A stretch of DNA of 64,000 nt from an uncultured Candidatus Binatia bacterium (lineage in GTDB: Bacteria > Desulfobacterota > Binatia > Bin18): positions 1,312,001 through 1,376,000 of the forward strand of contig OZ241744.1 in assembly GCA_965200965.1 (NCBI GenBank). The letters are read 5' to 3'. How positions within the stretch are numbered: the first letter of the stretch is position 1; each line of letters opens with the position of its first letter. Both the position numbers and the translations under genes were made by a program. This document shows positions 1-64,000 of the stretch, one piece after another. The notes under the pieces are model-generated. The model saw only the letters and a list, made by a program, of their open reading frames with translations. It did not search any database and was not told the DNA's origin.

Positions 1-355
1 CTGTATTCATCACCCCGCGTTCATAAATCCGGGGCGACAGCGACACGACGGCCTGCGACTGGCCGGCTTTATCGGTAGCGATAATTTCGAGCCCAAGGGG
101 CACGGTCCGTAGCGGCCCCGGGGTCACATCAACAACCATGAGCGCCTTGCCCGCCCGCGGCACTTCTTCACAGTACTCGGCAACCGGGTCAAACTGGGTC
201 TGATACAGCGTGATATGCAACAGCGACGCCCCAATCTCTCGCCGACAGGCATCGTTTGGCCCACGGTCCCGGTGCGCCTCTGTCGGCATTCCAACCAGCA
301 GCAGGGCCGCACCAAGTGTCGCCAGCGCTGTTGTGATCCACCCAGCCTCCCTCAT
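1..355 (-). CDS. PmoD/AmoD-like periplasmic copper-binding protein (runs off left edge; not in ORF track)
   Basis: Manual translation from ATG 355: MREAGWITTALATLGAALLLVGMPTEA-HRDRGPNDACRREIGASLLHITLYQTQFDPVAEYCEEVPRAGKALMVVDVTPGPLRTVPLGLEII...PRIYERGVMNT, open to position 1. Signal peptide plus C-x7-L-x-H-x14-C, the spacing of the PmoD Cx7MxHx14C motif. Confidence 0.75.
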   Translation of the reverse strand, partial: MREAGWITTALATLGAALLLVGMPTEAHRDRGPNDACRREIGASLLHITLYQTQFDPVAEYCEEVPRAGKALMVVDVTPGPLRTVPLGLEIIATDKAGQSQAVVSLSPRIYERGVMNT

Positions 356-1048
356 CAGGCTTCATATGGGCCGAAACCAGGCTTGATGTCAAGCGTTTTT
401 TTAGTCTGGGTTCAGCGCTCCCCGTCAGCCTAGTCATACGGCTGTCCGGTTGTCCAACTGAACTAGGCCGCGGCGGACGATCGTCCGCTCGCTGCTCAAG
501 ACGGTTGCTCTTGCTAGCACGCTGCAAATAGCACCCCCAGCACGAATCCGAGGACGACGATAGTGGAAAAATAAACGGCGAAGACATCCGCATCGTCCGC
601 GGCGTGTGGCTCCTGTTGCTCTATTGTGAATGCAAAAAAAGCCACTCAGCTAAATTTACGTCGGCTTCCCATAAGGCTGCCGACATGGTTCCAACCTGTT
701 GTAACCCACCAATTCGTCCATCTTCGGTCGAGGAATTCGACGGTATGATCGTTGACCTTTTTCATTCCAACCACCTTCAGACCAGTTTCACTCCGGTTTC
801 ACTGCTCATGCCTTCTTCTCCGCGGGCGGCGGCGTGGCTTGATCTGATACAACTGTGCGCTGGACTGGCTGATTGCGTAGCCAAAGCTCACCGGGACCGC
901 GTTCCGTAAGTTGCGCCTCTCCTTCAAGGACTTCCAGCGCGACCAAGCGATTCAAGACGAACTCCTCCTCGCTTGCCGCGTCGACCGGTCTTTGTCTATA
1001 CTGCCCATGACTCGCTGGAGACAAGGATTTGCACCTAAGGAGGCGGCT

Positions 1049-2164
1049 ATGCTTTCGGTCTTTTCGGCACCGAGCCACTACATTCAAGGGAAAAACGCCA
1101 CCGCCCAACTGGGCACGGAAATGAAACGGATTGGGCTCGAGGGCCCGGCCCTGATTGTTGCTGGAAAGAGCGCGATTCGGCTGCTGTCCGAGGTCTGGCA
1201 ACAGCATTTGAGCCAAGCCGGGATTCATCACGCTGTGCATCAGTTTGGCGGCGAGTGCTCATATCCCGAGATTGAACGGATCAAGCAAACCGCCCGGGAC
1301 AACACAAGTCGGGTGGTGATTGGGGCGGGCGGAGGAAAAGTCCTGGACGCGGCCCGGGCCGCGGCCGATGACCTCAACCTGCCGGTCGTCAACTGTCCAA
1401 CCATCGCCTCAAGCGACGCGCCGTGCAGCGCACTGTCGGTCATGTACACCGAACAGGGCGTCTTTCAGGAATACCGTTTTTACCGCAAGAACCCCGACCT
1501 AGTGCTGGTTGATACGCAGGTGGTGGCCCAGGCCCCGCCCCGCCTGCTCGTCGCCGGTATGGGCGATGCCCTGGCGACCTGGTTTGAAGCCAGGACCTGT
1601 GTCGAAGGCTATATTCAAAATATGCGTGGCGGCGCGTCAACCCGCAGCGCCGAGAAGCTGGCCGAGCTGTGCTATAATATCCTGGTTGAAGACGGGCCGG
1701 ATGCCCTGCGGGCGGTCGAGAATAACGTGGTCAATCCGGCCTTAGAGCGCTTAGTTGAGGCCAACACCCTGCTGTCCGGTCTGGGCTTTGAATCGTCTGG
1801 ATTAGCGGCCGCCCACGCTGTACATAACGGCCTGACCGAAGCCGCCCAGACCCACCCCTATTATCACGGCGAAAAGGTCGCCTATGGCCTGATGACCCAG
1901 TTGGTGATGGAAGGCAAGCCACGCGCGGTGATCGATCCCGTCCTGCACTTCTGCACCCAGGTCGGTCTGCCGACCACCCTGGCCGAGATCGGTCTTGGGG
2001 CCGATATGCCGCGTGAGCAACTTGAACAGGTCGCCGTCCGCGCCACCGCGGAGGGCGAAACGATCCATAACGAACCGTTTGAGGCCACTCCCGATCTGGT
2101 GGCCGATGCGATTCTGGCCGCGGACGCAATGGGCCGGGCGTGGCAGAGTGCCGCAGCAAGCTGA
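1049..2164 (+). CDS. gldA: Glycerol dehydrogenase (Fe/Zn-ADH family)
   Basis: AAGGAGG RBS before ATG 1049; GGGKVLD, PTIASSDAPCSALSV, GMGDALATWFEA, ESSGLAAAHAVHNGLT, HGEKVAYG motifs. Confidence 0.9.
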   Translation: MLSVFSAPSHYIQGKNATAQLGTEMKRIGLEGPALIVAGKSAIRLLSEVWQQHLSQAGIHHAVHQFGGECSYPEIERIKQTARDNTSRVVIGAGGGKVLDAARAAADDLNLPVVNCPTIASSDAPCSALSVMYTEQGVFQEYRFYRKNPDLVLVDTQVVAQAPPRLLVAGMGDALATWFEARTCVEGYIQNMRGGASTRSAEKLAELCYNILVEDGPDALRAVENNVVNPALERLVEANTLLSGLGFESSGLAAAHAVHNGLTEAAQTHPYYHGEKVAYGLMTQLVMEGKPRAVIDPVLHFCTQVGLPTTLAEIGLGADMPREQLEQVAVRATAEGETIHNEPFEATPDLVADAILAADAMGRAWQSAAAS

Positions 2165-2254
2165 TTGGCGGACGCCTCTCTGTGCGCTAACAGGCACTAT
2201 GCAGGACAACACGCTGCCTGGGTCAAGCCGCAGTGAGAGGAGGAAGAAGTCACT

Positions 2255-3178
2255 ATGACAACGGCAAAAACACACATCGGCGCGGAGCGGGACCGAGCGG
2301 TCGGCGCTCTTGTCGGCCTTGCGCTCGGGGATGCCTTGGGTACCACGCTGGAGTTTAAGCGCCGTGACGAGCATCCGCTTGTCACCGACCTCGTCGGCGG
2401 CGGTCCATTCGGCCTCGACCCGGGAGAGTGGACGGACGATACGAGTATGGCTCTCTGCTTAGCGGAATCCATACTTGAATGCGACCGAGTTGAGCCGGCT
2501 GATTTGATGAACCGCTTCGTCGCCTGGTGGCAATCCGGTCATAATTCGGTAACGGGGGAGTGTTTCGACATCGGCATAACAACCAGCTCTGCCTTGCAAC
2601 GTTTCCTGGATACAAACGAATCGCTCTGCGGCAGTACCAACCCCAACAGTGCTGGCAACGGCTCGCTTATGCGCCTCGCTCCCGTCGCGATACGATGGAG
2701 TCGGCAGCCTGCGCAAGCGCGTGAGGCGGCACGGCTTCAGAGTCGGACGACCCACGCTGCCACCCAAGCGGTCGAAGCCTGCGCCTTCTATGCAATGCTG
2801 CTCGTTGAGGCAATCTCGGGCGAATCGAAAGACGCGGTCCTGCGGCCTCGCGGCTGGGAAGGAGACCCTGCTATTGCCGACATCGCTGCCGGCGCATGGC
2901 GAAGCAAGACGCGAAGCGACATTGCCTCAAGCGGGTATGTGATACACACTTTGGAAGCCGCTCTCTGGTCGGTCGGTCAGGCCACATCGTTTGAGCACGC
3001 CCTGATCACTGCGGTCAACCTCGCCGACGACGCCGACACGGTCGGCGCAGTCACCGGACAACTTGCCGGCGCTCTGTGGGGCCTCACAAGTACCTCCGAG
3101 GCGTGGCTGGCCAAGCTCGCCTGGCGGGACCGTATTGAGCGATTCGCGCTTTCCCTCTTCGAGGCTGGGACGCGGTAA
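2255..3178 (+). CDS. ADP-ribosylglycohydrolase (DraG/ARH family)
   Basis: GDALG, WTDDT, SAGNGSLMR, DADT motifs; GAGGAGG upstream. Confidence 0.9.
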   Translation: MTTAKTHIGAERDRAVGALVGLALGDALGTTLEFKRRDEHPLVTDLVGGGPFGLDPGEWTDDTSMALCLAESILECDRVEPADLMNRFVAWWQSGHNSVTGECFDIGITTSSALQRFLDTNESLCGSTNPNSAGNGSLMRLAPVAIRWSRQPAQAREAARLQSRTTHAATQAVEACAFYAMLLVEAISGESKDAVLRPRGWEGDPAIADIAAGAWRSKTRSDIASSGYVIHTLEAALWSVGQATSFEHALITAVNLADDADTVGAVTGQLAGALWGLTSTSEAWLAKLAWRDRIERFALSLFEAGTR

Positions 3179-3185
3179 TGTTAAG

Positions 3186-3212
3186 GAGCAAGCGGACCAT
3201 CGACGCTTGCTC
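3186..3212. terminator. Hairpin between convergent genes
   Basis: GAGCAAGCG-N9-CGCTTGCTC, a 9-bp inverted repeat just after the ARH stop. Confidence 0.45.
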
Positions 3213-3296
3213 TTCCGCACCCTCGCTACTGGCGAGCGAACGGCGTCCCGATCCTCTCCTCTGAGGCTGCCTCTGGCTCTGCCCGTCGCCCGCGAC

Positions 3297-5015
3297 TCAG
3301 CCCTCGGGCAGGGCAAACACCAGCAGCGCGCTTCCCTTACTGATAGTGGGGTTTTCACCCACAATGCTGACGACCAGACCGCCCGCCCCGCTGGGGATGG
3401 CCACATACTGGCGGCCACCGACTTTATAGGTGATCGGCTGACCGCGTACCGTTGAGCCGGTCTGGAACTTCCACAACAACTCCCCAGTCGCGTCGTCCAA
3501 GGCCAGCGCATAGCCCTGCTGATTGCCAGTAAACACCAGACCGCCGGCCGTCGCCAGCGCCCCACCGACCATCGGATAGGTGTCTTTATAGCGCCATTTG
3601 ACTTTGCCGCTCGTCGGATCAATGGCCGACAGATGACCATAGGCGGTCCCCAGATCGCCCTGCGTCTCGCCCGGGCCGCCCCCCCAGAACGGGATGCCCT
3701 GGATAAACATTGAGGTCGCTTTTTCCATCTTGCCGCAACTCTCAATCGTCGGCACAAAAATCGCGTGTGCCGTAGGGCTGTAAGCCGCGGCGTAGGAGCC
3801 ATTTTGGCCCCCGACATTGCCAGGACAGATCAACTCAGGGTTGCCGCCCTTCATCGGGACGTATTTGGGGTCAAGCTGCGGCCGGCCGTTTTCATCAAGC
3901 CCCTTGGCCCAGTTCAACTGCTCTACATATGAGGTACCGTGCAGAAATGCCCCACTGTGGCGGTCAAGGATGTACAAAAAGCCGTTCCGGTTCGGCTGGG
4001 CCAGGGCCTTGACGGTTTCTGTCCCGCGTTGGACATCGAGCAGAAACATACCGGTATTCCCGTCATAGTCCCAGATGTCGTGCGGCGTGAACTGGAAATA
4101 CCACTGCAACTCGCCGGTATCCGGGTCCAGGGCAAGCACACAGTTGGTGTACAGATTATCGCCCTCGCGGTTGTCTCCGTTCCAGTCCGGGGACGGGTTG
4201 CCGGTTGCCCAATACAGCAGGTCGGCTTCCGGGTCGTAGGAGCCTGTCACCCAGGTCGGTCCACCACCCTGCTTCCAGGAGTCGCCCTCCCAGGTCTCAT
4301 TCCCGGCCTCGCCCATATTGGGAATCGTGTAGCGACGCCACACCAGATCGCCCGTCCTGGCATCGTAGGCGTCCAGATAACCCCGAATGCCATACTCTCC
4401 ACCGGCGATGCCGATAATGACCTTATCTTTGACGATCAAAGGAGCCGCGGTCACGCTAAAGCCATTGCGATAGTCATCTACCTCGGTATTCCACACCACC
4501 TTGCCGGTCTTGCGATTCAGCGCCAGCACCCGCGCGTCCAGGGTACCCATGTAGAGCAGGTCGCCGGCGATGGCCGGCCCCCGGTTGCCCGGACCGCAGC
4601 AGATCCGCAGGTCCTTGGGCAGCGGATGGTCGTATCTCCACAGCATCTCGCCACTGACCGCGTCAATCGCAAACAGGCTGTTGTAGGCCGCGGTCAGGTA
4701 CAGCACCCCGTCGGCCACCAGCGGAGAGGCTTGCAGCTGGGCCGGAATCCCCGTCTGAAAGACCCAGGCGGCCTGGAGCTGTTTGACAGTGCGGCGGTCA
4801 ATGTCGATTAGCGGGCTGAACCGCCAGCTTTCATAATTGCCGCCGTACATCAGCCAGTCACTCGTGTTCGTCGTCCCCTGGAGCAGCCGCTCGGTAGTTA
4901 CAGACGGCAGACCCTCACCCGCTCCGGCGTGCTGATCGGCCCGCGCACTGACACTCAGCAGCAGCACGACCGCCAGACTGGCTCGACAACTCCACCGCGT
5001 CACAAGGTCCTGCAT
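3297..5015 (-). CDS. PQQ-dependent alcohol dehydrogenase, type I, probably lanthanide-dependent
   Basis: Signal peptide, vicinal ICCG disulfide, GGEYG, TGNPSP, PHDIWDYDG, Trp-docking propeller repeats; no CxxCH heme domain. Start set at ATG 5015, which has a GGAGGGAG RBS. Confidence 0.9.
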   Translation of the reverse strand: MQDLVTRWSCRASLAVVLLLSVSARADQHAGAGEGLPSVTTERLLQGTTNTSDWLMYGGNYESWRFSPLIDIDRRTVKQLQAAWVFQTGIPAQLQASPLVADGVLYLTAAYNSLFAIDAVSGEMLWRYDHPLPKDLRICCGPGNRGPAIAGDLLYMGTLDARVLALNRKTGKVVWNTEVDDYRNGFSVTAAPLIVKDKVIIGIAGGEYGIRGYLDAYDARTGDLVWRRYTIPNMGEAGNETWEGDSWKQGGGPTWVTGSYDPEADLLYWATGNPSPDWNGDNREGDNLYTNCVLALDPDTGELQWYFQFTPHDIWDYDGNTGMFLLDVQRGTETVKALAQPNRNGFLYILDRHSGAFLHGTSYVEQLNWAKGLDENGRPQLDPKYVPMKGGNPELICPGNVGGQNGSYAAAYSPTAHAIFVPTIESCGKMEKATSMFIQGIPFWGGGPGETQGDLGTAYGHLSAIDPTSGKVKWRYKDTYPMVGGALATAGGLVFTGNQQGYALALDDATGELLWKFQTGSTVRGQPITYKVGGRQYVAIPSGAGGLVVSIVGENPTISKGSALLVFALPEG

Positions 5016-5130
5016 AGTCTCCCTCCCTCGGTAGGTGTTCTTCGCACCCGTATTGATACCTGCTTGACACGTTTGGTCAACCAAGGTGAACTGGGGATAT
5101 TATCTTGTCTGAACAGAGGGGGATCAGCGC

Positions 5131-5799
5131 ATGAGCAGCTCAACTGAACTCAACCAAGAACTCAAGCAGGCCATTGAGGCGTTTCAGCAGGAAATGCTGC
5201 CCAAAATCCCAGCCGACATTCGGAGGACGCTCCAGCGTACCACCGAGGACCTGGTCAAAACCGGAATTGCCGACCGCGCCCTGACGGTGGGTGACACGGC
5301 TCCTGATTTCAGTCTGCCAAATGTGCGCGGCGAACAGGTCAGCCTGTCGGGCCTGCTGGACACAGGTCCGGTCGTCCTGGCCTTTTACCGGGGTAACTGG
5401 TGACCCTACTGCAACCTGCAGTTGCAGGCTTACAAAAAACATCTCGCCGCAATACAAGCCTACGGTGCCTCAGTCCTCGCCGTCTCTCCCCAGACGCCGG
5501 ACAACTCTTTGACAATGGCCGAGAAGAACGCCCTGCCGTTTGAGGTCTTAAGCGATGTGGGCAATCGGGTGGCCCGCAGTTTCGGGCTGGTGTTTGCCCT
5601 GGTTGACGAGTTGCGTCCGCTGTACGATCAGATCGGGGCGAAGCTGTCGGATTTCAACGGCGATACCTCATACGAACTGCCCATTCCCGCCACCTATATC
5701 ATTGGCCGGAACGGCGTCATTCAACTGGCGTACGTTGATGCCGATTATACCCATCGGCTTGAGCCGGCAGACATTATTGACCGCCTGGCCGCCACCTAG
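5131..5799 (+). CDS. Peroxiredoxin-like AhpC/TSA family selenoprotein (UGA 5401-5403 as Sec, U-P-Y-C)
   Basis: ORFs 5131-5403 and 5422-5799 are one frame interrupted only by TGA: FYRGNW-TGA-PYCNLQLQAY, versus the family motif FYRGxWCPYC; hairpin follows immediately. Confidence 0.85.
5404..5430 (+). promoter_or_regulatory. Candidate bacterial SECIS element
   Basis: CCTGC-AGTT-GCAGG stem-loop (5415-5428) with loop G 18 nt after the UGA; an alternative stem CTGCAAC/GTTGCAG (5409-5427) is also possible. Confidence 0.55.
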
Positions 5800-5816
5800 G
5801 TGCAGTGAGGCAGACC

Positions 5817-6290
5817 TCAGGAGCCGGTCGTGACCTCGACCAGAATCTGATCGGGGTCACGCACATACACAGAGCCGGCCTCTTCAGAGCCGTGCAGCGA
5901 ATGCGGAACCTGTCCGGCTTTCAGTCCGGACACAATTCTCCGGTAGTGTTCGGGACTGGCTTTGAGCGCTACATGATGCATACTGCCCACCCCCCGGACG
6001 GTCCGGGCCGGCCCCTTTTTCGGAAAGTCGAAAAAGGCCAACTGATTACCGCCCCCCATATCCAGGAAGATATGGGTTGAGTTGGGTTCATCCCGGTTGG
6101 TCATGATCCTGGTCAGCCGCATGCCCAACACCCTGGTATAAAACTCAATCGTGGCCTCCAGGTCTGAACAGATCAGGGCCAAGTGATCGACCCCCGCGGT
6201 CGGGACGGTCCCGGCCGGGGCTTCCCCGTGCGGCAAATAGCGCGCTCTCAACTCCCGCCGCCGCGCCTGATAGGCATCGTGTTCTGCCAT
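5817..6290 (-). CDS. VOC/glyoxalase family protein
   Basis: GVDHLAL...FYTRVLG, MHHVAL, SVYVRDPDQILVE; GGAGG RBS before ATG 6290. Confidence 0.88.
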   Translation of the reverse strand: MAEHDAYQARRRELRARYLPHGEAPAGTVPTAGVDHLALICSDLEATIEFYTRVLGMRLTRIMTNRDEPNSTHIFLDMGGGNQLAFFDFPKKGPARTVRGVGSMHHVALKASPEHYRRIVSGLKAGQVPHSLHGSEEAGSVYVRDPDQILVEVTTGS

Positions 6291-6366
6291 AGCTAGCCCT
6301 CCTGGCTCTTGTGTGTACGCGGTTCGGACGCTGAGGGCAAGAAAATGTGTCCCGCATCGAACATCT

Positions 6367-7518
6367 TCACAAGACCTTTTCGTATACCCGATAGGTCTTA
6401 TAGCGCTCCGCCCCCATCCGCTCCAGACCACGGATCATCGGCCAGTTATCCTCAAGAATCCATGAGCATTCCACATACGGATAGCCGTTCTTGGGGGCTT
6501 CCTGCCAGAGTTTGAGATACAGCATGGCGTCCAGTCCTCTGAGACGCACCCCTGGTTTGAGCCCTAACAGCAAGATCCGGGTCGCATTCACCGAGCGGCG
6601 ATACCACAGCAACTTCAGCCAGCCAAACGGCAACAGACGCCCGTTCGTCCGCCGTAGGACTTGATTGTAGTCCGGCAGGGCCAGGGCAAAACCGACTGGC
6701 TGACCCTCTAACTCAGCAATCAGACACAGCCGCGGGTCGGCAATCCGGCGCACCTGTTTGACAAAATGCTCAAGCTCGGCCTGGGTCACTGGGACAAAGC
6801 CCCAGTTGTGCTGCCAGGCTTGTTGATAGAGGGCAAACACTTGGGAGATCTCGGTCTCAAAACGGTGCCGGTTAAGCGGACGGATGGTCACCCGCTGCGC
6901 CCGTTGCAAGCGCTCAACCCCGCGCACCAAACGGGCGGGTGGCGTTGCATCGGCCCGGACATCGATTAGATAGGCGAGCAGATCTTTTGCCTTGCGGTAG
7001 CCGGCAACTTCAATCAACTCGGCGTAGTACGCCGGGTTGTAGGGCATCATCAGCATCGGCGGGTGTTCAAAGCCGTCAACGAGCAGCCCACACATCTCAT
7101 TGGTCGAGAAATTCATTGGACCGTGGATATGGCTCATACCCCGTTCGGCGACCCAGCCCTCCGCGGCACGCAGCAGAGCCGAAGCAACGGCCGGGTCAGC
7201 GACACTCTCGAAGAAGCCAAAAAAGCCGACCGGCCGTTTATGGAACGAGACGTATTGGTGGTTCACAATAGCCGCGATGCGGCCAACCACCTCTTTGGCC
7301 CGCAGGGCGAGAAAATACTCGACCGCAGCGTGTTGATGAAAGGGGTGCTTGGCGGGGTTCAGCAGATTCTTGAGGTCAAGCAGGAGGGGAGGAACCCAGG
7401 CCGGCTCATGGCGGTGCAGACGATCGGGAAGACTCAGAAAAGAACGGCGCGCCGAGCGTCGCCGAACTGGGATCACCCGCACCCCTTGCTGGTCCCGGTC
7501 ACCCAAGGCTCCGCCCAA
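6367..7518 (-). CDS. GNAT-fold N-acyltransferase, bacterial ceramide synthase-like (YghO-like)
   Basis: GRIAAI, GFFGFFES, GP.NFS.NE.CGLLVDGF, MPYNP.YY, W.HNWGFVP, E.SWILEDN; lies directly downstream of spt. Start uncertain. Confidence 0.8.
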   Translation of the reverse strand: MGGALGDRDQQGVRVIPVRRRSARRSFLSLPDRLHRHEPAWVPPLLLDLKNLLNPAKHPFHQHAAVEYFLALRAKEVVGRIAAIVNHQYVSFHKRPVGFFGFFESVADPAVASALLRAAEGWVAERGMSHIHGPMNFSTNEMCGLLVDGFEHPPMLMMPYNPAYYAELIEVAGYRKAKDLLAYLIDVRADATPPARLVRGVERLQRAQRVTIRPLNRHRFETEISQVFALYQQAWQHNWGFVPVTQAELEHFVKQVRRIADPRLCLIAELEGQPVGFALALPDYNQVLRRTNGRLLPFGWLKLLWYRRSVNATRILLLGLKPGVRLRGLDAMLYLKLWQEAPKNGYPYVECSWILEDNWPMIRGLERMGAERYKTYRVYEKVL

Positions 7519-7523
7519 ACGGT

Positions 7524-8720
7524 TTAGACCGCTACCTGGCTGCGAATACCCAGATGGTGGCGGCCACGATCAAAGGCGTCAAGCACAAAATCAATCTGCT
7601 CGTCGGTATGCGTCGCCATCATCGAAATCCGCACCCGACAGGAGAGGTCGGGCACTGCTGGGGGAATGACCGGATTGGTAAAAATCCCGTCGTCATAGAG
7701 CGATTTCCACAGCAGCCAAGTCTCAATCGGCTGACCAGTGACGACAGGAATGATCGGGGTTTCGCTGACGCCGATATTATACCCCAGGCTCTTCAGCCCA
7801 TCCTGCATCCGGCAGGTGTTACGCCACAGGGCTTGCCGTCGCTCGGGCTCTGCCTTAATCACATCAAGGGCGGCCAAGACCGCCGCCACCGAAGCCGGCG
7901 GCATACTGGCACTAAAAATCAGGGAGCGGGCATGGTGCTTGAGGTAATGAATAACTGGCTCAGGTCCGGCCACTACGCCGCCGATAGACGCCAGGGATTT
8001 TGAGAATGTCGCCACAATCAGCATGGCCTGGTCTTCGAGGCAATAGTGTTCGGCAGTCCCGGCACCCCGCTCGCCTAGCACGCCAAAACCGTGGGCGTCG
8101 TCAAGCAGAATGTCGGCTTCGTAGCGCTCGGACAGGCGGACCAACTCTGGCAGGTCCACAACATCACCGTCCATGGAAAAGATCCCGTCGGTGACAATGA
8201 GCTTTCCGGCCTCCCTCGTGCTGCGGGCCAGCTGTTGTTCGAGAATGATCAGATCGTCGTGCGGGTAGCGGTGGACCGTACCGTAGGCCAAGCGGGCACT
8301 ATCAACCAGACTGGCGTGGTTGAGCTTGTCGAGATACAGATAATCTCCCCGTCCGATCAGACCAGCCACCACGCCCAAATTTGTCTGATAGCCGGTGCTG
8401 AACACCAGCGCCGCTTCTTTGTTGAGAAATCGGGCTAAGCGGTCTTCCAGTTCTTCGTGCAGGTCAAGCGTGCCATTCAGAAAACGGCTCCCAGTACAGC
8501 CGCTCCCGTAGCGCTGCAAGGTGTCGGCCGCAGCTTCAATGACCTTGGGGTGGTGGGTCAGGCCCAAGTAATTATTGGACCCCATCATGATCTTGGGCTC
8601 GCCATTCACCGTCACCTCTGTCCCGTCAGAGGCTTCAATGGGCAGAAAAAAGGGATAATATCCCCCGGCCTGTGCTTCCCGAGCCCGCGTAAAGCGAGCG
8701 CATTTGTCCAGCAGTTTCAT
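7524..8720 (-). CDS. spt: Serine palmitoyltransferase (alpha-oxoamine synthase family)
   Basis: GSNNYLGL, GSRFLNGT, STGYQTNLG, NHASLVD, DDAHG, PLP-lysine motif TFSKSLASIGG (SPT-type); flanked by CerS-like and CerR-like genes. Confidence 0.85.
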   Translation of the reverse strand: MKLLDKCARFTRAREAQAGGYYPFFLPIEASDGTEVTVNGEPKIMMGSNNYLGLTHHPKVIEAAADTLQRYGSGCTGSRFLNGTLDLHEELEDRLARFLNKEAALVFSTGYQTNLGVVAGLIGRGDYLYLDKLNHASLVDSARLAYGTVHRYPHDDLIILEQQLARSTREAGKLIVTDGIFSMDGDVVDLPELVRLSERYEADILLDDAHGFGVLGERGAGTAEHYCLEDQAMLIVATFSKSLASIGGVVAGPEPVIHYLKHHARSLIFSASMPPASVAAVLAALDVIKAEPERRQALWRNTCRMQDGLKSLGYNIGVSETPIIPVVTGQPIETWLLWKSLYDDGIFTNPVIPPAVPDLSCRVRISMMATHTDEQIDFVLDAFDRGRHHLGIRSQVAV

Positions 8721-8818
8721 CTAGCCCCCCCCCTTCTCCCTCCTGGTGATATGCTCAGAATTCCCAACGGGGAGCCGTATCGGACAACTCCACCCCTTCC
8801 CTCGGTTCATATGTACTC

Positions 8819-9808
8819 CTACAGCCAGCCTTGTTCTCGATACCACGCGGCCGTGCGTGTCAAGCCTTCGGGCAGGGGTATACGCGCTTCAAAGCACAAG
8901 TCCTGTCGGGCGGCTGCGGTTTCACACAACCAGCCAGAGGCCAGCAACTCCTGAACTTTGTCTCGATTAAAGATCGTTGTCCGCCCCATCATTGCCGCGC
9001 CCCACTCACTGCAACGAGCAGCCAGCCGCACCACCCAGTGGGGCACACCCACCGTGCGGACCCGCCGCCCGAGTGCCTGGGCGATCCCAGTCGCCAACTC
9101 TGCCCGGCTGTAGGACCGCGCTTCGGCAATATGATAGATACCCGCCACCTTGGCGAGGGTAGCGGCTCGAATCAAAGCGTCCACCAAATCATGGACATGG
9201 GTGAACTGGAAAAGCCCCCCGGACCCTCTGGGCATGGGAAAGATCCCCCGCATAGCCAGTTGAAACAGCAGGAAAAAGTCCCGGTCGCGTGGTCCGTACA
9301 CCACCGGCGGGCGCAGGATCACGACCTCGGACTCATCCATTAGCGCACGGCATGCCAACTCTCCGGCTAATTTGCTGCGTCCATAGGCCGTCAGTGGCCG
9401 GGGGTCAGCGTCCACACTAACCGGCTGGTCGTCTCGGGCCGGGCCAACCGCAGCCAGGGAACTGAGATAGACGAGCCGACATGGACATGACGGAGCGGCC
9501 CGAATAGCCTCCACCAGCGCCCTCGTCCCCTGCCCATTGACCCGCTCATAGACGGCTGCGGCGCGTGCTTTGGTAGCCGCGGCGATGTGAAAGATCACAT
9601 CAACACCGGCAACAGCCCGAGCCAGGACTGCCGCATCCCTCATATCGCCCTGAATACACTCCACGCCGCGCACCCTCAGCCGCGCCACATCGTCCGTCTT
9701 ACGGACCAGGGCTCGCAGGTGGAACGGCTGTGGGGTGAGTGTATCAAGCAAGTGGGAACCAACAAAGCCCGTCCCCCCCGTAATCAAGACCCGGCTGCCC
9801 GGGGCCAT
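8819..9808 (-). CDS. NAD-dependent epimerase/reductase (extended SDR), candidate ceramide reductase
   Basis: TGGTGFVG, YLSSLAA, YGRSK, RPPVVYGPRD; directly upstream of spt. Confidence 0.8.
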   Translation of the reverse strand: MAPGSRVLITGGTGFVGSHLLDTLTPQPFHLRALVRKTDDVARLRVRGVECIQGDMRDAAVLARAVAGVDVIFHIAAATKARAAAVYERVNGQGTRALVEAIRAAPSCPCRLVYLSSLAAVGPARDDQPVSVDADPRPLTAYGRSKLAGELACRALMDESEVVILRPPVVYGPRDRDFFLLFQLAMRGIFPMPRGSGGLFQFTHVHDLVDALIRAATLAKVAGIYHIAEARSYSRAELATGIAQALGRRVRTVGVPHWVVRLAARCSEWGAAMMGRTTIFNRDKVQELLASGWLCETAAARQDLCFEARIPLPEGLTRTAAWYREQGWL

Positions 9809-10045
9809 AACTGTCCGCTGTGTTTGCCCCACCCATGTGTCCAGAAATTCAACGCGGTCGTTCCCATATACCAGATTCAGAGACGTTTACCAAGCAGTAT
9901 TGGCCCACGCTCAAAAATCCCACCGCCTTCCGATTTACCCGAGCCGTCCACCTCGCCCGACTCTTGACACTCTGACCGAGCCCCATTTAGTCTTCCCCCA
10001 GCGGTTGATATCCGAATCAACTCCAAAACCAGGACACCTAGCCGC

Positions 10046-11185
10046 ATGTCTGAACTCGCTCCTGTCAGCCTACCAGCGGTCACAGCCGTTCCGCTTAGTG
10101 CGGCCGACTATCGGCGTCGGTTTGCCAGTGCTTTTCAGCCCCAGCCGTGGAAGTATTGGAGCGACATGCTGGCCTCCGCCGGCCTGGGTTGGGGATTTTT
10201 TGGCTTGAGTCTGTATGCACCGCTCGGTTCTGTGGCCTATCTGGGGTGTAGCGGTGTCGCTATCCTGGCCCTGCTGCGGGCCGTGCTGTTTATTCACGAA
10301 CTCGCCCACCTCAAACGTCGCGCCGTGCCCGGTTTTGAAACCGCTTGGCTCATCCTGGTCGGCCTTCCGCTCATGGTACCCAGCGTCATGTATGATCCGC
10401 ACGGCGATCACCATCGCCAGGCAACTTTTGGCACCCCGGATGACCCCGAATACCTGCCGCTGGCCCACGCCCATCCGCTCGGACTTGTCTGGTTTGTTGT
10501 GCAGGTCAGCATTGTTCCGGTCTTGCTGGCCATGCGCTGGGGTCTTATTGGCCCGCTCGCGGCGTGTCTGCCGTGGCTGCGTCGTTGTGTCATCCGCCAT
10601 GCCTCAAGCCTCGTCATCAACCCCCACTATCGTCGGCCGCTGCCCTCAAAACAGCAGCGAACCCGCTTCGCCACCCAAGAAGCCGGAGCGGGCATCGTAT
10701 TCTGGAGTGTTGCGCTTGGCTGCTATCTGGGCTGGATTCCGCCCGCCTGGCTACTCCAGTGGTCCCTGACCGGAGCCGGCATCCTGGCCGTCAATCAAGT
10801 CCGAACCCTGGCCGCCCATCGCTACGTCAGCCAAGGTCGGGCCGTCACTACGGTTGACCAGGTCCTGGACTCGATCACGCTCCGGAGTTACTCGCTCAAT
10901 GCTGATCTCTGCTTGAAGAGGAGGTCAGCATTGTTCACCGTGCTGACCGCTGCGGCCGCTCCGGTCGGGCTCCGCTACCATGCTCTGCACCACTTTCTGC
11001 CCACCGTTCCCTACCACAGCTTGGGCGTCCTGCACCGCCGACTTGAGGTCGAACTAGGCCAGGACTCGCCGTACCGGCAGACCTACCAGAGCGGCATTGT
11101 GTCGGCTATCTCTGCCCTCGTCCGGCGCGGCTCACCGGAGATGACGCCGGACCAGCAGGGTGAGAATCGCCAAGCCGCCCAATAA
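10046..11185 (+). CDS. Membrane fatty-acid desaturase/hydroxylase family protein
   Basis: His boxes HELAH, HGDHH, HALHH; several TM segments. Confidence 0.85.
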   Translation: MSELAPVSLPAVTAVPLSAADYRRRFASAFQPQPWKYWSDMLASAGLGWGFFGLSLYAPLGSVAYLGCSGVAILALLRAVLFIHELAHLKRRAVPGFETAWLILVGLPLMVPSVMYDPHGDHHRQATFGTPDDPEYLPLAHAHPLGLVWFVVQVSIVPVLLAMRWGLIGPLAACLPWLRRCVIRHASSLVINPHYRRPLPSKQQRTRFATQEAGAGIVFWSVALGCYLGWIPPAWLLQWSLTGAGILAVNQVRTLAAHRYVSQGRAVTTVDQVLDSITLRSYSLNADLCLKRRSALFTVLTAAAAPVGLRYHALHHFLPTVPYHSLGVLHRRLEVELGQDSPYRQTYQSGIVSAISALVRRGSPEMTPDQQGENRQAAQ

Positions 11186-12079
11186 AAAAGGATGGCGACG
11201 CTGGCGCGCGGTCGGCCGCCAAGCAAGCCCGGCATGGCGGCCGACCTTCCACGCCACATAGGGCAACCAGTCATCAAATGTCAGCCCGGATTTGAGCAAC
11301 CACAGTGCGTAGCGGCCTCTGGCCAAGACCCGTCGGGCCTTCCAGTCCCAGCGCATCCAGCAACGGTGTCGGGGCGAGAGCGTCACCTGCCAAGCAGCAG
11401 CCCGGCCCGATTCAGAAACGGCCAGTTCCCCGCGACGCTCCAACTCGGACAAGGCGTGCCCGGCAACCCAGCCGTAGCGCTCAGCCGCCGCGCTGTAGAG
11501 GGCCTGGATCGTAGCAGGTTGCTCGGCGCGTAACTCCGCCCTGTAGGTCTCTCGAAAACCACATTGCCACAGCTCAGCGGCCTCAAACCGGGCCGGCAAC
11601 AGGGCCGTCATCCGCCCAACCAGGGTCAGGCTGGCCTCAACACAGGCGCTGACAACGCAGTCACGGCAGGCTTCATCACGGCTATAGACCAGCCGCGTCG
11701 GCTGACAGAAGCGTCCCCAGATGCTCGCGTGCAGGCTGCGGGGAGAGACGCCAGCCACAAAATCGCGCATCGAAATCACCGCGTACTTGGCCCGCACCGT
11801 GTGCGGCCTACCCCCGACCTCCAGATACAAGACATTTGGCGGCAGAACGGCATTCACGACGGCCAGCATCCGTGAGGCAAAGACGGCCGGGTAGCTATCG
11901 ACCAAGACGTAGAAATCCAACACGCCCTGGCTCGTGTGGTGGCGGAGACACGAGCCGTAGAAGAGGACGGCGGCAACGGCCGAGCCGTGACGGCGGCGGA
12001 TCTCGTCGGTAGCGGCCCGTGCCGCCTCGGAGGTGGGCAGGCCGAGTTCCTGGTCCACAATTTCGTATAAGGCGCTCAT
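11132..12079 (-). CDS. Tam41-like nucleotidyltransferase (candidate lipid-phosphate cytidylyltransferase)
   Basis: FYGS...GVLDFYVLVD NTase signature, KYAVIS and WGRFCQP resembling the Tam41 KYGVxS and AGRLQKP motifs. Confidence 0.7.
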   Translation of the reverse strand: MSALYEIVDQELGLPTSEAARAATDEIRRRHGSAVAAVLFYGSCLRHHTSQGVLDFYVLVDSYPAVFASRMLAVVNAVLPPNVLYLEVGGRPHTVRAKYAVISMRDFVAGVSPRSLHASIWGRFCQPTRLVYSRDEACRDCVVSACVEASLTLVGRMTALLPARFEAAELWQCGFRETYRAELRAEQPATIQALYSAAAERYGWVAGHALSELERRGELAVSESGRAAAWQVTLSPRHRCWMRWDWKARRVLARGRYALWLLKSGLTFDDWLPYVAWKVGRHAGLAWRPTARQRRHPFLLGGLAILTLLVRRHLR

Positions 12080-12100
12080 CGGGCGTGCGCTTGCGTTGTG

Positions 12101-13054
12101 TCAGGTCTGGATAAATCGGAGGCGTCGGTCGGCTTCAACACGAACTAGGCGGCCCTCTTTGGGCCCAAACAACTCTCCATCAATGACGATCCCACAGTCA
12201 AGCCGTATCTGGAGTTGATGCACATTGTGACTCACATAGCCGGCGAGCGACCCGTCAGGCCGGGGCGGGCGGCCCTGGACAATGCGGAGTGGGGCGAGCA
12301 GCCGCCGAGGTGCCCCTTCCGCAACCGCGGTGCAGTGAATAGGGGCCTCTTCTCGCCCCCAGAACGGCCGCAGTGCCATGAGTGAGTTCAGGGTCGTGGC
12401 AAAAGCGAACAAAAACGGGCCTGAGCCGAGCGGCCGAGCGTCAAGCCGGATGTCCAGGTGGTCGCGGCTCAGGACACCGCGGGAGGAGCCCAGCAGCGCC
12501 CGCAGCGCGACTAGTCCTATGATCGCTCCAGACGTCAGCGGCCCCTGAAAATAGCGGTTGGGCAGAAGGCGGTGTTTGAGTTCCGTGGTTCGATAGATCA
12601 CCCCCGCCCCAAAGAAGAAACCGTACTGCACAGCCTCGTCCGGCCCCAGCTCAACGCGCAAGACCGGGCGTTCCACCACGCTCTGGCCAAGGCTGGCCTG
12701 CCGGACGACTTTCAGCAGGCGAGACAGGGCGGAGAGCGGGTTTGGATGGCTGCCGATATCAAGCGCCCCGGCGTTGGTTCGTCCACCTTTCAACGGAGCA
12801 ATCAGGGGCAGACGGGCAAACATCGGGGCGCTCAACAGCGCAGTCAGCACACGCTGCAGGGTGCCGTCCCCGCCACACACGACCAACACCCCAATACCGT
12901 GGCCAGCCAAGCGCGCGACCGCCTCTTCAACCCTCAACTGCGGACCTGTCTCAACATGCACGACATCGGCCTGCCGCTCACACAGCGCCCGCAGCCGAGC
13001 CATGCGACCAGGATTTCTGCCAGCCTGGGTATTGCTCAAAACGCCGATACGCAT
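12101..13054 (-). CDS. Diacylglycerol/sphingosine kinase family protein (candidate ceramide kinase)
   Basis: SNTQAG, GGDGT, GGRTN, IDGE motifs of the DAGK catalytic family. Confidence 0.85.
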   Translation of the reverse strand: MRIGVLSNTQAGRNPGRMARLRALCERQADVVHVETGPQLRVEEAVARLAGHGIGVLVVCGGDGTLQRVLTALLSAPMFARLPLIAPLKGGRTNAGALDIGSHPNPLSALSRLLKVVRQASLGQSVVERPVLRVELGPDEAVQYGFFFGAGVIYRTTELKHRLLPNRYFQGPLTSGAIIGLVALRALLGSSRGVLSRDHLDIRLDARPLGSGPFLFAFATTLNSLMALRPFWGREEAPIHCTAVAEGAPRRLLAPLRIVQGRPPRPDGSLAGYVSHNVHQLQIRLDCGIVIDGELFGPKEGRLVRVEADRRLRFIQT

Positions 13055-13081
13055 GAAGCCTGCCGTGCGGTGGGCGAAGGC

Positions 13082-14272
13082 TCACCCGACAGTTTCCGAT
13101 TCTTGCCAAGTCTGAATCGGCTGGCCGCGCCAGACCTGGCCACACGCCTGGAGCAAACGCACGCTATGAAACGCGATTGAACACAGCGTCCAAACCGCCA
13201 CCAAAACCAAGCCCCAATCCGGTCGGCCGCCCAGCATCGCCACGGACAGCAAGATGAGATTCGGGTTGCGCCGAGCTGTGATCGTCCGGAAAAATGAATC
13301 AATAGGCCGCCAGCTGTGGATTTCCATCTTGAAGACCAGGAGAAAAACGCCCTCCAGCAGACGCCCCAGCACATAGCCAAGCAGGGTAATCATGAGCGCC
13401 GGTCCCAGCCAGACCGCGCCACTGGGCAGCCCCAGCGCCCACGCCAGATACCAAAAAGGCGGGTGGACCAGATCAAGACCGTGGTCAAGCACATGGCCAA
13501 TTTTGCTCGAGGTGAGGCTGACCCGCGCCAGCTTGCCGTCAACGGTATCCAGAAAGGTCATCAGCCAAGCCGCCAGCAGTCCGAAGCCAAAAGAGCCGGC
13601 AGCAAACAGCCAAGTGCTCAGAACGACCAGCAGCCAACTCAGGCCGGTCACCGCATTCGGTCGCACGCCAGCCCGGGCCAAGACACGGACAAGGGCCTGG
13701 GCCGGGCGGGGCCAGACCCATGTGGTGACCACATCGGTGATGCCTTTGTATGAGGCCCGGAAAAGACACGCTTCGAGTTCGTCAATTCGCCGTGGCTGAA
13801 TGGGAAGGATGTAAGGAGCAGCGGATTTTCGGAGGGCGGGATTGTAGACCGGCACCAAGTCGCTCGGCGTAAGACTGTGTAGACCGTGGGAGCCGACCGT
13901 TTGCAAGGCTTCGGCCCCGGATAAGAGGGCCAGGGCTGTGCTCCAGTTTTGTGCATTGACCCGGGCCGCAACAGCGAGCGGCTGGTCAGCCGAGGCGAGC
14001 AGGACGCTGTTAGGGGTGGTGGGCGAGTCAAGCAGGGTGTGGATCAGACGTTCATCAAACACATAATCGGCGCGCACGAGAAGAACCTCCCGGCCCTGCG
14101 CTCGGAATGCGGCTCGGGGGCCGATGCCGATCCGGTCGGCCGCTATTCCAGCCGCTTCCAACGCCCGACGCAGGCGCTCCGCGCCGGAAAGTCCCCAGAT
14201 TTTGAGTTCGGGCTGGTCTGGATCGGTAAGTATCCAGACGGCGGTTTGCGGCCCACTCGTCACTTTGCCCAT
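13082..14272 (-). CDS. CDP-alcohol phosphatidyltransferase with soluble N-terminal domain
   Basis: DTVDGKLARVSLTSSKIGHVLDHGLD fits the D-x2-DG-x2-AR-x8-G-x3-D-x3-D signature; PNAVT; TM helices. Start could be 14335. Confidence 0.88.
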   Translation of the reverse strand: MGKVTSGPQTAVWILTDPDQPELKIWGLSGAERLRRALEAAGIAADRIGIGPRAAFRAQGREVLLVRADYVFDERLIHTLLDSPTTPNSVLLASADQPLAVAARVNAQNWSTALALLSGAEALQTVGSHGLHSLTPSDLVPVYNPALRKSAAPYILPIQPRRIDELEACLFRASYKGITDVVTTWVWPRPAQALVRVLARAGVRPNAVTGLSWLLVVLSTWLFAAGSFGFGLLAAWLMTFLDTVDGKLARVSLTSSKIGHVLDHGLDLVHPPFWYLAWALGLPSGAVWLGPALMITLLGYVLGRLLEGVFLLVFKMEIHSWRPIDSFFRTITARRNPNLILLSVAMLGGRPDWGLVLVAVWTLCSIAFHSVRLLQACGQVWRGQPIQTWQESETVG

Positions 14273-14407
14273 ATCTGTATCCCAAGCGGTCTTATCATAG
14301 CCGGCAGATGTGGTATAGGCAGACCGATGCGGCATGGGTCACAGCGGCGACTATGGCGCGATTTTCACAACCGCCAACAGAGAGACCCCCACCGTCTGGA
14401 GGAACAG

Positions 14408-14921
14408 ATGACCGGACAAGAACTGAGAGACCTGCAGGCGTCCCTCAAGCAGCAGTATGCAGACCGGCCCGAATCCGCCCGTGTCACCCTCAAAGCCCAG
14501 GCTCGACTAGGCCAGGGCGTCACCTGCACGCTTGAAACCGGCCAAGCTTTGGTTGAGGCCAAGCTGCATCCGGCAACGGGCGGTGACGGTCTGTCGGCCT
14601 GCTCGGGAGATATGTTGCTGGAAGCGCTGGCCGCCTGTGCCGGGGTCACGCTTGGGGCGGTGGCCATGTCCATCGGGGTGAGCCTGCGCGACGCAACGAT
14701 CCCGGCCAAAGGAGACCTGGACTTTCACGGCACCCTGGGCGGTGGCCAAGGACGCTCTGGTCGGTTTTACCAGCATTCGGCTCAGCTTCGTTATTGATTC
14801 TGAGGCCGAGCCAGAGCAACTGGCGACCCTCCTCAAACTGACCGAGCGTTACTGCATCGTGTACCAAACCTTGTCCGGCAGCCCCGACTTGTCTGTGTCA
14901 AGCACGCTTCAGGAGAGCTGA
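14408..14921 (+). pseudogene. OsmC/Ohr-family protein with a +1 frameshift near 14741
   Basis: ACSGDMLLEALAACAG...GDLDFHGTLG continues in the next frame as VAKDALVGFTSIRLSF...LTERYCIVYQTL to TGA 14921. Confidence 0.8.
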
Positions 14922-15004
14922 GCCGCGCCGGCGGCTGACGATCGCTCCAAAGCCGACGTATTGCCGACCCAGACAGGCTCAGCACCTCCACAACGGTCGT
15001 CAGC

Positions 15005-15979
15005 ATGGCGTTTACTCTGGCCCATCTCTCAGACCTGCACGTCACCCAAACCCGTTTCCACTCCCTCCCGCCGCGGCTGAACAAACAGACGATCGGCTGG
15101 CTCAAATGGCTTGTGCGACGCCGCTCCGAATATCGTCCCGATATCTTAGAAGCGCTCATCGCCGACCTGCACAGCCAACGGCCGGATCATACGGTGATAA
15201 CCGGAGACCTGACCAACCTCGGCCTTGAGACCGAGTTGCGCTCAGCCTTGAGCTGGCTCGAGCGACTGGGCGAGCCCCAGCACGTCACCCTCATTCCGGG
15301 CAATCACGATACCTACACGCCAGCCTCAGTCTCCAACCTCCAGACGCATTGGCAGGCCTACCTACGCTCAGATACCCCACCGGCCAAGTCCACATTTCCG
15401 GATGGGTTTCCGATCCTGCGTGTGCGCGGACCGGTCGCCCTCCTCGGACTATCGAGCGTTGGTCCGACCGGGCTGTTGTCCGCCACCGGCCGGGTTGGAC
15501 CGTCCCAGCAGGCCCGTCTCGGCCGCCTCCTCCAACACCTCAAACACCGAGACATCTGCCGGGTCGTCCTGATACATCATCCGCCTACCCGGGCCGGTTT
15601 GTCGCCGCGGCGGCGTTTACACGATGCCCGGACCCTCCGCCGGCTGCTGGCCGAGTCAGGGGTTGATCTGGTGCTACACGGCCATACCCATACCACCACC
15701 CTGACCCATATTGCGGCCCCGTACCGGGCGGCGATTCCGGTTGTCGGGGTTCGCTCAGCCTCAGCCCTGGGTCACAAGCTCAAACGCAGCGCTCAGTACC
15801 ATGTGTATACCCTGACACCCGGCCAGACCGAGTGCCCCGCGGCCCGCTTTCAGATCAACCTCAGCATCCGTGCTTACGACCCTGACTCCGGGCACTTTCA
15901 CCAGCGTGGCCCCTATCCACTCGCCCCGTTTGAAAAAAAGAGTCTGCCGGCTGATGTATTTTCGGTCATTTCAGCGTAA
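15005..15979 (+). CDS. Calcineurin-like metallophosphoesterase
   Basis: SDLH, TGDLT, PGNHD, HHPP, HGHTH motifs. Confidence 0.9.
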   Translation: MAFTLAHLSDLHVTQTRFHSLPPRLNKQTIGWLKWLVRRRSEYRPDILEALIADLHSQRPDHTVITGDLTNLGLETELRSALSWLERLGEPQHVTLIPGNHDTYTPASVSNLQTHWQAYLRSDTPPAKSTFPDGFPILRVRGPVALLGLSSVGPTGLLSATGRVGPSQQARLGRLLQHLKHRDICRVVLIHHPPTRAGLSPRRRLHDARTLRRLLAESGVDLVLHGHTHTTTLTHIAAPYRAAIPVVGVRSASALGHKLKRSAQYHVYTLTPGQTECPAARFQINLSIRAYDPDSGHFHQRGPYPLAPFEKKSLPADVFSVISA

Positions 15980-16016
15980 GAAAGGATGAACAGCGTGGAA
16001 CACAAGGAGGATCTCT

Positions 16017-17117
16017 ATGATGCCGATCGCGCAACGGCTCCGTTGGCCAGTGTCTCTCCCGTTCCTTGCGGCCCTCCTGATCGCACCTGCCCCAAGCCTG
16101 GGCACTGACGATCCGATTCACCAAGCCCTGTCAGCCGTCGTCCATATTCGCGCGCAGATTCCCCCGAGCGCTCGAACCGCCCGTTTTCTAGGAACCCAGC
16201 GCGAAGCGAGCGGCATTGTCATTGACGCCGAGGGCTTGGTCCTGACCGTTGGCTACATCCTGCTTGAAGCCGAACAGGTTGCCGTCACCAGCCTGAACGG
16301 CCGACCGGTCAGGGCCACTGTTATCGGCAATGATTATGACACCGGCTTTGGCCTGGTGCGGGCCTCGCACCCCCTCCCCGTCCCGCCGATTCCGCTCGGC
16401 CTGTCGGCCGAGTTGGCCGAGCGAGCCGAGGTCCTGGTGGCCAGCTATGGCGCGGCGGAAGCCGTTCTCCCGGCACTGGTAACTGCGCGGCAGGAGTTTA
16501 CCGGCTATTGGGAATACCTGTTGGAAGACGCGATTTTTACCTCCCCCCCGCACCCCAATTTTGCCGGAGCGGCGCTGATCGGGCCAAGTGGGCATCTGCT
16601 CGGTATCGGCTCGCTCTTTGTCGGCAACGCATTTCAAGGCGGACCGGGCGAGCGGCGGCTGCCCGGCAATATGTTCATTCCGATCGACCGGCTGAAGCCG
16701 ATTTTGCCTGACCTGCTGGCCACCGGCCGGACGTCAAAGCCGCCCCGTCCCTGGCTGGGGCTGTTTACCGAAGAGGTCGGCGGCCATTTATTCATCTCCG
16801 GCACGATTCCCGAGGGACCCTCAGCCCAAGCCGGCCTGAGGGCGGGTGATATTATTGTCGGAGTCGGGGACAAGACGGTCAGCGACCAAGCCGAGTTCTA
16901 CCGCGCAGTCTGGGCCCGAGGAGAAGCTGGAGTAGAGGTCCCGCTCCAGATTTTGCGCCAGTCGGCAATTCAGACCCTGTCGGTGCGGTCGCTGGACCGC
17001 GATCGCTATTTTCAGCACAACCAGGACCGCCACGGTCCCGGCCCGGACACCGCCCAATCCGCAAAAGTCCAAGCCGGGCCCTGGCCGGAGTTGCTCCTCA
17101 GACCCTGGAGCGGCTAG
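16017..17117 (+). CDS. S1C trypsin-like protein with PDZ domain, catalytic His/Ser apparently replaced
   Basis: Signal peptide, ASGIVID..GLVLTVGY, HPNFAGAALI..SG.LLGIGS, C-terminal PDZ (RPWLGL...GPSAQAGLRAGDII). Confidence 0.8.
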   Translation: MMPIAQRLRWPVSLPFLAALLIAPAPSLGTDDPIHQALSAVVHIRAQIPPSARTARFLGTQREASGIVIDAEGLVLTVGYILLEAEQVAVTSLNGRPVRATVIGNDYDTGFGLVRASHPLPVPPIPLGLSAELAERAEVLVASYGAAEAVLPALVTARQEFTGYWEYLLEDAIFTSPPHPNFAGAALIGPSGHLLGIGSLFVGNAFQGGPGERRLPGNMFIPIDRLKPILPDLLATGRTSKPPRPWLGLFTEEVGGHLFISGTIPEGPSAQAGLRAGDIIVGVGDKTVSDQAEFYRAVWARGEAGVEVPLQILRQSAIQTLSVRSLDRDRYFQHNQDRHGPGPDTAQSAKVQAGPWPELLLRPWSG

Positions 17118-17170
17118 AGAGCTTGTGGAGCTATAGAACAGCAGCGGATATCGCAAGGGAGGAATCAGAC

Positions 17171-17653
17171 ATGCGAAGGAATGCAAGGTGGTCCACATCC
17201 CATATCACCGCCGTGGTCTTCAGCCTGGCCTTTACCCTTATCCCCGCCGCCGTCCACGCCCAAGGCGGCTCGGGTTTTGGGGTTGGCTCGGGCAGCAACC
17301 CCTGGGACGATAACTCGCGCACCCCGTTTGAAATCAATATGAGCGGCTTTCTCAACACCAAACCCGAGGAGGGCAATATCGAAGTCGTCACCCTGGGGAT
17401 TAGTTCCTTTGGCACCCAGTACCAATACGAAATTATGGACATTGCAGCCCCCAACTATCCCCAGATGAGCACCAGAATGATCCTCCAAAAAGTCGGTCAA
17501 CGCGGCATCGACTTCAACCTGATCGGCCCCAGGGCCCTGCTGTCCAAAGTCGCCCAGTCGCCACCTGGCACACCGCTCAAAATTGTCGGCCTGTTTGAGC
17601 AGAACCGCCAGCGCCTGCGGCTGATGGAGGTCAAGGTGGTGGGCATGGAGTAA
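17171..17653 (+). CDS. Hypothetical secreted protein
   Basis: GGAGG RBS, signal peptide ending AVHA-Q, host-like codon usage. Confidence 0.7.
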   Translation: MRRNARWSTSHITAVVFSLAFTLIPAAVHAQGGSGFGVGSGSNPWDDNSRTPFEINMSGFLNTKPEEGNIEVVTLGISSFGTQYQYEIMDIAAPNYPQMSTRMILQKVGQRGIDFNLIGPRALLSKVAQSPPGTPLKIVGLFEQNRQRLRLMEVKVVGME

Positions 17654-17775
17654 GCGCCGGACGAGGAAGACAGAGGCCGGCAAAGACGGCCCAGCACCAC
17701 TTGCCCCGCCGGGCGGGTCTGTTGTATACGCAACAGCAAGCGATTGACGCAAAACAACCGGAGGAGGAATGACAC

Positions 17776-19509
17776 ATGGCGACATATGATATCCAACTCA
17801 AGGGCGGAACCGTTGTTGACGGCACCCTGGTCCCGCGTTACCAAGCCGATGTCTGGATCAAGGACGGGAGCATTGCCCAGATCGGCGGGCGGGCACCGGG
17901 TTCGGCAAAACAGGTCATAGACGCCGATGGCCTGATCGTGGCCCCCGGCTTTGTTGACCTGCACACCCACTACGACGCCCAGATCCGCTGGGACCCGTAC
18001 TGCACAATCTCAGGCTGGCACGGCGTGACCTCGGTCGTGCTGGGCAACTGCGGCTTTGGCTTTGCCCCGGTCAAATCCGATTTTCGGGAACGCTCAATGC
18101 TGACCATGACCCGCACCGAAGCCATCCCCTATGACGCGATGAAAGCCGGCATGGCCTGGGACTGGGAGACCATACCCGAGTACCTTGACTCCCTGGACCG
18201 CTCGCCCAAGGGCGTGAACTGCATTCAGTACATGCCGACGGCCTCGCTGATGACCTACGTCATGGGTCTGGAGGCGGCCAAGAGCCGGCCGGCGACCGCG
18301 GCCGAACGCCGGGAAATGCAGCGTCTGCTTGACCAGGGCATGGACGCCGGCCTGTGCGGCTTCTCCATCCAACGCCTCGGTCCCGACTCGACCCAGGCCG
18401 ATTACGACGGCTCGCCAATGGTCACTGATATCATGGACGACGCCGACATTCTGAACTTGGCCGAGGTGCTCCGCAAACGGGACGAGGGCTTTATCCAGAT
18501 CACCCAATCAACCGGAGCCATCAAAAAAGACCTCGCCTTTCTCGAAAAACTGGCCGAAGTCGCCCAGCGCCCGATCCTGCATAACGTCATTGTTGCGGCC
18601 CGCAAAGACCCCAACGTTCACCGCCGCAGCCTGGACTGGCTGGAGCGCTGCCGCCAGCGCGGTCTGCCGATTTTCGGGCAGACCGGCACCCACCGAACCG
18701 GCTTTGCCTTTACCCTGGAGCACTGGAATCTGTATGACGCCAGCCCGGCTTGGCGCGAGCTGACAACCGGCACAAAGCGGGAAAAACTGGCCAAAATGAA
18801 AAATCCGGCCCTGCGCGAAGCGGTTAAACGCGAAACCGAAGAGGCCGACCGCAAACTGCAAGTCATTCAGGCCGGCGTCGGCGGGGCGATCCCGACCCTG
18901 CTCGTCCAGAGCACCAACAACCAGACCGAGCTGGAGCAATACGTCGGCAAATCGATCGGCCAGATCGCCGACGAGCAGGGAAAAGACCCGATTGACACCA
19001 TGCTTGACCTGTCCATTGCCGGCGACCTCAACGTTGAGTTCCTCGGCCCCAACCGCGGCTTTAACGCCGACTACACCGCGGAGATGATTAACGACTCGCG
19101 GTTCACCTTCCCCGGCGCATCCGACGGCGGTGCCCACACCAAGTTCTTCACCGGCGGCGCGTTCACGACCGATTTTCTCCGCTGGCTGGTGCGTGACGAA
19201 CATAAGATCAGCCTCGAAGAAGCCCACTATCGGCTGTCGGCCCTGCCGGCCCACGCGGCCGGCTTCCGCGACCGCGGCACCCTGCGCGAAGGAGCCGCGG
19301 CAGACATGGTAGTCTACAACCTGGACGAGCTGGACATTGAGCCCGACTGGGTCGGAGAGATAAGCTACGACTTCCCCGGTGGCGAGTGGCGGCGCGTACA
19401 GCGGGCCAAGGGCTATCACGCCATTATTGTCAACGGCCAGACCACCTTTGAAGATGGCCGCTGCACGGGCAACACCTCGGGCAAGCTGCTGCGCCACGGC
19501 CACGCCTAA
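17776..19509 (+). CDS. N-acyl-D-amino-acid deacylase family amidohydrolase
   Basis: PGFVDLHTHYDAQ, HGVTSVVLGNCGFG, SDGGAH; GGAGGA RBS. Confidence 0.9.
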   Translation: MATYDIQLKGGTVVDGTLVPRYQADVWIKDGSIAQIGGRAPGSAKQVIDADGLIVAPGFVDLHTHYDAQIRWDPYCTISGWHGVTSVVLGNCGFGFAPVKSDFRERSMLTMTRTEAIPYDAMKAGMAWDWETIPEYLDSLDRSPKGVNCIQYMPTASLMTYVMGLEAAKSRPATAAERREMQRLLDQGMDAGLCGFSIQRLGPDSTQADYDGSPMVTDIMDDADILNLAEVLRKRDEGFIQITQSTGAIKKDLAFLEKLAEVAQRPILHNVIVAARKDPNVHRRSLDWLERCRQRGLPIFGQTGTHRTGFAFTLEHWNLYDASPAWRELTTGTKREKLAKMKNPALREAVKRETEEADRKLQVIQAGVGGAIPTLLVQSTNNQTELEQYVGKSIGQIADEQGKDPIDTMLDLSIAGDLNVEFLGPNRGFNADYTAEMINDSRFTFPGASDGGAHTKFFTGGAFTTDFLRWLVRDEHKISLEEAHYRLSALPAHAAGFRDRGTLREGAAADMVVYNLDELDIEPDWVGEISYDFPGGEWRRVQRAKGYHAIIVNGQTTFEDGRCTGNTSGKLLRHGHA

Positions 19510-19517
19510 CCCCCACC

Positions 19518-19541
19518 CCTCCGGGCCGCGCGGCCCGGAGG
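19518..19541. terminator. Perfect 24-bp palindrome/hairpin
   Basis: CCTCCGGGCCGCGCGGCCCGGAGG is its own reverse complement; 8 nt after a stop codon and at the edge of an AT-richer segment. Confidence 0.6.
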
Positions 19542-19764
19542 TCTCTCAGAGAAATGAATCCAAGGGTCGTTGAAGCTCATGTTCAGAAATGGGGAACACG
19601 GACTCCACAATTGTTCGGGCCTATTGAATTTTGCGTATTTCGAGAGTTGAGAGACATAATTTATTTTAAACAAATGCACGTTTTGGATGGAACAGTCGCC
19701 TAGCCCCGTGAACAGGATATCTGTCCCGACATCTTATACCTCGATTCGCTGAAGGAGGCCCCGT

Positions 19765-21348
19765 TCAGCAGATCCCAAGTCTCTCCGCGAGTGCCTGAAA
19801 CTCCTTGAACGCCTCCGGCCCGAATTGCTGACGAGCTCTTGAGGCAGCATGGTTATCCCTCACTGCCTCGGAGAGACACCCCCACCTAACAGGAGTACCA
19901 TCGGGCACAGATTCTCGCTCGCCGGCTACCAGACTACGGATCTTTTCAATGAGCCGCGCCGAAAGTCCTAAGGCACCGGATGTATAGAGAAACTGTTCTC
20001 CGGTCATCAGACCAATGGACGGCACATCGTCCACAGGCTTATCGTCCACAGGTTCACGCAAGTCATCGAGAGTTGGGGGCGCTCCGAGGTCCAAGACCTG
20101 CTCCTCGGAGACAAACTCTGTCCAGTTCCCGGGGCGCAGGTAACCCCCGGCTTTAGAGAGGTAAGAGGAGTGCGTACCGGAGTACGAAAGCACGAGTTGA
20201 AGTTTCGCTCGGGTCATCGCGACATAGAGCTTGGACAGGTCTCGAAACCGTTCACGCTCTGGCGTGACGGGATTGGGAATCACTCCATTGCTGACGTTGA
20301 CGACGCATACCAAGTCGAACTCGAATCCCTTTGCCTGCTCCAGGTCTGAGAGGAACGAAGACGCGCACACTGAGACAAGATCCTTGATGAGCGTGGCCAG
20401 AGGACGGTTCAGTGTAAGGACGAGAATGTTTCCGCTGGGATAGCGTTCAGCAAGCGCGACTGCCCGTCTGACGACGATACACGTCTTGCCCGTCCCCGAC
20501 ACTCCCACAAGCTTGGCCGGACCGGAGAACTCAGCCTTGGCTACTCGCTCCTGCTCCGGGTGCATGAATACCATCCAGTCCCGGTAGTCAGCTGTCTGTA
20601 CGAAGTGCTTGAAGAGCTCTGCATACTGCGGTGAATCGGTCGGGATAGTCCGCAGATATTCGCCGTGCTTGATCTCGGTCTCCGGTTTTGGAGGCGCAAC
20701 CTCTCCCCGGAACAGAAGCATCCGCGTTTGGGCAGCCTTGAGATTGCCTTGCCGGAGTAGAACGAAGATGTCGTGGATAGCCACGCTGCGCTCTCTATCT
20801 TCTATAGCCTTGGCAATCTCAACGATCTCGTCCTCATCACTGATTGATTCGAACTCCTCGATCCGACGAACGATTCCTCTTGGGAGGGATTCAACCAGGA
20901 AATCAAAATCGGCCTCTGCCAGCTTTTTGTAGAGCTTCCCATATGAGTAGTCAGAAGAGCCCTGCACACGGGTCTTCGGATCGAAATTATCATCGGACTT
21001 GGCGGCCTTGATGAGCCTTCCCTTCGTGTCCACGACCGGCGCAAATCCTCGGTTGCGCTCAAGCCACTTTTCGCAGTCATCGTGAGAGCCCGCATAGAGG
21101 AGGTAACAAAAGGCATCATCAACCACCGTGAGAAGGCGACAGAACCCAGCCAAATCATATTTGCGGCATTTGGGAACTCGATTCTCACCGTGCTTCGTCA
21201 GAGCGATACCCTCGAAAGGGTCCTGGCAACCACTCGCGATACGTCCAATAACCATCTCCACGGTCTTGGCGGCCTTCTGGTAAGGACCGCCTCTTTTATA
21301 GAGGGCTCGGAGGCTTGGCAGAAGGTCTCTGTCTTGACTGTACTTCAT
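19765..21348 (-). pseudogene. SF1/UvrD-like helicase with RelE/ParE-like N-terminus and an apparent in-frame internal deletion
   Basis: Walker A GVSGTGKT and motif Ia VLTLNRPLA are followed within about 20 aa by motif V (QAKGFEFD) and then motif VI (LYVAMTRAK); DExx and motifs III-IV are absent. Codon usage differs from neighbours. Confidence 0.7.
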
Positions 21349-21626
21349 AGCTTCACAAGAGCCGGCACCAGCCGTCCACGACACTCTCAGATGTCATACC
21401 CTCCCTCGTGTTCGCCAGCGGCGACGCAATCTGAAGATCGGGTTTGAGCGGCCCCATAGAGAAACCCTCGGCAAAGGTCATAGGGTGAGAGGGCACTCAT
21501 GGTGCCTCTTCCTGATACCGGCAGACTGTAATAGAATTTTTGGGACAAGGCAAGATTGTAGAGCCAAACCGCTATCCCTATCTCCGGTTAGTGACGTATA
21601 ATCCGTCTCTCCTGAAGGAGGGAGAC

Positions 21627-22826
21627 ATGCCGAGAGCCCTGGACGATATCCGCATCCTTGACCTGACCCATGTCGTCAACGGTCCCTACGCCACCCTGAT
21701 GCTCAGCTTTCTGGGTGCCGACATCATCAAGCTCGAACCGCCGGGCCAAGGCGAGAAAGCCCGATCCCTGCTGCCGCTCCGCGATGTTGCCCACGAGAGT
21801 TTTCTCTTCATCATGCTGAACTCCAACAAGAGAAGCATCACCCTCAACCTGAAAACCGGGCGGGGCAAGACCCTCTTCCTGCAACTCATCCCTCGCGTTG
21901 ACGTGGTCGTCGAAAACTTTGCCCTCGGCGTGATGGACAAACTGGGGCTGGGCTACGAGGTCTTACGTCAGCACAACCCCCGGCTGGTGTATGCGGCCAG
22001 CACCGGCTACGGCCGGAACGGCCCCTACAGCAACTATCCAGCCTTTGACTCCATTATTCAGGCCATGTCGGGCCTGATGAGCAGCACCGGAGAGCCTGAC
22101 GGTCCGCCGATGAAAGCCGGCCCGCCGGTCATGGATGTCCTGGGCGGGATTCATCTCGCAACTGGCGTGATTGCCGCCTTACGGCAACGTGACCGGACCG
22201 GCCAGGGACTCTTTGTTGAAACCTCCCTGTACGACGCCGCTCTCGGCCCCATGATCGCCCAAATCTCAAGCTTCCTCTCCTACGGCGGGACCTACCGGCG
22301 CGAGGGCAACGCCTCTCCCAACCGGCGCATCTCTCCCTATAACTGCTATCCGGCCAAGGATGGCCACATTTTTCTGCTGACCCTGGATGAGCCGCGCTGG
22401 CGCGCCCTGTGCCGGCTGATGGCCTGCCCGGAGCTGGCCGACGATCCCCGCTTTGCCACCAATCGGGCCCGCCGCCAGCACGCCGCGGAGGTAGATGCCC
22501 TGGTCAGCGCCTGGACGCTGCGCCACCCCAAACACGACATCATGGAGCGCTGTTCGGCAGCCGATATTACCTGCGGTGTGGTCAAGGATATTGGCGAACT
22601 CATTACCGATCCGCATATCCGAGCCCGGGGCCGGCTCCAGGATATCAAGCACCCGACCGCAGGACAGATGACTGTCCTGGGCTCGCCGTGGTGGATTGAT
22701 GAGCGACCGCTCGGTATTGACGCGCCAAGCCCCAGCCTGGGACAGCATAATGAGCAGGTCTACACCGAACTGCTCGGCCTATCAGCCCAAGAACTCGCCC
22801 AGCTCAGAGACCAGCAAGTGATATAG
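21627..22826 (+). CDS. CaiB/BaiF family III CoA-transferase
   Basis: LDDIRILDL, GADIIKLEPP, NSNKRSITLNLK, DVVVENF, FDSIIQA; RBS before ATG 21627. Confidence 0.92.
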   Translation: MPRALDDIRILDLTHVVNGPYATLMLSFLGADIIKLEPPGQGEKARSLLPLRDVAHESFLFIMLNSNKRSITLNLKTGRGKTLFLQLIPRVDVVVENFALGVMDKLGLGYEVLRQHNPRLVYAASTGYGRNGPYSNYPAFDSIIQAMSGLMSSTGEPDGPPMKAGPPVMDVLGGIHLATGVIAALRQRDRTGQGLFVETSLYDAALGPMIAQISSFLSYGGTYRREGNASPNRRISPYNCYPAKDGHIFLLTLDEPRWRALCRLMACPELADDPRFATNRARRQHAAEVDALVSAWTLRHPKHDIMERCSAADITCGVVKDIGELITDPHIRARGRLQDIKHPTAGQMTVLGSPWWIDERPLGIDAPSPSLGQHNEQVYTELLGLSAQELAQLRDQQVI

Positions 22827-22837
22827 CGGCCCGGCCC

Positions 22838-23497
22838 TCAGCGCCGATCGATATCGTAGATCCGCACGGCCTCGGTGTCGCTAATCCAGCCGACCTCGGC
22901 GTGGCGCTCCCGCAGCCGAAATCGGTCCCGGGGCAAGCCGGCAAAAAATTCATCCACACCCTCTCGGAACGGGTCGGCAAACACCGCCCGGCCGTGGGGA
23001 GCCAGGACCGTTTGCATCAGGGCCCGTACCCGGGCGGCGTTCTCCAGATCGTAGTGGACATCCCCGCCCACAATCCAATCGTAGCAACCAAGGGTCCGAA
23101 GACTGCTCGAGTCGTGCAGACAACAGCAAAGTGTGTGAATGGCGGCAACGTCATTGAGCGCGCAGTTGAGATCAACCAGGGACAGCGCGTCGGCCACATG
23201 GTCCAGCGCAGACACCCGGGCACCCAGCTTGGCCAACACCACACTCTCCAGCCCGACCCCGCAGCCAACAACCAGGACGCGCCGGCCACGGATTTGCTCG
23301 AGTGCCACCTGGCCGGCCACATAGCGCGCGACAGCCAAGCCCGTCGGCCACACAATGTTCCAGTATTCATTAGCGCCGCAGTAGGCACAGGCCGGAAAAT
23401 CCGGCCGCCAGTTGCAAATCTCTATCAACTCAACCGTCAAGGCGTCGGTAATCGCATAGCTGAGTTGTATCTGCTCATAGACAGGGGGCTTGGCCAT
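22838..23497 (-). CDS. Class I SAM methyltransferase, METTL21/family-16-like
   Basis: YWNIVWPTGLAVA, VLVVGCGVGL, GGDVHYD. Confidence 0.75.
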   Translation of the reverse strand: MAKPPVYEQIQLSYAITDALTVELIEICNWRPDFPACAYCGANEYWNIVWPTGLAVARYVAGQVALEQIRGRRVLVVGCGVGLESVVLAKLGARVSALDHVADALSLVDLNCALNDVAAIHTLCCCLHDSSSLRTLGCYDWIVGGDVHYDLENAARVRALMQTVLAPHGRAVFADPFREGVDEFFAGLPRDRFRLRERHAEVGWISDTEAVRIYDIDRR

Positions 23498-23627
23498 GTC
23501 CGGTGTATATCCGAAGGGCCAAACCCTGCGCAAGGCTGGGCGAGCCCACTCCGAGAACAGCGCCCCGTCTTGTACAGCCAGGGCGGGCACGCTACCCTTT
23601 GTCCACACCCACGAAGGAGGACCGCAC

Positions 23628-24473
23628 ATGGAGAAGCTCAGCGTAGAAGGGCTAGCGTATGTAACAGCCCAGATGAACTATCTGGCCGACGATATGGAGG
23701 AAAAGCCAGTCTACTATCTCTACCCTCCCCCTCCCGGCGTTCCCCAGCGTACCGGTCGCTCCATCACACATGCCATGCCGATTCACGATGCCCGGTCGCT
23801 TGTCGGCCACTTTTCTCTCGACGCCCAAGGGCTGAGCTTCACCCGCCGGCAGACCCGGGTCGGCAATTTTTACGACCCCCAAGAGGTGCAGCGCGTCTAC
23901 TACCCCGAAGTCGCCGAGTTGGTGACCTGCCTCACCGGAGCCGAAAAGGTCCTGGTCTTTGACCATAATGTGCGCAGTACGCCGCGGGCGCAGCAGAAGC
24001 AGGACGGGGCCCGCGAGCCAGTGCTGTCGTGTCACAACGACTATACGGTGGTCTCAGGCCCACAGCGCGTCCGCGATCTGTTGCCCGCCCACGAGGCTGA
24101 AGAGCGCCTCAAACATCGCTTTGCCTTTATTAACGTCTGGCGGCCGATTCGCGGTCCAGTCCAGGATACCCCACTGGCGGTGTGCGACGCCCAGAGCATC
24201 AGTCAGGGCCATTTTGTGGCCACCGATCTCAAGTACCCGGACCGGACCGGAGAGGTCTACTCCGTCTCCTACCAGCCCGGACATCGCTGGTATTATGTCT
24301 CGGACATGCAGCCCGATGAGGCTCTGCTGTTCAAGTGTTACGACTCGCGGACAGACGGCACCGCTCGCTTTACCGCCCACAGCGCGTTTGAGAATCCGGC
24401 CAGTCCGGCCGATGCCGTCCCGCGTGAGAGCATCGAGGCTCGGACGATTGGGTTCTTTGTCCCCGAAGCATAA
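23628..24473 (+). CDS. CmcJ/NvfI family oxidoreductase
   Basis: IHDAR, FSLDAQG, YYPEV, FDHNVR, HNDYT, NVWRPI, PLAVCD, LLFKCYDS, HSAF, RESIEAR. Confidence 0.85.
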   Translation: MEKLSVEGLAYVTAQMNYLADDMEEKPVYYLYPPPPGVPQRTGRSITHAMPIHDARSLVGHFSLDAQGLSFTRRQTRVGNFYDPQEVQRVYYPEVAELVTCLTGAEKVLVFDHNVRSTPRAQQKQDGAREPVLSCHNDYTVVSGPQRVRDLLPAHEAEERLKHRFAFINVWRPIRGPVQDTPLAVCDAQSISQGHFVATDLKYPDRTGEVYSVSYQPGHRWYYVSDMQPDEALLFKCYDSRTDGTARFTAHSAFENPASPADAVPRESIEARTIGFFVPEA

Positions 24474-24581
24474 GGCCTTGGCAGGCTGGGATCAGAAGAC
24501 GCTGCCGGCTTACGCCTCTTTGGATAGTATTTGCCATGATACTATCTGAACAAGGGAAATGATGACACAGGAGAGAATACG

Positions 24582-25334
24582 ATGGCAGGATTAGTTGAAG
24601 GCAGAGTCGCCCTGGTCACCGGCGGGGGATCGGGCATTGGCAGACAGGCATGTTTGGTCTTCTCGCGCGAAGGAGCCCAGGTAGTGGTGTGTGATGTGGT
24701 ACTTGAGGGCGGGGAAGAAACGGTCAGCCAGATCAGGCAGGCCGGTGGACAGGCGATGTTTATTCAGGCCGATGTCGCCCAAGCCGCGGAGGTCGAGGCC
24801 GTTGTCGCCAGGACGGTTGAAACCTACGGTCGTCTCGATTGCGCGTATAATAATGCCGGGATTGCCGGACGGACGGCGCGGGTCGCCGATGATAGCGAAC
24901 AGAACTGGGACCGCGTCCTGTCGATTAATCTCAAGGGGGTGTGGTTGTGCCTCAAATACGAAATCGCCCACATGCTCACGCAGGGCAGCGGGGCCATTGT
25001 CAACACCGCGTCTGACGCCGGGCTGATCGGCCTCAGACGGGCCGGTGCGTATGTGGCCAGCAAACACGGTGTGGTCGGTCTGACCAAGACGGCGGCCCTG
25101 GAATACGCCACCTCCAACATCCGGGTCAACGCCGTATGTCCGGGACCGATTGACACGCCCATGCTGCGGGGAGCGAGTGAGCGTGTGATCGACGCTATGG
25201 CCACGGCACAGCCCAACGGCCGCCTGGGGCAGCCCCGGGAAATTGCCGAGGCCGCGGTCTGGTTGTGTTCCGACGCGGCCTCGTTTGTGACCGGACATCC
25301 CATGCCGGTGGACGGCGGATATCTCGCCCAGTAA
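24582..25334 (+). CDS. Classical short-chain dehydrogenase/reductase
   Basis: TGGGSGIG, NNAGI, YVASKHG, PGPIDT. Confidence 0.93.
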   Translation: MAGLVEGRVALVTGGGSGIGRQACLVFSREGAQVVVCDVVLEGGEETVSQIRQAGGQAMFIQADVAQAAEVEAVVARTVETYGRLDCAYNNAGIAGRTARVADDSEQNWDRVLSINLKGVWLCLKYEIAHMLTQGSGAIVNTASDAGLIGLRRAGAYVASKHGVVGLTKTAALEYATSNIRVNAVCPGPIDTPMLRGASERVIDAMATAQPNGRLGQPREIAEAAVWLCSDAASFVTGHPMPVDGGYLAQ

Positions 25335-25362
25335 AACCGGCGGAGGGGCCAAGGTCGCCGAG

Positions 25363-26164
25363 CTATAAGCTCGAAAAAGAAACCTTAAACCCGGACCGCT
25401 CCTGGCTGCTCTCTTCAACCAACACGCCCTGAGCGCTGGTATAGCTGCTTGGTGGGTAATACAGATAGCCGGTCAGGCGGGTACCTGGAGCGAGCCTCTG
25501 GCTGCTGAGGGGCGAAACAGGGAACGGCCTTGCGACGGCCTGGAGCGCCTTGACCTGTTCGCCGGCCGCGGTCAGGAGCACGACCTGATCGGACTCCAGA
25601 AGATAGGGCTCATCGGTGGCATTGGCAATCTCTACCCGGACGGGAAGAACATCGGTCACAATGTGGCCAAACTCCAACTGAGAATCAAAGCCTTCGAGCG
25701 GGGTGACGGCCACTTGTACCGAACCCGGCGGAATACACGGCTTGTGGCGGTGCAAGATCTCCGTTGTGGCGATAAAACGTTCGTAAAAGTATTCAGGAAA
25801 TCTCTGGTTCATGGCACCAAAGCCGGCCAAGCCGCCATACTCGCTTGTGACATCAACGCCGTCGTCCGTACAGCTCAGTTGGACCCGGGCAATGTCTTCA
25901 CCGCCCTGGCGTAAGCGTGTGCCCTCCAGCAGCCCTAGCCGCTCCGGGGTGGCCATGATGAACCGGGTCGGCGTGTAGCCCACATCTTTGAGGATGTTGT
26001 AGGCAATGCGGTTGGCCTGCTCAACAGGTGACCATGACTTTGGGGACATGGGGAGCGAAGCGAGGCGAGAAGGGAGCACGCGGCGTGGTCGTGCTGCAAG
26101 CGGTCAGCAGGACGGTACTCAGACCGAGAGTGAGTCGAGACGCAGCAGACCAGTTCCACACCAT
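25363..26164 (-). pseudogene. Hypothetical lipoprotein with a 1-nt insertion near 26023
   Basis: ATG 26164 gives MVWNWS...VLLTAC (lipobox)...VMVTC then TGA; removing one T joins it to EQANRIAYNILK... of ORF 25363-26079. Confidence 0.6.
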
Positions 26165-26197
26165 AGGCTATCCCTTCTGTCCGGGCGTGAACTTGAC

Positions 26198-26398
26198 CTA
26201 GCCCTCGTTCAGATAGGGTGTACACAGCTTGTCAATATCTTCGGGCGAATCCCGATGGATCTCTCGGCACGCGTTATACTTGGCCAACGGTGCGCCACGA
26301 ATGGCGATACGCTGACTGTGATCCCGGGCCCCACAGGCCAGACACAGGCCGGAGCCGAGCAGCAGCGCAAGTCCCAGGCTCAGGTGCAACACGGACAT
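26198..26398 (-). CDS. Small hypothetical lipoprotein (66 aa)
   Basis: Hydrophobic signal ending CLAC; two further Cys in the mature part; co-oriented with the downstream lipoprotein. Confidence 0.5.
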   Translation of the reverse strand: MSVLHLSLGLALLLGSGLCLACGARDHSQRIAIRGAPLAKYNACREIHRDSPEDIDKLCTPYLNEG

Positions 26399-26459
26399 TC
26401 TCCCAGCACCCTTTTTCACTGCCGAAACCATGCCCAGAAACGGGCCACACGGCCAAGTG

Positions 26460-26485
26460 CCCCGGACGGGAGTGCCCGTCCGGGG
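26460..26485. repeat. Perfect 11-bp inverted repeat in a divergent intergenic region
   Basis: CCCCGGACGGG-AGTG-CCCGTCCGGGG. Confidence 0.6.
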
Positions 26486-26526
26486 GATGGTGACAGCCGC
26501 CAACATCGGCTAGGCTGGGCCGAGGT

Positions 26527-27801
26527 ATGGATGCTGCACGCCCGCCCCGCCCCGCCCAACCTCCTAGACCGTGGTACACGAGCTATGCCGGGGTCATTGT
26601 GCTGATCGGGGTGCTGGTCAATCTGACGACGAGTTTCCTTCAATACGCGCCAAACCTGACCCTGCCAGCGATACAGGCTAGCCTGTCTCTATCGTATACC
26701 CAGGCCGGCAGCCTGGTCACGGGGGCCTGGATGTTGCGCGTTCCGTGCTCTTTTTTGGCCGGGATGCTCAGCACCCGCTATGGCAGCCGGCACCTGATCG
26801 GCCTGAGTACGCTGATCGCCGGGGCGTCCATGCTGCTGTTAGGGGGGGCGAGCCATTTCTGGATGGCGCTGGCGGCGACCTGCCTGATGGGGGCGGCAAC
26901 CGGCATCGCCATTATTCCGACGATGGGCCTGCTCGGGCCCTGGTTTGACTCACGCACGCGGGGGCTGGCCGCCGGCCTGGCCTCGGCCGGTGGCAGCGGT
27001 GCCTTTGTAGTAGCCGGCCTTGTGGTCCCCGCCCTGACATCCGCCTACCTGACATTGGGCTGGCGTTACGCTTGGGCGGTGTTTGGCCTCGCCACGGTCC
27101 TGATTGGCGCGGCGGCCCTGGTCTATGTGCGAGAACGGCCAGCCGGGGCACTCCCGGCCATGTCGGCCGCGGGGCCGTCGCCGGGTCGGCGATGGCCGGT
27201 CGAGGTGTACCGCAATCCCCTGGTGTGGTTGATGAGCTTCATGGTGTTTTGCTCGGGCTGGTCGCAGGGCGTCTTTAATACCTTTCTGGGTGCCTATCTG
27301 TCTGAGGAGAACGGTGTCGATCTGACGGTCGTTGGACATTTGCTCATCCTGATCGGGGTGCTCAGCATTGGTAGCGGGATTGTCTGGGGACGGGTGTCGG
27401 ACTGGATCGGACGCAGCTTGGCGTTTCTGTGCGTTTTTGTGGTCCAGGGGGTCGGGCTGGCTCTGGTCTGGCTCAATCCTGTCCCGGGCGCTTTGGTAAT
27501 TGCCGCGGTGCTCATCGGCCTTACCCACCGCGCCACCTTCACCATATGCGCCGCCTCAGCCGGCGACTTTGTGCCGGTTCACCTGTCCTCGGCCGCCTTC
27601 GCCCTGATGTCCACCGGGGCCGGCTCGGGAGTGATGCTGTCACCGAGCATTGCCGGCGGCTTAGCTGACGCCAGCGGCAGCTTACAGGGAACTTTTGCCG
27701 TAGCGCTCGGCGGCTCGCTGGGCGGTGCCCTTGGCAGCACGCTGTTGTATGGGATAATGCGGCGTATGTGCTTGAGAAAGGACGAGAGCGATGGACGATA
27801 A
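26527..27801 (+). CDS. MFS transporter
   Basis: About 12 TM; GMLSTRYGSR and GRVSDWIGR motif A; WFDSRTRGLA. Confidence 0.9.
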   Translation: MDAARPPRPAQPPRPWYTSYAGVIVLIGVLVNLTTSFLQYAPNLTLPAIQASLSLSYTQAGSLVTGAWMLRVPCSFLAGMLSTRYGSRHLIGLSTLIAGASMLLLGGASHFWMALAATCLMGAATGIAIIPTMGLLGPWFDSRTRGLAAGLASAGGSGAFVVAGLVVPALTSAYLTLGWRYAWAVFGLATVLIGAAALVYVRERPAGALPAMSAAGPSPGRRWPVEVYRNPLVWLMSFMVFCSGWSQGVFNTFLGAYLSEENGVDLTVVGHLLILIGVLSIGSGIVWGRVSDWIGRSLAFLCVFVVQGVGLALVWLNPVPGALVIAAVLIGLTHRATFTICAASAGDFVPVHLSSAAFALMSTGAGSGVMLSPSIAGGLADASGSLQGTFAVALGGSLGGALGSTLLYGIMRRMCLRKDESDGR

Positions 27802-28408
27802 ACAGCGCGCCGCTGCTAACGAGCGCCAACGCCAGGCTTTTGATAGAGTCTATCCCTCCTTTCTGGTACCCCTGCCGCAGGATGTGCTTGAGCGAATGGG
27901 ACGCATTATTGCGGCCGCGGCTATCCGGCCCAATGAGACCGTCCTAGATGTCGGGACCGGAACCGGGGCACTGATTCCCCAGATCCGAATCTGTCGGCCC
28001 GGTCGGATCGTCGCCTGCGATTTGTCTGGGAAAATGCTGGAGCAGGTGGCAGAGCGCTATCCCGAGGTCGAGCGTCACCAGTGCGATATCGCCGATCTGT
28101 CCCTGCCGGCAGTGTGTGTTGATGTGGTTTTTATGAACGGCATGTACGGCAACATTGCCGATAAAACCAAGGCCCTCGGCAATATCGCGCGGATGCTGCG
28201 GCCGGGCGGGCGGGTCGTGATTAGCCACCCGGAAGGCCGAGCCTATGTTGAGCGTCTAGTCAAAACCGACCCCTATCCAGTGACACCGCTGCCCAATGAG
28301 GAAGAAGCCCATACGTTTTTGGGCACGTTTGGGCTGAGGATTGGTCACTACACCGACGAAGAACGCCTGTTGATTGTGGTGGCGGTCAAAACGAAGGCAC
28401 CAGCCTGA
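27791..28408 (+). CDS. Class I SAM-dependent methyltransferase
   Basis: VLDVGTGTG, DLSGKML, MLRPGG. Confidence 0.88.
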   Translation: MDDKQRAAANERQRQAFDRVYPSFLVPLPQDVLERMGRIIAAAAIRPNETVLDVGTGTGALIPQIRICRPGRIVACDLSGKMLEQVAERYPEVERHQCDIADLSLPAVCVDVVFMNGMYGNIADKTKALGNIARMLRPGGRVVISHPEGRAYVERLVKTDPYPVTPLPNEEEAHTFLGTFGLRIGHYTDEERLLIVVAVKTKAPA

Positions 28409-28439
28409 CCCCCACACCCGCCCATCAGGAGTGTATTAT

Positions 28440-28850
28440 ATGCCTGCGCCATTCTCCGGCGGTTGTTTGTGTGGCAGCGTCCGTTATGCGTGTTCGATGG
28501 AACCCTTGGCCACGCTGAAATGTCACTGTCGTGATTGTCAGCGAAACAGCGGAAGCGGCTTTGCCATTGTGTTGGCGGTCCAACGCGCCTCGCTCACGTT
28601 CCAGCGTGGCCGGCCCAAGCGGCACCCGACGCGCGCCGACAGCGGGAACACCGTGTGGAGCGAGTTCTGCCCCACCTGCGGCTGCCAGTTGTTCGCCGGC
28701 AGTTCGGCCAATCCAGACTTTTATGGCATCAAGGTGAGCAGTTTGGATGACTCCGGCTGGGTCACACCGACGGGCGATATTTGGACGGACAGTACTCAGC
28801 CGTGGGATTATCTGGACCCGGCGCTGCCAAAAGCTCCACAGAATCTGTAG
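28440..28850 (+). CDS. GFA/CENP-V family zinc protein
   Basis: GGCLCGSVRY, CHCRDCQR, FCPTCG. Confidence 0.92.
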   Translation: MPAPFSGGCLCGSVRYACSMEPLATLKCHCRDCQRNSGSGFAIVLAVQRASLTFQRGRPKRHPTRADSGNTVWSEFCPTCGCQLFAGSSANPDFYGIKVSSLDDSGWVTPTGDIWTDSTQPWDYLDPALPKAPQNL

Positions 28851-28867
28851 TGGGTCAGTCTCCGCGG

Positions 28868-29584
28868 TCAGTCTTCCTGGCCGTGGGTCACGCCGGCGGC
28901 CTGCAAAGCGTGTAAGCGTTGGCCAACCTCCTCGGCATTGGGAGCGTAGGGGGCAAGTTCCAGGAAGGTCTGGTAGGCCGCGATAGCGTCTTGGCGCTGA
29001 CCCTGGCCGGCCAGCGCCTCGCCCAGATTGGCATAGGCGGGAGGATAGTCCGGGTCCAGGCGAACCGCCACCCGCCAAGCCGCGATTGCCCCGTCAACAT
29101 CGCCTTTTTGCGCCAGCAGATAGCCGTAGTTACTGTGCAGAGCAGCGGACTCGGGCACCAGCCGCAGGGCGGCCCTATAGGCCTGCAAGGCACCGTCCAT
29201 CTCTCCCTGTTGGCGCAGGGTATCGCCGAGGTCGGCAAAGGCGTTAGCGTTGTGCGGGTCAAGCTTGGTCGTGGTCAGCAGATGGGTAAGCGACTCTTCT
29301 AACTCGCCCCGGTCGCGGAGGGCCAGGCCAAGCAGATAGTGGGCTTGGCTCAGGTTTGGGTCATGGATCAGCGCCTCGCGCCAGTGGGTCATAGCCCGGT
29401 CAATTTGGCCACTCCGGTACATTTTCTCGGCGACAATAAGCGAGGCTTGGGCCAAGGTCTGCTGACGCTCTTGGGGCGTGAGCCCACGGCCTTGGGCCAA
29501 GGCCGCCGCGCCCGTCACCAGCAGGCCAAGCACCCCGGCTAGGCCAAGCGCGCGCGTGGTTCTCTGAATGTCCAGGACAGCCAT
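28868..29584 (-). CDS. Secreted tetratricopeptide-repeat protein
   Basis: Signal peptide and about 5 TPR units (AHYLLGLAL, AFADLGDTL, AYANLGEAL). Confidence 0.88.
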   Translation of the reverse strand: MAVLDIQRTTRALGLAGVLGLLVTGAAALAQGRGLTPQERQQTLAQASLIVAEKMYRSGQIDRAMTHWREALIHDPNLSQAHYLLGLALRDRGELEESLTHLLTTTKLDPHNANAFADLGDTLRQQGEMDGALQAYRAALRLVPESAALHSNYGYLLAQKGDVDGAIAAWRVAVRLDPDYPPAYANLGEALAGQGQRQDAIAAYQTFLELAPYAPNAEEVGQRLHALQAAGVTHGQED

Positions 29585-29589
29585 TGGCC

Positions 29590-30921
29590 TCAGGCCACTG
29601 CACCGGCTTTTTTGGGATCAATCCAGCCCGCCTCGCGCATCAACTCTTGGACCTGCGCGGTGTCCGCGGCGGTGGGCAGGACCTCTTCCAGGTGGCGGGC
29701 ATATGCCTCTTGACCCAGCAGATCTCCGTGGACACTGTACGGCTGGCCGGCGGAATCGCCAATCTGACGACCAAAGGTCATAGCAGGAATATACAGCTTG
29801 GGCTGATCCTCGTCCACCAGCAGGTTGAGGGTTGTCAACCAGACCGAGACATTCCTGATAGAACAGGCGGCGCGCACACTCGTTGAGTCGCTCCATGTCC
29901 GCCGGCTCAGCCGACATGTTCTCATCAAAGCGGCCTTTGACCCCCCAGACATACGCCCAGTGGGCCGACGAGGAGTGATCGGTGCCAACAGGTCATAGGC
30001 CACCGGCAGCCATTTATTAAAATACTTCTGGATGAGGGGGACGGGGATTTTTTGGGCGCGCAGGAGGCGCTTGAGGCCGGTGTGGCCGGTACCGAGGTGG
30101 AACTGTTCTTCTTTGAGCATCAGCCCGATGCTGCGGGCAAACGGAGCAAAGGCCGAAAAACTCTCCATTTTGAACTGATACTTGCCGTCCCGGTCAAGAA
30201 ACTCGGTAAAGGCGTACATATCCAGCCAGTTGCGGATGGCCTCATTAAATGCCCCCAGCAGGCGTGTTTTTTTGAAGGCCCGCCGCTCCAGTAGCTTCTG
30301 CGCCTCGAGCTTGCCGCTGGTGCCAAAATACCTCACCAGCAAATAGGCCATCTGCCAAGCGTGGCACGTCTCTTCGCAGATAATGCGGGCTGGGCTGCGG
30401 CGGTCAAAGTCGGACGGCGCGGTATCGAACAGCGCACGCTGTTGCTCGGTTGATGCAAACTCGGTGTCGCCCTGCACCCGAATCAGGTTGAGCAGCGCAT
30501 CCCGAATCCGTTGGTCGGGCACCTCCAGGAGATTTTCCCATCTTTTGTGGCCGGCGTAGGCCCCAAACTCGATCTCGGACTGATCCAGCCGGCCAAACTT
30601 GATCTCCCCCTGATAATCGCCCAATTCCCCGACATCCAGCCCAATATCTTTTTGCCAGCTTTTGAACAGGTCCATCCAGTAGTTGTACTTGAACTGGGGC
30701 GACACCCGGTTGAGCATCTCAACATCGGCCCCTGCCGAAAAAAACATATCGCCCACCCCGCGCAGCACCAGGACGGACACCTCAGCGTCAAACCGGGCGC
30801 ACAGAATCGCCCGGTCCAACTCAGTCATCATCTCGTAGGAATAGGTATTGGCCGGCGGATTATCACATTCAAGAAGCGCAATGCCGTGCTGGGTGGAATA
30901 GCGGACCAGGGGCTGCTCCAT
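29590..30921 (-). pseudogene. Chimeric remnant: enoyl-CoA hydratase N-terminus fused to a BoxB/PaaA-like diiron aryl-CoA epoxidase, with two compensating frameshifts
   Basis: First ~79 aa crotonase (FFSAGAD), then QGDTEFAS.EQ, EETCH, DRDGKYQ, EEQFH diiron motifs; 1-nt deletion near 29988 and 1-nt insertion near 29830. Confidence 0.75.
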
Positions 30922-31001
30922 GCCTGTCTCCTTCTGTCACAGCGGGCCGTAAGGTCACTCACAGGAGCGTCTGAGTCTGGCAAAAAACTTTTTCTCATGC
31001 C

Positions 31002-31029
31002 TTGACCCCGGTCTGACGGGGCTTACATT
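31002..31029 (+). promoter_or_regulatory. Candidate promoter of the hsp20 pair
   Basis: TTGACC-N16-TACATT about 60 nt upstream of ATG 31091, overlapped by a CCCCG/CGGGG inverted repeat. Confidence 0.35.
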
Positions 31030-31090
31030 TGGCCCAGACAGCGAGGACCGGTCCCCCGCGGAGATCACAGTCACACGAAAGGAGTTTCTC

Positions 31091-31540
31091 ATGGCACGCT
31101 TCCAATTCTCCCCTGAATTTGACCCTCTGAACGCCCTGCTGCGCCTCCAGCGCGAGTTTGAGCAGGTGTTTGAAAACCCCCGGGGCTTTGACATGAGCCT
31201 GTCGGGACGGGGGGTCTTCCCGCCCGTCAACATCCTGCAAGACGCCGAGGGTACCTATGTCGTCCGCTTTGAGATGCCCGGCGTGGCGCTCCAGGATATC
31301 AGCATCGAAAGCCACGGCCGCACCCTGGTCCTGAGCGGCAAACGGGACGCCTCAACCGACCCTAACGGCGGCTTCCACCGGCGCGAACGCGGTGCGGGCC
31401 AGTTCTCCCGCTCGTTCCAACTCCCGACCGAGCTGGACCTTGACCGGGCCGAGGCTTCCTACAAGCAGGGCCTCTTGACCCTCCGCATCCCCAAACACGC
31501 CGCGGCAAAACCCCGGCAGATCATCATTGAGGCGGCCTAG
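31091..31540 (+). CDS. Hsp20/alpha-crystallin small heat-shock protein
   Basis: FPPVNI, EMPGV, HRRERGAGQFSRSFQLP, ASYKQGLLTLRIPK. Confidence 0.93.
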   Translation: MARFQFSPEFDPLNALLRLQREFEQVFENPRGFDMSLSGRGVFPPVNILQDAEGTYVVRFEMPGVALQDISIESHGRTLVLSGKRDASTDPNGGFHRRERGAGQFSRSFQLPTELDLDRAEASYKQGLLTLRIPKHAAAKPRQIIIEAA

Positions 31541-31585
31541 GCCAAGACGGCCGCCCAGATCGACCACCAGGAGGAGGACAGACTC

Positions 31586-31984
31586 ATGGCAGAACAAGAA
31601 CTGACCACCCAGCAGAAACAAGAGATGCAAGCCGAAGAACAGACCCGACCGGGCCGGACCTACCTGCCACCGGTCGATATTTTCGAGACCGATAACGCCC
31701 TGTGGCTGTGGGCCGACATGCCCGGCGTGCAAGAAGACTCAATCGAGATCAATGTGGACAGAAACATGTTGTCAATTGAGGGCCGGGTTGGCCTGGAAGA
31801 CTACCGGGACTTGGCCCCGGTCTACATCGAGTACCGGGTCGGCAACTACCAGCGCCGTTTCACCCTGTCCAACGCGATTGACACCAACAAAATCCACGCC
31901 CGGCTGACCGACGGTGTCCTGGAACTCGAACTGCCCAAGGCCGAGAACGCCAAACCCCGGCGGATCGCTATCCAGACCGGCTGA
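31586..31984 (+). CDS. Hsp20/alpha-crystallin small heat-shock protein
   Basis: PPVDIFE, ADMPGV, YQRRFTL, DGVLELELPK. Confidence 0.93.
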   Translation: MAEQELTTQQKQEMQAEEQTRPGRTYLPPVDIFETDNALWLWADMPGVQEDSIEINVDRNMLSIEGRVGLEDYRDLAPVYIEYRVGNYQRRFTLSNAIDTNKIHARLTDGVLELELPKAENAKPRRIAIQTG

Positions 31985-32005
31985 CAGCCTCACCGGGCAC
32001 AGGTT

Positions 32006-32037
32006 CAGGGGCAGGGGCCGCATGCTTCCTGCCCCTG
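32006..32037 (+). terminator. Hairpin after the hsp20 pair
   Basis: CAGGGGCAGG-N12-CCTGCCCCTG, a 10-bp stem. Confidence 0.5.
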
Positions 32038-32062
32038 TATGTGATGTGCTACAAGGCCGCCT

Positions 32063-32480
32063 ATGGATACTCTTGCCGGCCCAAACCCAGCCGAACTCCG
32101 CCACGCCCTCCACGAAGCCGCCGACTGGGTTGCCACCTATGTCACCAACCCCTGCAAATGACGGCTTGGCCCGGATCATTGAGGGCCATATCCAGGCCGC
32201 CCAGTGGCTGGCGGCCCAGATCGATGCCACACCGGGCTGGCAACGCTTGGCCCCAGTTCCCTTTTCAACCGTGTGTTTCTGTCATCGCCGGGCTGGAGAA
32301 AGCGACCGTGAAGCCCACAACGCAGCTATCGTAGAGGCCGTCAACGCCAGCGGCAAAGCGTTTGTCTCCCACACCAAGCTGAACGGGCAGTACGCCATCC
32401 GGGTCGCCATCGGCAATCAACACACCCGCCAAGCCCACATTGAACAACTCTGGGTGCTACTACGCCAGGCCGCAGGCTAA
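32063..32480 (+). pseudogene. Group II PLP-dependent (aromatic amino acid) decarboxylase remnant with the core deleted
   Basis: N-terminus MDTLAGPNPAELRHALHEAADWVATY abuts, in another frame, the C-terminal domain (APVPFSTVCF, VNASGKAFVSHTKLNGQYAIRVAIGN). Confidence 0.75.
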
Positions 32481-32528
32481 AGGAATGGGTCGGGCCAATA
32501 CACGATGTTCTTCCACGCAGCAAACGGC

Positions 32529-33335
32529 CTAATGAGGGTGTATTGCCCAACCACGCATTGTGTTGATTGCGTCTATAAAATCCGGCCTTGGATGGTCTCG
32601 GCAGTCAGGCGGCAAAAGCAGGAGGGGCCGCAGGGTGTGTCTGAACCGACCGAGCCCTCCATCGTGACCCGATCTTTGGAATTCATCTGCCATCTGCTCG
32701 TTGAGATGCGTATAATATCTTCCGTCAAAAGTGACCAAGCCCCGGTCAAAGGCGCGATGATGTAAGGTGCAAAGAGAAACACCGTTACTCGTCTCGTCCG
32801 TACTGCCTGGATGCGCGGCAGGGAGAATATGCGCTGCATCGAGAAGTTTCAGTTGAATGCCACACATGGCACAGCGATGACCATAGGCTGTCAGAACGCG
32901 ATCCCGGAAATTCATGTCGCGCAAGACTCGCCTCGTAGACACAAGGGCGTACTGACGCTCCGTCGGAACTTGGCGAGTAATTTCGTCATCTTCGACGTTG
33001 GCCGGATTTTCTCCAATCTTATTGAGCAAACAAGTTTCCCGTGGGAAAACTCCACAGCCATGCAGGTTTTCCAGATTCTCGATGTAAGTGCCGATGAAGT
33101 TGGGCCGAAACGCTATGGCTATCTCTCCATTCCCTTTGGCGTGAGTGGCGAAGCCACTGACATGTGCGGCTCGTAGCGTTTCTTCGTCAATCTGCATAGA
33201 GGGCGACGCGCCCAGAGAGCCGCTGTGCCGGGCGTAGTCAAATCCCACAAACACCCCTGCTTTGTCCCACCAGCCAAGGATGAGCGTTTTGCCTCCCATT
33301 TCCGGGATAAACTTGTTAAGACCCGCAGGGCCGAC
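32529..33335 (-). pseudogene. HNH endonuclease, 5'-truncated
   Basis: FRDRVLTAYGHRCAMCG...DAAHI...NGVSLCTLHHRAFDRG; the reading frame has no independent start and runs up into the MTase sequence. Confidence 0.75.
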
Positions 33336-33339
33336 AGCT

Positions 33340-33955
33340 GCGGGATAGCGGCCCCATTGTCGGTACCAAATTTCTCGCTGATGTCGTGGCCGGAGGGGCG
33401 CTTTTTGGCTCGGTAGCCGTTTTTGAGCAGGATTTTCATGGCCGGGCTGTAGGGTTGTAACACCCTTTTGTTGCTGGCTTTTGGCCAGGGAGTTTTGGAC
33501 AGCCACCATACCGTATTGATCGCGTCTTTCACGCGCACCCGGCGGACCGTAACCCACTCGGCAGGCGTTGGTAGACGTGAGGGATTCCACCAGTAAAAGT
33601 CTTGGGCGAGATGAAAGTCCAATTCCTCGCAGAGCATGATGAGCAGTTTGAAATGGTAGAGGCTGCGGGTCGGCTGGCCTTTGCTCCACGCGCCGCCAAT
33701 GTCGATGACCAGGCTGCCGCTGTCTTTGAGAACACGGTGAAATGCGGCACCGAAAGCCCTAAACCAGTCAAGGTAATCTTCGGCGGCGACATTGCCGTAA
33801 TCCTTTTGACGGACAAGCCCAAAGGGCGGACTGGTCATGATGAGGTCAACCGTGTCCGATTCGCGCTGGGAAAGAACGTCCAGGCAATCGCCACAGATTA
33901 TCGCACCGTGACTGGTCTGAAGCAGAGTCTCATAATCGTGGAGATTCTTTTCCAT
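33340..33955 (-). pseudogene. M.PvuII-like beta-class DNA methyltransferase, 3'-truncated
   Basis: TSPPF motif IV, IDIGGAW, WNPSRLPTPAEWV, RVKDAINTVWWLSK, RPSGHDIS; the SAM-binding FxGxG half is missing. Confidence 0.85.
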
Positions 33956-34030
33956 CAGCCTCTCTAGCGCTTATTTCGGTTGGCACTTCTCCGTTCGGTG
34001 GTCAATTTTCAGGTATTGAGGGTCTTTGGC

Positions 34031-36748
34031 CTACATCTCTTGGGCGCGGATGTGGCGCTGATATATCTTGGGCAGCTGAGACGGCAGCGACAGCACATCT
34101 TCAATGACCATATAGCGCGACGGCGCACACATCTCCCGCAGATAGTCATGGCCAGCCTTATCAACCGTGATGCAGAACGACAGGATGCCGCTCCGTTCTG
34201 CCTCGCGCAGAGCCATCATCGTGTCTCGAATGCCATATGTCGGCGCGTGGGGTTCACGGCCATAGTCGGCATCTTCAGGGTAGCCGTCGCTCAGCAGGAT
34301 GAGCACTTTGCCGCGGCTCGACAGGTCTTTCAGCTTGCGCGCGGCGTGCCGGACGGCCGCGCCCATCCGGGTACTGCGCTGGGGAGCCAGGGCGCTGATG
34401 CGGCCTTTGACATCTGATGACAGGGATTCGACAAAGGTCTTGACCGGGTAGATGTCAACATTCTTGCGGCCACTGCTCGAGAAGCCGTAAATCGCATAGG
34501 TATCGCCAATCTCTTCCAGGGCCGAGGACAACAGCACGACCGACTCTTTGAGGATATCAATGATCCGCATCTCCTCGGGTTCGCCCTCGGCGGTGGCGAC
34601 CGCTATCCGGGCGTCGGTCGAGGCGCTCAGATCTAACAAGAACAGGGCCGAGACATCCCGGTCGGTGGGTTGACGGGCGGCATAGATTTTGGGGGAAGGC
34701 GGCACGCCGGTAATCATATCAACCCGTGCGCCAACCGCGGCCTCCAGATCAATCTCTTCCCCGTCTTCCAGGCCCTTGACCTTGTGGTACAGCTTTGGCC
34801 GCAGGCGCTGAAACTCGCGCTTGATCTCCTTCATCACATCGCCGTAGGCGGTCATGGTGCTGCTAAAAAAGGCACCTGCATCGCCAACGAGGGACACTTC
34901 GCGTACATCGCACCAGTGCGAGCGGTAGTCGTCAATCAGAAAATCCCATTCATCATATACATACCGCACCCCGGCTGAGGTGAGCCGCTGGCGGTTCCTG
35001 GCCTTTTTCTGTCTGGGCTGGAACTCTTCTTCGGTGCCTTCTTCGTTCGGGTCGCCAAACAGCCTGAAGGTTTTACCGTTTTCGGGGCGCGGCTCGGGTC
35101 GGCGGTGTTCCTTGTGGTGTTTGCCGAGCCGGGCGATGATCTTGCACAACATGGTTTGTTCTTCGGCCGACAGGCTCTCAGCGCTGCGCGGCCCCTGGTT
35201 CAATTCATCCTCCATAGGTACAAAGCGGGCCGACTCGTCTTCCACCAGTTCGGTCAAGTGCTTTCTTTGTGACTGAGGTGGCTCTGCGGCCTGCGGCCGG
35301 GCAGCGCTGTCCATCACATGCGCGTACAACTCGGTGGCCAGCAGCAGCGAGTCGGCGGCCGAGCCATCCTTGGTCAGGTCGGGCCACAGGGCCTTGGGCA
35401 GCCGCGGCAGGAGCATGGACAGGGCCGCGGGGTAGAGTTGGGGCTGTTCGTCGGCCCAGGCCAAGTCCTCTCGCAAGCCCCGGTACGCGGCGGTGAGATG
35501 GGCCGCTACCCGCCTGCTCTCAATATACCCAAACAGCGCCTCAAGCTGTCCGGGCTGCGGAAAAAGCTGGAAAAAGTCGAACAGCTTGTCCGGCGGCTCG
35601 GCCCCCGAGGCTACCAGCAAGTGGACGTAGGGTGGCAAGAACGGCCACAACTCGGCGATATCAATCGCATACGTCCCACACGCCACCCGGCCGGCCTGTT
35701 GGGCGGCCATGACCCGCAGCAGACGAAAGTTTTCTTCATACGTTGGAAAGGCCTCAACCCACATCGGCAGAGGCAACATATCCTCGTCCTCTAAACCGAG
35801 GGGCGGCGGAAAGCTCAGCGTCTCGGTTTCGGTCAGGCTATAGGCCGCGCCGCCCAGCATGTGCAGATATTTCAGCAGCACGCCGTGTACATCGCTCAGC
35901 ATGACGGCCGGCACCGTCCCGCGTAGCATCAGCATGCTGGTCCGGGATTCCAGGGCAAAATACGCCTCCGCGGCTTCGGGCCGACGGCGGGCCAACTCTT
36001 CGCCGGCCGTAATCCAGCCCAGCACCCCCTGCTCACCCACCTCGTCGTAGGCTTGGCCCAACACCCGGAACAGCCGGGCGACGCCGGTTGGAACACATTG
36101 GGCCAGCTGACCGACCCGTTCCAACAGAGCGCGACAGGTCTCGAGCGGGAGGGAACGCAGGGTCGAGCTAAACAGAGTCACCGACCCCGGCAAGGGTTCG
36201 GGGTCAAAGCTCACCCCGGCCTGGATGCAGCGCAAATAGGTCGCCCGCAGCGCGGCCGGAATCAGCCCGCACGCGCGCGGCAGGGTCCGGTACAGCGCGA
36301 CTGCGGCCGCGGGTGAGTGGTAGACCGCGTTGCGAACGAGCCGGTAACAGCTCAGCCGCTCAGACTGCTCCAGCTCGGTCAAGCCGTCCGGCAGGCTGGT
36401 AAACACCTGCGACGGGCCAACCCCGCCAATATCGAACGCCAGGCGGGACCACTCGTTCAGGTCCCCCTGACTCAGCCCGGCCAAGACCTGTGGAGTGGAC
36501 CGAAAAAAGGCCGCAGCCAGATGTCCGTTCTTGCCCCGGTCGGCGGTCAAGCCCCGACGGCCGTATTCCACCCAGCTCTGGAGATGACCGTGGAGCCAGC
36601 GCTCAAGCGTTGCCGACTCTACCTGTCCCAGCGCGTCCAGCAGCGCTGTCTGCCAGACCCCGGGCAGGTCGGCAAGGACGGCGCTCAGCTCTTGCTGGGC
36701 GGTCTCGCTCAAGCGGCTCTGATCAAGGCCAGCAGTATCTGATGTCAT
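34031..36748 (-). CDS. NorD/CbbO-like VWA-domain protein (MoxR AAA+ partner type)
   Basis: YDEWDF, DGEEIDL, MIDAS DLSAS...STRMG...LSDGYP at the C-terminus; long helical N-terminal region. Confidence 0.88.
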   Translation of the reverse strand: MTSDTAGLDQSRLSETAQQELSAVLADLPGVWQTALLDALGQVESATLERWLHGHLQSWVEYGRRGLTADRGKNGHLAAAFFRSTPQVLAGLSQGDLNEWSRLAFDIGGVGPSQVFTSLPDGLTELEQSERLSCYRLVRNAVYHSPAAAVALYRTLPRACGLIPAALRATYLRCIQAGVSFDPEPLPGSVTLFSSTLRSLPLETCRALLERVGQLAQCVPTGVARLFRVLGQAYDEVGEQGVLGWITAGEELARRRPEAAEAYFALESRTSMLMLRGTVPAVMLSDVHGVLLKYLHMLGGAAYSLTETETLSFPPPLGLEDEDMLPLPMWVEAFPTYEENFRLLRVMAAQQAGRVACGTYAIDIAELWPFLPPYVHLLVASGAEPPDKLFDFFQLFPQPGQLEALFGYIESRRVAAHLTAAYRGLREDLAWADEQPQLYPAALSMLLPRLPKALWPDLTKDGSAADSLLLATELYAHVMDSAARPQAAEPPQSQRKHLTELVEDESARFVPMEDELNQGPRSAESLSAEEQTMLCKIIARLGKHHKEHRRPEPRPENGKTFRLFGDPNEEGTEEEFQPRQKKARNRQRLTSAGVRYVYDEWDFLIDDYRSHWCDVREVSLVGDAGAFFSSTMTAYGDVMKEIKREFQRLRPKLYHKVKGLEDGEEIDLEAAVGARVDMITGVPPSPKIYAARQPTDRDVSALFLLDLSASTDARIAVATAEGEPEEMRIIDILKESVVLLSSALEEIGDTYAIYGFSSSGRKNVDIYPVKTFVESLSSDVKGRISALAPQRSTRMGAAVRHAARKLKDLSSRGKVLILLSDGYPEDADYGREPHAPTYGIRDTMMALREAERSGILSFCITVDKAGHDYLREMCAPSRYMVIEDVLSLPSQLPKIYQRHIRAQEM

Positions 36749-36865
36749 GTGCCCCGTATCCGTCGGTGAGAGTATGCCTGTGGGTGTACAAGAACTCTGA
36801 TAAGAGGGCAAGGGAGAGTCGGGGCGTGCCTCACCGCGCAAGGCGTCGTCCGCTTCCAGCCCGGT

Positions 36866-38110
36866 CTACAAGCACCGCGACCAAATAGAGCGCTGGTAAA
36901 TTTTGGGCAGCTCGGTGGGCAGGGACAGGATGTCGTCAATGACCATACAGCGTGACGGTGCGCACATTTCTTGCAGATAGTCATGCCCGCCCTGATCAGC
37001 CGTGAGGCAGTAGGACAGAATGCCGCTCCGCTCGGCTTCCCGAAAAGCCCATCAGCGTATCGCACAGCGCGTACAGCGACGGGACAACCGGCTTGCCATA
37101 GCCCGGATCTTCCGGGTAGCCATCGCTCAACAGTACCAGCAGCTTGGCACGGCTGGCCAGGGCTTTCAGTGCGCCAACATCGCGCTTGAGCTGCTGTCTG
37201 GCCAAGTACAGCTTTGACGAGGATGTGTCCCAGGCAGCGGGCAACTCGGGCGGCGACCGCGGCGTTCAGACCAACATCTTCCCTGTCTTCCAGACCCGTG
37301 ACCGGCCGGAACATTTTGGGCCGCAGACGCTGAAACTGGCGTTTGATGTCCGGGCTGAGCGCGGCCTGGGTGGCCAGCATGCACGAAAAAAATGCACCGT
37401 TGTCGCCTGCCACACCGACCTCGCGCAGCTCACACCAGTAGGCACGATAATCCTCAATCTCATAGTCCCACTCGTCGTACACATAGTGGGGAGCACACGC
37501 CGTCCGTCCCCGCCGCCGGGCAGCCTGTTCGGCTTCGGACTCCCCGGCCCCTCCCCGACTCAGGTTCACCCCGGTCATGAAGGCCGCGGTTTGCTCGGGC
37601 ACCTGGTCAACATCTCTCTCGCAGAGCGATGCAGAGCCACCGGCCGGCGGCTGCTCGTCCTGTAAAAACTGGGCGTACAGGCGAGACGCCCAGACCAGGC
37701 AGTCCGAGGCCGTGCCGGTCTGTTCAAGCTCGTCCAACTCGTCGGCCGGAATGTGGGACAACAGGGCCGCGGGCGCGGCCGGCTGGAGTTCGGAGGGAAC
37801 AGGACCGGCACGCCGGCAGGAAAAACCCTGGCCAGCCGGGCAATCCGCTCAACAATGGGCAGGCGACTCGGTTCCGCCAGGCGGCCCAGCGTTGGTCCAA
37901 TCAAGGCCGACGACCGCCGGCAGCGGCCTGGGATCAGCCGCGGCCCGGACAGGGGCCTGGAGTTCGGTCGCCAAGGACTAGCGGCGGCAAGAGTTCGGCC
38001 AGGACAGCGCGCTGTGGGGCCGGGATGCGGGCCAGAATCGCGGACAGCCGGGCAGGCTCAGACGCCTCCATCGGATTATTCTCCCTCTGCCCGGCCCGCT
38101 CTCAACACGT
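36866..38110 (-). pseudogene. Degraded tandem paralog of the NorD/CbbO-like VWA gene
   Basis: Fragments in different frames: ERIARLARVFPAGVPVLF, YVYDEWDYEIEDYRAYW, LLSDGYPED, MVIDDILSLPTELPKIYQR; several deletions. 5' limit approximate. Confidence 0.8.
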
Positions 38111-38117
38111 CCCATCC

Positions 38118-39425
38118 TCACGCCGCGGACCGCGCCGCCCGCTGGCCCTCTTCCACATCAACCCAGTACAACAGCGCGCCACCCACAGCAAAAAACGCTA
38201 CCAGGGTCAGGATAGCCGTCCGGCTCGATCCCGTTGCCAGCGTCAACACAGCAAAAACAGCCGGTCCAAAAATGCCGGCGAATTTCTCGCACACGGCAAA
38301 AAAGCCGAAGAACTCGGTCGATCGCTGGCGGGGAATCAAACTGGCGAAGAGCGAGCGGCTGAGCGCCTGACAGCCCCCCTGGACCAGGCCGACCAGAATC
38401 GCCAGCAGGTAGAAGTGGAGAGCCGTGGACATGAAGTAGCCAATAATACTCACAATCACATACACGCCCAAGGCCAGAAAGATGCCGGCCTTGGCACCGA
38501 TTCGGACGGCTAGGCGGCCAAAGCCAAAGGCGGCCGGAATACCGATGAACTGGACCAGCAGAACGGCTGAGATAAGCACCCCCTGTGACAGCCCGATCTC
38601 GCTGCCATAGATGGCCGCCATGCGGATAATCGTGCCGACCCCGTCGTTGTAAATGACAAAAGCCAGCAGCAGCAGCCCGGCGTTTTTGTACAGCCGGAGT
38701 TCAGCGCCAGAGGAGCGCAGCCGGCCGACAATCCCGCCCAGCCCGGGGCCGGACCGTGGACGGGCCGAACGGCCCGGTTCGGCTACCCGGCGCAGCAGCG
38801 GCACAGAGAAGGCCAGCCACCACACTGCCACACTCACAAAAGACAGGCGGCTGGCGGCCGCGGCATCGGCCAAGCCAAACCAGTGCGGGAACTGAATCCA
38901 GGCCAGATTGCAGGCCAGCAGCAGGCCGCCGCCCAGATAGCCGAGCGCGTAGCCGGCGGTCGAGACCTGATCGATCTCATCAGCCCGAGCCACATGGGGC
39001 AGCAGCGCGTCGTAGAAAATAATACTGCCTGACACCCCGATATTGGCAATCACAAACAGGACCGCGGCAAGCTGCCAATCGCCGGTATGCACCCAGCCCA
39101 GGCCGGCGGTGGCACACACCCCACAGCCCAGAAAAATGGCCAGGAGCTTTTTTCGGATCGCCGCCGCATCGGCCCACGCGCCAAGGAGCGGCGCGCATGC
39201 TGCGATCAGCACCAAGCCGACGGTGGTCATCGTCGCGTAGCGAGCGGTGGCCACCTCGGGCGACGCGTCAACCGATGCCACCGCACTGAAATAGACCGGG
39301 AAGACAGCCGCAACGACAGTAGTGAAAAAAGCCGAGTTGGCCCAGTCGTACAATGCCCAGGCGCGCAGCTCGGGCCGGCCCAGCCCGAGCGCAGTCAGCC
39401 GCTCAGCGCTCCAACGCACGGCCAA
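38118..39425 (-). CDS. Atg22/UMF1-like MFS transporter
   Basis: WALYDWANSAF, FYDALLP, YNDGVGT, QALSRSLF, EFFGF. Confidence 0.9.
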   Translation of the reverse strand: MAVRWSAERLTALGLGRPELRAWALYDWANSAFFTTVVAAVFPVYFSAVASVDASPEVATARYATMTTVGLVLIAACAPLLGAWADAAAIRKKLLAIFLGCGVCATAGLGWVHTGDWQLAAVLFVIANIGVSGSIIFYDALLPHVARADEIDQVSTAGYALGYLGGGLLLACNLAWIQFPHWFGLADAAAASRLSFVSVAVWWLAFSVPLLRRVAEPGRSARPRSGPGLGGIVGRLRSSGAELRLYKNAGLLLLAFVIYNDGVGTIIRMAAIYGSEIGLSQGVLISAVLLVQFIGIPAAFGFGRLAVRIGAKAGIFLALGVYVIVSIIGYFMSTALHFYLLAILVGLVQGGCQALSRSLFASLIPRQRSTEFFGFFAVCEKFAGIFGPAVFAVLTLATGSSRTAILTLVAFFAVGGALLYWVDVEEGQRAARSAA

Positions 39426-39578
39426 TACGCCCGAAAATGGCGCTCATGGTGTTCATCCCGCCGCTAAGCACGGCCGCCCGACCGCGAAGCTCCTGCATAC
39501 ACGACTCCTTGCCCTCGTCAGAGGCGGGGTGAGTGTAGCCCACGGATAGGCACAAGGCAATCTGTCGACGCGATACTG

Positions 39579-40922
39579 CTAAGGCATGCAGGGTGGGGTC
39601 TTGTCCGTTTCTGTGCAGAGGTCGCCCAGGCTGAGGCCGGCCAGGGCTTGCTGAACGGCCCGGTCCCGCCGCTGCAAGACGCCCTCCAGCGGGTCAGCGT
39701 CTTCAGCCGCAGGGCCGGCCCCGCGCAGGACATCAAGGATCTCAAGCACACTGACCCGCTCCGGCGGTCGGGCCAGCGTGATCCAGGCCGGCTCAGTCGC
39801 CCGGAGCAGGATGCCGCTGTGGACAAAGCGCTCAAGACAGTCTTCGAGACTCGCCAGCGGAACCTGAATATGGGCCGCCAACCGGGCCGCAGACCAGGGC
39901 GGCTGGCCGGCCAGCGCCCGACGGCCGACCGCGGCCAGCAAGGCCAGTGCCAGCCGTTCACGGGCCGCATAGCCGTCCGGTCGGTCCGCCTCCTTTTTGA
40001 AATAGTCGGTCGGATGCTGGTGGAAGTAGGCGACTTCGGCCCCGATGAGGACGATCAACCAGCCGACATACAGCCACAGCAGGGACAGGATCAACACGGC
40101 AAAGCTGGAGTAAATGGCCGCGTAGCGGGCCGAGCCGGCAAAAAAGGCGGCAAACACCACGCCGGCTGACTGCCAGGCCAGGCCGGCGACTGCGCCGCCG
40201 ACCAGGGCCGAGCGCAAGGACACCCAGGTATAGGGCATAACCCGGTAGAGAAAAGTAAAGGCCAGGCATAACAGCAGCAGGCGCGTCCCTCGGGTGGCCA
40301 GGATCGGGCCGAAGGTCTGGAGTTCCATGACGCGCTGAACCAGCCAGTAACTCTGCACCGAGGCGATCAAGGTCAGGCCCATAAAGACCAGCACCGACCC
40401 GATCAGCAGCACACTCAGGTAGCCGCTCAGCCGCCGGCTCCAACTGCGCGGACGGCGCACCCTCCAGATTCGATTCAGCGCGCTTTCGATCTCGCCGACC
40501 AGAAAAATCACGGTATAGAAGAGGGTGACAACGCCAACAACGCCGAGGACGCCGACCCGGATGTTGTTCACCACCTCGATCACCCGGCGCGCGACCTCAA
40601 CACCCTCTGGACCGAGAGTCTCAAAAGCCTGGAGTAGAAACGGCTCAATCTGATTTTGGACGCCAAACGCTTTTAGGACCGCAAACGTCACCGCCAGCGA
40701 CGGAATCAGCGCCAGCAGCATGGCGTAGGTCAGACCCATAGCTTGCAGATGCAGCAGGTCTTCACGCAGCCGCCAGCCGGCAACCTTGAAAAAATGGCCC
40801 AGGGGGGCGGTCAAGCAGGTCACAGCCGGCCAGTTCAGCACCCAGCCACTATAGCCCGATACACCGCCAAACCGAAGAGGCGCAGCCGCGTCTTTCAGCG
40901 CAGCCGGCGGCACGGTTGACAT
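39579..40922 (-). CDS. YihY/BrkB family membrane protein with C-terminal wHTH
   Basis: LTYAMLLALIP, IESALNRIW, IYSSFA...LWLYVGWLIVLIGAE; C-terminal Rrf2-like region. Confidence 0.88.
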   Translation of the reverse strand: MSTVPPAALKDAAAPLRFGGVSGYSGWVLNWPAVTCLTAPLGHFFKVAGWRLREDLLHLQAMGLTYAMLLALIPSLAVTFAVLKAFGVQNQIEPFLLQAFETLGPEGVEVARRVIEVVNNIRVGVLGVVGVVTLFYTVIFLVGEIESALNRIWRVRRPRSWSRRLSGYLSVLLIGSVLVFMGLTLIASVQSYWLVQRVMELQTFGPILATRGTRLLLLCLAFTFLYRVMPYTWVSLRSALVGGAVAGLAWQSAGVVFAAFFAGSARYAAIYSSFAVLILSLLWLYVGWLIVLIGAEVAYFHQHPTDYFKKEADRPDGYAARERLALALLAAVGRRALAGQPPWSAARLAAHIQVPLASLEDCLERFVHSGILLRATEPAWITLARPPERVSVLEILDVLRGAGPAAEDADPLEGVLQRRDRAVQQALAGLSLGDLCTETDKTPPCMP

Positions 40923-41029
40923 ATGCCGCCAGAATGGGCTAAGCGTTGTGCCAAAGAAGCCTGAAAACGAAATCAGCCCTTGCGCAAAGCCGCCGAGGGT
41001 GCTCAGTTGGCCGGCAGGCGGGCGTCAAC

Positions 41030-44000
41030 ATGGCCCGAAAAGTGGAAAAAACAGAACGCTATCTGAATACGCGCCACGCCGGCCTCACCGGTCTGCTACT
41101 CCTGTGCGGCCTGCTGTTGACCCTCGCCCCCACGGCCAGGGCGCAAGCAGCCACCTCCACCACGAGGTGGCCGGTCGTAACCCTCACCGTCACCACCCTC
41201 ACGGATGACGCCAAAACGCCGGCACCGGGGTCTCTCCGCTATCAGGTGAACCGGGCCAACGCCGCGTCCAGCCCGGCTAGGATCCTCTTTGACCCGGCCC
41301 TCAGTGGCGGCACCATCACGCTCACCAAAAGACTGGTCTTCTATAACGACATACAGCTTCTCGCCCAGGATACACAGGGAAGATCCATTGATATGACGCT
41401 GGATGGGGGAGCCAACCCTGACAGGGTAGGGCTGGGCATCTACTCCGGCTCCGCCACCGTTTCGGGATTCAATCTCGTCAATTTCGGCCTCTCCGTCTCA
41501 AGGCACCCTGCGGCGGGATGCACAGAGCACGATGTGGTAAAATCAAGGGTCACGATCTCCGATAATGTGATAGTAGCCACTTCTACAAAGGCCAGGATTT
41601 GGGCGGGCACTAGCGTCAGGGCGTGCCTAGACGTGACCATCAGCGGGAATCGGATCACGGCGTATTCCGGCATCAGAATTCTCGCTAATGACAGCAGCAG
41701 GATAAAGGCCACCGTGTCCGCCAATACCATCACCGGTGCTACCGGTGCTACCGGGGACGGCATCTCCATTTCCACGCCCGGTGACAGCAGCAAGGTAGAG
41801 GCCACCGTGTCCGCCAATACCATCACCGGTGCTACCGGGAACGGCATCGGCATTTACACGCACGGTGACAGCAGCAGGGTAGAGGCCACCGTGTCCGCCA
41901 ATACCATCACCGGTGCTACCGGTGCTACCGGGGACGGCATCTCCATTTCCACGCCCGGTGACAGCAGCAAGGTAGAGGCCACCGTGTCCGCCAATACCAT
42001 CACCGGTGCTACCGGGAACGGCATCGGCATTTACACGCACGGTGACAGCAGCAGGGTAGAGGCCACCGTGTCCGCCAATACCATCACCGGTGCTACCTGG
42101 GACGGCATCGGCATTTACATGTACGGTGACAGCAGCAGGGTAGAGGCCACCGTGTCCGCCAATACCATCACCGATGTTACCTTCCACGGCATCTACATCG
42201 AGGGCGGGTATGGCACCAGGGTAGAGGCCACCGTGTCCGCCAATACCATCACCGATGTTACCTTCCACGGCATCTACATCAAGGGCGGGTATGGCACCAG
42301 GGTGGACGCCACGCTGTCGGACAATCGCATCACCGGAGCGCGCCATGGGATTAATCTTCTCGGTGGATCCGGCAGGGGGAGAACGGTCCGTGGTCCCAGC
42401 AAAGTAACGGTCCGTGGTTCCGGCAACACGGTCATCGGCAGCGGTGGAGTGGATATCTTTGCAGCAGACAGACAAGTGGGCACGGATGACAATGACGAGG
42501 TGAATGGGCGTCTTGAGAACACCATCTTCAACACCAAAAACCTTTCAGGCGTGAGAAAGAGGACCAACCGCTTCACCGTCCACAGATACCAGGCCGCCAC
42601 GCTTCCCAGCAGGGGTCTCACCGGCGGGTACCAGAACCAGGACGGCACGACCGAGGTCGTGACCATCCCCACCATTGAGGAAACCTATCTGTCCGCCCCG
42701 GCCCAGGTTGCCCCGCGCCAGGCGGTCGAGCGGGCCGTGGCCGTGGTCTCCAGGCAGGCCACCTCAACGGACTTCGGGGCCACCCCCCTCGTCGTCAGCC
42801 TCATTCCCCGGGATGCAGACGGGCGGGTGGTCAGCGGCGTGACTGACCACCCCGTGCGGGTGTGTTTACCCCTGCCGGCCGGCCTGTCGGACGCGCCCAC
42901 TCCAGAGCTCGCCTGGCTGGACGGCCCCGTCTGGCACCCCCTGTCCTCGGAGCGGTCAGAGGGGCAAATCTGCGCCGATTTCCGCGGGTTCCCGCTCTTT
43001 CTTGGCAGCACCGGCGTTCCGGACACCACCGACAGCACCGGCGGTCCCGGCAACCCTGACGGTGGCACCACCAACCCCGACGCCCCGGACACCCCCGACA
43101 GCACCGGCGGTCCCGGCAACCCTGACGGTGGCACCACCAACCCCGGCGGCCCCGGCAACCCCGGCGGTGGCACCACCAACCCCGACGCCCCGGACATCCC
43201 CGACAGCACCGGCGGTCCCGGCAACCCTGACGGTGGCACCACCAACCCCGGCGGCCCCGGCAACCCCGCTCCGCCGCAGCGCCAAGCCGCGGATGCTGAA
43301 GCCACGGCACGCGGCACGGAGAGCGCGGGCAGCAGTGCCCCCCTCGCCGGCCACCCCCCCTTGGTCGGTGTTCTGGAGAACCCCCGGCCAGCCTCCTCGC
43401 AGAGTGGCATCGGGCTGATCTCGGGCTGGGTGTGCGCCGGGGCGGTGGTTGAACTGGAGGTGGACGGCACGCCTCTCGGAGCAGCCGCCTCTGGCACGAG
43501 CCGGGCCGATGTGGCCGCCACTGGGGCCTGCGGGGGCCGGGCCGATGTCGGCTTTGGGCTGCTGTTCAACTGGAACCTGCTCGGTGACGGCCAACATACC
43601 ATCCGGGCCTTGGCCGATGGGGTCGAGTTCAGCCAGGCGACCTTCACCGTGACGACCCTGGGGGAGGAGTTCGTCCACGAGGGCAGCGGCACGGCCCTGG
43701 TGGCCGACTTTCCGTCTCCGGGCGAGCAGGCACGGCTGGTGTGGCAGGCGGGTCTCCAGAACTTCATGCTGGCCCCGCTCTCGGCCCCGGCGGCCCGGCC
43801 GGCCGGCGGGCTGGCACCCGCCCCGGCCGGCGGCCCGCTCGGCGTCCTGGAAAACCCGGCCGGCGGCTCCCTCCAGAGCGGCCTCAGCGTGCTGTCGGGC
43901 TGGGTGTGTGAGGCCACGGTGGTTGAGGTCGAACTCAACGGCGACAGCGCCCACCGGCTGGCGGCGGCCTATGGGACCGGCCGGGCTGATACGGCCAACG

Positions 44001-44260
44001 CTTGCGGCAACGCCGGGAACAACGGCTTTGGGCTGCTGTTCAACTGGAACCTGCTCGGCGATGGGGTCCACACCGTGCGGGTGCTGGCCGACGGGGTGGA
44101 GTTTGGCCGGGCGACCTTCACCGTGACGACCTTCGGGGAAGAGTTCGTCCGGGAGGCCCGCGGGCGGGTGGTCGTGGCCGACTTTCCGTCCCCGGGCGAG
44201 ACCGCCACGCTGGCCTGGCAGGAAGCCACCCAGACCTTTGTGATTACGCACCTGGAGTAA
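41030..44260 (+). CDS. Large secreted surface protein: beta-helix repeats, Gly/Pro/Asp/Thr linker, two tandem C-terminal domains
   Basis: Signal peptide ending ARA-Q; VTTLTDD...GSLRY motif; ATVSANTIT repeats; duplicated GVLENP...SGWVC...GFGLLFNWNLLGDG domains. Confidence 0.85.
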   Translation: MARKVEKTERYLNTRHAGLTGLLLLCGLLLTLAPTARAQAATSTTRWPVVTLTVTTLTDDAKTPAPGSLRYQVNRANAASSPARILFDPALSGGTITLTKRLVFYNDIQLLAQDTQGRSIDMTLDGGANPDRVGLGIYSGSATVSGFNLVNFGLSVSRHPAAGCTEHDVVKSRVTISDNVIVATSTKARIWAGTSVRACLDVTISGNRITAYSGIRILANDSSRIKATVSANTITGATGATGDGISISTPGDSSKVEATVSANTITGATGNGIGIYTHGDSSRVEATVSANTITGATGATGDGISISTPGDSSKVEATVSANTITGATGNGIGIYTHGDSSRVEATVSANTITGATWDGIGIYMYGDSSRVEATVSANTITDVTFHGIYIEGGYGTRVEATVSANTITDVTFHGIYIKGGYGTRVDATLSDNRITGARHGINLLGGSGRGRTVRGPSKVTVRGSGNTVIGSGGVDIFAADRQVGTDDNDEVNGRLENTIFNTKNLSGVRKRTNRFTVHRYQAATLPSRGLTGGYQNQDGTTEVVTIPTIEETYLSAPAQVAPRQAVERAVAVVSRQATSTDFGATPLVVSLIPRDADGRVVSGVTDHPVRVCLPLPAGLSDAPTPELAWLDGPVWHPLSSERSEGQICADFRGFPLFLGSTGVPDTTDSTGGPGNPDGGTTNPDAPDTPDSTGGPGNPDGGTTNPGGPGNPGGGTTNPDAPDIPDSTGGPGNPDGGTTNPGGPGNPAPPQRQAADAEATARGTESAGSSAPLAGHPPLVGVLENPRPASSQSGIGLISGWVCAGAVVELEVDGTPLGAAASGTSRADVAATGACGGRADVGFGLLFNWNLLGDGQHTIRALADGVEFSQATFTVTTLGEEFVHEGSGTALVADFPSPGEQARLVWQAGLQNFMLAPLSAPAARPAGGLAPAPAGGPLGVLENPAGGSLQSGLSVLSGWVCEATVVEVELNGDSAHRLAAAYGTGRADTANACGNAGNNGFGLLFNWNLLGDGVHTVRVLADGVEFGRATFTVTTFGEEFVREARGRVVVADFPSPGETATLAWQEATQTFVITHLE
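41708..42310 (+). repeat. Intragenic tandem repeats of 93/84/81 bp
   Basis: GCCACCGTGTCCGCCAATACCATCACCG recurs at 41708, 41801, 41885, 41978, 42062, 42146 and 42227; a 177-bp two-unit block is duplicated. Confidence 0.95.
43018..43268 (+). repeat. Low-complexity linker repeat (PDSTGGPGNPDGGTTNP)
   Basis: GACAGCACCGGCGGTCCCGGCAACCCTGACGGTGGCACCACCAACCCC occurs three times, plus partial copies. Confidence 0.92.
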
Positions 44261-44437
44261 GGGGCCGGGAGTGCCGGCGGCCCCGTCCGCCTGATGTTCC
44301 TGTCCACGGCTCCCCGGCCTCGGGCGCGAGCGTCCGGGGCTGAAAATTGACACCACCACAGGCTTGCATCCAGGTCGCTGCCCAGTGTAACCAGGACGCA
44401 TCCGACCCAAGAAACCGACCGCGACGGAGCCTGAACC

Positions 44438-44728
44438 ATGCGTTTCATCGCCAGTATTCTCGGCAGCCTGCTCGCCCGCCGGTTGCGCTTTCCGCAGCTC
44501 TTCGTGCTGACCACCGGCCTGTTTGTAATTGACCTGCTGATTCCCGACCTCATCCCTTTTCTGGACGAGATTGTGCTCGGCTTGGCCAGTCTGCTGTTCG
44601 GATCGTGGAAAGCCGGCCCCACGGACAAGCTGGACGAAGCCCGGCAAGACGAAGAGGTGATTATCACCCAGGCCCGGGTTGTTGACAGCGACCGAACCGC
44701 ATCCAAAGACCGCCCGCCCCCCGGATGA
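44438..44728 (+). CDS. Small membrane protein (DUF6116-like)
   Basis: RLRFPQLF...LFVIDLLIPDLIPFLDEIVLGL pattern. Confidence 0.7.
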   Translation: MRFIASILGSLLARRLRFPQLFVLTTGLFVIDLLIPDLIPFLDEIVLGLASLLFGSWKAGPTDKLDEARQDEEVIITQARVVDSDRTASKDRPPPG

Positions 44729-44733
44729 AGGAC

Positions 44734-46389
44734 TCAGCGCTGCGCGCCAACCGAGGCGGTGATATACTTGACCGTCACTGGCGACAGATCGTGCGGGTCG
44801 GCCATGACCTCGATAATCACAAACGACCGGATGGCGTCGGTCGCCCCGAGCGCGGCCCGCAACTCGCTGACCGTCTCGACCCGGATGCCCGTCCCACCCC
44901 AGGCCTCGGCCAACTGCGCATACGGCCACGGCGGAATAGCGAGCAGGTCTTCCCGCTCAGACACCGGTCGGAAGATGCCCCAGCCGCCGTTATTCATCAG
45001 CACCACAATCGGGTTCAGCCCATAGCGCGGGGCGTGGGCAATTTCCGGCCCGGTCATCTGAAATGCGCCGTCCCCGCATAAGATCAGCGGTCGCTGGCCG
45101 GTCCCGACCTGTGCCCCCATCGCCCCCGGAATGCCAAAGCCCATTGAGGCATAATAGCCCTGGGCCAAATAGCCGCTGTGGCGTCCAAACCGCACATCCA
45201 GGCCGGCAAACAACATATCGCCGGCCTCGGCCACGACCAGATGGTCGGGGTGCGTCTCCAAAAAGGCGTTGACCTCGCCCAGCATATCAGTGACCCGGAT
45301 GGTCCGCTCCGCACCCGGAGCCCGGGGCTCCAGATTATCGTGATAGCTGACCGTCTCGCGGTGGCGGCGCATTGGCGCTCCGAGCAGCGCCCGCAGATAG
45401 TCATCGAGCGTGACATCGGTATAGCTGTGGTGACTGATATCGACCCGGTTCTCAGACGCCCAGATCAGTTTTTCACGCGGTAGCCGGGGCAGTTGGGAGC
45501 CGAGATTCATATCGGTCAACAGCGCTCCCAGGTTCACCACCAGGTCGGCCTCGTCAACCCGCCGGCGGATCAGCTCGGGTGAGATAGCCCCGATATGCAC
45601 GCCCATGTGCTGGGGATGGTCGGCCGGAAACGCGCCCTTAGCCAACACCGTCGTAGCGCACGGCGCGCCCGTCTTCTCGACCAGAGCCACCACCTGATCC
45701 ACCAGTTTACGGCGGAAGACCTCGATGCCCACAATCACAAAGGGATTTTTGGCCTGGTTGAGCCGGGCAACCGTATCCCGGGCCGCCTCAGCAACCTTGT
45801 GGGGGTCGGAGGGGCGGCGCATAAAGGTCCCGTCCCAGGCCAGGAGCGAAGGGGGAACCGTGATCTGATGCTCAACCATGTCTTGATGAATCTCGATATA
45901 GCCCGGCTGCTGGTGCAGCCAGAGGGCCTGCACAACCTCATGAATATCCTCGGCCGCGGTCTGTGGATTATCAATAATTTTGGCCGCGCAGGTAATTTCT
46001 CTGAAGACCCGGAACTGCGACTCAATCTCTTTGGCCTGGTGGTGGACCAGAATTCCCAGCTTGCGTTTTTCCTCGCCCGGCCCACCGCTGACGACCAGGA
46101 TCGGCACCCGCTCAGAGTAGGAGCCGGCCACTGCATTGACCACATTCAGCCCCCCTGCCCCGTAGGTCACACACAACACCCCGAGCCGGCCGGTCGCCCG
46201 CGCATAGCCGTCCACCGCAAACCCGGCCCCGGGCTCGTGCGAAAAAGTCATGACCCGCATATCCCGGGGCTTGCCAAACTTCATGAACAGTTGGATGACC
46301 AGATCGCCAGGAATGCCGAACAGACGGGTGACGCCGACCTTGCGCAGATAGGCCACAAGAAAATCGCCGAGTTGCATCTGTGCTCGCAT
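44734..46389 (-). CDS. ThDP-dependent alpha-keto acid (indolepyruvate/phenylpyruvate) decarboxylase family
   Basis: FGIPGD, HEPGAGFAVDGYAR, TYGAGG, HHQ, GDGAFQMTG...NNGGW. Confidence 0.9.
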   Translation of the reverse strand: MRAQMQLGDFLVAYLRKVGVTRLFGIPGDLVIQLFMKFGKPRDMRVMTFSHEPGAGFAVDGYARATGRLGVLCVTYGAGGLNVVNAVAGSYSERVPILVVSGGPGEEKRKLGILVHHQAKEIESQFRVFREITCAAKIIDNPQTAAEDIHEVVQALWLHQQPGYIEIHQDMVEHQITVPPSLLAWDGTFMRRPSDPHKVAEAARDTVARLNQAKNPFVIVGIEVFRRKLVDQVVALVEKTGAPCATTVLAKGAFPADHPQHMGVHIGAISPELIRRRVDEADLVVNLGALLTDMNLGSQLPRLPREKLIWASENRVDISHHSYTDVTLDDYLRALLGAPMRRHRETVSYHDNLEPRAPGAERTIRVTDMLGEVNAFLETHPDHLVVAEAGDMLFAGLDVRFGRHSGYLAQGYYASMGFGIPGAMGAQVGTGQRPLILCGDGAFQMTGPEIAHAPRYGLNPIVVLMNNGGWGIFRPVSEREDLLAIPPWPYAQLAEAWGGTGIRVETVSELRAALGATDAIRSFVIIEVMADPHDLSPVTVKYITASVGAQR

Positions 46390-46495
46390 ATGTCTCTCCT
46401 CCCCCACCATTGTAGCAAGACGCGGCCGGCTGGCGAGAGGCTGGGGAAAATGTGCTAGATAGGCATGAGCACGAACAGAGACGAGGGAGCAAGGC

Positions 46496-47908
46496 ATGAG
46501 TGCTCACATCGCACCGCTCAGAACCGCCGACCTGCCGCTCCGCAGCCAGTCGTTCTGGCGCACGACCGGACCGGGGGCGGTGCTGGTCGGGCTGTCGATC
46601 GGGGCCGGCGAGATTGTGCTGTGGCCGTGGATCACCACCAAGTTCGGGGCCGCTATGGTCTGGGCGGCCGCCCTGGGGGTTTTTTTGCAACTGTGGGTGA
46701 ATATCGAGATCGGCCGCTGGGCGATTGTCACCGGCGAGGCCCCGTATACCGGATTTGCCCGGGTATGGATGGGTTTTATCTACGCCCTGCTGTTTGTCGG
46801 TTTTGTGACCCTGTTCCTGCCCGGCTGGGCGCGCATCTCGGGCGCGGCCCTCAAGGCCCTGCTGTTCGGCCCGGATGGCCCCGGCCCCGACTGGCTGTGG
46901 ACCGGCCTGACCTTTGTCGCGGTCGGACTGGTGCTGTTTGGCCCCAAGGTCATGTATCGGGCAGTTGAGCGGATCACGATTGGGCTGGTCGTTTTTATGA
47001 CACTGGGGTTGATCCTGGTCGCCATGCAGGTCGGCACCCTGGAGGCGGTGGCTGAGATGGCGCGTGGGCTGGTCAACTTCGGGCATATTGAGTTGGACGA
47101 CGAGTTTCCCTTCAGCCGCTTTTTTGGCGCGGTGGTATTTGCCGGGGCCGGCGGGGCCGGCAACCTGTGGTACGCCTTTTATCTCCGCGACAAGGGTATC
47201 GGCATGGGCGCGCGGGTACCGACCCTGACCAATCCGCTCCGGGGCGGGGCCGATACCGACACACCGACCGGCTATACCTATCCAGAGACCGAGCCGAACC
47301 GCCGCGCCTTCAAGGACTGGCTGCGCTGGGTTGTGCTTGACCAGACGTTGTATTTCTGGCTGCTCAACAGCCTGACCATGTTCCTGTTCATGTTCGGTGC
47401 GCTGTGTGTGCTGCGGCCGCTGGGAGTAGTGCCGACGGAGGGCCGGATTATCTGGGACGAGTCGCTCATCCTGGGCGAGGCCCTGGGCAGCTTTGGGCGC
47501 TATCTGTATCTGCTCATCGGCATGGCGGCTCTGTTCAGCACCCAGCTGGTAGCGGTCGACGGCGGGGCGCGGGTGTGGGCGTATATCCTGCGCACCTGCT
47601 TCCGGTTTGGCCGGCGGGTTGACCAGGCCAAGCTCTATGCGCCGTTTGCCGTGGTGTTCATGCTGGCCGGGACCGGCAGCACCTGGTTCTTTGAGCGGTT
47701 CGCGGTGACCGGGCTTAGCTTTATTTTTAATGCTGCCCTGCTGGGCGGTTTCTCAATGGCCATGTACGTCCCGCTGATGCTGTACCTGAACCTGCGCTAC
47801 CTGCCTGTCTCGGCTCGGCCAGGGCTTGTTTGCATCGCTATGATGCTGGTGGCCTCGGGCGTCTACGGCAGCTTTGCGCTCTACAGCCTGTGGGCGGCGA
47901 TGTTCTAG
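46496..47908 (+). CDS. Nramp-related/APC-fold membrane transporter
   Basis: GPGAVLVGLSIGAGE, EIGRWAIVTGE, about 11 TM segments. Confidence 0.75.
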   Translation: MSAHIAPLRTADLPLRSQSFWRTTGPGAVLVGLSIGAGEIVLWPWITTKFGAAMVWAAALGVFLQLWVNIEIGRWAIVTGEAPYTGFARVWMGFIYALLFVGFVTLFLPGWARISGAALKALLFGPDGPGPDWLWTGLTFVAVGLVLFGPKVMYRAVERITIGLVVFMTLGLILVAMQVGTLEAVAEMARGLVNFGHIELDDEFPFSRFFGAVVFAGAGGAGNLWYAFYLRDKGIGMGARVPTLTNPLRGGADTDTPTGYTYPETEPNRRAFKDWLRWVVLDQTLYFWLLNSLTMFLFMFGALCVLRPLGVVPTEGRIIWDESLILGEALGSFGRYLYLLIGMAALFSTQLVAVDGGARVWAYILRTCFRFGRRVDQAKLYAPFAVVFMLAGTGSTWFFERFAVTGLSFIFNAALLGGFSMAMYVPLMLYLNLRYLPVSARPGLVCIAMMLVASGVYGSFALYSLWAAMF

Positions 47909-48082
47909 GCTGAGGCGGGGGGCGCGTCACAGGGGCCGTCGGGACTGCTCCCGCGGGGCGCAAGTCACCGCTTGACCAAGAGCGTTTGGCTACCTGTCCA
48001 TCCTGGCCCGGAGTGCGCCCCGATAGACGCAATTGACCATTCACCCGTTTAGCGCTAGATAGCCCGACATGATGGAGGTCTT

Positions 48083-48424
48083 ATGACGCAAGACGAAATC
48101 GTTGAGCGCAACGTCTTCAAAGTGCGGCTGTTCATTGATGCCTGGCGGGCGATTGACCCGGACGTGGCTATGGCCTGTCTGTCGGACGACATCGTGTCTA
48201 TCAACCAGCCGCTCGAACCGCTGATCGGCCAGGGGGATGTCCGCACGCCCGTCGAAGGGATCATGCAGCTCTCGCACCGGGTACACTGGGAACTGCGCAA
48301 CTGCTTTGGGCGCGACAATACGGTTGTCACCGAACGCCTCGACTGCTGGGACTTCGACGGCAAGGGCTGGGGACTCACACTGCCCTCCGTGGTTCGAGAA
48401 CGGCGGACCGACCCTGCATCTTGA
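48083..48424 (+). pseudogene. Limonene-1,2-epoxide hydrolase family remnant, 3'-degraded
   Basis: VRLFIDAW, N.PLEP..G, VVTERLD; lacks the C-terminal WRDYFD strand. Confidence 0.65.
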
Positions 48425-48482
48425 CTGACACGCCGCGCCCGTTTCATGCAGCACTCGGTTGAGGCCCGCCGCCAGAAAGAAC

Positions 48483-48775
48483 ATGCCTGACCCAGTTCCT
48501 GGCCTACATGGCCGGCTGCAACCCGCACATCAAAGGCGGCTCTCATGGTGGTGGTCATGCCGTGGTACCCGGCTATCCGGGTTGCTGAAAACATGGCCAT
48601 GCTTGATGCCATGTCCGATGGGCGGGCGGTGTTCGGATTTGGCCGCGGCCTGTCACGCATTGGGTTTGAGGGTCTGCAATGCAATATGGGCGAATCGACA
48701 CGAGCGCATGACCGAGACAGCCCAGGCAGTCATGACCGGCCTCGAACAAGGCTATGTTGACTACATCGGTGCCGA
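48483..48775 (+). pseudogene. Fragmented luciferase-like monooxygenase remnant
   Basis: FLAYMAG, VVVMPWYPAIRVAENMAMLDAMSDGRAVFGFGRG and ETAQAVMTGLEQG occur in different frames and match the intact LLM at 53218-54315. Confidence 0.7.
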
Positions 48776-48836
48776 CCCGCTGTTCGATAGCGAGGACGCG
48801 GCTCCGCTACACGCAAATGGATGAACGGAGGACACG

Positions 48837-49916
48837 ATGGAGTTTGGCATCTGTATGGCGACGAAAATCGACGACTGGCAACTCATCAAGTACGCCGAAG
48901 AGCTGGGCTTTGACAGAGCCTGGGTCCCGGACTCGCAGATGATCTGGTCGGACTGTTATGCGGTACTGGCCCTGGCGGCTCACAATACCTCACGGATTCA
49001 GCTGGGAACCGGCGTTGCTATCCCTGGCACGCGCATTGCCCCGGTGACCGCCCACTCAATTGCCTCAATCAACCAGATCGCGCCGGGGCGGGCGTTTCTG
49101 GGCATCGGCACCGGTCACACCGCCATGCGGGTGATGGGCATGGAGCCGATGCGGATTCGGGACTTCCGTGAATACCTGCGCGTACTCCGGGGTCTGCTGC
49201 GGGGAGAGGAAGTCGAATATACGCTGGCAGACCGGACGCGCTCGATCCGGTTTCTGCACCAGGACCTGCGCTTTGTGAACCTGGACAATCCGATTCCCAT
49301 CTATGTCGCCGCCAACGGTCCGCGGGCGCTGAGAGTGGCCGGGGAGTTTGGCGACGGGCTGATCTCGGCCTTTAACGAGCGACCCGAGACGCTGGCCTCT
49401 CACCTCGACATCGTCCGGGCCGGGGCCGAGCAGGTCGACCGCAGCTTGCCGGAGCCGTTTCATACCGCGACGCTGATCACCTCGGTTGTGCTGCAACCCG
49501 GCGAGCGGCTGAACTCAGACCGGGTCATTGACGAGTGCGGCTCACAGGTCGCCGCCATTCTCCATTTTGTGTACGAACTCTATACACAGACCGCCAACGA
49601 GGACTTTATTCCTGAGGCGTTTCGCGGCGTCTGGGACGAGTACTGCGCGTCTGTCGACGCGATGGAAACGCCCCCGGAAAAACGCTATCTCCAGATTCAT
49701 AACGGCCACTGCACCTTCCTGGTTCCCGAAGAACGGCGCTTTATCACACCCGAAGCTATCCGGGGCGTGTGTCTGGTCGGGACGCCGGACGAGATCGTTG
49801 AGCAGATTCGGGCCGCCGAACAGGCCGGCCTCAGAGAGATTACGCTCCTCCCGCCCATGAAGTCGGCGCGGAAAGTGTTTGCGGATTTTGCCGAACATGT
49901 GATGAAACGCTGCTGA
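48837..49916 (+). CDS. Luciferase-like (LLM) flavin/F420-dependent oxidoreductase
   Basis: AEELGFDRAWVPDSQ, IQLGTGV, GRAFLGIGTG, PIYVAANGPRAL. Confidence 0.9.
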   Translation: MEFGICMATKIDDWQLIKYAEELGFDRAWVPDSQMIWSDCYAVLALAAHNTSRIQLGTGVAIPGTRIAPVTAHSIASINQIAPGRAFLGIGTGHTAMRVMGMEPMRIRDFREYLRVLRGLLRGEEVEYTLADRTRSIRFLHQDLRFVNLDNPIPIYVAANGPRALRVAGEFGDGLISAFNERPETLASHLDIVRAGAEQVDRSLPEPFHTATLITSVVLQPGERLNSDRVIDECGSQVAAILHFVYELYTQTANEDFIPEAFRGVWDEYCASVDAMETPPEKRYLQIHNGHCTFLVPEERRFITPEAIRGVCLVGTPDEIVEQIRAAEQAGLREITLLPPMKSARKVFADFAEHVMKRC

Positions 49917-50089
49917 AGACAGGGCGGACCGGCAGAGGCTTGAGGGATACGCCTGTAGTTGCCGCGCGACGGCTTGTCGGTGGCGGGGGTAGAAGATAAG
50001 CTCGGCTTCTGAAAAACCCCGAAAAATTTGAAGTTTTCTGATCACAGACATGAACAGTCGATCCAGCGGTCGTCAAAGGCTCAGGCGTC

Positions 50090-51772
50090 ATGCCACCGTC
50101 AAAACATGGGAAAGGCTCCAGCAATGCCACACCCGATGCAGTCCATAGCCAAACGGACCGCTCAAGTGGGGGGGGGGGCGACAGATCCCTGCTGCTTGTC
50201 GTCGGCCTCGCGCTACTGGGCACGCTACTCATACTGCTGCGTGAAATCAACTACGGGCCGGGCGTGAATTGGGACTCGGTCATGTACATGTCGGTTGCGG
50301 AAAATCTGGTCGCTGGAAAGGGGTTTGTCACCTTCCAGGGAAGCCCTTTGACGATCTGGCCGCCCCTGTTTCCGATGCTGCTGACGCCCGGGGTTTTCCT
50401 CGGGTTCGATGCGCAAGACAGCGCCGGCTTTGTGAACGCTGCAACATTTGGGTTGACCATTCTTTTTTCGGGCCTGTGGCTCCACAATCGGATTGCATCC
50501 GGGACGCTCATACTCTGGGCAACCCTCGCTGTCATGTTGTCCGTTCCCCTCACCCTTGCGGCAGTCGTGGTTATGTCCGAATCTCCCTTTGTCCTGTTTA
50601 GTCTGCTGGCGCTCATTTGGATAGAGAAATTCTTGCAGAGCCATGCACGCTCATCCCTGATCTGGGCGGCGATATTCACCGCCCTGGCGTGTCTCACCCG
50701 CTACATGGGCGGCACGCTGGCGATAGCCGTCGCGCTTCTGTTACTGTTGCAGAGAGGCGTGCCTCCGCGGACGAAGATCGGTCAGCTTGCCGTGTATTCA
50801 TTCATCGCGGTGACCCCAGTCCTCCTGTGGTTGTCGCGCAATATGCTGGTAGCGGGATCAACGACCGGGGGTCTTGTGGGTGGCTACTGGGAGCCGGTGA
50901 CTCCCCTGCTGGAGAATGGGCGTTTTACAGCGCAAACGCTGCTTGACTGGATAGTGCCGGCCTCAGAGCTTCCGCCCGGAATACAGGACATCGCTACGGT
51001 GCCGGCTACGGCCCTGGTCTTATCGGCAAGCGCCGCGGCTCAGGTTCTCCTCCGTCACTATCGCTCCGCCGGCGCGGCGGTCGATCTGACGCCGCTCACA
51101 CCTTTTGGCGTTTTCAGTCTGGTCTATATTGTCTTGCTCATTGCGTCAGGAGCGGTGGTCGAAACAGGGCGAGGCAATGTAGACCGCTATCTTACTCCGG
51201 TCTATGTTCCACTCGTGTTCATCACGGCTTTTATGCTGGACAAGCTGCTGAAGCATGGCTCTCTTGGGAAGAAAGGGAAACGCATTGGCCTGCTCCTGCC
51301 GACGGTCTTTTTCCTCTGGCTGACCTACCCCATTGCAAAGAATGTATGGCACGCCTCTATACATCTGGAGCGGGGGAGATGGATGGCAGACAAAAAATGG
51401 GCCAACTCGGAACTGCTCCAGCATATCAGGACGCCCTTGGCCCCCGGCGCGATCCGATATACGAACCGCCAAGTGGAGGTATATTTTCATACCGGTACCG
51501 TCATGAGGAAACTACCTGCACCAATGGCGTTGCATGACCTGAAGCAAGCCCTTCCGTCCCTGGCCGACGAAGTATACATCGCCTATTTCTTCGATAACCA
51601 GGGAAGGCCAAGCCTTACGACACAAATTGAGTCGCTAGGTTTTGAGCCGGTAGTACAAGCGACGGATGGCGTCGTGTATCACTACCGTGGGGAAAACCAG
51701 ACAGCGGTCCAGGAAAATAGGGGGGAGCAACAGCGTGGATGTCCAGCAGCCAACAGATGTCCCGCCATGTGA
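50090..51772 (+). CDS. ArnT/PMT-like (GT-C) polytopic membrane glycosyltransferase
   Basis: DSVMY...A, WPPLFP, MSESPF, LTRYMG, RYLTPVY; many TM helices; codon usage atypical for the window. Confidence 0.7.
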   Translation: MPPSKHGKGSSNATPDAVHSQTDRSSGGGGDRSLLLVVGLALLGTLLILLREINYGPGVNWDSVMYMSVAENLVAGKGFVTFQGSPLTIWPPLFPMLLTPGVFLGFDAQDSAGFVNAATFGLTILFSGLWLHNRIASGTLILWATLAVMLSVPLTLAAVVVMSESPFVLFSLLALIWIEKFLQSHARSSLIWAAIFTALACLTRYMGGTLAIAVALLLLLQRGVPPRTKIGQLAVYSFIAVTPVLLWLSRNMLVAGSTTGGLVGGYWEPVTPLLENGRFTAQTLLDWIVPASELPPGIQDIATVPATALVLSASAAAQVLLRHYRSAGAAVDLTPLTPFGVFSLVYIVLLIASGAVVETGRGNVDRYLTPVYVPLVFITAFMLDKLLKHGSLGKKGKRIGLLLPTVFFLWLTYPIAKNVWHASIHLERGRWMADKKWANSELLQHIRTPLAPGAIRYTNRQVEVYFHTGTVMRKLPAPMALHDLKQALPSLADEVYIAYFFDNQGRPSLTTQIESLGFEPVVQATDGVVYHYRGENQTAVQENRGEQQRGCPAANRCPAM

Positions 51773-51926
51773 CGCCGGGATGAACACGTCTCGTCTCGCG
51801 CTACGGTTCTTCGGTTGCGGCGACACGCACTCAATTGCTTGACATCCATGCTTCACCCCTCTGTGTCTCGTCTGCCGTGCTGCATGTCCCTGAAAGGCGC
51901 ACCGGCGTGGCAAAGGCGAGCCGCGG

Positions 51927-53117
51927 TCAGCCCTTTGGCAAACCCAGCACCCGCTCGCCAAGAATGTTGTGCTGAATCTCGCTGGTGCCGCCGGCAATCG
52001 TATACTGACGGGCGCTCAGCACCCGGTTGAGCCAGCGTGGGGCGTCGGGTACGGTATCGGTCCCGGCCTCAAGCAGTGCATACGGTCCCAGCAGTTCACT
52101 CACAAAGGCGCTAATGCGCACGCCGAGTTCGGAACTGGCCAGCTTCAAGATCGACCCTTCCGGCCCCGGCGGCTGGCTCTTGAGCTGCCGGGTCAGGCTG
52201 CGCAGGCGGGTATATTTCAGGGCTTCTTTTTCAATCTCAAACGCGGCCAGGCGCTGACGGACCCAGGTCTGCTGCCAGGCTGGTTTGCCGTCTATCTTGA
52301 CCCGTTTGGCCAACTCGGCCAGACGCCGAATCTGCGATCCGCCCCCACCCCCGCCGGCCGCGCTGCGTTCAAACATCAGGGTCGTGATAGCGACCTTCCA
52401 GCCCTCGTTTTTGGGTCCGAGCAGGTTGGCCTTCGGAATCCGCACATCCTCAAAAAACACCTCGTTAAAATGGCTGTGGCCGTTCATCAACACCAGCGGC
52501 CGGACGCTCACGCCCGGGGTGTTCATATCCAGCAGGAAATAGCTGATACCCTTGTGTTTGGGTGCCTCTGGATCGGTCCGGGCCAGCAACACCATCCAGT
52601 CGGCATACTGGGCCCCTGAGGTCCACACCTTTTGGCCGTTGACAATAAAATCGTCGCCGTCCTCAACCGCCCTGGTCTGTAAACTGGCCAGGTCGGAGCC
52701 TGAGCCTGGCTCGGAGTAACCCTGACACCAGACCAGCTCGCCTTTCAGAATACGCGGCAAAAAGTTGTGTTTCTGTTCTTCGGTTCCCCATTGGGCAATA
52801 GTCGGGCCGGCCAGCCCCAGGCCCACATAGCCCGGCAGGATTGGTGCCCGAGCCTGGGCGTACTCCTCGTTGTAGATAAGCTGCTCCATCAGCTCAGCGC
52901 CCTGGCCGCCGTACTCTTTGGGCCAAGCCAGGCCGACCCAGCCGGCCTGGTACAGCTTTTTATGCCAAGCCATGCGTTTGTCAAAAATCTCGCGGTTTGG
53001 CGCTACCCGCTCATCCATCGCGTCTTCGACCTTCAGCTCGGGCGGCAGATGCTTGACCAGCCAGTTCCGCACCCGCAGTCGAAACGCCTCCTGTTCAGGC
53101 GTGTATTGAAAATCCAT
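51927..53117 (-). CDS. Acyl-CoA dehydrogenase family protein
   Basis: WPKEYGG, CQGYSEPGSGSDLASL, NGQKVWTS, FNEVFFEDV, TIAGGTSEIQ. Confidence 0.93.
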   Translation of the reverse strand: MDFQYTPEQEAFRLRVRNWLVKHLPPELKVEDAMDERVAPNREIFDKRMAWHKKLYQAGWVGLAWPKEYGGQGAELMEQLIYNEEYAQARAPILPGYVGLGLAGPTIAQWGTEEQKHNFLPRILKGELVWCQGYSEPGSGSDLASLQTRAVEDGDDFIVNGQKVWTSGAQYADWMVLLARTDPEAPKHKGISYFLLDMNTPGVSVRPLVLMNGHSHFNEVFFEDVRIPKANLLGPKNEGWKVAITTLMFERSAAGGGGGGSQIRRLAELAKRVKIDGKPAWQQTWVRQRLAAFEIEKEALKYTRLRSLTRQLKSQPPGPEGSILKLASSELGVRISAFVSELLGPYALLEAGTDTVPDAPRWLNRVLSARQYTIAGGTSEIQHNILGERVLGLPKG

Positions 53118-53217
53118 GCGCTCTCCCTTCAGGGTCGGCGATGCGCTGGGCGAGAATGGCACCATCAAGCCGGCCTGGTCGGCCTGACGACGAGGCTCAC
53201 CGCCTGACCCTGCCTCG

Positions 53218-54315
53218 CTAGGCCACCGCTTTGTGGCCCAACTGCTGCAAGCGGGGCATAACCTCAGCCGCAAACAGCCGCAGGCTGCGTTCGCTGTCTT
53301 CGTAGGGCATCGCGCCGTAGCTGAAGACGCCGGTGAAGGCGTCGCAGCCGATTTTGGAGCGGATCTCCAGGACTTTGTCAAAACACTGCTCGGGCGTGCC
53401 CCATACCTGGAGGTTGAGAAAAAACTCGGTCACGCCCTCCACGCTGCCCATCGCCTCCGCCATCTTGCCGTAGTACTCGTAGCCCTTGGTCTTGCCGAAA
53501 TGGTCGCCGCCAAAGTTGTAGTGCTTCATGGCCGACTGCCAGTAGGCACCGATATAGCGGCGGGCCATCTCTTCGGCCCGGCCGGCGTCTTTGTCGCAGA
53601 AGACCCACCCGCCGGCGACCGGGGCCGGGGCCTCGGCCCCGTTGGTCTCGCGGTAGATGGTCCGGTAGGTGTCGAGCTCCACCGCCACATCTTCCCACGG
53701 CTTCTGGGGAATGATCAGGATACCGACGCCGAGCCGGGCCATGATCCCGGACGACTCGGGCGAGACCGCGGCGGCATATGTCCGGCCCTTGAAGGATTTG
53801 AACGGCTTGGGCCGGATGTCTTTCCTGGGCTGCTGATAGAACTGCCCCTGGTACTGGCAGTAGCCCCGCTCCAGGCCGGTCAGGACCATCTCGGCGGCCT
53901 CAATAAAGCGTTCGCGCGACTCGCCCATATTGACCCGGAAGCCCTCAAACTCGACCTGCCCGGCCCCCCGGCCCAGCCCCAGAATCAGCCGTCCGTCGCA
54001 CAGGTCGTCCAGCATGGCGATCTCTTCTGCCGCCCGCATCGGGTCGTGCCAGGGCAGCACAACGACCATTGAGCCGAGTTTGACCGTCTTGGTCCGGCCG
54101 GCCATATAGGTCAGGAATTGCAGCACATCGGGCACCATGGTGTAGTCGGTAAAATGATGCTCAACGCTCCAGATGGAATCAAAGCCGAGCGGTTCGGCCA
54201 AGTCGGCCAGCCGAACCTCGTTTTTGTAGACCTCATAGTCCGAGATCCTCTGAGCCGGGTTCTGGCAGATGGCGGCCATGCCGATCTCCATTGGCGAATC
54301 GGGTCGTGCGGTCAT
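53218..54315 (-). CDS. Luciferase-like monooxygenase
   Basis: AEPLGFDSIWSVEHHF, VVVLPWHDP.R.AEE, GRLILGLGRG. Confidence 0.92.
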   Translation of the reverse strand: MTARPDSPMEIGMAAICQNPAQRISDYEVYKNEVRLADLAEPLGFDSIWSVEHHFTDYTMVPDVLQFLTYMAGRTKTVKLGSMVVVLPWHDPMRAAEEIAMLDDLCDGRLILGLGRGAGQVEFEGFRVNMGESRERFIEAAEMVLTGLERGYCQYQGQFYQQPRKDIRPKPFKSFKGRTYAAAVSPESSGIMARLGVGILIIPQKPWEDVAVELDTYRTIYRETNGAEAPAPVAGGWVFCDKDAGRAEEMARRYIGAYWQSAMKHYNFGGDHFGKTKGYEYYGKMAEAMGSVEGVTEFFLNLQVWGTPEQCFDKVLEIRSKIGCDAFTGVFSYGAMPYEDSERSLRLFAAEVMPRLQQLGHKAVA

Positions 54316-54392
54316 AGTCCCTGTCCTCCTCTGTATGGATTCTGGAAAGCCCTGAGCCTACAGGCACAGAGCGATGGTTTCAACACGCCGGC

Positions 54393-56084
54393 TCAGGCCG
54401 CCACGCTCTGCACGATGCGTCCCGGCAGACCGCCCTGGTACTCGTTATGGGCAAACAGCACCTGGCCGTTGACAATGGTACAGGCCACGCCCTCGGCCCG
54501 TTCAATGAGCCGGGGCTTGCCCAGGGGCAGATCGTTGACCCATTCGCCAGGACAGGTCCCGACTGTGGTCGGATCAAACAGGACGAGGTCGGCGTCCAGG
54601 CCCGGGGCGAGCCGACCCTTTGTTCTGAGGTCCAGGAAGTCGGCCAACGCAGAGCTCACCCGCCGCACGCCTTCTTCCAGGCTCAGGAATTGCCGCTTGC
54701 GCACCCACTCACCCAGGATGTAGGTCGGCACCCCGGCTTCGCAGTGCTGGTCCACATGGGCACCGGCGTCTGACAGACCGATCAGGACATGGGGTAGATT
54801 CATGATCTCGCCGACCGCCTTCTGGTCAGCGTTGATGATCGACACCGTGACACCCAGCTCGGTCCGCTCTTCAACCGCCAGGTCCATCAGCACATTGACC
54901 GGGTCCTTGTCCAGACGGGCGGCCAACTCGGCCAGGCTGGCGTTCAGAAACGGCCGGTTGTGATCGGTCTTCACCCGGGCTATGCGCAGCCGGTCCCACT
55001 GGCCGCGGAACAGCAAACCGCGGCCGGCGGCGATATCATCACGGAAGGCCCGACGAAAGTCTGCCGAGCGGTACAGGGCCAACTGTTCCTCAACGCTCCG
55101 ATTAAACGCGCCCCTCCACGACGGCAGTTCAGAGAACAGAAACGGGTTGCGCAGGCTGTAGTATTGCGAGATGGGACGCGGGTTAACCTGGGGCGGGATA
55201 CGCAGCCCTTGCTCCAGAAACGGCCGTACCCGGGCGTGCATACGCTCACACGCGCCGGGCAGATCGGGCATGTGGAGCAGGGCCAGCCAGGTGACCGGCC
55301 GCTGGCTCTCGGTGGCCAAGTGGAGCAGCAGGGCAAGTTCTTCGTCTCCCAGTTCCCCGGCTTGGCGTAGCAGGGCAACTTCAATCACCCCTTTTTTCAG
55401 CTCGCGCATCACCCGGCTCAAGGCGCTCAACTCGGCTTTGCTGGTTAGACGGCTGGCCAGCGGTTTGCCCTGATAGCCGATGTGGCGCGGGATCAGGCTG
55501 AACGAGAAGCCGTAGGCCCCGGCCTGCATGGCTTGGCGAAAGAGGTCGGTCATCCGCTCAATTTCGTCCGCATTGGCCACCCGCTCAGACGCGGCTTCGC
55601 CCATGACATAAAAGCGCAGCGCCGACAGAGGGACTAAGAAGCCAGCGTTGATGCCGATGCCCTGCCGGGCAATAGCGCCCATATATTCGGGAAAACTCTC
55701 CCACTCCCACGACACTCCATTGAGCAACACGTCGTAGGGCATGGCCTCGACGTTGACCAAGTCCCAGGCCATGACCTCGCGCTCGGCCGGCCGGCACGGT
55801 GCCACGCCCACACCGCAGTTGCCCATCAGCACCGAGGTCACGCCGTGCCAGCACGAGCTGGTCAGCAGCGGGTCCCACGAGACCTGGGCGTCGTAATGGG
55901 TGTGGATATCGATAAAGCCGGGGGCCAGGACAAGCCCATCGGCGTTGAGTTCACGCTTGGCGCGGCCGGAGACCTTGCCGAGCTCAACGATTTTCCCGTC
56001 AGCAACCGCCAGCGACCCGCCGTACACCGGAGTCCCGACGCCGTCGCAGATCTGCGCGTTTTTGATTACCAAGTCGTATGTCAT
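54393..56084 (-). CDS. N-acyl-D-amino-acid deacylase family amidohydrolase
   Basis: PGFIDIHTHYDAQ, HGVTSVLMGNCG, SDAGAH. Confidence 0.9.
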   Translation of the reverse strand: MTYDLVIKNAQICDGVGTPVYGGSLAVADGKIVELGKVSGRAKRELNADGLVLAPGFIDIHTHYDAQVSWDPLLTSSCWHGVTSVLMGNCGVGVAPCRPAEREVMAWDLVNVEAMPYDVLLNGVSWEWESFPEYMGAIARQGIGINAGFLVPLSALRFYVMGEAASERVANADEIERMTDLFRQAMQAGAYGFSFSLIPRHIGYQGKPLASRLTSKAELSALSRVMRELKKGVIEVALLRQAGELGDEELALLLHLATESQRPVTWLALLHMPDLPGACERMHARVRPFLEQGLRIPPQVNPRPISQYYSLRNPFLFSELPSWRGAFNRSVEEQLALYRSADFRRAFRDDIAAGRGLLFRGQWDRLRIARVKTDHNRPFLNASLAELAARLDKDPVNVLMDLAVEERTELGVTVSIINADQKAVGEIMNLPHVLIGLSDAGAHVDQHCEAGVPTYILGEWVRKRQFLSLEEGVRRVSSALADFLDLRTKGRLAPGLDADLVLFDPTTVGTCPGEWVNDLPLGKPRLIERAEGVACTIVNGQVLFAHNEYQGGLPGRIVQSVAA

Positions 56085-56277
56085 GGTCTGCCTCCTTTTT
56101 GACGGCCGTCAGGATAGCCCGCCCCACACACTTTCTCTACCTTTGAGCTATGGGCTCCAGCACCTGGTCACCGGGAGTAAGCGGCCGCTTTCCTGGAACA
56201 TAGCCTGTGGTGTGGGGATGCTTCGAACCGCCGGGTCTGCTACATAAGGGCAGCTTTGGGAAAAACAGGAGGAAAGA

Positions 56278-57531
56278 ATGAGCTATGTATGGTTTGGTCT
56301 CTTCGTCGGCCTGCTGGTGGCTGGCGGCTGGCAGCCGGCTGTGGCCGAACAGACCGAAATGAGCGACGACCGTATCCAACAGGCTTTTTATCCATACGCC
56401 ATAGAGAAGCCGGCACTGGCCGGCCTGGAACCGGGCACAACAATCTCCGCCGACTCCTGGCAGGCCGCCCAGAACTATCTGCCGGCGGAAATCCTGGACA
56501 AGATCAAAGCCGGCGAGATGGCCTTCAGCATCCAGGAAACGACCGATTTACCGGTCAGCGAGGCGTATATTGCCGCCACCCGCCAGTACGCCGGACAGGT
56601 CCAGATTGGGGCCGACGGCGAGCTGAGCGGCTATGTCGCCGGCCTGCCCTTCCCCGCGCTTGACCCGGCCGACCCGCAGGCCGGGGAGAAGGCCGCCTGG
56701 AATATGCGCCACCGCGACCTCGGTGACAACGTCCAGGTGTGGAATACCCTCCGTCTGCTCGAAGAGTCCGGCCAAGCCGACCGCGAGTTTGAAAACTATT
56801 ATGTCCTGGCCCAGGGCATGTATCGGCCCCAGCCCGAGGCCAACCGCTGGGAAAAAGACGGGGTGCTGCAAAAAGAGTTCTTCCACATTATGACCCCGTT
56901 TGACCTCAAGAACACCATGAGCCTCAAGCACCGTTACGCCAAGGACAGCGCCAGGGACGCCGACTGGCTCTACACCCCGGCCAGCCGTAAGATCCGCAAG
57001 CTGATTGTCAAGCACGAGGACGCATCCTTTGATTCCGGCTTTCTGAACGAGGACTTCTTTGGCTACTCGGGCTACATCAACGCCAGTTCGTGGAAGCTGC
57101 TCGGCTCGCGCCTGATGCTCGCCCCGGTAGGTGCCAGGGTTGCCAGCGCCAGCTTTGGCGGCCGCGGCAACTGGTATCCGGTTGATCCCTGGGAGCTGCG
57201 CCACATGTGGGTGCTGGAAAATATCCCCAAGGCCGCTGACCATCCCTACAGCAAACGCCTGCTGTATATTGACCGGCAGATGTTTGTGCCGGTCTACATG
57301 CTGGCCTATGACCGGGCCGGTAAGCATTCCAAGACCCTGTTCGAGCTGTACGGCAACCCCCAGTTCAACCCCGGCAACGAACAGGTCCGCGTCCCCGTCT
57401 GGATCGGCGAGTCCATGATTGACTACGAGGGCCGCTTTGCCTCAATGACCGAGGTATCCAAGATCGTCTACAATCAGCCCTTGCCCGAGGACTTTTTTCA
57501 GCTCAACCAGATTGTGGCCCGCGGCCGCTAG
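56278..57531 (+). CDS. DUF1329 family periplasmic protein (LolA-like fold)
   Basis: Signal peptide; GLPFP.LDP.DP.AG.K.AWN, WLYTPASRKIRK, HPYSKR..YID, YDRAG. Confidence 0.8.
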   Translation: MSYVWFGLFVGLLVAGGWQPAVAEQTEMSDDRIQQAFYPYAIEKPALAGLEPGTTISADSWQAAQNYLPAEILDKIKAGEMAFSIQETTDLPVSEAYIAATRQYAGQVQIGADGELSGYVAGLPFPALDPADPQAGEKAAWNMRHRDLGDNVQVWNTLRLLEESGQADREFENYYVLAQGMYRPQPEANRWEKDGVLQKEFFHIMTPFDLKNTMSLKHRYAKDSARDADWLYTPASRKIRKLIVKHEDASFDSGFLNEDFFGYSGYINASSWKLLGSRLMLAPVGARVASASFGGRGNWYPVDPWELRHMWVLENIPKAADHPYSKRLLYIDRQMFVPVYMLAYDRAGKHSKTLFELYGNPQFNPGNEQVRVPVWIGESMIDYEGRFASMTEVSKIVYNQPLPEDFFQLNQIVARGR

Positions 57532-57545
57532 GGCAGGGGGACCGG

Positions 57546-59270
57546 ATGCGTCACAACACTCCGTTCAGACATCGCGCCCACCGCTGGCCGGCCGGCGCAG
57601 TCCAAAGTCTGCTGGCCGGGCTGGCGCTCTTCGTCTCTGTGTCCAGCGCCCAGGCCCAGTTCACAGCCGAGCCCCTGTCCTTCTCCGGCAATGTCCAGAC
57701 CCAACAGATTTTTCGTCATCCCGAGGTGGACAAGTGGTCAATTGTCCAGCAGCGCAACACCGTCCGGCTGCGGCTGGAGTACGACTGGGTTCGGGGCGGG
57801 CGGATTCTTGACCGGTTTCACTTGCCGTGGATTAAATCGGCCCACTTTGTCGGCCTGTACCGGGGGGTGTACGACAGCGTGTACGACTTCCGGCCCGGTC
57901 CCCGCCAAGAGATTTTTCCCTATAAAGGCCGGGCCGGTCGGGGCGATAGCTTGGCCAATCTCGACCGCGGGGCCGCCCAGGCCCTGCGCTTCGAGAGCGA
58001 CTTTCGTGAGGTCTATACCGACATCGAGCTGGCCGATATTCCCCTCACCCTGCGGCTGGGGCGGCAGATGATAGTATGGGGGGAGTCGGATAACCTGCGT
58101 ATCCTCGACCGCACCAACGCCCTGGACGCGACCTGGCACGGTGGCGGGGTGGGCCAGGAAACCTGGGACGACCTGCGTATTCCGTACTGGATGATCCGCG
58201 CCACCTGTAATTTTGGTCAGATCGGTCGCGTGAGCGATGTGTTTCTCGAAACCTACTGGGTGCCGGGCCTGTGGTCACCGCTCAAGTTCGGCTACACGCC
58301 AGGTCGGCCGTGGAGCTTCCCGTTTGCCAACTCCTTGGCCGGCAGTCCGACCGGTGGAAACTTCAGACTGCTGAGGGGAACCGTGCTGGGCCGCCAGGGC
58401 GACTACCACAGGAATATCAGCGAGAACAGCCAAGTCGGCGTACGCCTAGGTGGCACCACACCGTCCAGCCTGACCCTGACCCTCAACTATCTGTACCAGC
58501 GTGTTGCCCACGATGACGGGGTCAATACGGCCAGCCTGCGCGGCCGCAACCAGTGCCGGCTGGGCTCGGCCCGCTGCCCTTCGGTCGCCCAACTGGCCAG
58601 CGAGAACACGGCCCTGATGGCGCGCGGCATTCTGCCGGCCGAGGCGCATTATCCGTATACCCACACCTTTGGTATCTCGGCCAGTTATGCCGACGACACC
58701 TATACCGAGGGCGTGTTTCGGATGGAGACGATTTACGAACTGGGCAAGCCATTTGCCGACAAGCGCAAACCCATCTTGGTCCTGGACGCGGCCGGTAATC
58801 CTGGGCCGAGCGGCCTGCTGGGCGTCAAAAAGAGCGATGTGTGGCAGGCTTTTGTTGGCTTTGACCGGCCAACCTGGATCAGGAGCCTGAACCGGCGCTC
58901 GACCTTTTTTCTGACCAGCCAGTTGTTCTGGCAGTACATCCCCACTGGCACATCCCGCTTTCAGGGCCAGCTGTCGGCGACCGACAAGGTCCGCACCTGG
59001 GAGGCGGTCGGCACAATTGCAGCCAGTACCCTGTATATGCGCGGCAAGCTGCTGCCGGTCGCTTTTTATGTGCTTGACCCGATCAACCACTACAGTTCAC
59101 AGTTTGGCTGGGTGGTTGATTACTACATCACCCCGCGGCTGATTGTCCGCCTTGCTCAGAGCTATTTCTTTGTCCCCGGCTACGGCGGTCAGGTTGACGA
59201 GAGTTGGGGTTTAGGCGGTCTGTATCGACGCTGGGATGAAACCGTGTTACGGCTGACCTACCAGTTCTAA
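57546..59270 (+). CDS. DUF1302 family outer-membrane beta-barrel
   Basis: Signal peptide; YDSVYD, FREVY.D, RLGRQMIVWGESD..RILD; C-terminal Phe (LTYQF). Confidence 0.8.
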   Translation: MRHNTPFRHRAHRWPAGAVQSLLAGLALFVSVSSAQAQFTAEPLSFSGNVQTQQIFRHPEVDKWSIVQQRNTVRLRLEYDWVRGGRILDRFHLPWIKSAHFVGLYRGVYDSVYDFRPGPRQEIFPYKGRAGRGDSLANLDRGAAQALRFESDFREVYTDIELADIPLTLRLGRQMIVWGESDNLRILDRTNALDATWHGGGVGQETWDDLRIPYWMIRATCNFGQIGRVSDVFLETYWVPGLWSPLKFGYTPGRPWSFPFANSLAGSPTGGNFRLLRGTVLGRQGDYHRNISENSQVGVRLGGTTPSSLTLTLNYLYQRVAHDDGVNTASLRGRNQCRLGSARCPSVAQLASENTALMARGILPAEAHYPYTHTFGISASYADDTYTEGVFRMETIYELGKPFADKRKPILVLDAAGNPGPSGLLGVKKSDVWQAFVGFDRPTWIRSLNRRSTFFLTSQLFWQYIPTGTSRFQGQLSATDKVRTWEAVGTIAASTLYMRGKLLPVAFYVLDPINHYSSQFGWVVDYYITPRLIVRLAQSYFFVPGYGGQVDESWGLGGLYRRWDETVLRLTYQF

Positions 59271-59299
59271 ACCGCGCCTCAGGCGACACAGGGGGAGAT

Positions 59300-59905
59300 A
59301 TGGCAGAACAATGGACGCTGAACGGTGATTATTTTGAATCGTGCAACTGTGATCTGGTATGCCCCTGCCTGATTCAGGCCACACCGCCACGCGGCCGCTG
59401 CGATGCGGCCTTGGCCTTTCATATTGACCAGGGCAGCTACGGCCACACCGCCCTAGGCGGCCTGAACGCCGTGTTTGTGGCGTCTTTTCCCGGCCCGGGC
59501 AAGATGATCGAGGGCAATTGGACGGCCGCGGCCTATGTGGACGCCGCCGCGTCCGAGGCCCAGCGGGAAGCGCTGAGCGCTATCTATTCAGGTCAGGCCG
59601 GCGGACCAATGCAAATGGTTTTTTCCCTGGTCAGCAATTTCTTAGGCATCACAAGTGCGCCCATCAGCTATGAAATTGACGGCAAGGCCCGCCGGCTGCG
59701 CATCCCCGACATTCTCGCCATCGACATTGAGGCAATCACCGGTCGGGACGGCACTGAGCCCCTGTGGGCGACCAACGCCACCCATCCGGTGTCCTCGAAA
59801 CTGGCCCTGGCCCAGTCCAGAGCCTACCGCTACGCCGACCACAACCTGGTCTGGGATGTGAGCGAAACGAACGGCCATTTTGCGCCGTTCAGCTGGCACA
59901 GTTAG
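59300..59905 (+). CDS. DUF1326 family Cys-rich protein
   Basis: G.YFESCNC...CPC...C; A...QREAL..I.SG..GG. Confidence 0.85.
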   Translation: MAEQWTLNGDYFESCNCDLVCPCLIQATPPRGRCDAALAFHIDQGSYGHTALGGLNAVFVASFPGPGKMIEGNWTAAAYVDAAASEAQREALSAIYSGQAGGPMQMVFSLVSNFLGITSAPISYEIDGKARRLRIPDILAIDIEAITGRDGTEPLWATNATHPVSSKLALAQSRAYRYADHNLVWDVSETNGHFAPFSWHS

Positions 59906-59911
59906 GCGCTC

Positions 59912-60682
59912 ATGCGCGGCCGCGACAGCCTGATCATCATTGGCAGTCTGGCCGCGGTGTCGATCGTGGCGTGGGTGCTCACGGTCCGCGAGATGGGCGA
60001 CATGGGCCTCGGCCTGATGACCCCCAGCATGACGATGGGCCGACCCGTTTCGGTCGCCAACGCCGGGCTGTACATCCTCTTGTGGGGCATCATGATGGTG
60101 GCCATGATGTTTCCGTCCATCGCGCCCATGGTCATGCTGTTCTCGACCATATCGCGCCGCAAGCGGGAGCAGGCCGACCCGTTGGTACCGGTCTGGCTCT
60201 TTGTTGTCGGCTACACGCTGGTCTGGACCCTGACCGGCAGCCTGGCATATGCGGGTGATGTGGCGATCCAGTCTCTGCCCCACACCTTGCCCGGCCTGCG
60301 GGCGTATGGCCCGGCCCTTGGCGGCGGCCTGCTTGTTCTTGCCGGGCTGTACCAGCTCACGCCCTTGAAATACCTGTGTTTGACCCAGTGTCGCTCGCCG
60401 CTCGGCTTTTTGCTTCAGCACTGGCGGAAGGGCGCGTGGGGGGCCTTTCTGATGGGCTTTCACCACGGCACCTTTTGTCTGGGCTGCTGCTGGAGCCTGA
60501 TGGCAGTGATGTTTGTGATGGGCACGATGAACTTGCTGTGGATGGGCATTCTGGCCCTTGTCATCTTCATGGAAAAAATTGTGCCGCACGGCGTAGCGCT
60601 GGGAAAAGGCGTCGGGATTGCTCTGATCGGCCTAGGACTGCTGCTCGCGGCCTATCCGGGGGTCGGACTGACACCGAACTAG
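59912..60682 (+). CDS. DUF2182 family predicted metal-binding membrane protein
   Basis: WGIMMVAMMFPS, YQLTPLK..CL..CRSP, CLGCCW.LM..MF..G.MN. Confidence 0.88.
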   Translation: MRGRDSLIIIGSLAAVSIVAWVLTVREMGDMGLGLMTPSMTMGRPVSVANAGLYILLWGIMMVAMMFPSIAPMVMLFSTISRRKREQADPLVPVWLFVVGYTLVWTLTGSLAYAGDVAIQSLPHTLPGLRAYGPALGGGLLVLAGLYQLTPLKYLCLTQCRSPLGFLLQHWRKGAWGAFLMGFHHGTFCLGCCWSLMAVMFVMGTMNLLWMGILALVIFMEKIVPHGVALGKGVGIALIGLGLLLAAYPGVGLTPN

Positions 60683-60764
60683 GACATGTTCGGCAAGCTT
60701 GACGGCTGCCTCCCCGACAGGATAGGGAAGGTTGGACGGGCACAAAATAAGGAAGGAGTTACGC

Positions 60765-62444
60765 ATGGCCTACGATCTGTTGATTAAAAACGGGACGCTT
60801 GTAGACGGGACAGGGGCGCAGCGCTATCGCGCCGATGTGGCGGTAGCCAACGGCACAATTGCCGCCATTGGCAGAATCACCGAGGGTGCCAAAAAAATCA
60901 TTGACGCCTCGGACTTGGTGGTGACACCCGGCTTTTTTGATCCGCACACCCATTACGACGCCCAGATCTGTTGGGACCCGGTCATTACCTGTTCGTCCTG
61001 GCACGGGGTCACCAGTGTCATGATGGGCAACTGCGGCGTGGGTCTCGCCCCGTGCAAGCCGGATGTACGGGAAATTGCCGCCTGGGATCTGGTCAATGTG
61101 GAGGCAATTCCCTTTGAGGTCTTGTCCCAAGGCGTGACCTGGGACTGGGAGACCTTTCCCGAATATATGGACGCCGCGGCCAAACGCGGCTCAGGTATCA
61201 ACCTCGGCTTTATGGCTCCGCTGACCCCGTTCCGCCACTACGTCATGGGCGAAGAGTCTATGGACCGAGCGGCCACGCCTGAAGAGACGACCCGGATCGC
61301 AGCCCTGCTGCAGGGCGCGATGGAGGCTGGCGCGTTTGGTTTTTCGACCACCAACGGTCCCCAGCATATTGGCTATCAGGGCCGGCCGCTGGCCTGCCGG
61401 CTGGCCAGCCGAGAAGAGTTGGCCGCGTACGGCGGAGTGCTCAAAGCCTTGGGTCGAGGCACAATTGAGCTGGCCCTCAACGACAACCCGGGCGTAGTGT
61501 CTGAGAGCGACTATGCGCTGCTGGACCACTTGGCCAGCTCCAGCAACCGCCCGGTGACTTGGCTGGCCCTGCTGTCACGGGACGACAAGCCCGATGTGTG
61601 CATGGACACCCTGGAACGGACCCTGCCGCTTATCAGGCGCGGCGTCGTGCCCCAGGTCTCACCCCGACCCCTGAGCGTCCAGATCAACCTGCGCAATCCG
61701 TTTATCTTCGCCAACCTCCCGTCGTGGAATCCGGCGTTTAACCGAACGGCCGCAGAGCAGATCAAGCTGTACCGTGAGCCGCCCTTCCGCCAGGCCTTCC
61801 GCAAGACCCTGGACGAGCCCCGGGTGTTTGCCGGCCAGTGGGACCGGGTAATTGTCCATGAGGCCGGCAAGCCTGGCCTCAAACAGCACGAGGGCAAGAC
61901 CGTCGCCGAGGTGGCCGCAGAACGAGGCACCGACGGCCTCGACACCTTCCTGGACCTGGCTATTGAGGACGAGCTCACCATGCAGTACGTCATGTACCTG
62001 TTCAACGCCAGCGAAGAGCGGGTGGCCGAGTTGATCAACCATCCCAACACCCTGATCGGGCTGTCGGATGGTGGTGCTCACGTCGATATGCTGTGTGATG
62101 CCGGCTATTGCACCTACCTGCTCGGCCACTGGGTGCGTGAAAAGCAGGCCATCAGCCTAGAGCAGGCGGTCCGGCGGCTCACCTCAGAGCCGGCCGGCTT
62201 CTTTGGCGTGCGGGACCGTGGTACCCTGCAACGGGGCAAAGCCGCGGATATCGCCATCTTTGACGCCGACGCCATCGGCTCGCCCAAACGGCCCGAGATG
62301 CGCCACGACCTGCCGGGCGGCGGCCGTCGTCTGGTGATGCCGGCTCACGGCGTCCTGCACACGATTGTGAACGGCGAAGTCCTCTACCAGGACGCTCAGC
62401 ATACCGGGGCGATGCCGGGTCAAGTATTGCGCTCGCACGCATAG
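60765..62444 (+). CDS. N-acyl-D-amino-acid deacylase family amidohydrolase
   Basis: PGFFDPHTHYDAQ, HGVTSVMMGNCG, SDGGAH; AAGGAG RBS before ATG 60765. Confidence 0.9.
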   Translation: MAYDLLIKNGTLVDGTGAQRYRADVAVANGTIAAIGRITEGAKKIIDASDLVVTPGFFDPHTHYDAQICWDPVITCSSWHGVTSVMMGNCGVGLAPCKPDVREIAAWDLVNVEAIPFEVLSQGVTWDWETFPEYMDAAAKRGSGINLGFMAPLTPFRHYVMGEESMDRAATPEETTRIAALLQGAMEAGAFGFSTTNGPQHIGYQGRPLACRLASREELAAYGGVLKALGRGTIELALNDNPGVVSESDYALLDHLASSSNRPVTWLALLSRDDKPDVCMDTLERTLPLIRRGVVPQVSPRPLSVQINLRNPFIFANLPSWNPAFNRTAAEQIKLYREPPFRQAFRKTLDEPRVFAGQWDRVIVHEAGKPGLKQHEGKTVAEVAAERGTDGLDTFLDLAIEDELTMQYVMYLFNASEERVAELINHPNTLIGLSDGGAHVDMLCDAGYCTYLLGHWVREKQAISLEQAVRRLTSEPAGFFGVRDRGTLQRGKAADIAIFDADAIGSPKRPEMRHDLPGGGRRLVMPAHGVLHTIVNGEVLYQDAQHTGAMPGQVLRSHA

Positions 62445-62475
62445 TCGGCCCAGTCCTGACCCATACCGCAGACAC

Positions 62476-62510
62476 AAGGCAGGAGGGGAGCGGCTTCCTG
62501 CCTTTTCTTT
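62476..62510 (+). terminator. Intrinsic terminator
   Basis: AAGGCAGGA...TCCTGCCTT stem running into TTTTCTTT. Confidence 0.65.
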
Positions 62511-62520
62511 AGGCGGTCGA

Positions 62521-62910
62521 ATGCTACGCGCTCGCTACGCTTGGCTCCTGTTTGGGCATCTTCTCTTGCCCGGCTGTGGTCCAAGCCCCGAGGACGCCCG
62601 CCGAGAGCTTGCCCTGTACGGGCTGCGCTGGGACCAGGCGCATTTTCTGGCCTATGCCGAGTTGGGCGGAACCCGGATCGTTGAGCTCTTCCTGCTGGGT
62701 GGGATGCACCCCGATGTCACCGACATCATGGGCCGCACGGCCCTGATGAGAGCGGCCAGCAACGGCCATATTGAGACGGTCGAGACCCTGCTTGCGGCCG
62801 GTGCCAATCCGCGCCTGAAGGATCATTTTACCGGACAGACCGTCCTCTCCCTGGCCAGAGAAAACGGCCATGCCCGGATTGTCAGACTGCTTGAACGGCC
62901 GCCCGAATAG
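62521..62910 (+). CDS. Small ankyrin-repeat protein, possible lipoprotein
   Basis: LLLPGC lipobox-like segment; GRTALMRAASNGHIETVETLLAAGANP and GQTVLSLARENGH. Confidence 0.82.
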   Translation: MLRARYAWLLFGHLLLPGCGPSPEDARRELALYGLRWDQAHFLAYAELGGTRIVELFLLGGMHPDVTDIMGRTALMRAASNGHIETVETLLAAGANPRLKDHFTGQTVLSLARENGHARIVRLLERPPE

Positions 62911-62911
62911 C

Positions 62912-64000
62912 ATGTATCAGTTCACCAGCCTGCTCGGCGTCCTTGTTTGCATCGGGATTGCCGTCCTGCTGTCCGAGAACCGGCGGCGCATCTCAGGCCG
63001 CCTGATTGGGGCCAGCCTCCTCCTCCAGGGCCTCATCGCCGGCCTCTTCCTGGCTTTTCCGCCCGTCGTCAGCCTAGTCGAACTGACCGCCCGGGGCGTT
63101 ATCCGGGTGCTGTCCTTTGCCCAGCGGGGCAGCCAGTTTGTCTTTGGTCCATCTCTGACCGACACCGACAGTCCGTGGGGCTTTATCTTTGCCGTCCAGG
63201 TGTTGCCCGGCATTGTATTCGTCGCCGCCCTGATGTCTGTCCTCTACCATGCAGGGGTCATGCAACGCCTGATCGGCCTCTTAGCCTGGCTGCTCAGACG
63301 CAGTCTGGGGGTGACAGGCAGCGAGGCGTTGGCGGTGGCGGCCAATATCTTTGTCGGCCAGACCGAAGCCCCGCTGTGTGTCAAGCCCTATATTGCCGGC
63401 ATGACCCGCTCGCAACTCATGACGCTCATGACCGGGGGCTTTGCCACCGTGTCGGGCAGTGGGTTGGCGGCCTATATCGGGCTGCTCAGCGGCAACGCCC
63501 CGGACGCCGCGCTTGTCTTCACCCACCACCTGCTGACCGCCAGTGTGTTGTCCGCCCCGGCCGCCTTTTTGATGGCCAAAACACTCGTGCCCGAAACCGA
63601 GCCGGCAATGGATGAAGCCCAAGCGGCCCGCCTGCCGGCGCGCGAGACCCACAATATGATCGACGCCCTGGCCTCGGGCGCGGCTGACGGACTGTGGCTG
63701 GCCCTCAATATCGGGGTGATGCTGCTCGCCTTTGTCGCCTTCCTGGCCTTGCTGAACTGGCCCCTGGAAGTGCTGAGCGCCTGGCCCCCTGTGGCTGCCT
63801 GGCGCGACCAGCTTGGCCTGCCACCGCTGACCTTACAGACCCTGTTCGGCATCTTTTTGACCCCGCTCGCCGCGGCCATGAGTATCCCCTGGGAGGAGTG
63901 TCGCGCCTTTGGCGGGCTGCTAGGCGAAAAAGTGCTGGCGACCGAGCTGGTGGCCTATCAGTCTCTGGCCTCGTTATTACAAGCGGATACCGGAGTTATC
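62912..64000 (+). CDS. CNT-family (NupC) nucleoside transporter, partial, runs off right edge; not in ORF track
   Basis: Manual translation MYQFTSLLGVLVCIGIAVLLSENRRRI...GSQFVFG...FAVQVLPGIVF...ANIFVGQTEAPL...GGFATVSG. Confidence 0.9.
   Translation, partial: MYQFTSLLGVLVCIGIAVLLSENRRRISGRLIGASLLLQGLIAGLFLAFPPVVSLVELTARGVIRVLSFAQRGSQFVFGPSLTDTDSPWGFIFAVQVLPGIVFVAALMSVLYHAGVMQRLIGLLAWLLRRSLGVTGSEALAVAANIFVGQTEAPLCVKPYIAGMTRSQLMTLMTGGFATVSGSGLAAYIGLLSGNAPDAALVFTHHLLTASVLSAPAAFLMAKTLVPETEPAMDEAQAARLPARETHNMIDALASGAADGLWLALNIGVMLLAFVAFLALLNWPLEVLSAWPPVAAWRDQLGLPPLTLQTLFGIFLTPLAAAMSIPWEECRAFGGLLGEKVLATELVAYQSLASLLQADTGVI

Follow-up and report, generated by a model that had tools for sequence, protein, structure and literature searches.

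In an uncultured Binatia bacterium, an operon of the order xmoD-xmoC-xmoA-xmoB-multicopper-oxidase opens with a gene for a membrane-anchored member of the PmoD family, which is likely a copper binder. The gene, named xmoD1 here, lies at the left edge of the window, i.e. the whole stretch of 64,000 nucleotides that was analysed, in a genome most closely related to those of uncultured Binatia. In the reading favoured here, to which a probability of about 55% is assigned, this first-gene protein likely binds one copper via His28 (the predicted mature N-terminus), His47 and possibly Cys37, and would service the monooxygenase rather than take part in CuA electron transfer. New are the place of the gene at the head of the operon, the use of the Cx9HxnC class within such an operon and the fusion to a Sco domain.

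PmoD/AmoD is the accessory protein tied most tightly to methane and ammonia monooxygenases, and whether it donates electrons, loads copper or stabilises the enzyme is undecided (PMC6189053; PMC13058606).

The gene and its predicted product

The initial annotation had reported a minus-strand frame absent from the ORF track, carrying a signal peptide, a His at the predicted mature N-terminus and a cysteine-histidine motif. The frame is real and all three elements can be read in its translation. An ORF listing which admits open ends returns it with an ATG start and 118 amino acids, the 3' end being open at the window edge; the ordinary listing misses it because it crosses that edge. Completed to the left of the window, the ORF encodes 190 amino acids (G000:C1:1311783-1312355, minus strand). 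The features of the gene are as follows.

2..355, minus strand: xmoD1, PmoD-like gene, first 118 of 190 codons (ORF listing, 6cpd_A match and fold match)
275..355, minus strand: predicted signal peptide, residues 1-27, MREAGW, hydrophobic core and PTEA (read from the sequence and the homolog pattern)
170..274, minus strand: candidate copper-site segment H28...C37-x9-H47-x14-C62 (invariant residues in the 43-sequence alignment and the 6cpd_A alignment)
Codons, minus strand: H28 272-274; C37 245-247; L45 221-223 (column of PmoD Met49); H47 215-217; C62 170-172

The N-terminus reads as a positive n-region and a hydrophobic stretch, with T-E-A immediately preceding H28, in front of which the signal peptide would be cleaved. 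Small residues occupy positions -3 and -1 directly ahead of the conserved His in 119 of the 120 homologs listed (AxA 73, VxA 28, SxA 12, SxG 3, TxA 2, GxA 1), while the segment itself is weakly conserved (mean column identity 0.42), as is usual for signal peptides. A C-terminal transmembrane (TM) helix, whose presence the initial annotation had left to the completed ORF, was found there as a hydrophobic helix at residues 153-187 of the AF2 model, encoded left of the window.

No Shine-Dalgarno sequence is evident on inspection ahead of the xmoD1 ATG, and neither the partial nor the full protein has a usable match in Pfam or NCBIfam, both of which are without a model for the family. An ORF arising by chance, or a decayed gene without product, would share these traits, but this reading is for practical purposes refuted by conservation: the protein has 147 homologs at E <= 1e-3, many columns are invariant among the 43 aligned at 46-90% identity, synteny holds in 45 of 45 loci, the model is confident and the copy in this genome has no internal stop.

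PmoD family membership and fold

The proposed likeness to PmoD/AmoD was borne out by both sequence and predicted fold. With phmmer, the PDB match of the product is PmoD, 6cpd_A (E 7.3e-8, residues 36-140, 26% identity). The AF2 model (pLDDT 80.7) consists of a beta-sandwich domain followed by the C-terminal helix; Foldseek matches it to 6cpd_A/B at E 3.9e-9 with a target-normalised TM of 0.74, the next match having E 1.2e-4, and VIA-align superposes it on PmoD with Z 14.2 and an rmsd of 3.1 A over 117 residues, against Z 8.7 for the next match. Residues 21-30 are poorly modelled (mean pLDDT 52), and the placement of His28 relative to His47 is therefore not readable from the model.

Set against the definitions of PMC6189053, the product has a signal peptide (read from sequence), two conserved Cys, a C-terminal TM helix (AF2), sequence and fold similarity to 6CPD and a copper membrane monooxygenase (CuMMO) in its genome, all traits of PmoD/AmoD. 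It falls outside the CuA-forming Cx7MxHxnC subclass, having Leu45 at the Met position, and has the C-x9-H...C pattern without Met of the Cx9HxnC subclass. Its gene precedes xmoC instead of following pmoB/amoB as the in-operon pmoD, amoD and amoE do, and the 190-residue protein itself lacks the thioredoxin-fold Sco domain with CxxxC that marks SCO1/SenC.

The candidate copper site

The translation holds ...PTEAHRDRGPNDACRREIGASLLHITLYQTQFDPVAEYCEEVP..., in which C37 is followed by seven residues, L45, L46, H47, fourteen residues and C62; the spacing is thus C37-RREIGASLL-H47...C62, i.e. C-x9-H without Met at the x7 or x8 position. Alignment A1 (43 sequences, 46-90% identity) shows no variation at H28, C37, H47 or C62. 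Mean column identity is highest over residues 28-36 (0.92) and next over 37-62 (0.85). In the phmmer alignment, C37, H47 and C62 fall in the columns of a Cys, a His and a Cys of 6cpd_A, numbered Cys41, His51 and Cys65 in PmoD (PMC6189053).

The replacement of the CuA ligand Met by Leu, reported in the initial annotation, agrees with what the homologs show: across the 120 listed, the Met49 column holds Leu in 111, Phe in 8, Ile in 1 and Met in none, and the pattern is Cx9H in 119 and Cx8MH in 1. The replacement stands, but its status as a novel variant does not, since the C-x9-H spacing is that of the Cx9HxnC class already described in PMC6189053, to which the product belongs by motif. Nor does Cx7MxHx14C serve as a rule for PmoD, as had been assumed: Cx7MxHxnC accounted for only 23.6% of PmoD proteins in 2018 and Cx9HxnC for 22.2% (PMC6189053).

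Of the three CuA ligands of PmoD, two, Cys41 and His51 (PMC6189053), have their counterparts in Cys37 and His47, and the gene is located within the operon, like those of CuA-forming PmoDs. As an electron-transfer partner, the product might form a dinuclear CuA-like centre across a homodimer by Cys37 and His47 with an axial ligand other than Met. Such a partner is very improbable, as the third ligand is gone from every homolog listed, the M49A substitution abolishes CuA in PmoD, only Cx7MxHxnC proteins are stated to form CuA, and MettrDRAFT_0370, the Cx9HxnC representative, binds copper and has no CuA features (PMC6189053). A CuA centre in the xmoD1 product was rejected on the ligand column without Met.

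In histidine-brace copper proteins (CopC, PCuAC, the CuB site of PmoB), residue 1 of the mature protein is a His, and copper is bound via its amine and imidazole. His28 is invariant and directly follows the predicted cleavage site, where the AF2 model has low confidence. In the favoured reading, one copper ion is likely held by the predicted N-terminal His28 and by His47, perhaps with Cys37 as well, and the xmoD1 product would supply the monooxygenase with copper or service it in some other way. Copper binding is inferred here from the behaviour of the class, and the ligand residues and any direction of transfer are proposed. Every PmoD class tested binds copper, and the crystal structure 6CPD shows the invariant Cys pair as a disulfide (PMC6189053); if such a disulfide forms in the xmoD1 product, Cys37 is not a ligand. 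The PmoD constructs in print had an additional Ser-Met at their N-terminus (PMC6189053); a site that uses the His as first residue would be destroyed by it.

Operon and neighbourhood

The genes following xmoD1 on the same strand match AmoC (3e-42), AMO (2.6e-54) and Monooxygenase_B (2.6e-77), followed by two multicopper-oxidase-like genes and CusF. The xmoD1 stop and the xmoC ATG are separated by 49 nt, with AGGAGG 7 nt ahead of the ATG and no terminator-like site in the gap. This arrangement recurs in related loci: C follows D in 45 of 45, A is present in 44 and B in 42, each miss being a contig end. The gene is consequently not the stand-alone copy that it had been taken for. The prediction that the genome encodes a CuMMO was confirmed by a single AmoA-family match, located directly 3' of xmoD1. 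Of the genes sought beyond the left edge, xmoCAB come next on the same strand, but CopC, CopD and PCuAC have no match in this genome, which is 99.3% complete; the suggestion that xmoD1 heads a copCD operon was rejected on that ground.

On the other side, no pmoB lies directly upstream, as had been stated; the neighbour is a divergent gene of the glycerol-dehydrogenase family.

356..910, no strand: intergenic region, presumed promoter region, between the divergent xmoD1 operon and glycerol-dehydrogenase-family gene (no ORF with family support)
911..2164, plus strand: divergent glycerol-dehydrogenase-family (iron-type) alcohol dehydrogenase (Pfam Fe-ADH 3.8e-28; NCBIfam NF006941, 491 bits against a cut-off of 336)

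A scan with the sigma-70 consensus gave 0 sites for the xmoD1 operon. The true start of the dehydrogenase gene is probably later than 911, because the family match begins at residue 47-48. The gene is upstream and divergent in 31 of the 45 related loci, at 78-96% identity.

The monooxygenase itself is divergent. XmoA, XmoB and XmoC score far under the NCBIfam equivalog cut-offs, and the PDB matches of XmoA (E 3.5e-44 to 8.9e-33) and XmoB (1.4e-55 to 1.1e-39) include both pMMO and AMO chains. PmoD accompanies here a divergent CuMMO with methane or short alkanes as candidate substrates.

That the gene heads its operon in all 45 loci would also suit a stoichiometric or stabilising subunit of the monooxygenase, whose C-terminal helix packs on XmoC/XmoA and tethers the periplasmic domain, copper binding being secondary. 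In the AF2 model the helix begins 2-3 residues past the last strand, and the domain would consequently sit on the membrane surface. In the 43-sequence alignment, W153, Y154, L162 and S174 of the helix never vary and P160, R177 and Y178 hardly do, and the mean column identity of the helix (0.73, against 0.74 for the soluble domain) is far above that of the signal peptide (0.42), which would fit a structural subunit too; structural stabilisation is among the possible roles of PmoD named in PMC6189053. On the other hand, the same class has CuMMO operons without any D-like gene, and in one pMMO structure a 23-residue ORF was given as the source of the extra helix (PMC6189053). Joint prediction of XmoC, XmoA and XmoB with the mature xmoD1 product gave an ipSAE of 0.00 in two complex-prediction runs made without controls, which speaks neither for nor against such a subunit. 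A subunit of this kind, which may overlap with the favoured reading, is considered rather unlikely.

Sco fusions and copper handling

In a few relatives, the xmoD1-type domain and TM helix are fused to SCO1/SenC (PF02630, 1e-16 to 1e-20). There are four distinct sequences, namely P0121, P0269, P0274 and the ORF of locus L048; the ORF of L049 has the same Pfam scores and length as P0269. P0274 was the one fused form added by a search among longer proteins, where a blank is weak evidence. CxxxC is seen in P0121 and P0269, the fused forms also give weaker Redoxin and AhpC-TSA matches, and in L048 and L049 the fused gene is still immediately 5' of xmoC. The xmoD1 product has no Sco domain (no Pfam match), unlike SCO1/SenC chaperones, although these are periplasmic, membrane-tethered and copper-handling and thus the same in kind as what is proposed for it. 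The two Sco genes of the xmoD1 genome lie more than 300 kb away. Sco has a role in building the CuA of cytochrome oxidase. Natural fusions to such a chaperone point to copper handling over electron transfer.

The same fusions could speak for a periplasmic thiol-disulfide or Cu(II)-reducing partner, in which Cys37 and Cys62 cycle with Sco-type proteins and keep copper or the ligands of the enzyme reduced. The two invariant Cys and their disulfide in 6CPD (PMC6189053), the thioredoxin fold of the fused SCO1/SenC domain with its weaker Redoxin and AhpC-TSA matches, and a 'Near AhpC-TSA' neighbourhood column in the 2018 metadata are in line with it. The domain itself, however, is a cupredoxin-like sandwich and not a thioredoxin fold, a pure thiol role leaves the invariant His28 and His47 unexplained, and copper is bound by all PmoD classes tested (PMC6189053), which makes this partner improbable.

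A narrower form of the favoured reading, advanced tentatively as a possibility, is that PmoD proteins with the upstream conserved His (H1) and Cx9H are dedicated CuMMO copper insertases, in which His28, made residue 1 by signal-peptide cleavage, would form a mononuclear site of the histidine-brace type with His47. The membrane-tethered domain would pass copper to the XmoB/XmoC sites, and thiol chaperones of the Sco type would be its partners in the relay. Such a relay would have left its genomic trace in the Sco fusions and in the unchanging place of the gene at the head of this type of operon. If true, this would give PmoD a concrete, testable function, which it has lacked since 2018.

Distribution in the class and the D2 paralog

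Among 301 genomes of the class, which are related and not independent, an xmoD1-type gene occurs in 59 and AmoA in 68; all 59 are within the 68, and the gene is found in 0 of the 233 genomes without AmoA. Nine AmoA-bearing genomes have no D match, two of them only 80% complete and seven at 91-95% completeness, and the gene is not a requirement of every CuMMO of the class. In genomes with two AmoA (e.g. G110, G102 and G034), both D-like matches adjoin one operon and the other operon has none.

Related Binatia operons have a second PmoD-like paralog, D2, which in 29 of the 45 loci is placed after xmoB and ahead of the multicopper-oxidase gene. It has the same layout as the xmoD1 product (His after an AxA site, C-x9-H...C, TM helix) and lies in the same operon, but the two are only 28-34% identical. 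Neither the xmoD1 genome nor L006, its closest relative, has D2 or a remnant of it, and the xmoD1 genome has only one PmoD homolog. In a quick tree, the xmoD1 clade and the Sco-fused P0121 are on one branch (SH-aLRT 99), and the clade joins D2 weakly (89), so that a Binatia-specific duplication is not established.

Comparison with known systems

PmoD of Methylocystis sp. Rockwell (Met49242_1452, 6CPD, Cx7MxHxnC) and the xmoD1 product share their layout, i.e. a signal peptide, a cupredoxin-like periplasmic domain, two invariant Cys and a C-terminal TM helix, and each is encoded with a CuMMO operon. They differ at Met49, which is Leu in the xmoD1 product, where therefore no CuA is expected; at the H1 column of the 2018 metadata, where the xmoD1 product has the His and Met49242_1452 has Glu; and in gene order, xmoD1 being ahead of xmoC and Methylocystis pmoD after pmoB.

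Closer in motif are the Cx9HxnC homologs of methanotrophs (MettrDRAFT_0370, MCA2130), which have the same C-x9-H...C spacing; the class shares the H1 His in 20 of the 27 rows listed in the 2018 metadata. Their genes, however, are often near copC, with 26 of 27 listed rows flagged outside a CuMMO operon, whereas xmoD1 opens its operon and its genome has no match to copC. AmoD and AmoE (orf5 and orf4) of ammonia oxidisers likewise belong to the PmoD family and have their genes in the cluster of the monooxygenase (PMC6189053; PMC13058606), but their genes come after amoB (amoCABED or amoCABD) and not before xmoC, and their motifs, Cx8MHxnC for amoD and Cx7MxHxnC for amoE, contain the Met which the xmoD1 product lacks.

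A literature search returned nothing joining PmoD with the histidine brace, and nothing describing a D-C-A-B gene order or pmoD ahead of pmoC. In the available parts of the Binatota study (preprint and paper), pmoD is encoded in 5 of 11 CuMMO genomes and the operons are drawn as CAB, CAxB or CAxxB. Three peptide motifs of the xmoD1 clade occur nowhere in the six supplementary files of PMC6189053, and 'dcab' has 0 occurrences in its 2018 neighbourhood metadata.

Significance

About 150 "hypothetical proteins", for which Pfam and NCBIfam have no model, can now be given a name. The clade adds a non-CuA (Cx9H) PmoD as an obligatory-looking first gene of CuMMO operons across a bacterial class. With a single PmoD homolog and no match to CopC, CopD or PCuAC, the xmoD1 genome offers a minimal system in which the contribution of this protein may be tested.

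The xmoD1 gene and its product

The minus-strand frame described in the initial annotation is present at positions 2 to 355 of the window, where it starts with ATG and stays open through 118 codons to the left edge; it is missing from the ordinary ORF listing because it leaves the window there. The window corresponds to G000:C1:1312001-1376000 in a single 3.62-Mb contig (C1 of the genome, G000), and completion of the frame, here called xmoD1, gave a protein of 190 aa (G000:C1:1311783-1312355, minus strand), with no early stop and with the hydrophobic helix that had been sought at its C-terminal end. Its translation contains the string quoted earlier (C37, L45, L46, H47, C62), and His28 immediately follows a signal-peptide-like segment, as had been described. 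A genome-wide search returned xmoD1 as the only PmoD-like match.

A stretch of 36 nt of xmoD1 (window 88-123) is repeated exactly 530 kb away (G000:C1:1842298-1842333; L002:1501-1536 in the locus contig) within a DprA-like ORF, as filler in an in-frame insertion of 72 nt that a perfect 38-nt direct repeat flanks. Contigs of three of the four runs (X1, X6, X11) skip this insertion, and in run X3 its junctions are touched only by contigs of 58-60 nt, which reach <31 nt to either side. The two readings are a templated insertion specific to the strain and an artefact of the assembly.

No model for the protein, searched both partial and full, was found in Pfam or NCBIfam. A search of PDB-chain sequences aligned residues 36-140 with the crystallised PmoD of Methylocystis sp. 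Rockwell (6cpd_A, E 7.3e-8), the two Cys and the His sharing columns. The AlphaFold2 model, computed from a 43-sequence alignment (mean pLDDT 80.7, with low quality near His28), is composed of nine strands followed by a helix at 153-187. Its top Foldseek matches were 6cpd_A/B (E 3.9e-9, target-normalised TM 0.74), the others being generic Ig-like sandwiches at E 1.2e-4 or worse, and VIA-align against 6CPD gave Z 14.2 and rmsd 3.1 A over 117 residues (next match 8.7). The proposed likeness to PmoD/AmoD is thus borne out, and sequence, fold and domain layout support membership of that family. Homologs at E <= 1e-3 numbered 147 in a word-based search; the 120 matches listed share 49-100% identity with the query over the aligned part and carry no precomputed Pfam domain, and the few named homologs are each a "hypothetical protein" of Binatia, Deltaproteobacteria or Desulfurellaceae MAGs. 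A profile search of 1.84 billion representatives returned 491 proteins at E <= 1e-3.

Operon and genome context

The genome was expected to encode a copper membrane monooxygenase (CuMMO), and it does: xmoCAB lies directly downstream of xmoD1, at the head of the same-strand genes tabulated below, and AmoA has a single family match genome-wide. What had been read as a stand-alone copy is the first gene of the CuMMO operon, an order kept in relatives.

Table. Genes directly downstream of xmoD1
G000:C1:1310894-1311733, minus, xmoC (Pfam AmoC 3e-42)
G000:C1:1310057-1310860, minus, xmoA (Pfam AMO 2.6e-54)
G000:C1:1308513-1309769, minus, xmoB (Pfam Monooxygenase_B 2.6e-77)
G000:C1:1306715-1308610, minus, three-domain multicopper oxidase, 631 aa (Cu-oxidase_3/_2 and Cu-oxidase)
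G000:C1:1305950-1306711, minus, second smaller gene, 253 aa (weak Cu-oxidase_2, 3.7e-4)
G000:C1:1305055-1306005, minus, F420-type luciferase-like oxidoreductase (Bac_luciferase 2.5e-57; TIGR03619 262.7 bits)
G000:C1:1304316-1304708, minus, CusF (CusF_Ec 3.8e-10)
G000:C1:1303156-1304319, minus, LarC-type nickel insertion gene (Ni_insertion 1e-142)

Between the stop codon of xmoD1 and the ATG of xmoC lie 49 nt, with AGGAGG 7 nt ahead of that ATG, and a scan of this gap found no terminator-like site. XmoB retains a predicted N-terminal His29 and H133/H135, and XmoC retains D137/H141/H154 and N211/H215/H229, which we take to be the counterparts of the pMMO copper ligands. His33/137/139 are named in PMC8262859. 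The copC/copD genes to be looked for beyond the left edge did not materialise, CopC, CopD and PCuAC having no match in the genome (99.3% complete); of its two Sco genes, one is near 784 kb and the other near 975 kb.

Left of the window, xmoB is followed by the 631-aa multicopper oxidase and the 253-aa gene (G000:C1:1305950-1308610; L003:7950-10610, minus, in the locus contig); the best NCBIfam matches of the former are nitrite reductase, CopA and laccase, all far below cut-off. The oxidoreductase, CusF and LarC-type genes (G000:C1:1303156-1306005; L003:5156-8005) continue the strand past the oxidases as putative operon members. Divergent from the operon, window 911-2164 (plus strand) encodes an iron-type alcohol dehydrogenase of the glycerol-dehydrogenase family (NF006941, 491 bits, cut-off 336), whose counterparts, 78-96% identical to it, occupy the same place in 31 of the 45 related loci. 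It is better conserved than the PmoD-like gene, and a possible role for it is to oxidise the alcohol that the CuMMO forms. About 3 kb upstream, window 3378-4904 (minus strand) encodes a PQQ-dependent dehydrogenase of the methanol/ethanol family, which scores 594.6 bits against TIGR03075 and so passes the cut-off. The genome has five genes of this kind; the present one is found upstream in 5/45 loci, all close relatives.

Conservation across relatives

Pattern matching in one-genome-per-species contigs gave 62 matches, 45 of which encode a relative. The record titles of these loci are mostly Candidatus Binatia, with a few labelled Enterobacteriaceae, Klebsiella, Methylomirabilota, Thermodesulfobacteriota, Proteobacteria or delta proteobacterium. 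The PmoD-like gene is followed straight by xmoC in 45/45; xmoA is present in 44 (L037 meets its contig end) and xmoB in 42 (L031, L033 and L037 end early), while the large multicopper oxidase occurs in 34/45 and a second PmoD-like paralog, D2, after xmoB in 29/45. D2 is located between xmoB and the multicopper oxidase in loci within L007-L047 (e.g. L007:9763-10425), shares only 28-34% identity with the xmoD1 protein, and likewise has a His behind an AxA-type site and C-x9-H...C with no Met. It is cleanly absent from the own genome and from the closest relative (L006), with no remnant seen there.

In a sample of 301 genomes of the class, a D-like match was found in 59 and AmoA in 68; every one of the 59 also has AmoA, and the 233 genomes that lack AmoA gave no D-like match (lists compared by hand); given the kinship among genomes, this co-occurrence is an association and not a statistical result. 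The gene is not universal among the CuMMO-bearing genomes of the class: nine have AmoA without it, namely G247 and G299 (80% complete) and seven f9 genomes (91-95%). Where AmoA has two matches (e.g. G110, G102, G034), both D-like matches adjoin one operon and none the other.

The second AmoA-family gene lies elsewhere on the chromosome in many related genomes (these three and others of the same family), scores about 205-212 bits vs about 180 for the xmoD1-operon type, and has no PmoD-like gene adjoining. In other families of the class AmoA is far closer to the canonical type, scoring up to 379 bits, and the gene order is the usual CAB-D.

Motif, conserved residues and comparison with published PmoD

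The 43-sequence alignment is invariant at H28, R29, R31, G32, D35, C37, R38, G42, L46, H47 and C62, among others, and across the 120 homologs listed the key columns read H...C-x9-H...C. Mean column identity is highest in the N-terminal arm 28-36 (0.92) and the segment 37-62 (0.85), followed by the soluble domain 28-150 (0.74), the TM helix 151-178 (0.73), the C-terminal tail 179-190 (0.47) and the signal peptide 1-27 (0.42). The conserved helix is the basis for a structural-subunit role, the main rival to copper handling and compatible with it, which we consider unlikely.

The motif had been called a variant. The Met49 column of PmoD indeed holds Leu in 111, Phe in 8, Ile in 1 and Met in none of the 120 homologs listed; the C-x9-H spacing, however, places the protein in the Cx9HxnC class, which, like the PmoD family, is already known. 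Published shares are 23.6% for Cx7MxHxnC, 13.4% for Cx8MHxnC, 7.9% for Cx8MxnC, 22.2% for Cx9HxnC and 29.0% for CxnC only; CuA formation is limited to Cx7MxHxnC proteins of extended pmo/amo operons, C41S, M49A and H51A each abolish CuA, Cys65 is not a ligand, and the Cx9HxnC protein tested, MettrDRAFT_0370, bound copper with no CuA features (PMC6189053). An electron carrier with a CuA site, as in PmoD, clashes with the missing Met and is very improbable here. A thiol-redox role for the two invariant Cys would leave the invariant His residues unaccounted for, and is improbable as well.

The metadata of PMC6189053 include a column, H1, for a conserved His that precedes the first Cys. It reads His in 20 of the 27 Cx9HxnC rows displayed of 345 occurrences, and only one of these 27 is marked as part of a CuMMO operon. 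H1 is Glu in the crystallised PmoD, whereas it is His in the xmoD1 protein. In the homologs listed, this His is preceded by AxA (73), VxA (28), SxA (12), SxG (3), TxA (2), GxA (1) or VxD (1), that is, by a signal-peptidase-type site in 119/120, so that with the predicted cleavage it would start the mature protein. In other Binatia, where pMMO-like operons of a more canonical type have a PmoD homolog after pmoB, eight such homologs comprise five with H1 and Cx9H, one Cx8MH, and two unmatched by the motif pattern used. Three peptide motifs of the xmoD1 clade have no occurrence in six supplementary files of PMC6189053, nor has the neighbourhood string 'dcab' in its metadata strings; the clade and its gene order therefore appear to fall outside that 2017-18 dataset.

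Sco fusion and tandem forms

Among the best profile matches is P0121 (393 aa), which bears the name "SCO family protein [Candidatus Binatus sp.]". The PmoD-like domain and TM helix are found in P0121, P0269, P0274 and the ORFs L048:5908-7080 and L049:5947-7089 (the latter equal to P0269 in Pfam scores and length), followed C-terminally by a second hydrophobic segment and a SCO1/SenC domain (PF02630, 1e-16 to 1e-20), in which CPGVC was read in P0121 and P0269. The fused gene keeps its place immediately ahead of xmoC in L048 and L049, and a quick tree nests P0121 in the xmoD1 clade (SH-aLRT 99). Separately, P0270 (388 aa; cluster of P0132) is a tandem PmoD-PmoD protein with a TM helix behind each domain, the second being akin to D2.

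Conclusions

The xmoD1 protein is a PmoD-fold domain with predicted export and a C-terminal helix anchor, lacking the CuA Met; its gene is the first of a CuMMO operon, and in some relatives the domain is fused to a copper chaperone. Signal-peptide cleavage would leave His28 as residue 1, and this residue with His47, and perhaps Cys37 if not in a disulfide with Cys62, would bind one copper ion, at a site presumably resembling the N-terminal-His sites of CopC, PCuAC and PmoB CuB. The protein would supply XmoB/XmoC with copper or maintain the loading of their sites, a reading to which we assign a probability of roughly 55%.

The available text of PMC8262859 reports pmoD in 5/11 CuMMO-bearing Binatota genomes and depicts their operons in the forms CAB, CAxB or CAxxB, with nothing there on a gene before pmoC; in that of PMC9999580, sponge-associated Binatota transcribe pmoA and pmoD goes unmentioned. 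The limited collection of literature searched contained neither a link between PmoD and a histidine brace nor a D-before-CAB gene order. The new elements are the first-gene position, kept in 45/45 loci, a CuMMO operon that uses the non-CuA Cx9H class, the pair of xmoD1 and D2 and the PmoD-Sco fusion.

Follow-up and report, generated by a model that had tools for sequence, protein, structure and literature searches.

Selenoproteins that combine an AhpC/TSA domain (PF00578) with a UxxC motif are already in print as the 'Prx-like thiol:disulfide oxidoreductase' family. The family is named 'Prx-like protein' (Sargasso Sea study) and 'Prx-like 1', pfam00578, UxxC (GOS study), and its described members come from Deltaproteobacteria (Geobacter, Syntrophus and Desulfotalea) and marine metagenomes. 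A 2026 review gives its status as 'predicted with high confidence', indicating a family without experimental verification. Our literature search for selenoproteins of Binatia or Binatota found no paper. The gene analyzed here lies in a 64,000-nucleotide stretch of DNA (the window) from an uncultured Candidatus Binatia bacterium. It resembles the Prx-like UxxC family in its AhpC/TSA match, in having UxxC for TxxU, in its many Cys homologs and in a candidate SECIS element just past the UGA. It differs in its host lineage, Candidatus Binatia. The preliminary description of this locus called it a hidden selenoprotein. Because UxxC Prx-like selenoproteins are a listed family, the gene is rather a new predicted member of a known family, in Candidatus Binatia.

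Frame 1 of the forward strand is open over positions 5131-5799 and is broken only by TGA 5401-5403, which stands at the first position of W-U-P-Y-C within FYRGNW-U-PYCN (Table 1). Under translation table 11 the region is split into a 90-aa ORF (5131-5403) and a 125-aa ORF (5422-5799). It had been noticed from the letters that the two ORFs share one frame and that the TGA falls on the first Cys position of an FYRGxW-C-PYC motif; both observations hold, and the TGA lies inside the AhpC/TSA match. The gene has no frameshift and no second stop, and the three neighboring ORFs examined are all intact. Across the genus, 8/8 members align at the ATG and at a motif of the type GAGG(A/G)GGA. The promoter search returned one site, against 0.4 expected in shuffles. 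We are highly confident in the reading that both ORFs belong to a single undamaged gene with an in-frame TGA that is predicted to specify selenocysteine. The earlier proposal of a 222-aa Sec enzyme is supported by the decoding machinery, TGA conservation, the Cys homologs and the hairpin, with Sec itself predicted.

Table 1. Positions of features in and around the gene, numbered from the first letter of the window
Feature	Position	Strand	Details
Weak sigma-70-like promoter match, predicted	5074..5103	+	TGGTCA, 18 nt spacer, TATTAT
Shine-Dalgarno-like GAGGGGGA	5116..5123	+	7 nt before ATG 5131
Selenoprotein gene (predicted), whole	5131..5799	+	222 codons + TAG stop; Prx-like thioredoxin fold, U91-P-Y-C94 center
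Sec codon TGA, predicted (U91)	5401..5403	+	TGA in 19/19 orthologs
Alternative overlapping hairpin, model A	5409..5427	+	7-bp stem CUGCAAC/GUUGCAG, loop CUGCA, -9.7 kcal/mol, 12 nt spacing
TGC for C94, predicted to be the resolving Cys in UxxC	5410..5412	+	Invariant column; aligns with BCP-type peroxidatic Cys
Codons 95-98, AAC CTG CAG TTG	5413..5424	+	No synonymous variation among 19 orthologs
Candidate SECIS core, model C, preferred	5415..5428	+	Stem CCUGC/GCAGG, loop AGUU 5420-5423, -7.9 kcal/mol
P186, predicted cis-Pro of thioredoxin-type site	5686..5688	+	Aligns with catalytic Arg of own peroxiredoxin paralogs

The genome, a single 99.3%-complete contig, contains the complete set of selA, selB, selD and selC that the preliminary description had proposed to look for. 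The selA, selB and selD matches score 581.8, 366.5 and 396.3 bits, respectively, all over cut-off, and selD itself has a TGA at G-U-A-G-K. A tRNA-Sec with anticodon TCA adjoins selA (ARAGORN). The TGA would be decoded by this endogenous SelA/SelB/SelD/tRNA-Sec system. It is most improbable that the codon instead specifies a standard amino acid (Trp or Gly, under codes 4 or 25) or is passed by general leaky read-through. Two public proteins, P0003 and P0018, do record W at the Sec position, which points to some gene caller having applied such a code to their contigs. However, TGA ends 745 of the 1341 stop-to-stop frames of at least 400 codons and is therefore the commonest stop in the genome; the neighboring genes also terminate with it. 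The dedicated tRNA-Sec and sel genes, the homologs with Cys rather than Trp at the site and the conserved hairpin after the TGA all argue further against a standard amino acid.

The full-length orthologs that were found, 19 in all and 52-100% identical, carry TGA at the same codon without exception and are collinear across it. They comprise the gene itself, seven from the same genus, 10 from other genera of the family and one from another family. More distant homologs have Cys at this place, so the alternation of TGA and Cys suggested earlier as a check is indeed observed: C-P-Y-C occurs in 118/120 database homologs, with a Cys codon at the aligned position, and homologous genome loci likewise have Cys codons at the aligned site. 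One Cys form shares 73% identity with a Sec ortholog. More Sec forms are present in Desulfobacterales MAGs (L061, L069 and L080). The N half has dN/dS ratios of 0.09-0.22, and the C half, downstream of the TGA, ratios of 0.04-0.12 (dS 0.26-0.92 for the latter; 7/7 pairs in each case), indicating from codon comparison that purifying selection acts on both halves. The same TGA appears in contigs of four runs from four studies, one of which represents a strain with 10 differences elsewhere; the TGA is thus real DNA. The runs holding this DNA are labeled as sponge metagenomes, and no RNA runs are listed among them.

These data bear on whether the TGA is a nonsense lesion of TGC or TGT, in a decaying pseudogene or through assembly error. 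An AhpC/TSA gene of the same genome (G000:C1:1301688-1302050) has a TAG besides its TGA, so lesions may exist in the genome. Against this, the TGA is kept in orthologs down to 52% identity and in contigs of four studies, including the diverged strain; the sequence downstream is under strong constraint, and the frame is otherwise undamaged. The caveat raised at the outset, that TGC may have changed to TGA, is excluded because of the TGA conservation and the low dN/dS of the C half, and we rate a lesion of any of these kinds as extremely unlikely.

As had been anticipated, annotation pipelines split the gene at the TGA. Public calls record 90-aa pieces together with 94- or 117-aa pieces that begin at internal Met codons, as would be expected if the locus made two functional products, a 90-residue N-terminal protein and an internally started C-terminal one. 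Such an arrangement is scarcely credible, however, as neither piece has a whole thioredoxin fold, whereas AF2 models the read-through product as one compact domain (pLDDT 92.7) and each Cys form is a single protein, about 215-230 aa long. Moreover, the segment U-PYCNLQLQAYKKHLAA... between the TGA and the internal starts contributes 6 of the 30 invariant columns of the family (C91-L96). Returning to the single-gene reading, the public calls record a predicted active redox enzyme as two fragments, and as a protein with Trp for Sec in two records. What the fragments miss is the stretch between the Sec codon and the annotated internal start, including the U-P-Y-C center. At least 18 further genomes of the class need the same annotation correction.

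Bacterial SECIS constraints, as attributed to Zhang and Gladyshev in the 2026 review, call for a stem of 4-16 bp, a loop of 3-9 nt with G in its first two positions, a distance of 16-37 nt from the UGA and an MFE of -7.5 or below. A stem-loop with a loop G about 11 nt downstream of the TGA was pointed out initially, and it is recovered here as model C, with a 5-bp stem (5415-5419 paired with 5424-5428) that starts 11 nt past the TGA and an AGUU loop. Model C agrees with the constraints as quoted there: its loop is 4 nt, its stem 5 bp, its spacing from UGA to loop 16 nt and its energy -7.9, and it has the loop G at position 2, followed by U. It departs from the consensus in lying at the lower limit of both spacing and stability, and also in overlapping two alternative hairpins that arise from repeated CUGCA/UGCAG words. 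One of these, model A, pairs 5409-5415 with 5421-5427 and is the thermodynamically preferred fold, but departs from the published constraints on both spacing and loop G.

Among the 119 degenerate conserved codons, synonymous variation across the 19 orthologs is absent from just four, the consecutive codons 95-98, where the candidate SECIS hairpin lies. The 12-mer they form is used by 0/8 Cys forms that also encode N-L-Q-L, and synonymous variation at these codons is free in the Cys forms. A simplified version of the published constraints, written for this analysis, finds the AGUU hairpin at spacing 16 in 19/19 Binatia Sec forms, of which 14 are at or below -7.5 kcal/mol and five at -7.2. Applied to other Sec forms, the same simplified scan finds a G-loop hairpin in 6/6, with three passing the energy cut; among Cys forms, only 1/57 passes. 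A paralogous UxxC gene has GCAGUU in its own candidate SECIS at the same spacing, and the stem of that element shows a compensatory change in one ortholog (L132).

When 5395-5470 is folded as a single sequence, the z-score is -0.15 and 82/200 shuffles fold as well; that the hairpin is above chance follows from comparison with other sequences and not from single-sequence folding. The RNAalifold consensus for model A contains three pairs with one-sided compatible changes, no broken pairs and no compensatory ones. Covariation was assessed on 16/19 orthologs, after L024, L026 and L027 had been dropped for near-identity to L023; no pair of either register changes on both sides, and shuffles equal the observed score. 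The only pair changes seen in the hairpin are U-A to U-G or C-G to U-G. With no covariation signal, support for the hairpin comes from conservation. An Rfam scan of the whole window at gathering thresholds gives no matches, which says little, since Rfam is not known to contain a general bacterial SECIS family. Taken together, the sequence comparisons support a candidate hairpin that agrees with SECIS constraints and is found specifically in Sec forms; the register used may be that of model C or of model A. SelB would bind this short hairpin within the coding sequence just past the TGA, the register we favor being CCUGC/GCAGG with loop AGUU. At 14 nt the candidate SECIS is very compact, and together with the Cys forms as natural controls it could serve to probe which features a non-model SelB reads.

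The Pfam AhpC-TSA match covers residues 53-198 and so spans the TGA (E 2.7e-32, 111.7 bits against a gathering cut-off of 26). The nearest structures to the AF2 model are BCP, AhpE and PrxQ (TM 0.85-0.88 on the target), followed by ResA (TM 0.76-0.85). A helix runs from residue 92 onward. The protein also has a helical N-terminal extension of about 50 residues, with amphipathic helices instead of a hydrophobic signal, and an insertion near residues 155-180. The product is probably a cytoplasmic 222-residue thioredoxin-fold protein.

Peroxiredoxins have the active-site tetrad PxxxTxxC...R, formed by Pro, Thr, Cys and Arg. The TGA was originally assigned to the peroxiredoxin catalytic Cys, but this assignment fails: U91 aligns with the Thr of TxxC, and it is C94 that matches the peroxidatic Cys. 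R87 stands in place of the Pro and P186 in place of the Arg, so that only C94 of the tetrad is kept. The equivalence of P186 with Arg is drawn from the paralog alignment and an agreeing, weak second stretch in another alignment. Four TxxC/TxxU paralogs in the same genome retain Pro, Thr and Arg. By these alignments, the predicted active site is of the thioredoxin/TlpA type, with W-U-P-Y-C at the helix start and Pro for Arg, and the predicted Sec sits at the position of the attacking Cys of thioredoxins.

A selenoprotein that works as a true peroxiredoxin, in which C94 is the peroxidatic residue, like that of BCP/PrxQ, and residue 91 serves just to tune it, would fit the best Pfam match, the nearest solved structures and the alignment of C94 with the peroxidatic Cys. 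We nevertheless consider it very unlikely, as three of the four tetrad residues are replaced here and kept in the four paralogs, the Sec is found where the attacking Cys of thioredoxin and TlpA/ResA stands, and W-C-x-x-C with Pro is common to two TlpA-like paralogs of the genome. For the preferred thioredoxin-type site, the U91 selenolate would attack an oxidized substrate (a disulfide, sulfenic acid or hydroperoxide), C94 would resolve the adduct to give a U91-C94 selenenylsulfide, and a reductant of thioredoxin type would finally return the enzyme to its reduced state.

Comparison with related families helps to place the protein. Its Cys counterparts, which carry W-C-P-Y-C and the database labels 'peroxiredoxin-like family protein' or 'AhpC/TSA family protein', are 51-65% identical over 87-100% of the length. 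They share the invariant F-Y-R-G-x-W-C-P-Y-C-N-L block and the length class, and differ in having Cys for Sec and, nearly always, no SECIS-type hairpin. Their hosts include Cyanobacteria, Chloroflexota, Bacteroidota and others. To our knowledge, no function has been tested for these Cys forms. PrxU (NF040737) and the TxxU Prx selenoproteins have the same fold and Pfam family. In those proteins, however, it is the peroxidatic Cys that is exchanged for Sec, and Arg is retained, whereas here the predicted Sec is three residues earlier and Pro substitutes for Arg; NF040737 gives 30.8 bits, far from its cut-off of 270. The SelL-related model NF040769, another Prx-like thioredoxin-fold redox family tied to selenoproteins, matches residues 56-217, but its 41.6 bits fall short of the cut-off of 120, and the gene product is not a member. 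None of the NCBIfam selenoprotein models reaches its cut-off. TlpA, ResA and DsbE are membrane-anchored, extracytoplasmic oxidoreductases. Structure and sequence matches relate the protein to them through W-C-x-x-C at the helix start and Pro before the following strand, but it begins with amphipathic helices and scores far below the cut-offs of these families.

With this gene, Candidatus Binatia joins the lineages predicted to use UxxC Prx-like selenoproteins, and knowledge of the family itself is unchanged. Within the genome, 5/11 AhpC/TSA genes contain TGA, among them TxxU genes at G000:C1:2709335 and 3312768; none of seven AhpD-like (CMD) matches and none of five molybdopterin-enzyme matches does. 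Across the class, selA is over cut-off in 39/41 genomes searched, including all 19 with the ortholog. From this selA distribution, and from the frequency of TGA in AhpC/TSA as against molybdopterin-enzyme genes, we suggest tentatively, and with considerable reserve, that Binatia may be a class rich in selenoproteins, so far undescribed as such, with a selenoproteome of the thiol-redox type, and that its SelB would read an exceptionally small SECIS typical of the lineage, with GC-AGUU exactly 16 nt past the UGA. If so, the GC-AGUU word would be common to two paralogous UxxC genes and frozen over about 50% protein divergence, and the three mutually exclusive hairpins of the present gene could modulate Sec insertion.

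The gene neighborhood offers little further guidance. An upstream PQQ dehydrogenase and a downstream glyoxalase-family gene are kept in 8/19 loci, all of the same genus, so no operon is inferred; across the 19 loci there is no conserved operon partner hinting at a substrate. A scan of the window by length alone for TGA-bridged ORFs (at least 70 codons on each side) yields 55 candidates. By eye, the present gene is the only one of these with a redox motif in a coding-looking context.

The gene at 5131-5799 of the window is a predicted selenoprotein of the UxxC peroxiredoxin-like family in a new lineage, likened to published members by their description. It forms a single frame broken only by a TGA, which stands at the first residue of W-U-P-Y-C within FYRGNW-U-PYCN. 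The Pfam AhpC-TSA match spans this codon (residues 53-198, E 2.7e-32, 111.7 bits), and translation under table 11 cuts the gene in two. The preliminary description had proposed a hidden selenoprotein made of two ORFs in one frame, parted by the TGA alone, which pipelines would split. This interpretation stands, save for which Cys is replaced. Public calls in this genome and its relatives indeed give a 90-aa piece ending in FYRGNW and a 94- or 117-aa piece beginning at an internal Met. Two public records of Sec orthologs (P0003 and P0018) read W-W-P-Y-C, with Trp at the TGA, indicating that their contigs were translated under a code in which TGA is Trp.

The TGA is strictly conserved. Among 41 genomes (this one and 40 relatives), 19 hold a full-length ortholog with 52-100% identity: the genome itself, seven of the same genus, 10 from other genera of the family, and one from another family of the class. 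Each ortholog has exactly one in-frame TGA, found at the identical codon, inside W-U-P-Y-C-N-L-Q-L, in all 19 loci read; the contig range of one locus read (L041) is identical to that of the G007 locus. In the remaining 22 genomes all matches are weaker and fall on other family members (best E 2.1e-18 or worse, at most 41% identity). The TGA is also unchanged in contigs covering 5050-5850 from four sequencing runs of four studies, one of them a strain with 10 differences, none within 5401-5428. In Nei-Gojobori comparisons of the gene with each of the seven same-genus orthologs, dN/dS is 0.09-0.22 over the 80 codons before the TGA and 0.04-0.12 over the 70 codons after it (dS 0.26-0.92) in all seven pairs. 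Such purifying selection on the C-terminal half excludes a nonsense lesion, the TGC-to-TGA change against which the preliminary description had cautioned.

Homologs show the alternation of TGA and Cys that had been suggested as a check: opposite the 19 TGA codons, 118 of 120 near-full-length database homologs have C-P-Y-C, and in the other two a gene caller has rendered the TGA as Trp. Cyanobacteria, Chloroflexota, Bacteroidota, and others supply the Cys forms, which bear labels such as 'peroxiredoxin-like family protein'. One of them (P0002) shares 73% identity with a Sec ortholog, closer than many pairs of Sec orthologs are to each other. Further Sec forms occur among paralogs and in Desulfobacterales MAGs, where three full-length homologs (L061, L069, and L080; 40-44% identity) have TGA at this codon followed by a different hairpin (stem GAGCU/AGCUC, loop GGA, 20 nt from the UGA). 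These forms either gained Sec independently or had their SECIS replaced.

All four components of the selenocysteine machinery whose presence was to be checked are encoded in the genome, a single 3.62-Mb contig with 99.3% completeness. The selA (581.8 bits) and selB (366.5 bits) genes were detected together with selD (396.3 bits), which lies directly 3' of selB and has an in-frame TGA of its own in G-U-A-G-K. A tRNA-Sec (72 bits; tRNA-SeC with anticodon TCA according to ARAGORN) adjoins selA on the opposite strand. The organism is thus predicted from its gene content to use selenocysteine. A code with TGA as a sense codon is excluded, because TGA is the commonest ordinary stop, closing 745 of 1341 frames of at least 400 codons. 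Across the 41 genomes, selA scores above the cut-off in 39, including all 19 with the ortholog; two of these selA genes are in pieces, one lying on two contigs (G026) and one broken by TAG (G019).

Coordinates of the gene, its candidate RNA elements, and related loci (window numbering unless prefixed G000:C1, the contig of this genome)
Feature	Position	Details
Gene studied	5131-5799 (+)	222 codons
Predicted Sec codon	5401-5403	TGA, U91
First ORF, table 11	5131-5403	90 aa
Second ORF, table 11	5422-5799	125 aa
Codons 95-98	5413-5424	AAC CTG CAG TTG
Match to run X8 contig	5398-5433	36 bases, TGG TGA through hairpin
Hairpin model A	5409-5415 with 5421-5427	7-bp stem, loop CUGCA, -9.7 kcal/mol
Hairpin model B		6-bp stem, loop ACC, -6.0 kcal/mol
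Hairpin model C	5415-5419 with 5424-5428	5-bp stem, loop AGUU, -7.9 kcal/mol
Shine-Dalgarno-like GAGGGGGA	7 nt before ATG	aligns across genus
Intergenic word CGTTTGGTCAACCAAGGTGAA	5070-5090	contains palindrome TTGGTCAACCAA
selB-selD	G000:C1:3224694-3227602	
tRNA-Sec/selA	G000:C1:1720603-1722075	
TxxU peroxiredoxin	G000:C1:2709335	in-frame TGA
TxxU peroxiredoxin	G000:C1:3312768	in-frame TGA
UxxC paralog	G000:C1:444373	in-frame TGA
TxxU peroxiredoxin, extra TAG	G000:C1:1301688-1302050 (+)	~10 kb before window start

Three overlapping hairpin registers (models A, B, and C) can be drawn just after the TGA. The stem-loop with a loop G noted earlier about 11 nt downstream corresponds to model C, whose stem begins 11 nt past the TGA. 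Taken alone, the sequence folds locally no better than shuffled versions (z = -0.15), and an Rfam scan of the whole window gave no match. Conservation is more telling. Over 119 degenerate codons whose residue is kept in at least 15 of the 19 orthologs, mean synonymous diversity is 0.49; it is zero in only four, the consecutive codons 95-98. Codons 93, 94, and 99 show little or no variation, and the Pro codon directly after the TGA varies freely. None of the eight Cys forms encoding the same N-L-Q-L peptide uses this 12-mer. No compensatory change occurs in model A or model C: every variant pair replaces C-G or U-A by U-G. A shuffle control shows no excess. The hairpin is thus supported by sequence conservation, not covariation. 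We note that a contig of another organism in sequencing run X8 matches the window only at 5398-5433, with unlike flanks on both sides, which is consistent with nucleotide conservation confined to the putative SECIS region.

The RNAalifold consensus (16 of 19 sequences, three near-identical ones left out) is model A, with a spacing of 12 nt and G at loop position 3. In the bacterial SECIS model as quoted in a 2026 review, the loop has 3-9 nt and the stem 4-16 bp, the minimum free energy is at most -7.5, a G stands within the first two loop positions, usually with G or U after it, and the UGA-to-loop spacing is 16-37 nt (PMC13188914). Model C fits every one of these quoted constraints, its 16-nt spacing being the lower limit. 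We prefer model C as the candidate SECIS because the other selenoprotein genes inspected in the genome allow G-containing loops at 16-18 nt and because the UxxC paralog carries GCAGUU at the same distance from its UGA. Read by eye from sequence, selD, two TxxU peroxiredoxins, and the UxxC paralog can form hairpins with loops starting 16-18 nt after the UGA and G within the first three positions. In minimum-free-energy folds, selD and one peroxiredoxin adopt this register, and the UxxC paralog of this genome and the second TxxU gene do not. Orthologs of the UxxC paralog retain the loop AGUU(G/A), and one (L132) shows a compensatory change from UCAGC/GCUGA to UCGGC/GCCGA. In a simplified scan with contiguous stems only and the four quoted constraints (not bSECISearch), the AGUU hairpin at spacing 16 is found in all 19 Binatia Sec forms, 14 at -7.5 kcal/mol or below and five at -7.2 kcal/mol. 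All six other Sec forms have a G-loop hairpin at spacing 16-21, three within the energy cut. Of 57 Cys forms, a single one passes, and in 24 the scan finds no candidate hairpin.

For the AF2 model (mean pLDDT 92.7), the query was aligned with 24 of the 120 hits, selected to spread over sources. The modelled protein begins with four helices (residues 2-49); a thioredoxin fold follows, and one helix begins at residue 92, directly after U91. Foldseek identifies the BCP, AhpE, and PrxQ peroxiredoxins as the best solved matches (TM 0.85-0.88 on target), with ResA/DsbE next. The preliminary description had placed Sec at the peroxiredoxin catalytic Cys. Alignment with solved BCPs and the genome's AhpC/TSA paralogs indicates otherwise: U91 aligns with Thr of the peroxiredoxin TxxC, and the peroxidatic Cys aligns with C94. 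Peroxiredoxins have Pro in place of R87, and four TxxC/TxxU paralogs have Arg in place of P186, an Arg/Pro equivalence that rests mainly on the paralog alignment, the second stretch of the solved-structure alignment being weak. The UxxC paralog and both TlpA/ResA-like paralogs of the genome share the W-C-x-x-C plus Pro arrangement. The active site is therefore not of peroxiredoxin type, and the predicted Sec replaces the thioredoxin-type attacking Cys, not the peroxidatic one. The 30 invariant columns among 25 aligned sequences include F85, Y86, R87, G88, W90, C/U91, P92, Y93, C94, N95, L96, and P184. In thioredoxin-fold CxxC motifs, the residue at the N-terminal position is the attacking one. 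By this chemistry, the U91 selenolate would attack, C94 would resolve the adduct to a selenenylsulfide, and a thioredoxin-type reductant would then reduce it.

The UxxC 'Prx-like' family was reportedly first described by Kryukov and Gladyshev in 2004. It is established as a predicted family: 'Prx-like 1' of the GOS study (pfam00578, UxxC; 225 sequences, 2,740 Cys homologs; PMC2398784), a 'Prx-like thiol:disulfide oxidoreductase' in Geobacter, Syntrophus, and Desulfotalea in a 2006 genome survey (PMC1794560), and an entry 'predicted with high confidence' in the 2026 review (PMC13188914). None of the curated NCBIfam selenoprotein models matches at cut-off (PrxU 30.8 vs 270; SelL-related 41.6 vs 120), and our literature search gave no paper dealing with selenoproteins in Binatia or Binatota. 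The finding amounts to a sound correction of the annotation and is no surprise; the family itself is known from prediction only.

In-frame TGA occurs in five of 11 AhpC/TSA matches of the genome, and in none of the seven CMD/AhpD-like or five molybdopterin-enzyme matches. The selenoproteome looks to be of thiol-redox type, lacking a Sec formate dehydrogenase. The TxxU gene upstream of the window has TGA at the Sec position and, 10 codons further on within its own SECIS-like stem, an in-frame TAG; this may be a true lesion or a pseudogene, or an error.

The gene studied looks monocistronic, flanked by a divergent PQQ dehydrogenase upstream and a convergent glyoxalase-family gene downstream. Both neighbours are retained in only eight of the 19 loci, every one from the same genus, and give no clue to function. 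The promoter match is weak, and a terminator search gave no match. The word CGTTTGGTCAACCAAGGTGAA recurs, either complete or as a fragment, ahead of the gene in six of eight genus members. A segment of ~60 nt between it and the ribosome-binding site is missing from this genome and one other locus (L022) and present in the other six. CGTTTGGTCAACCAAGGTGAA may be an operator or promoter element.
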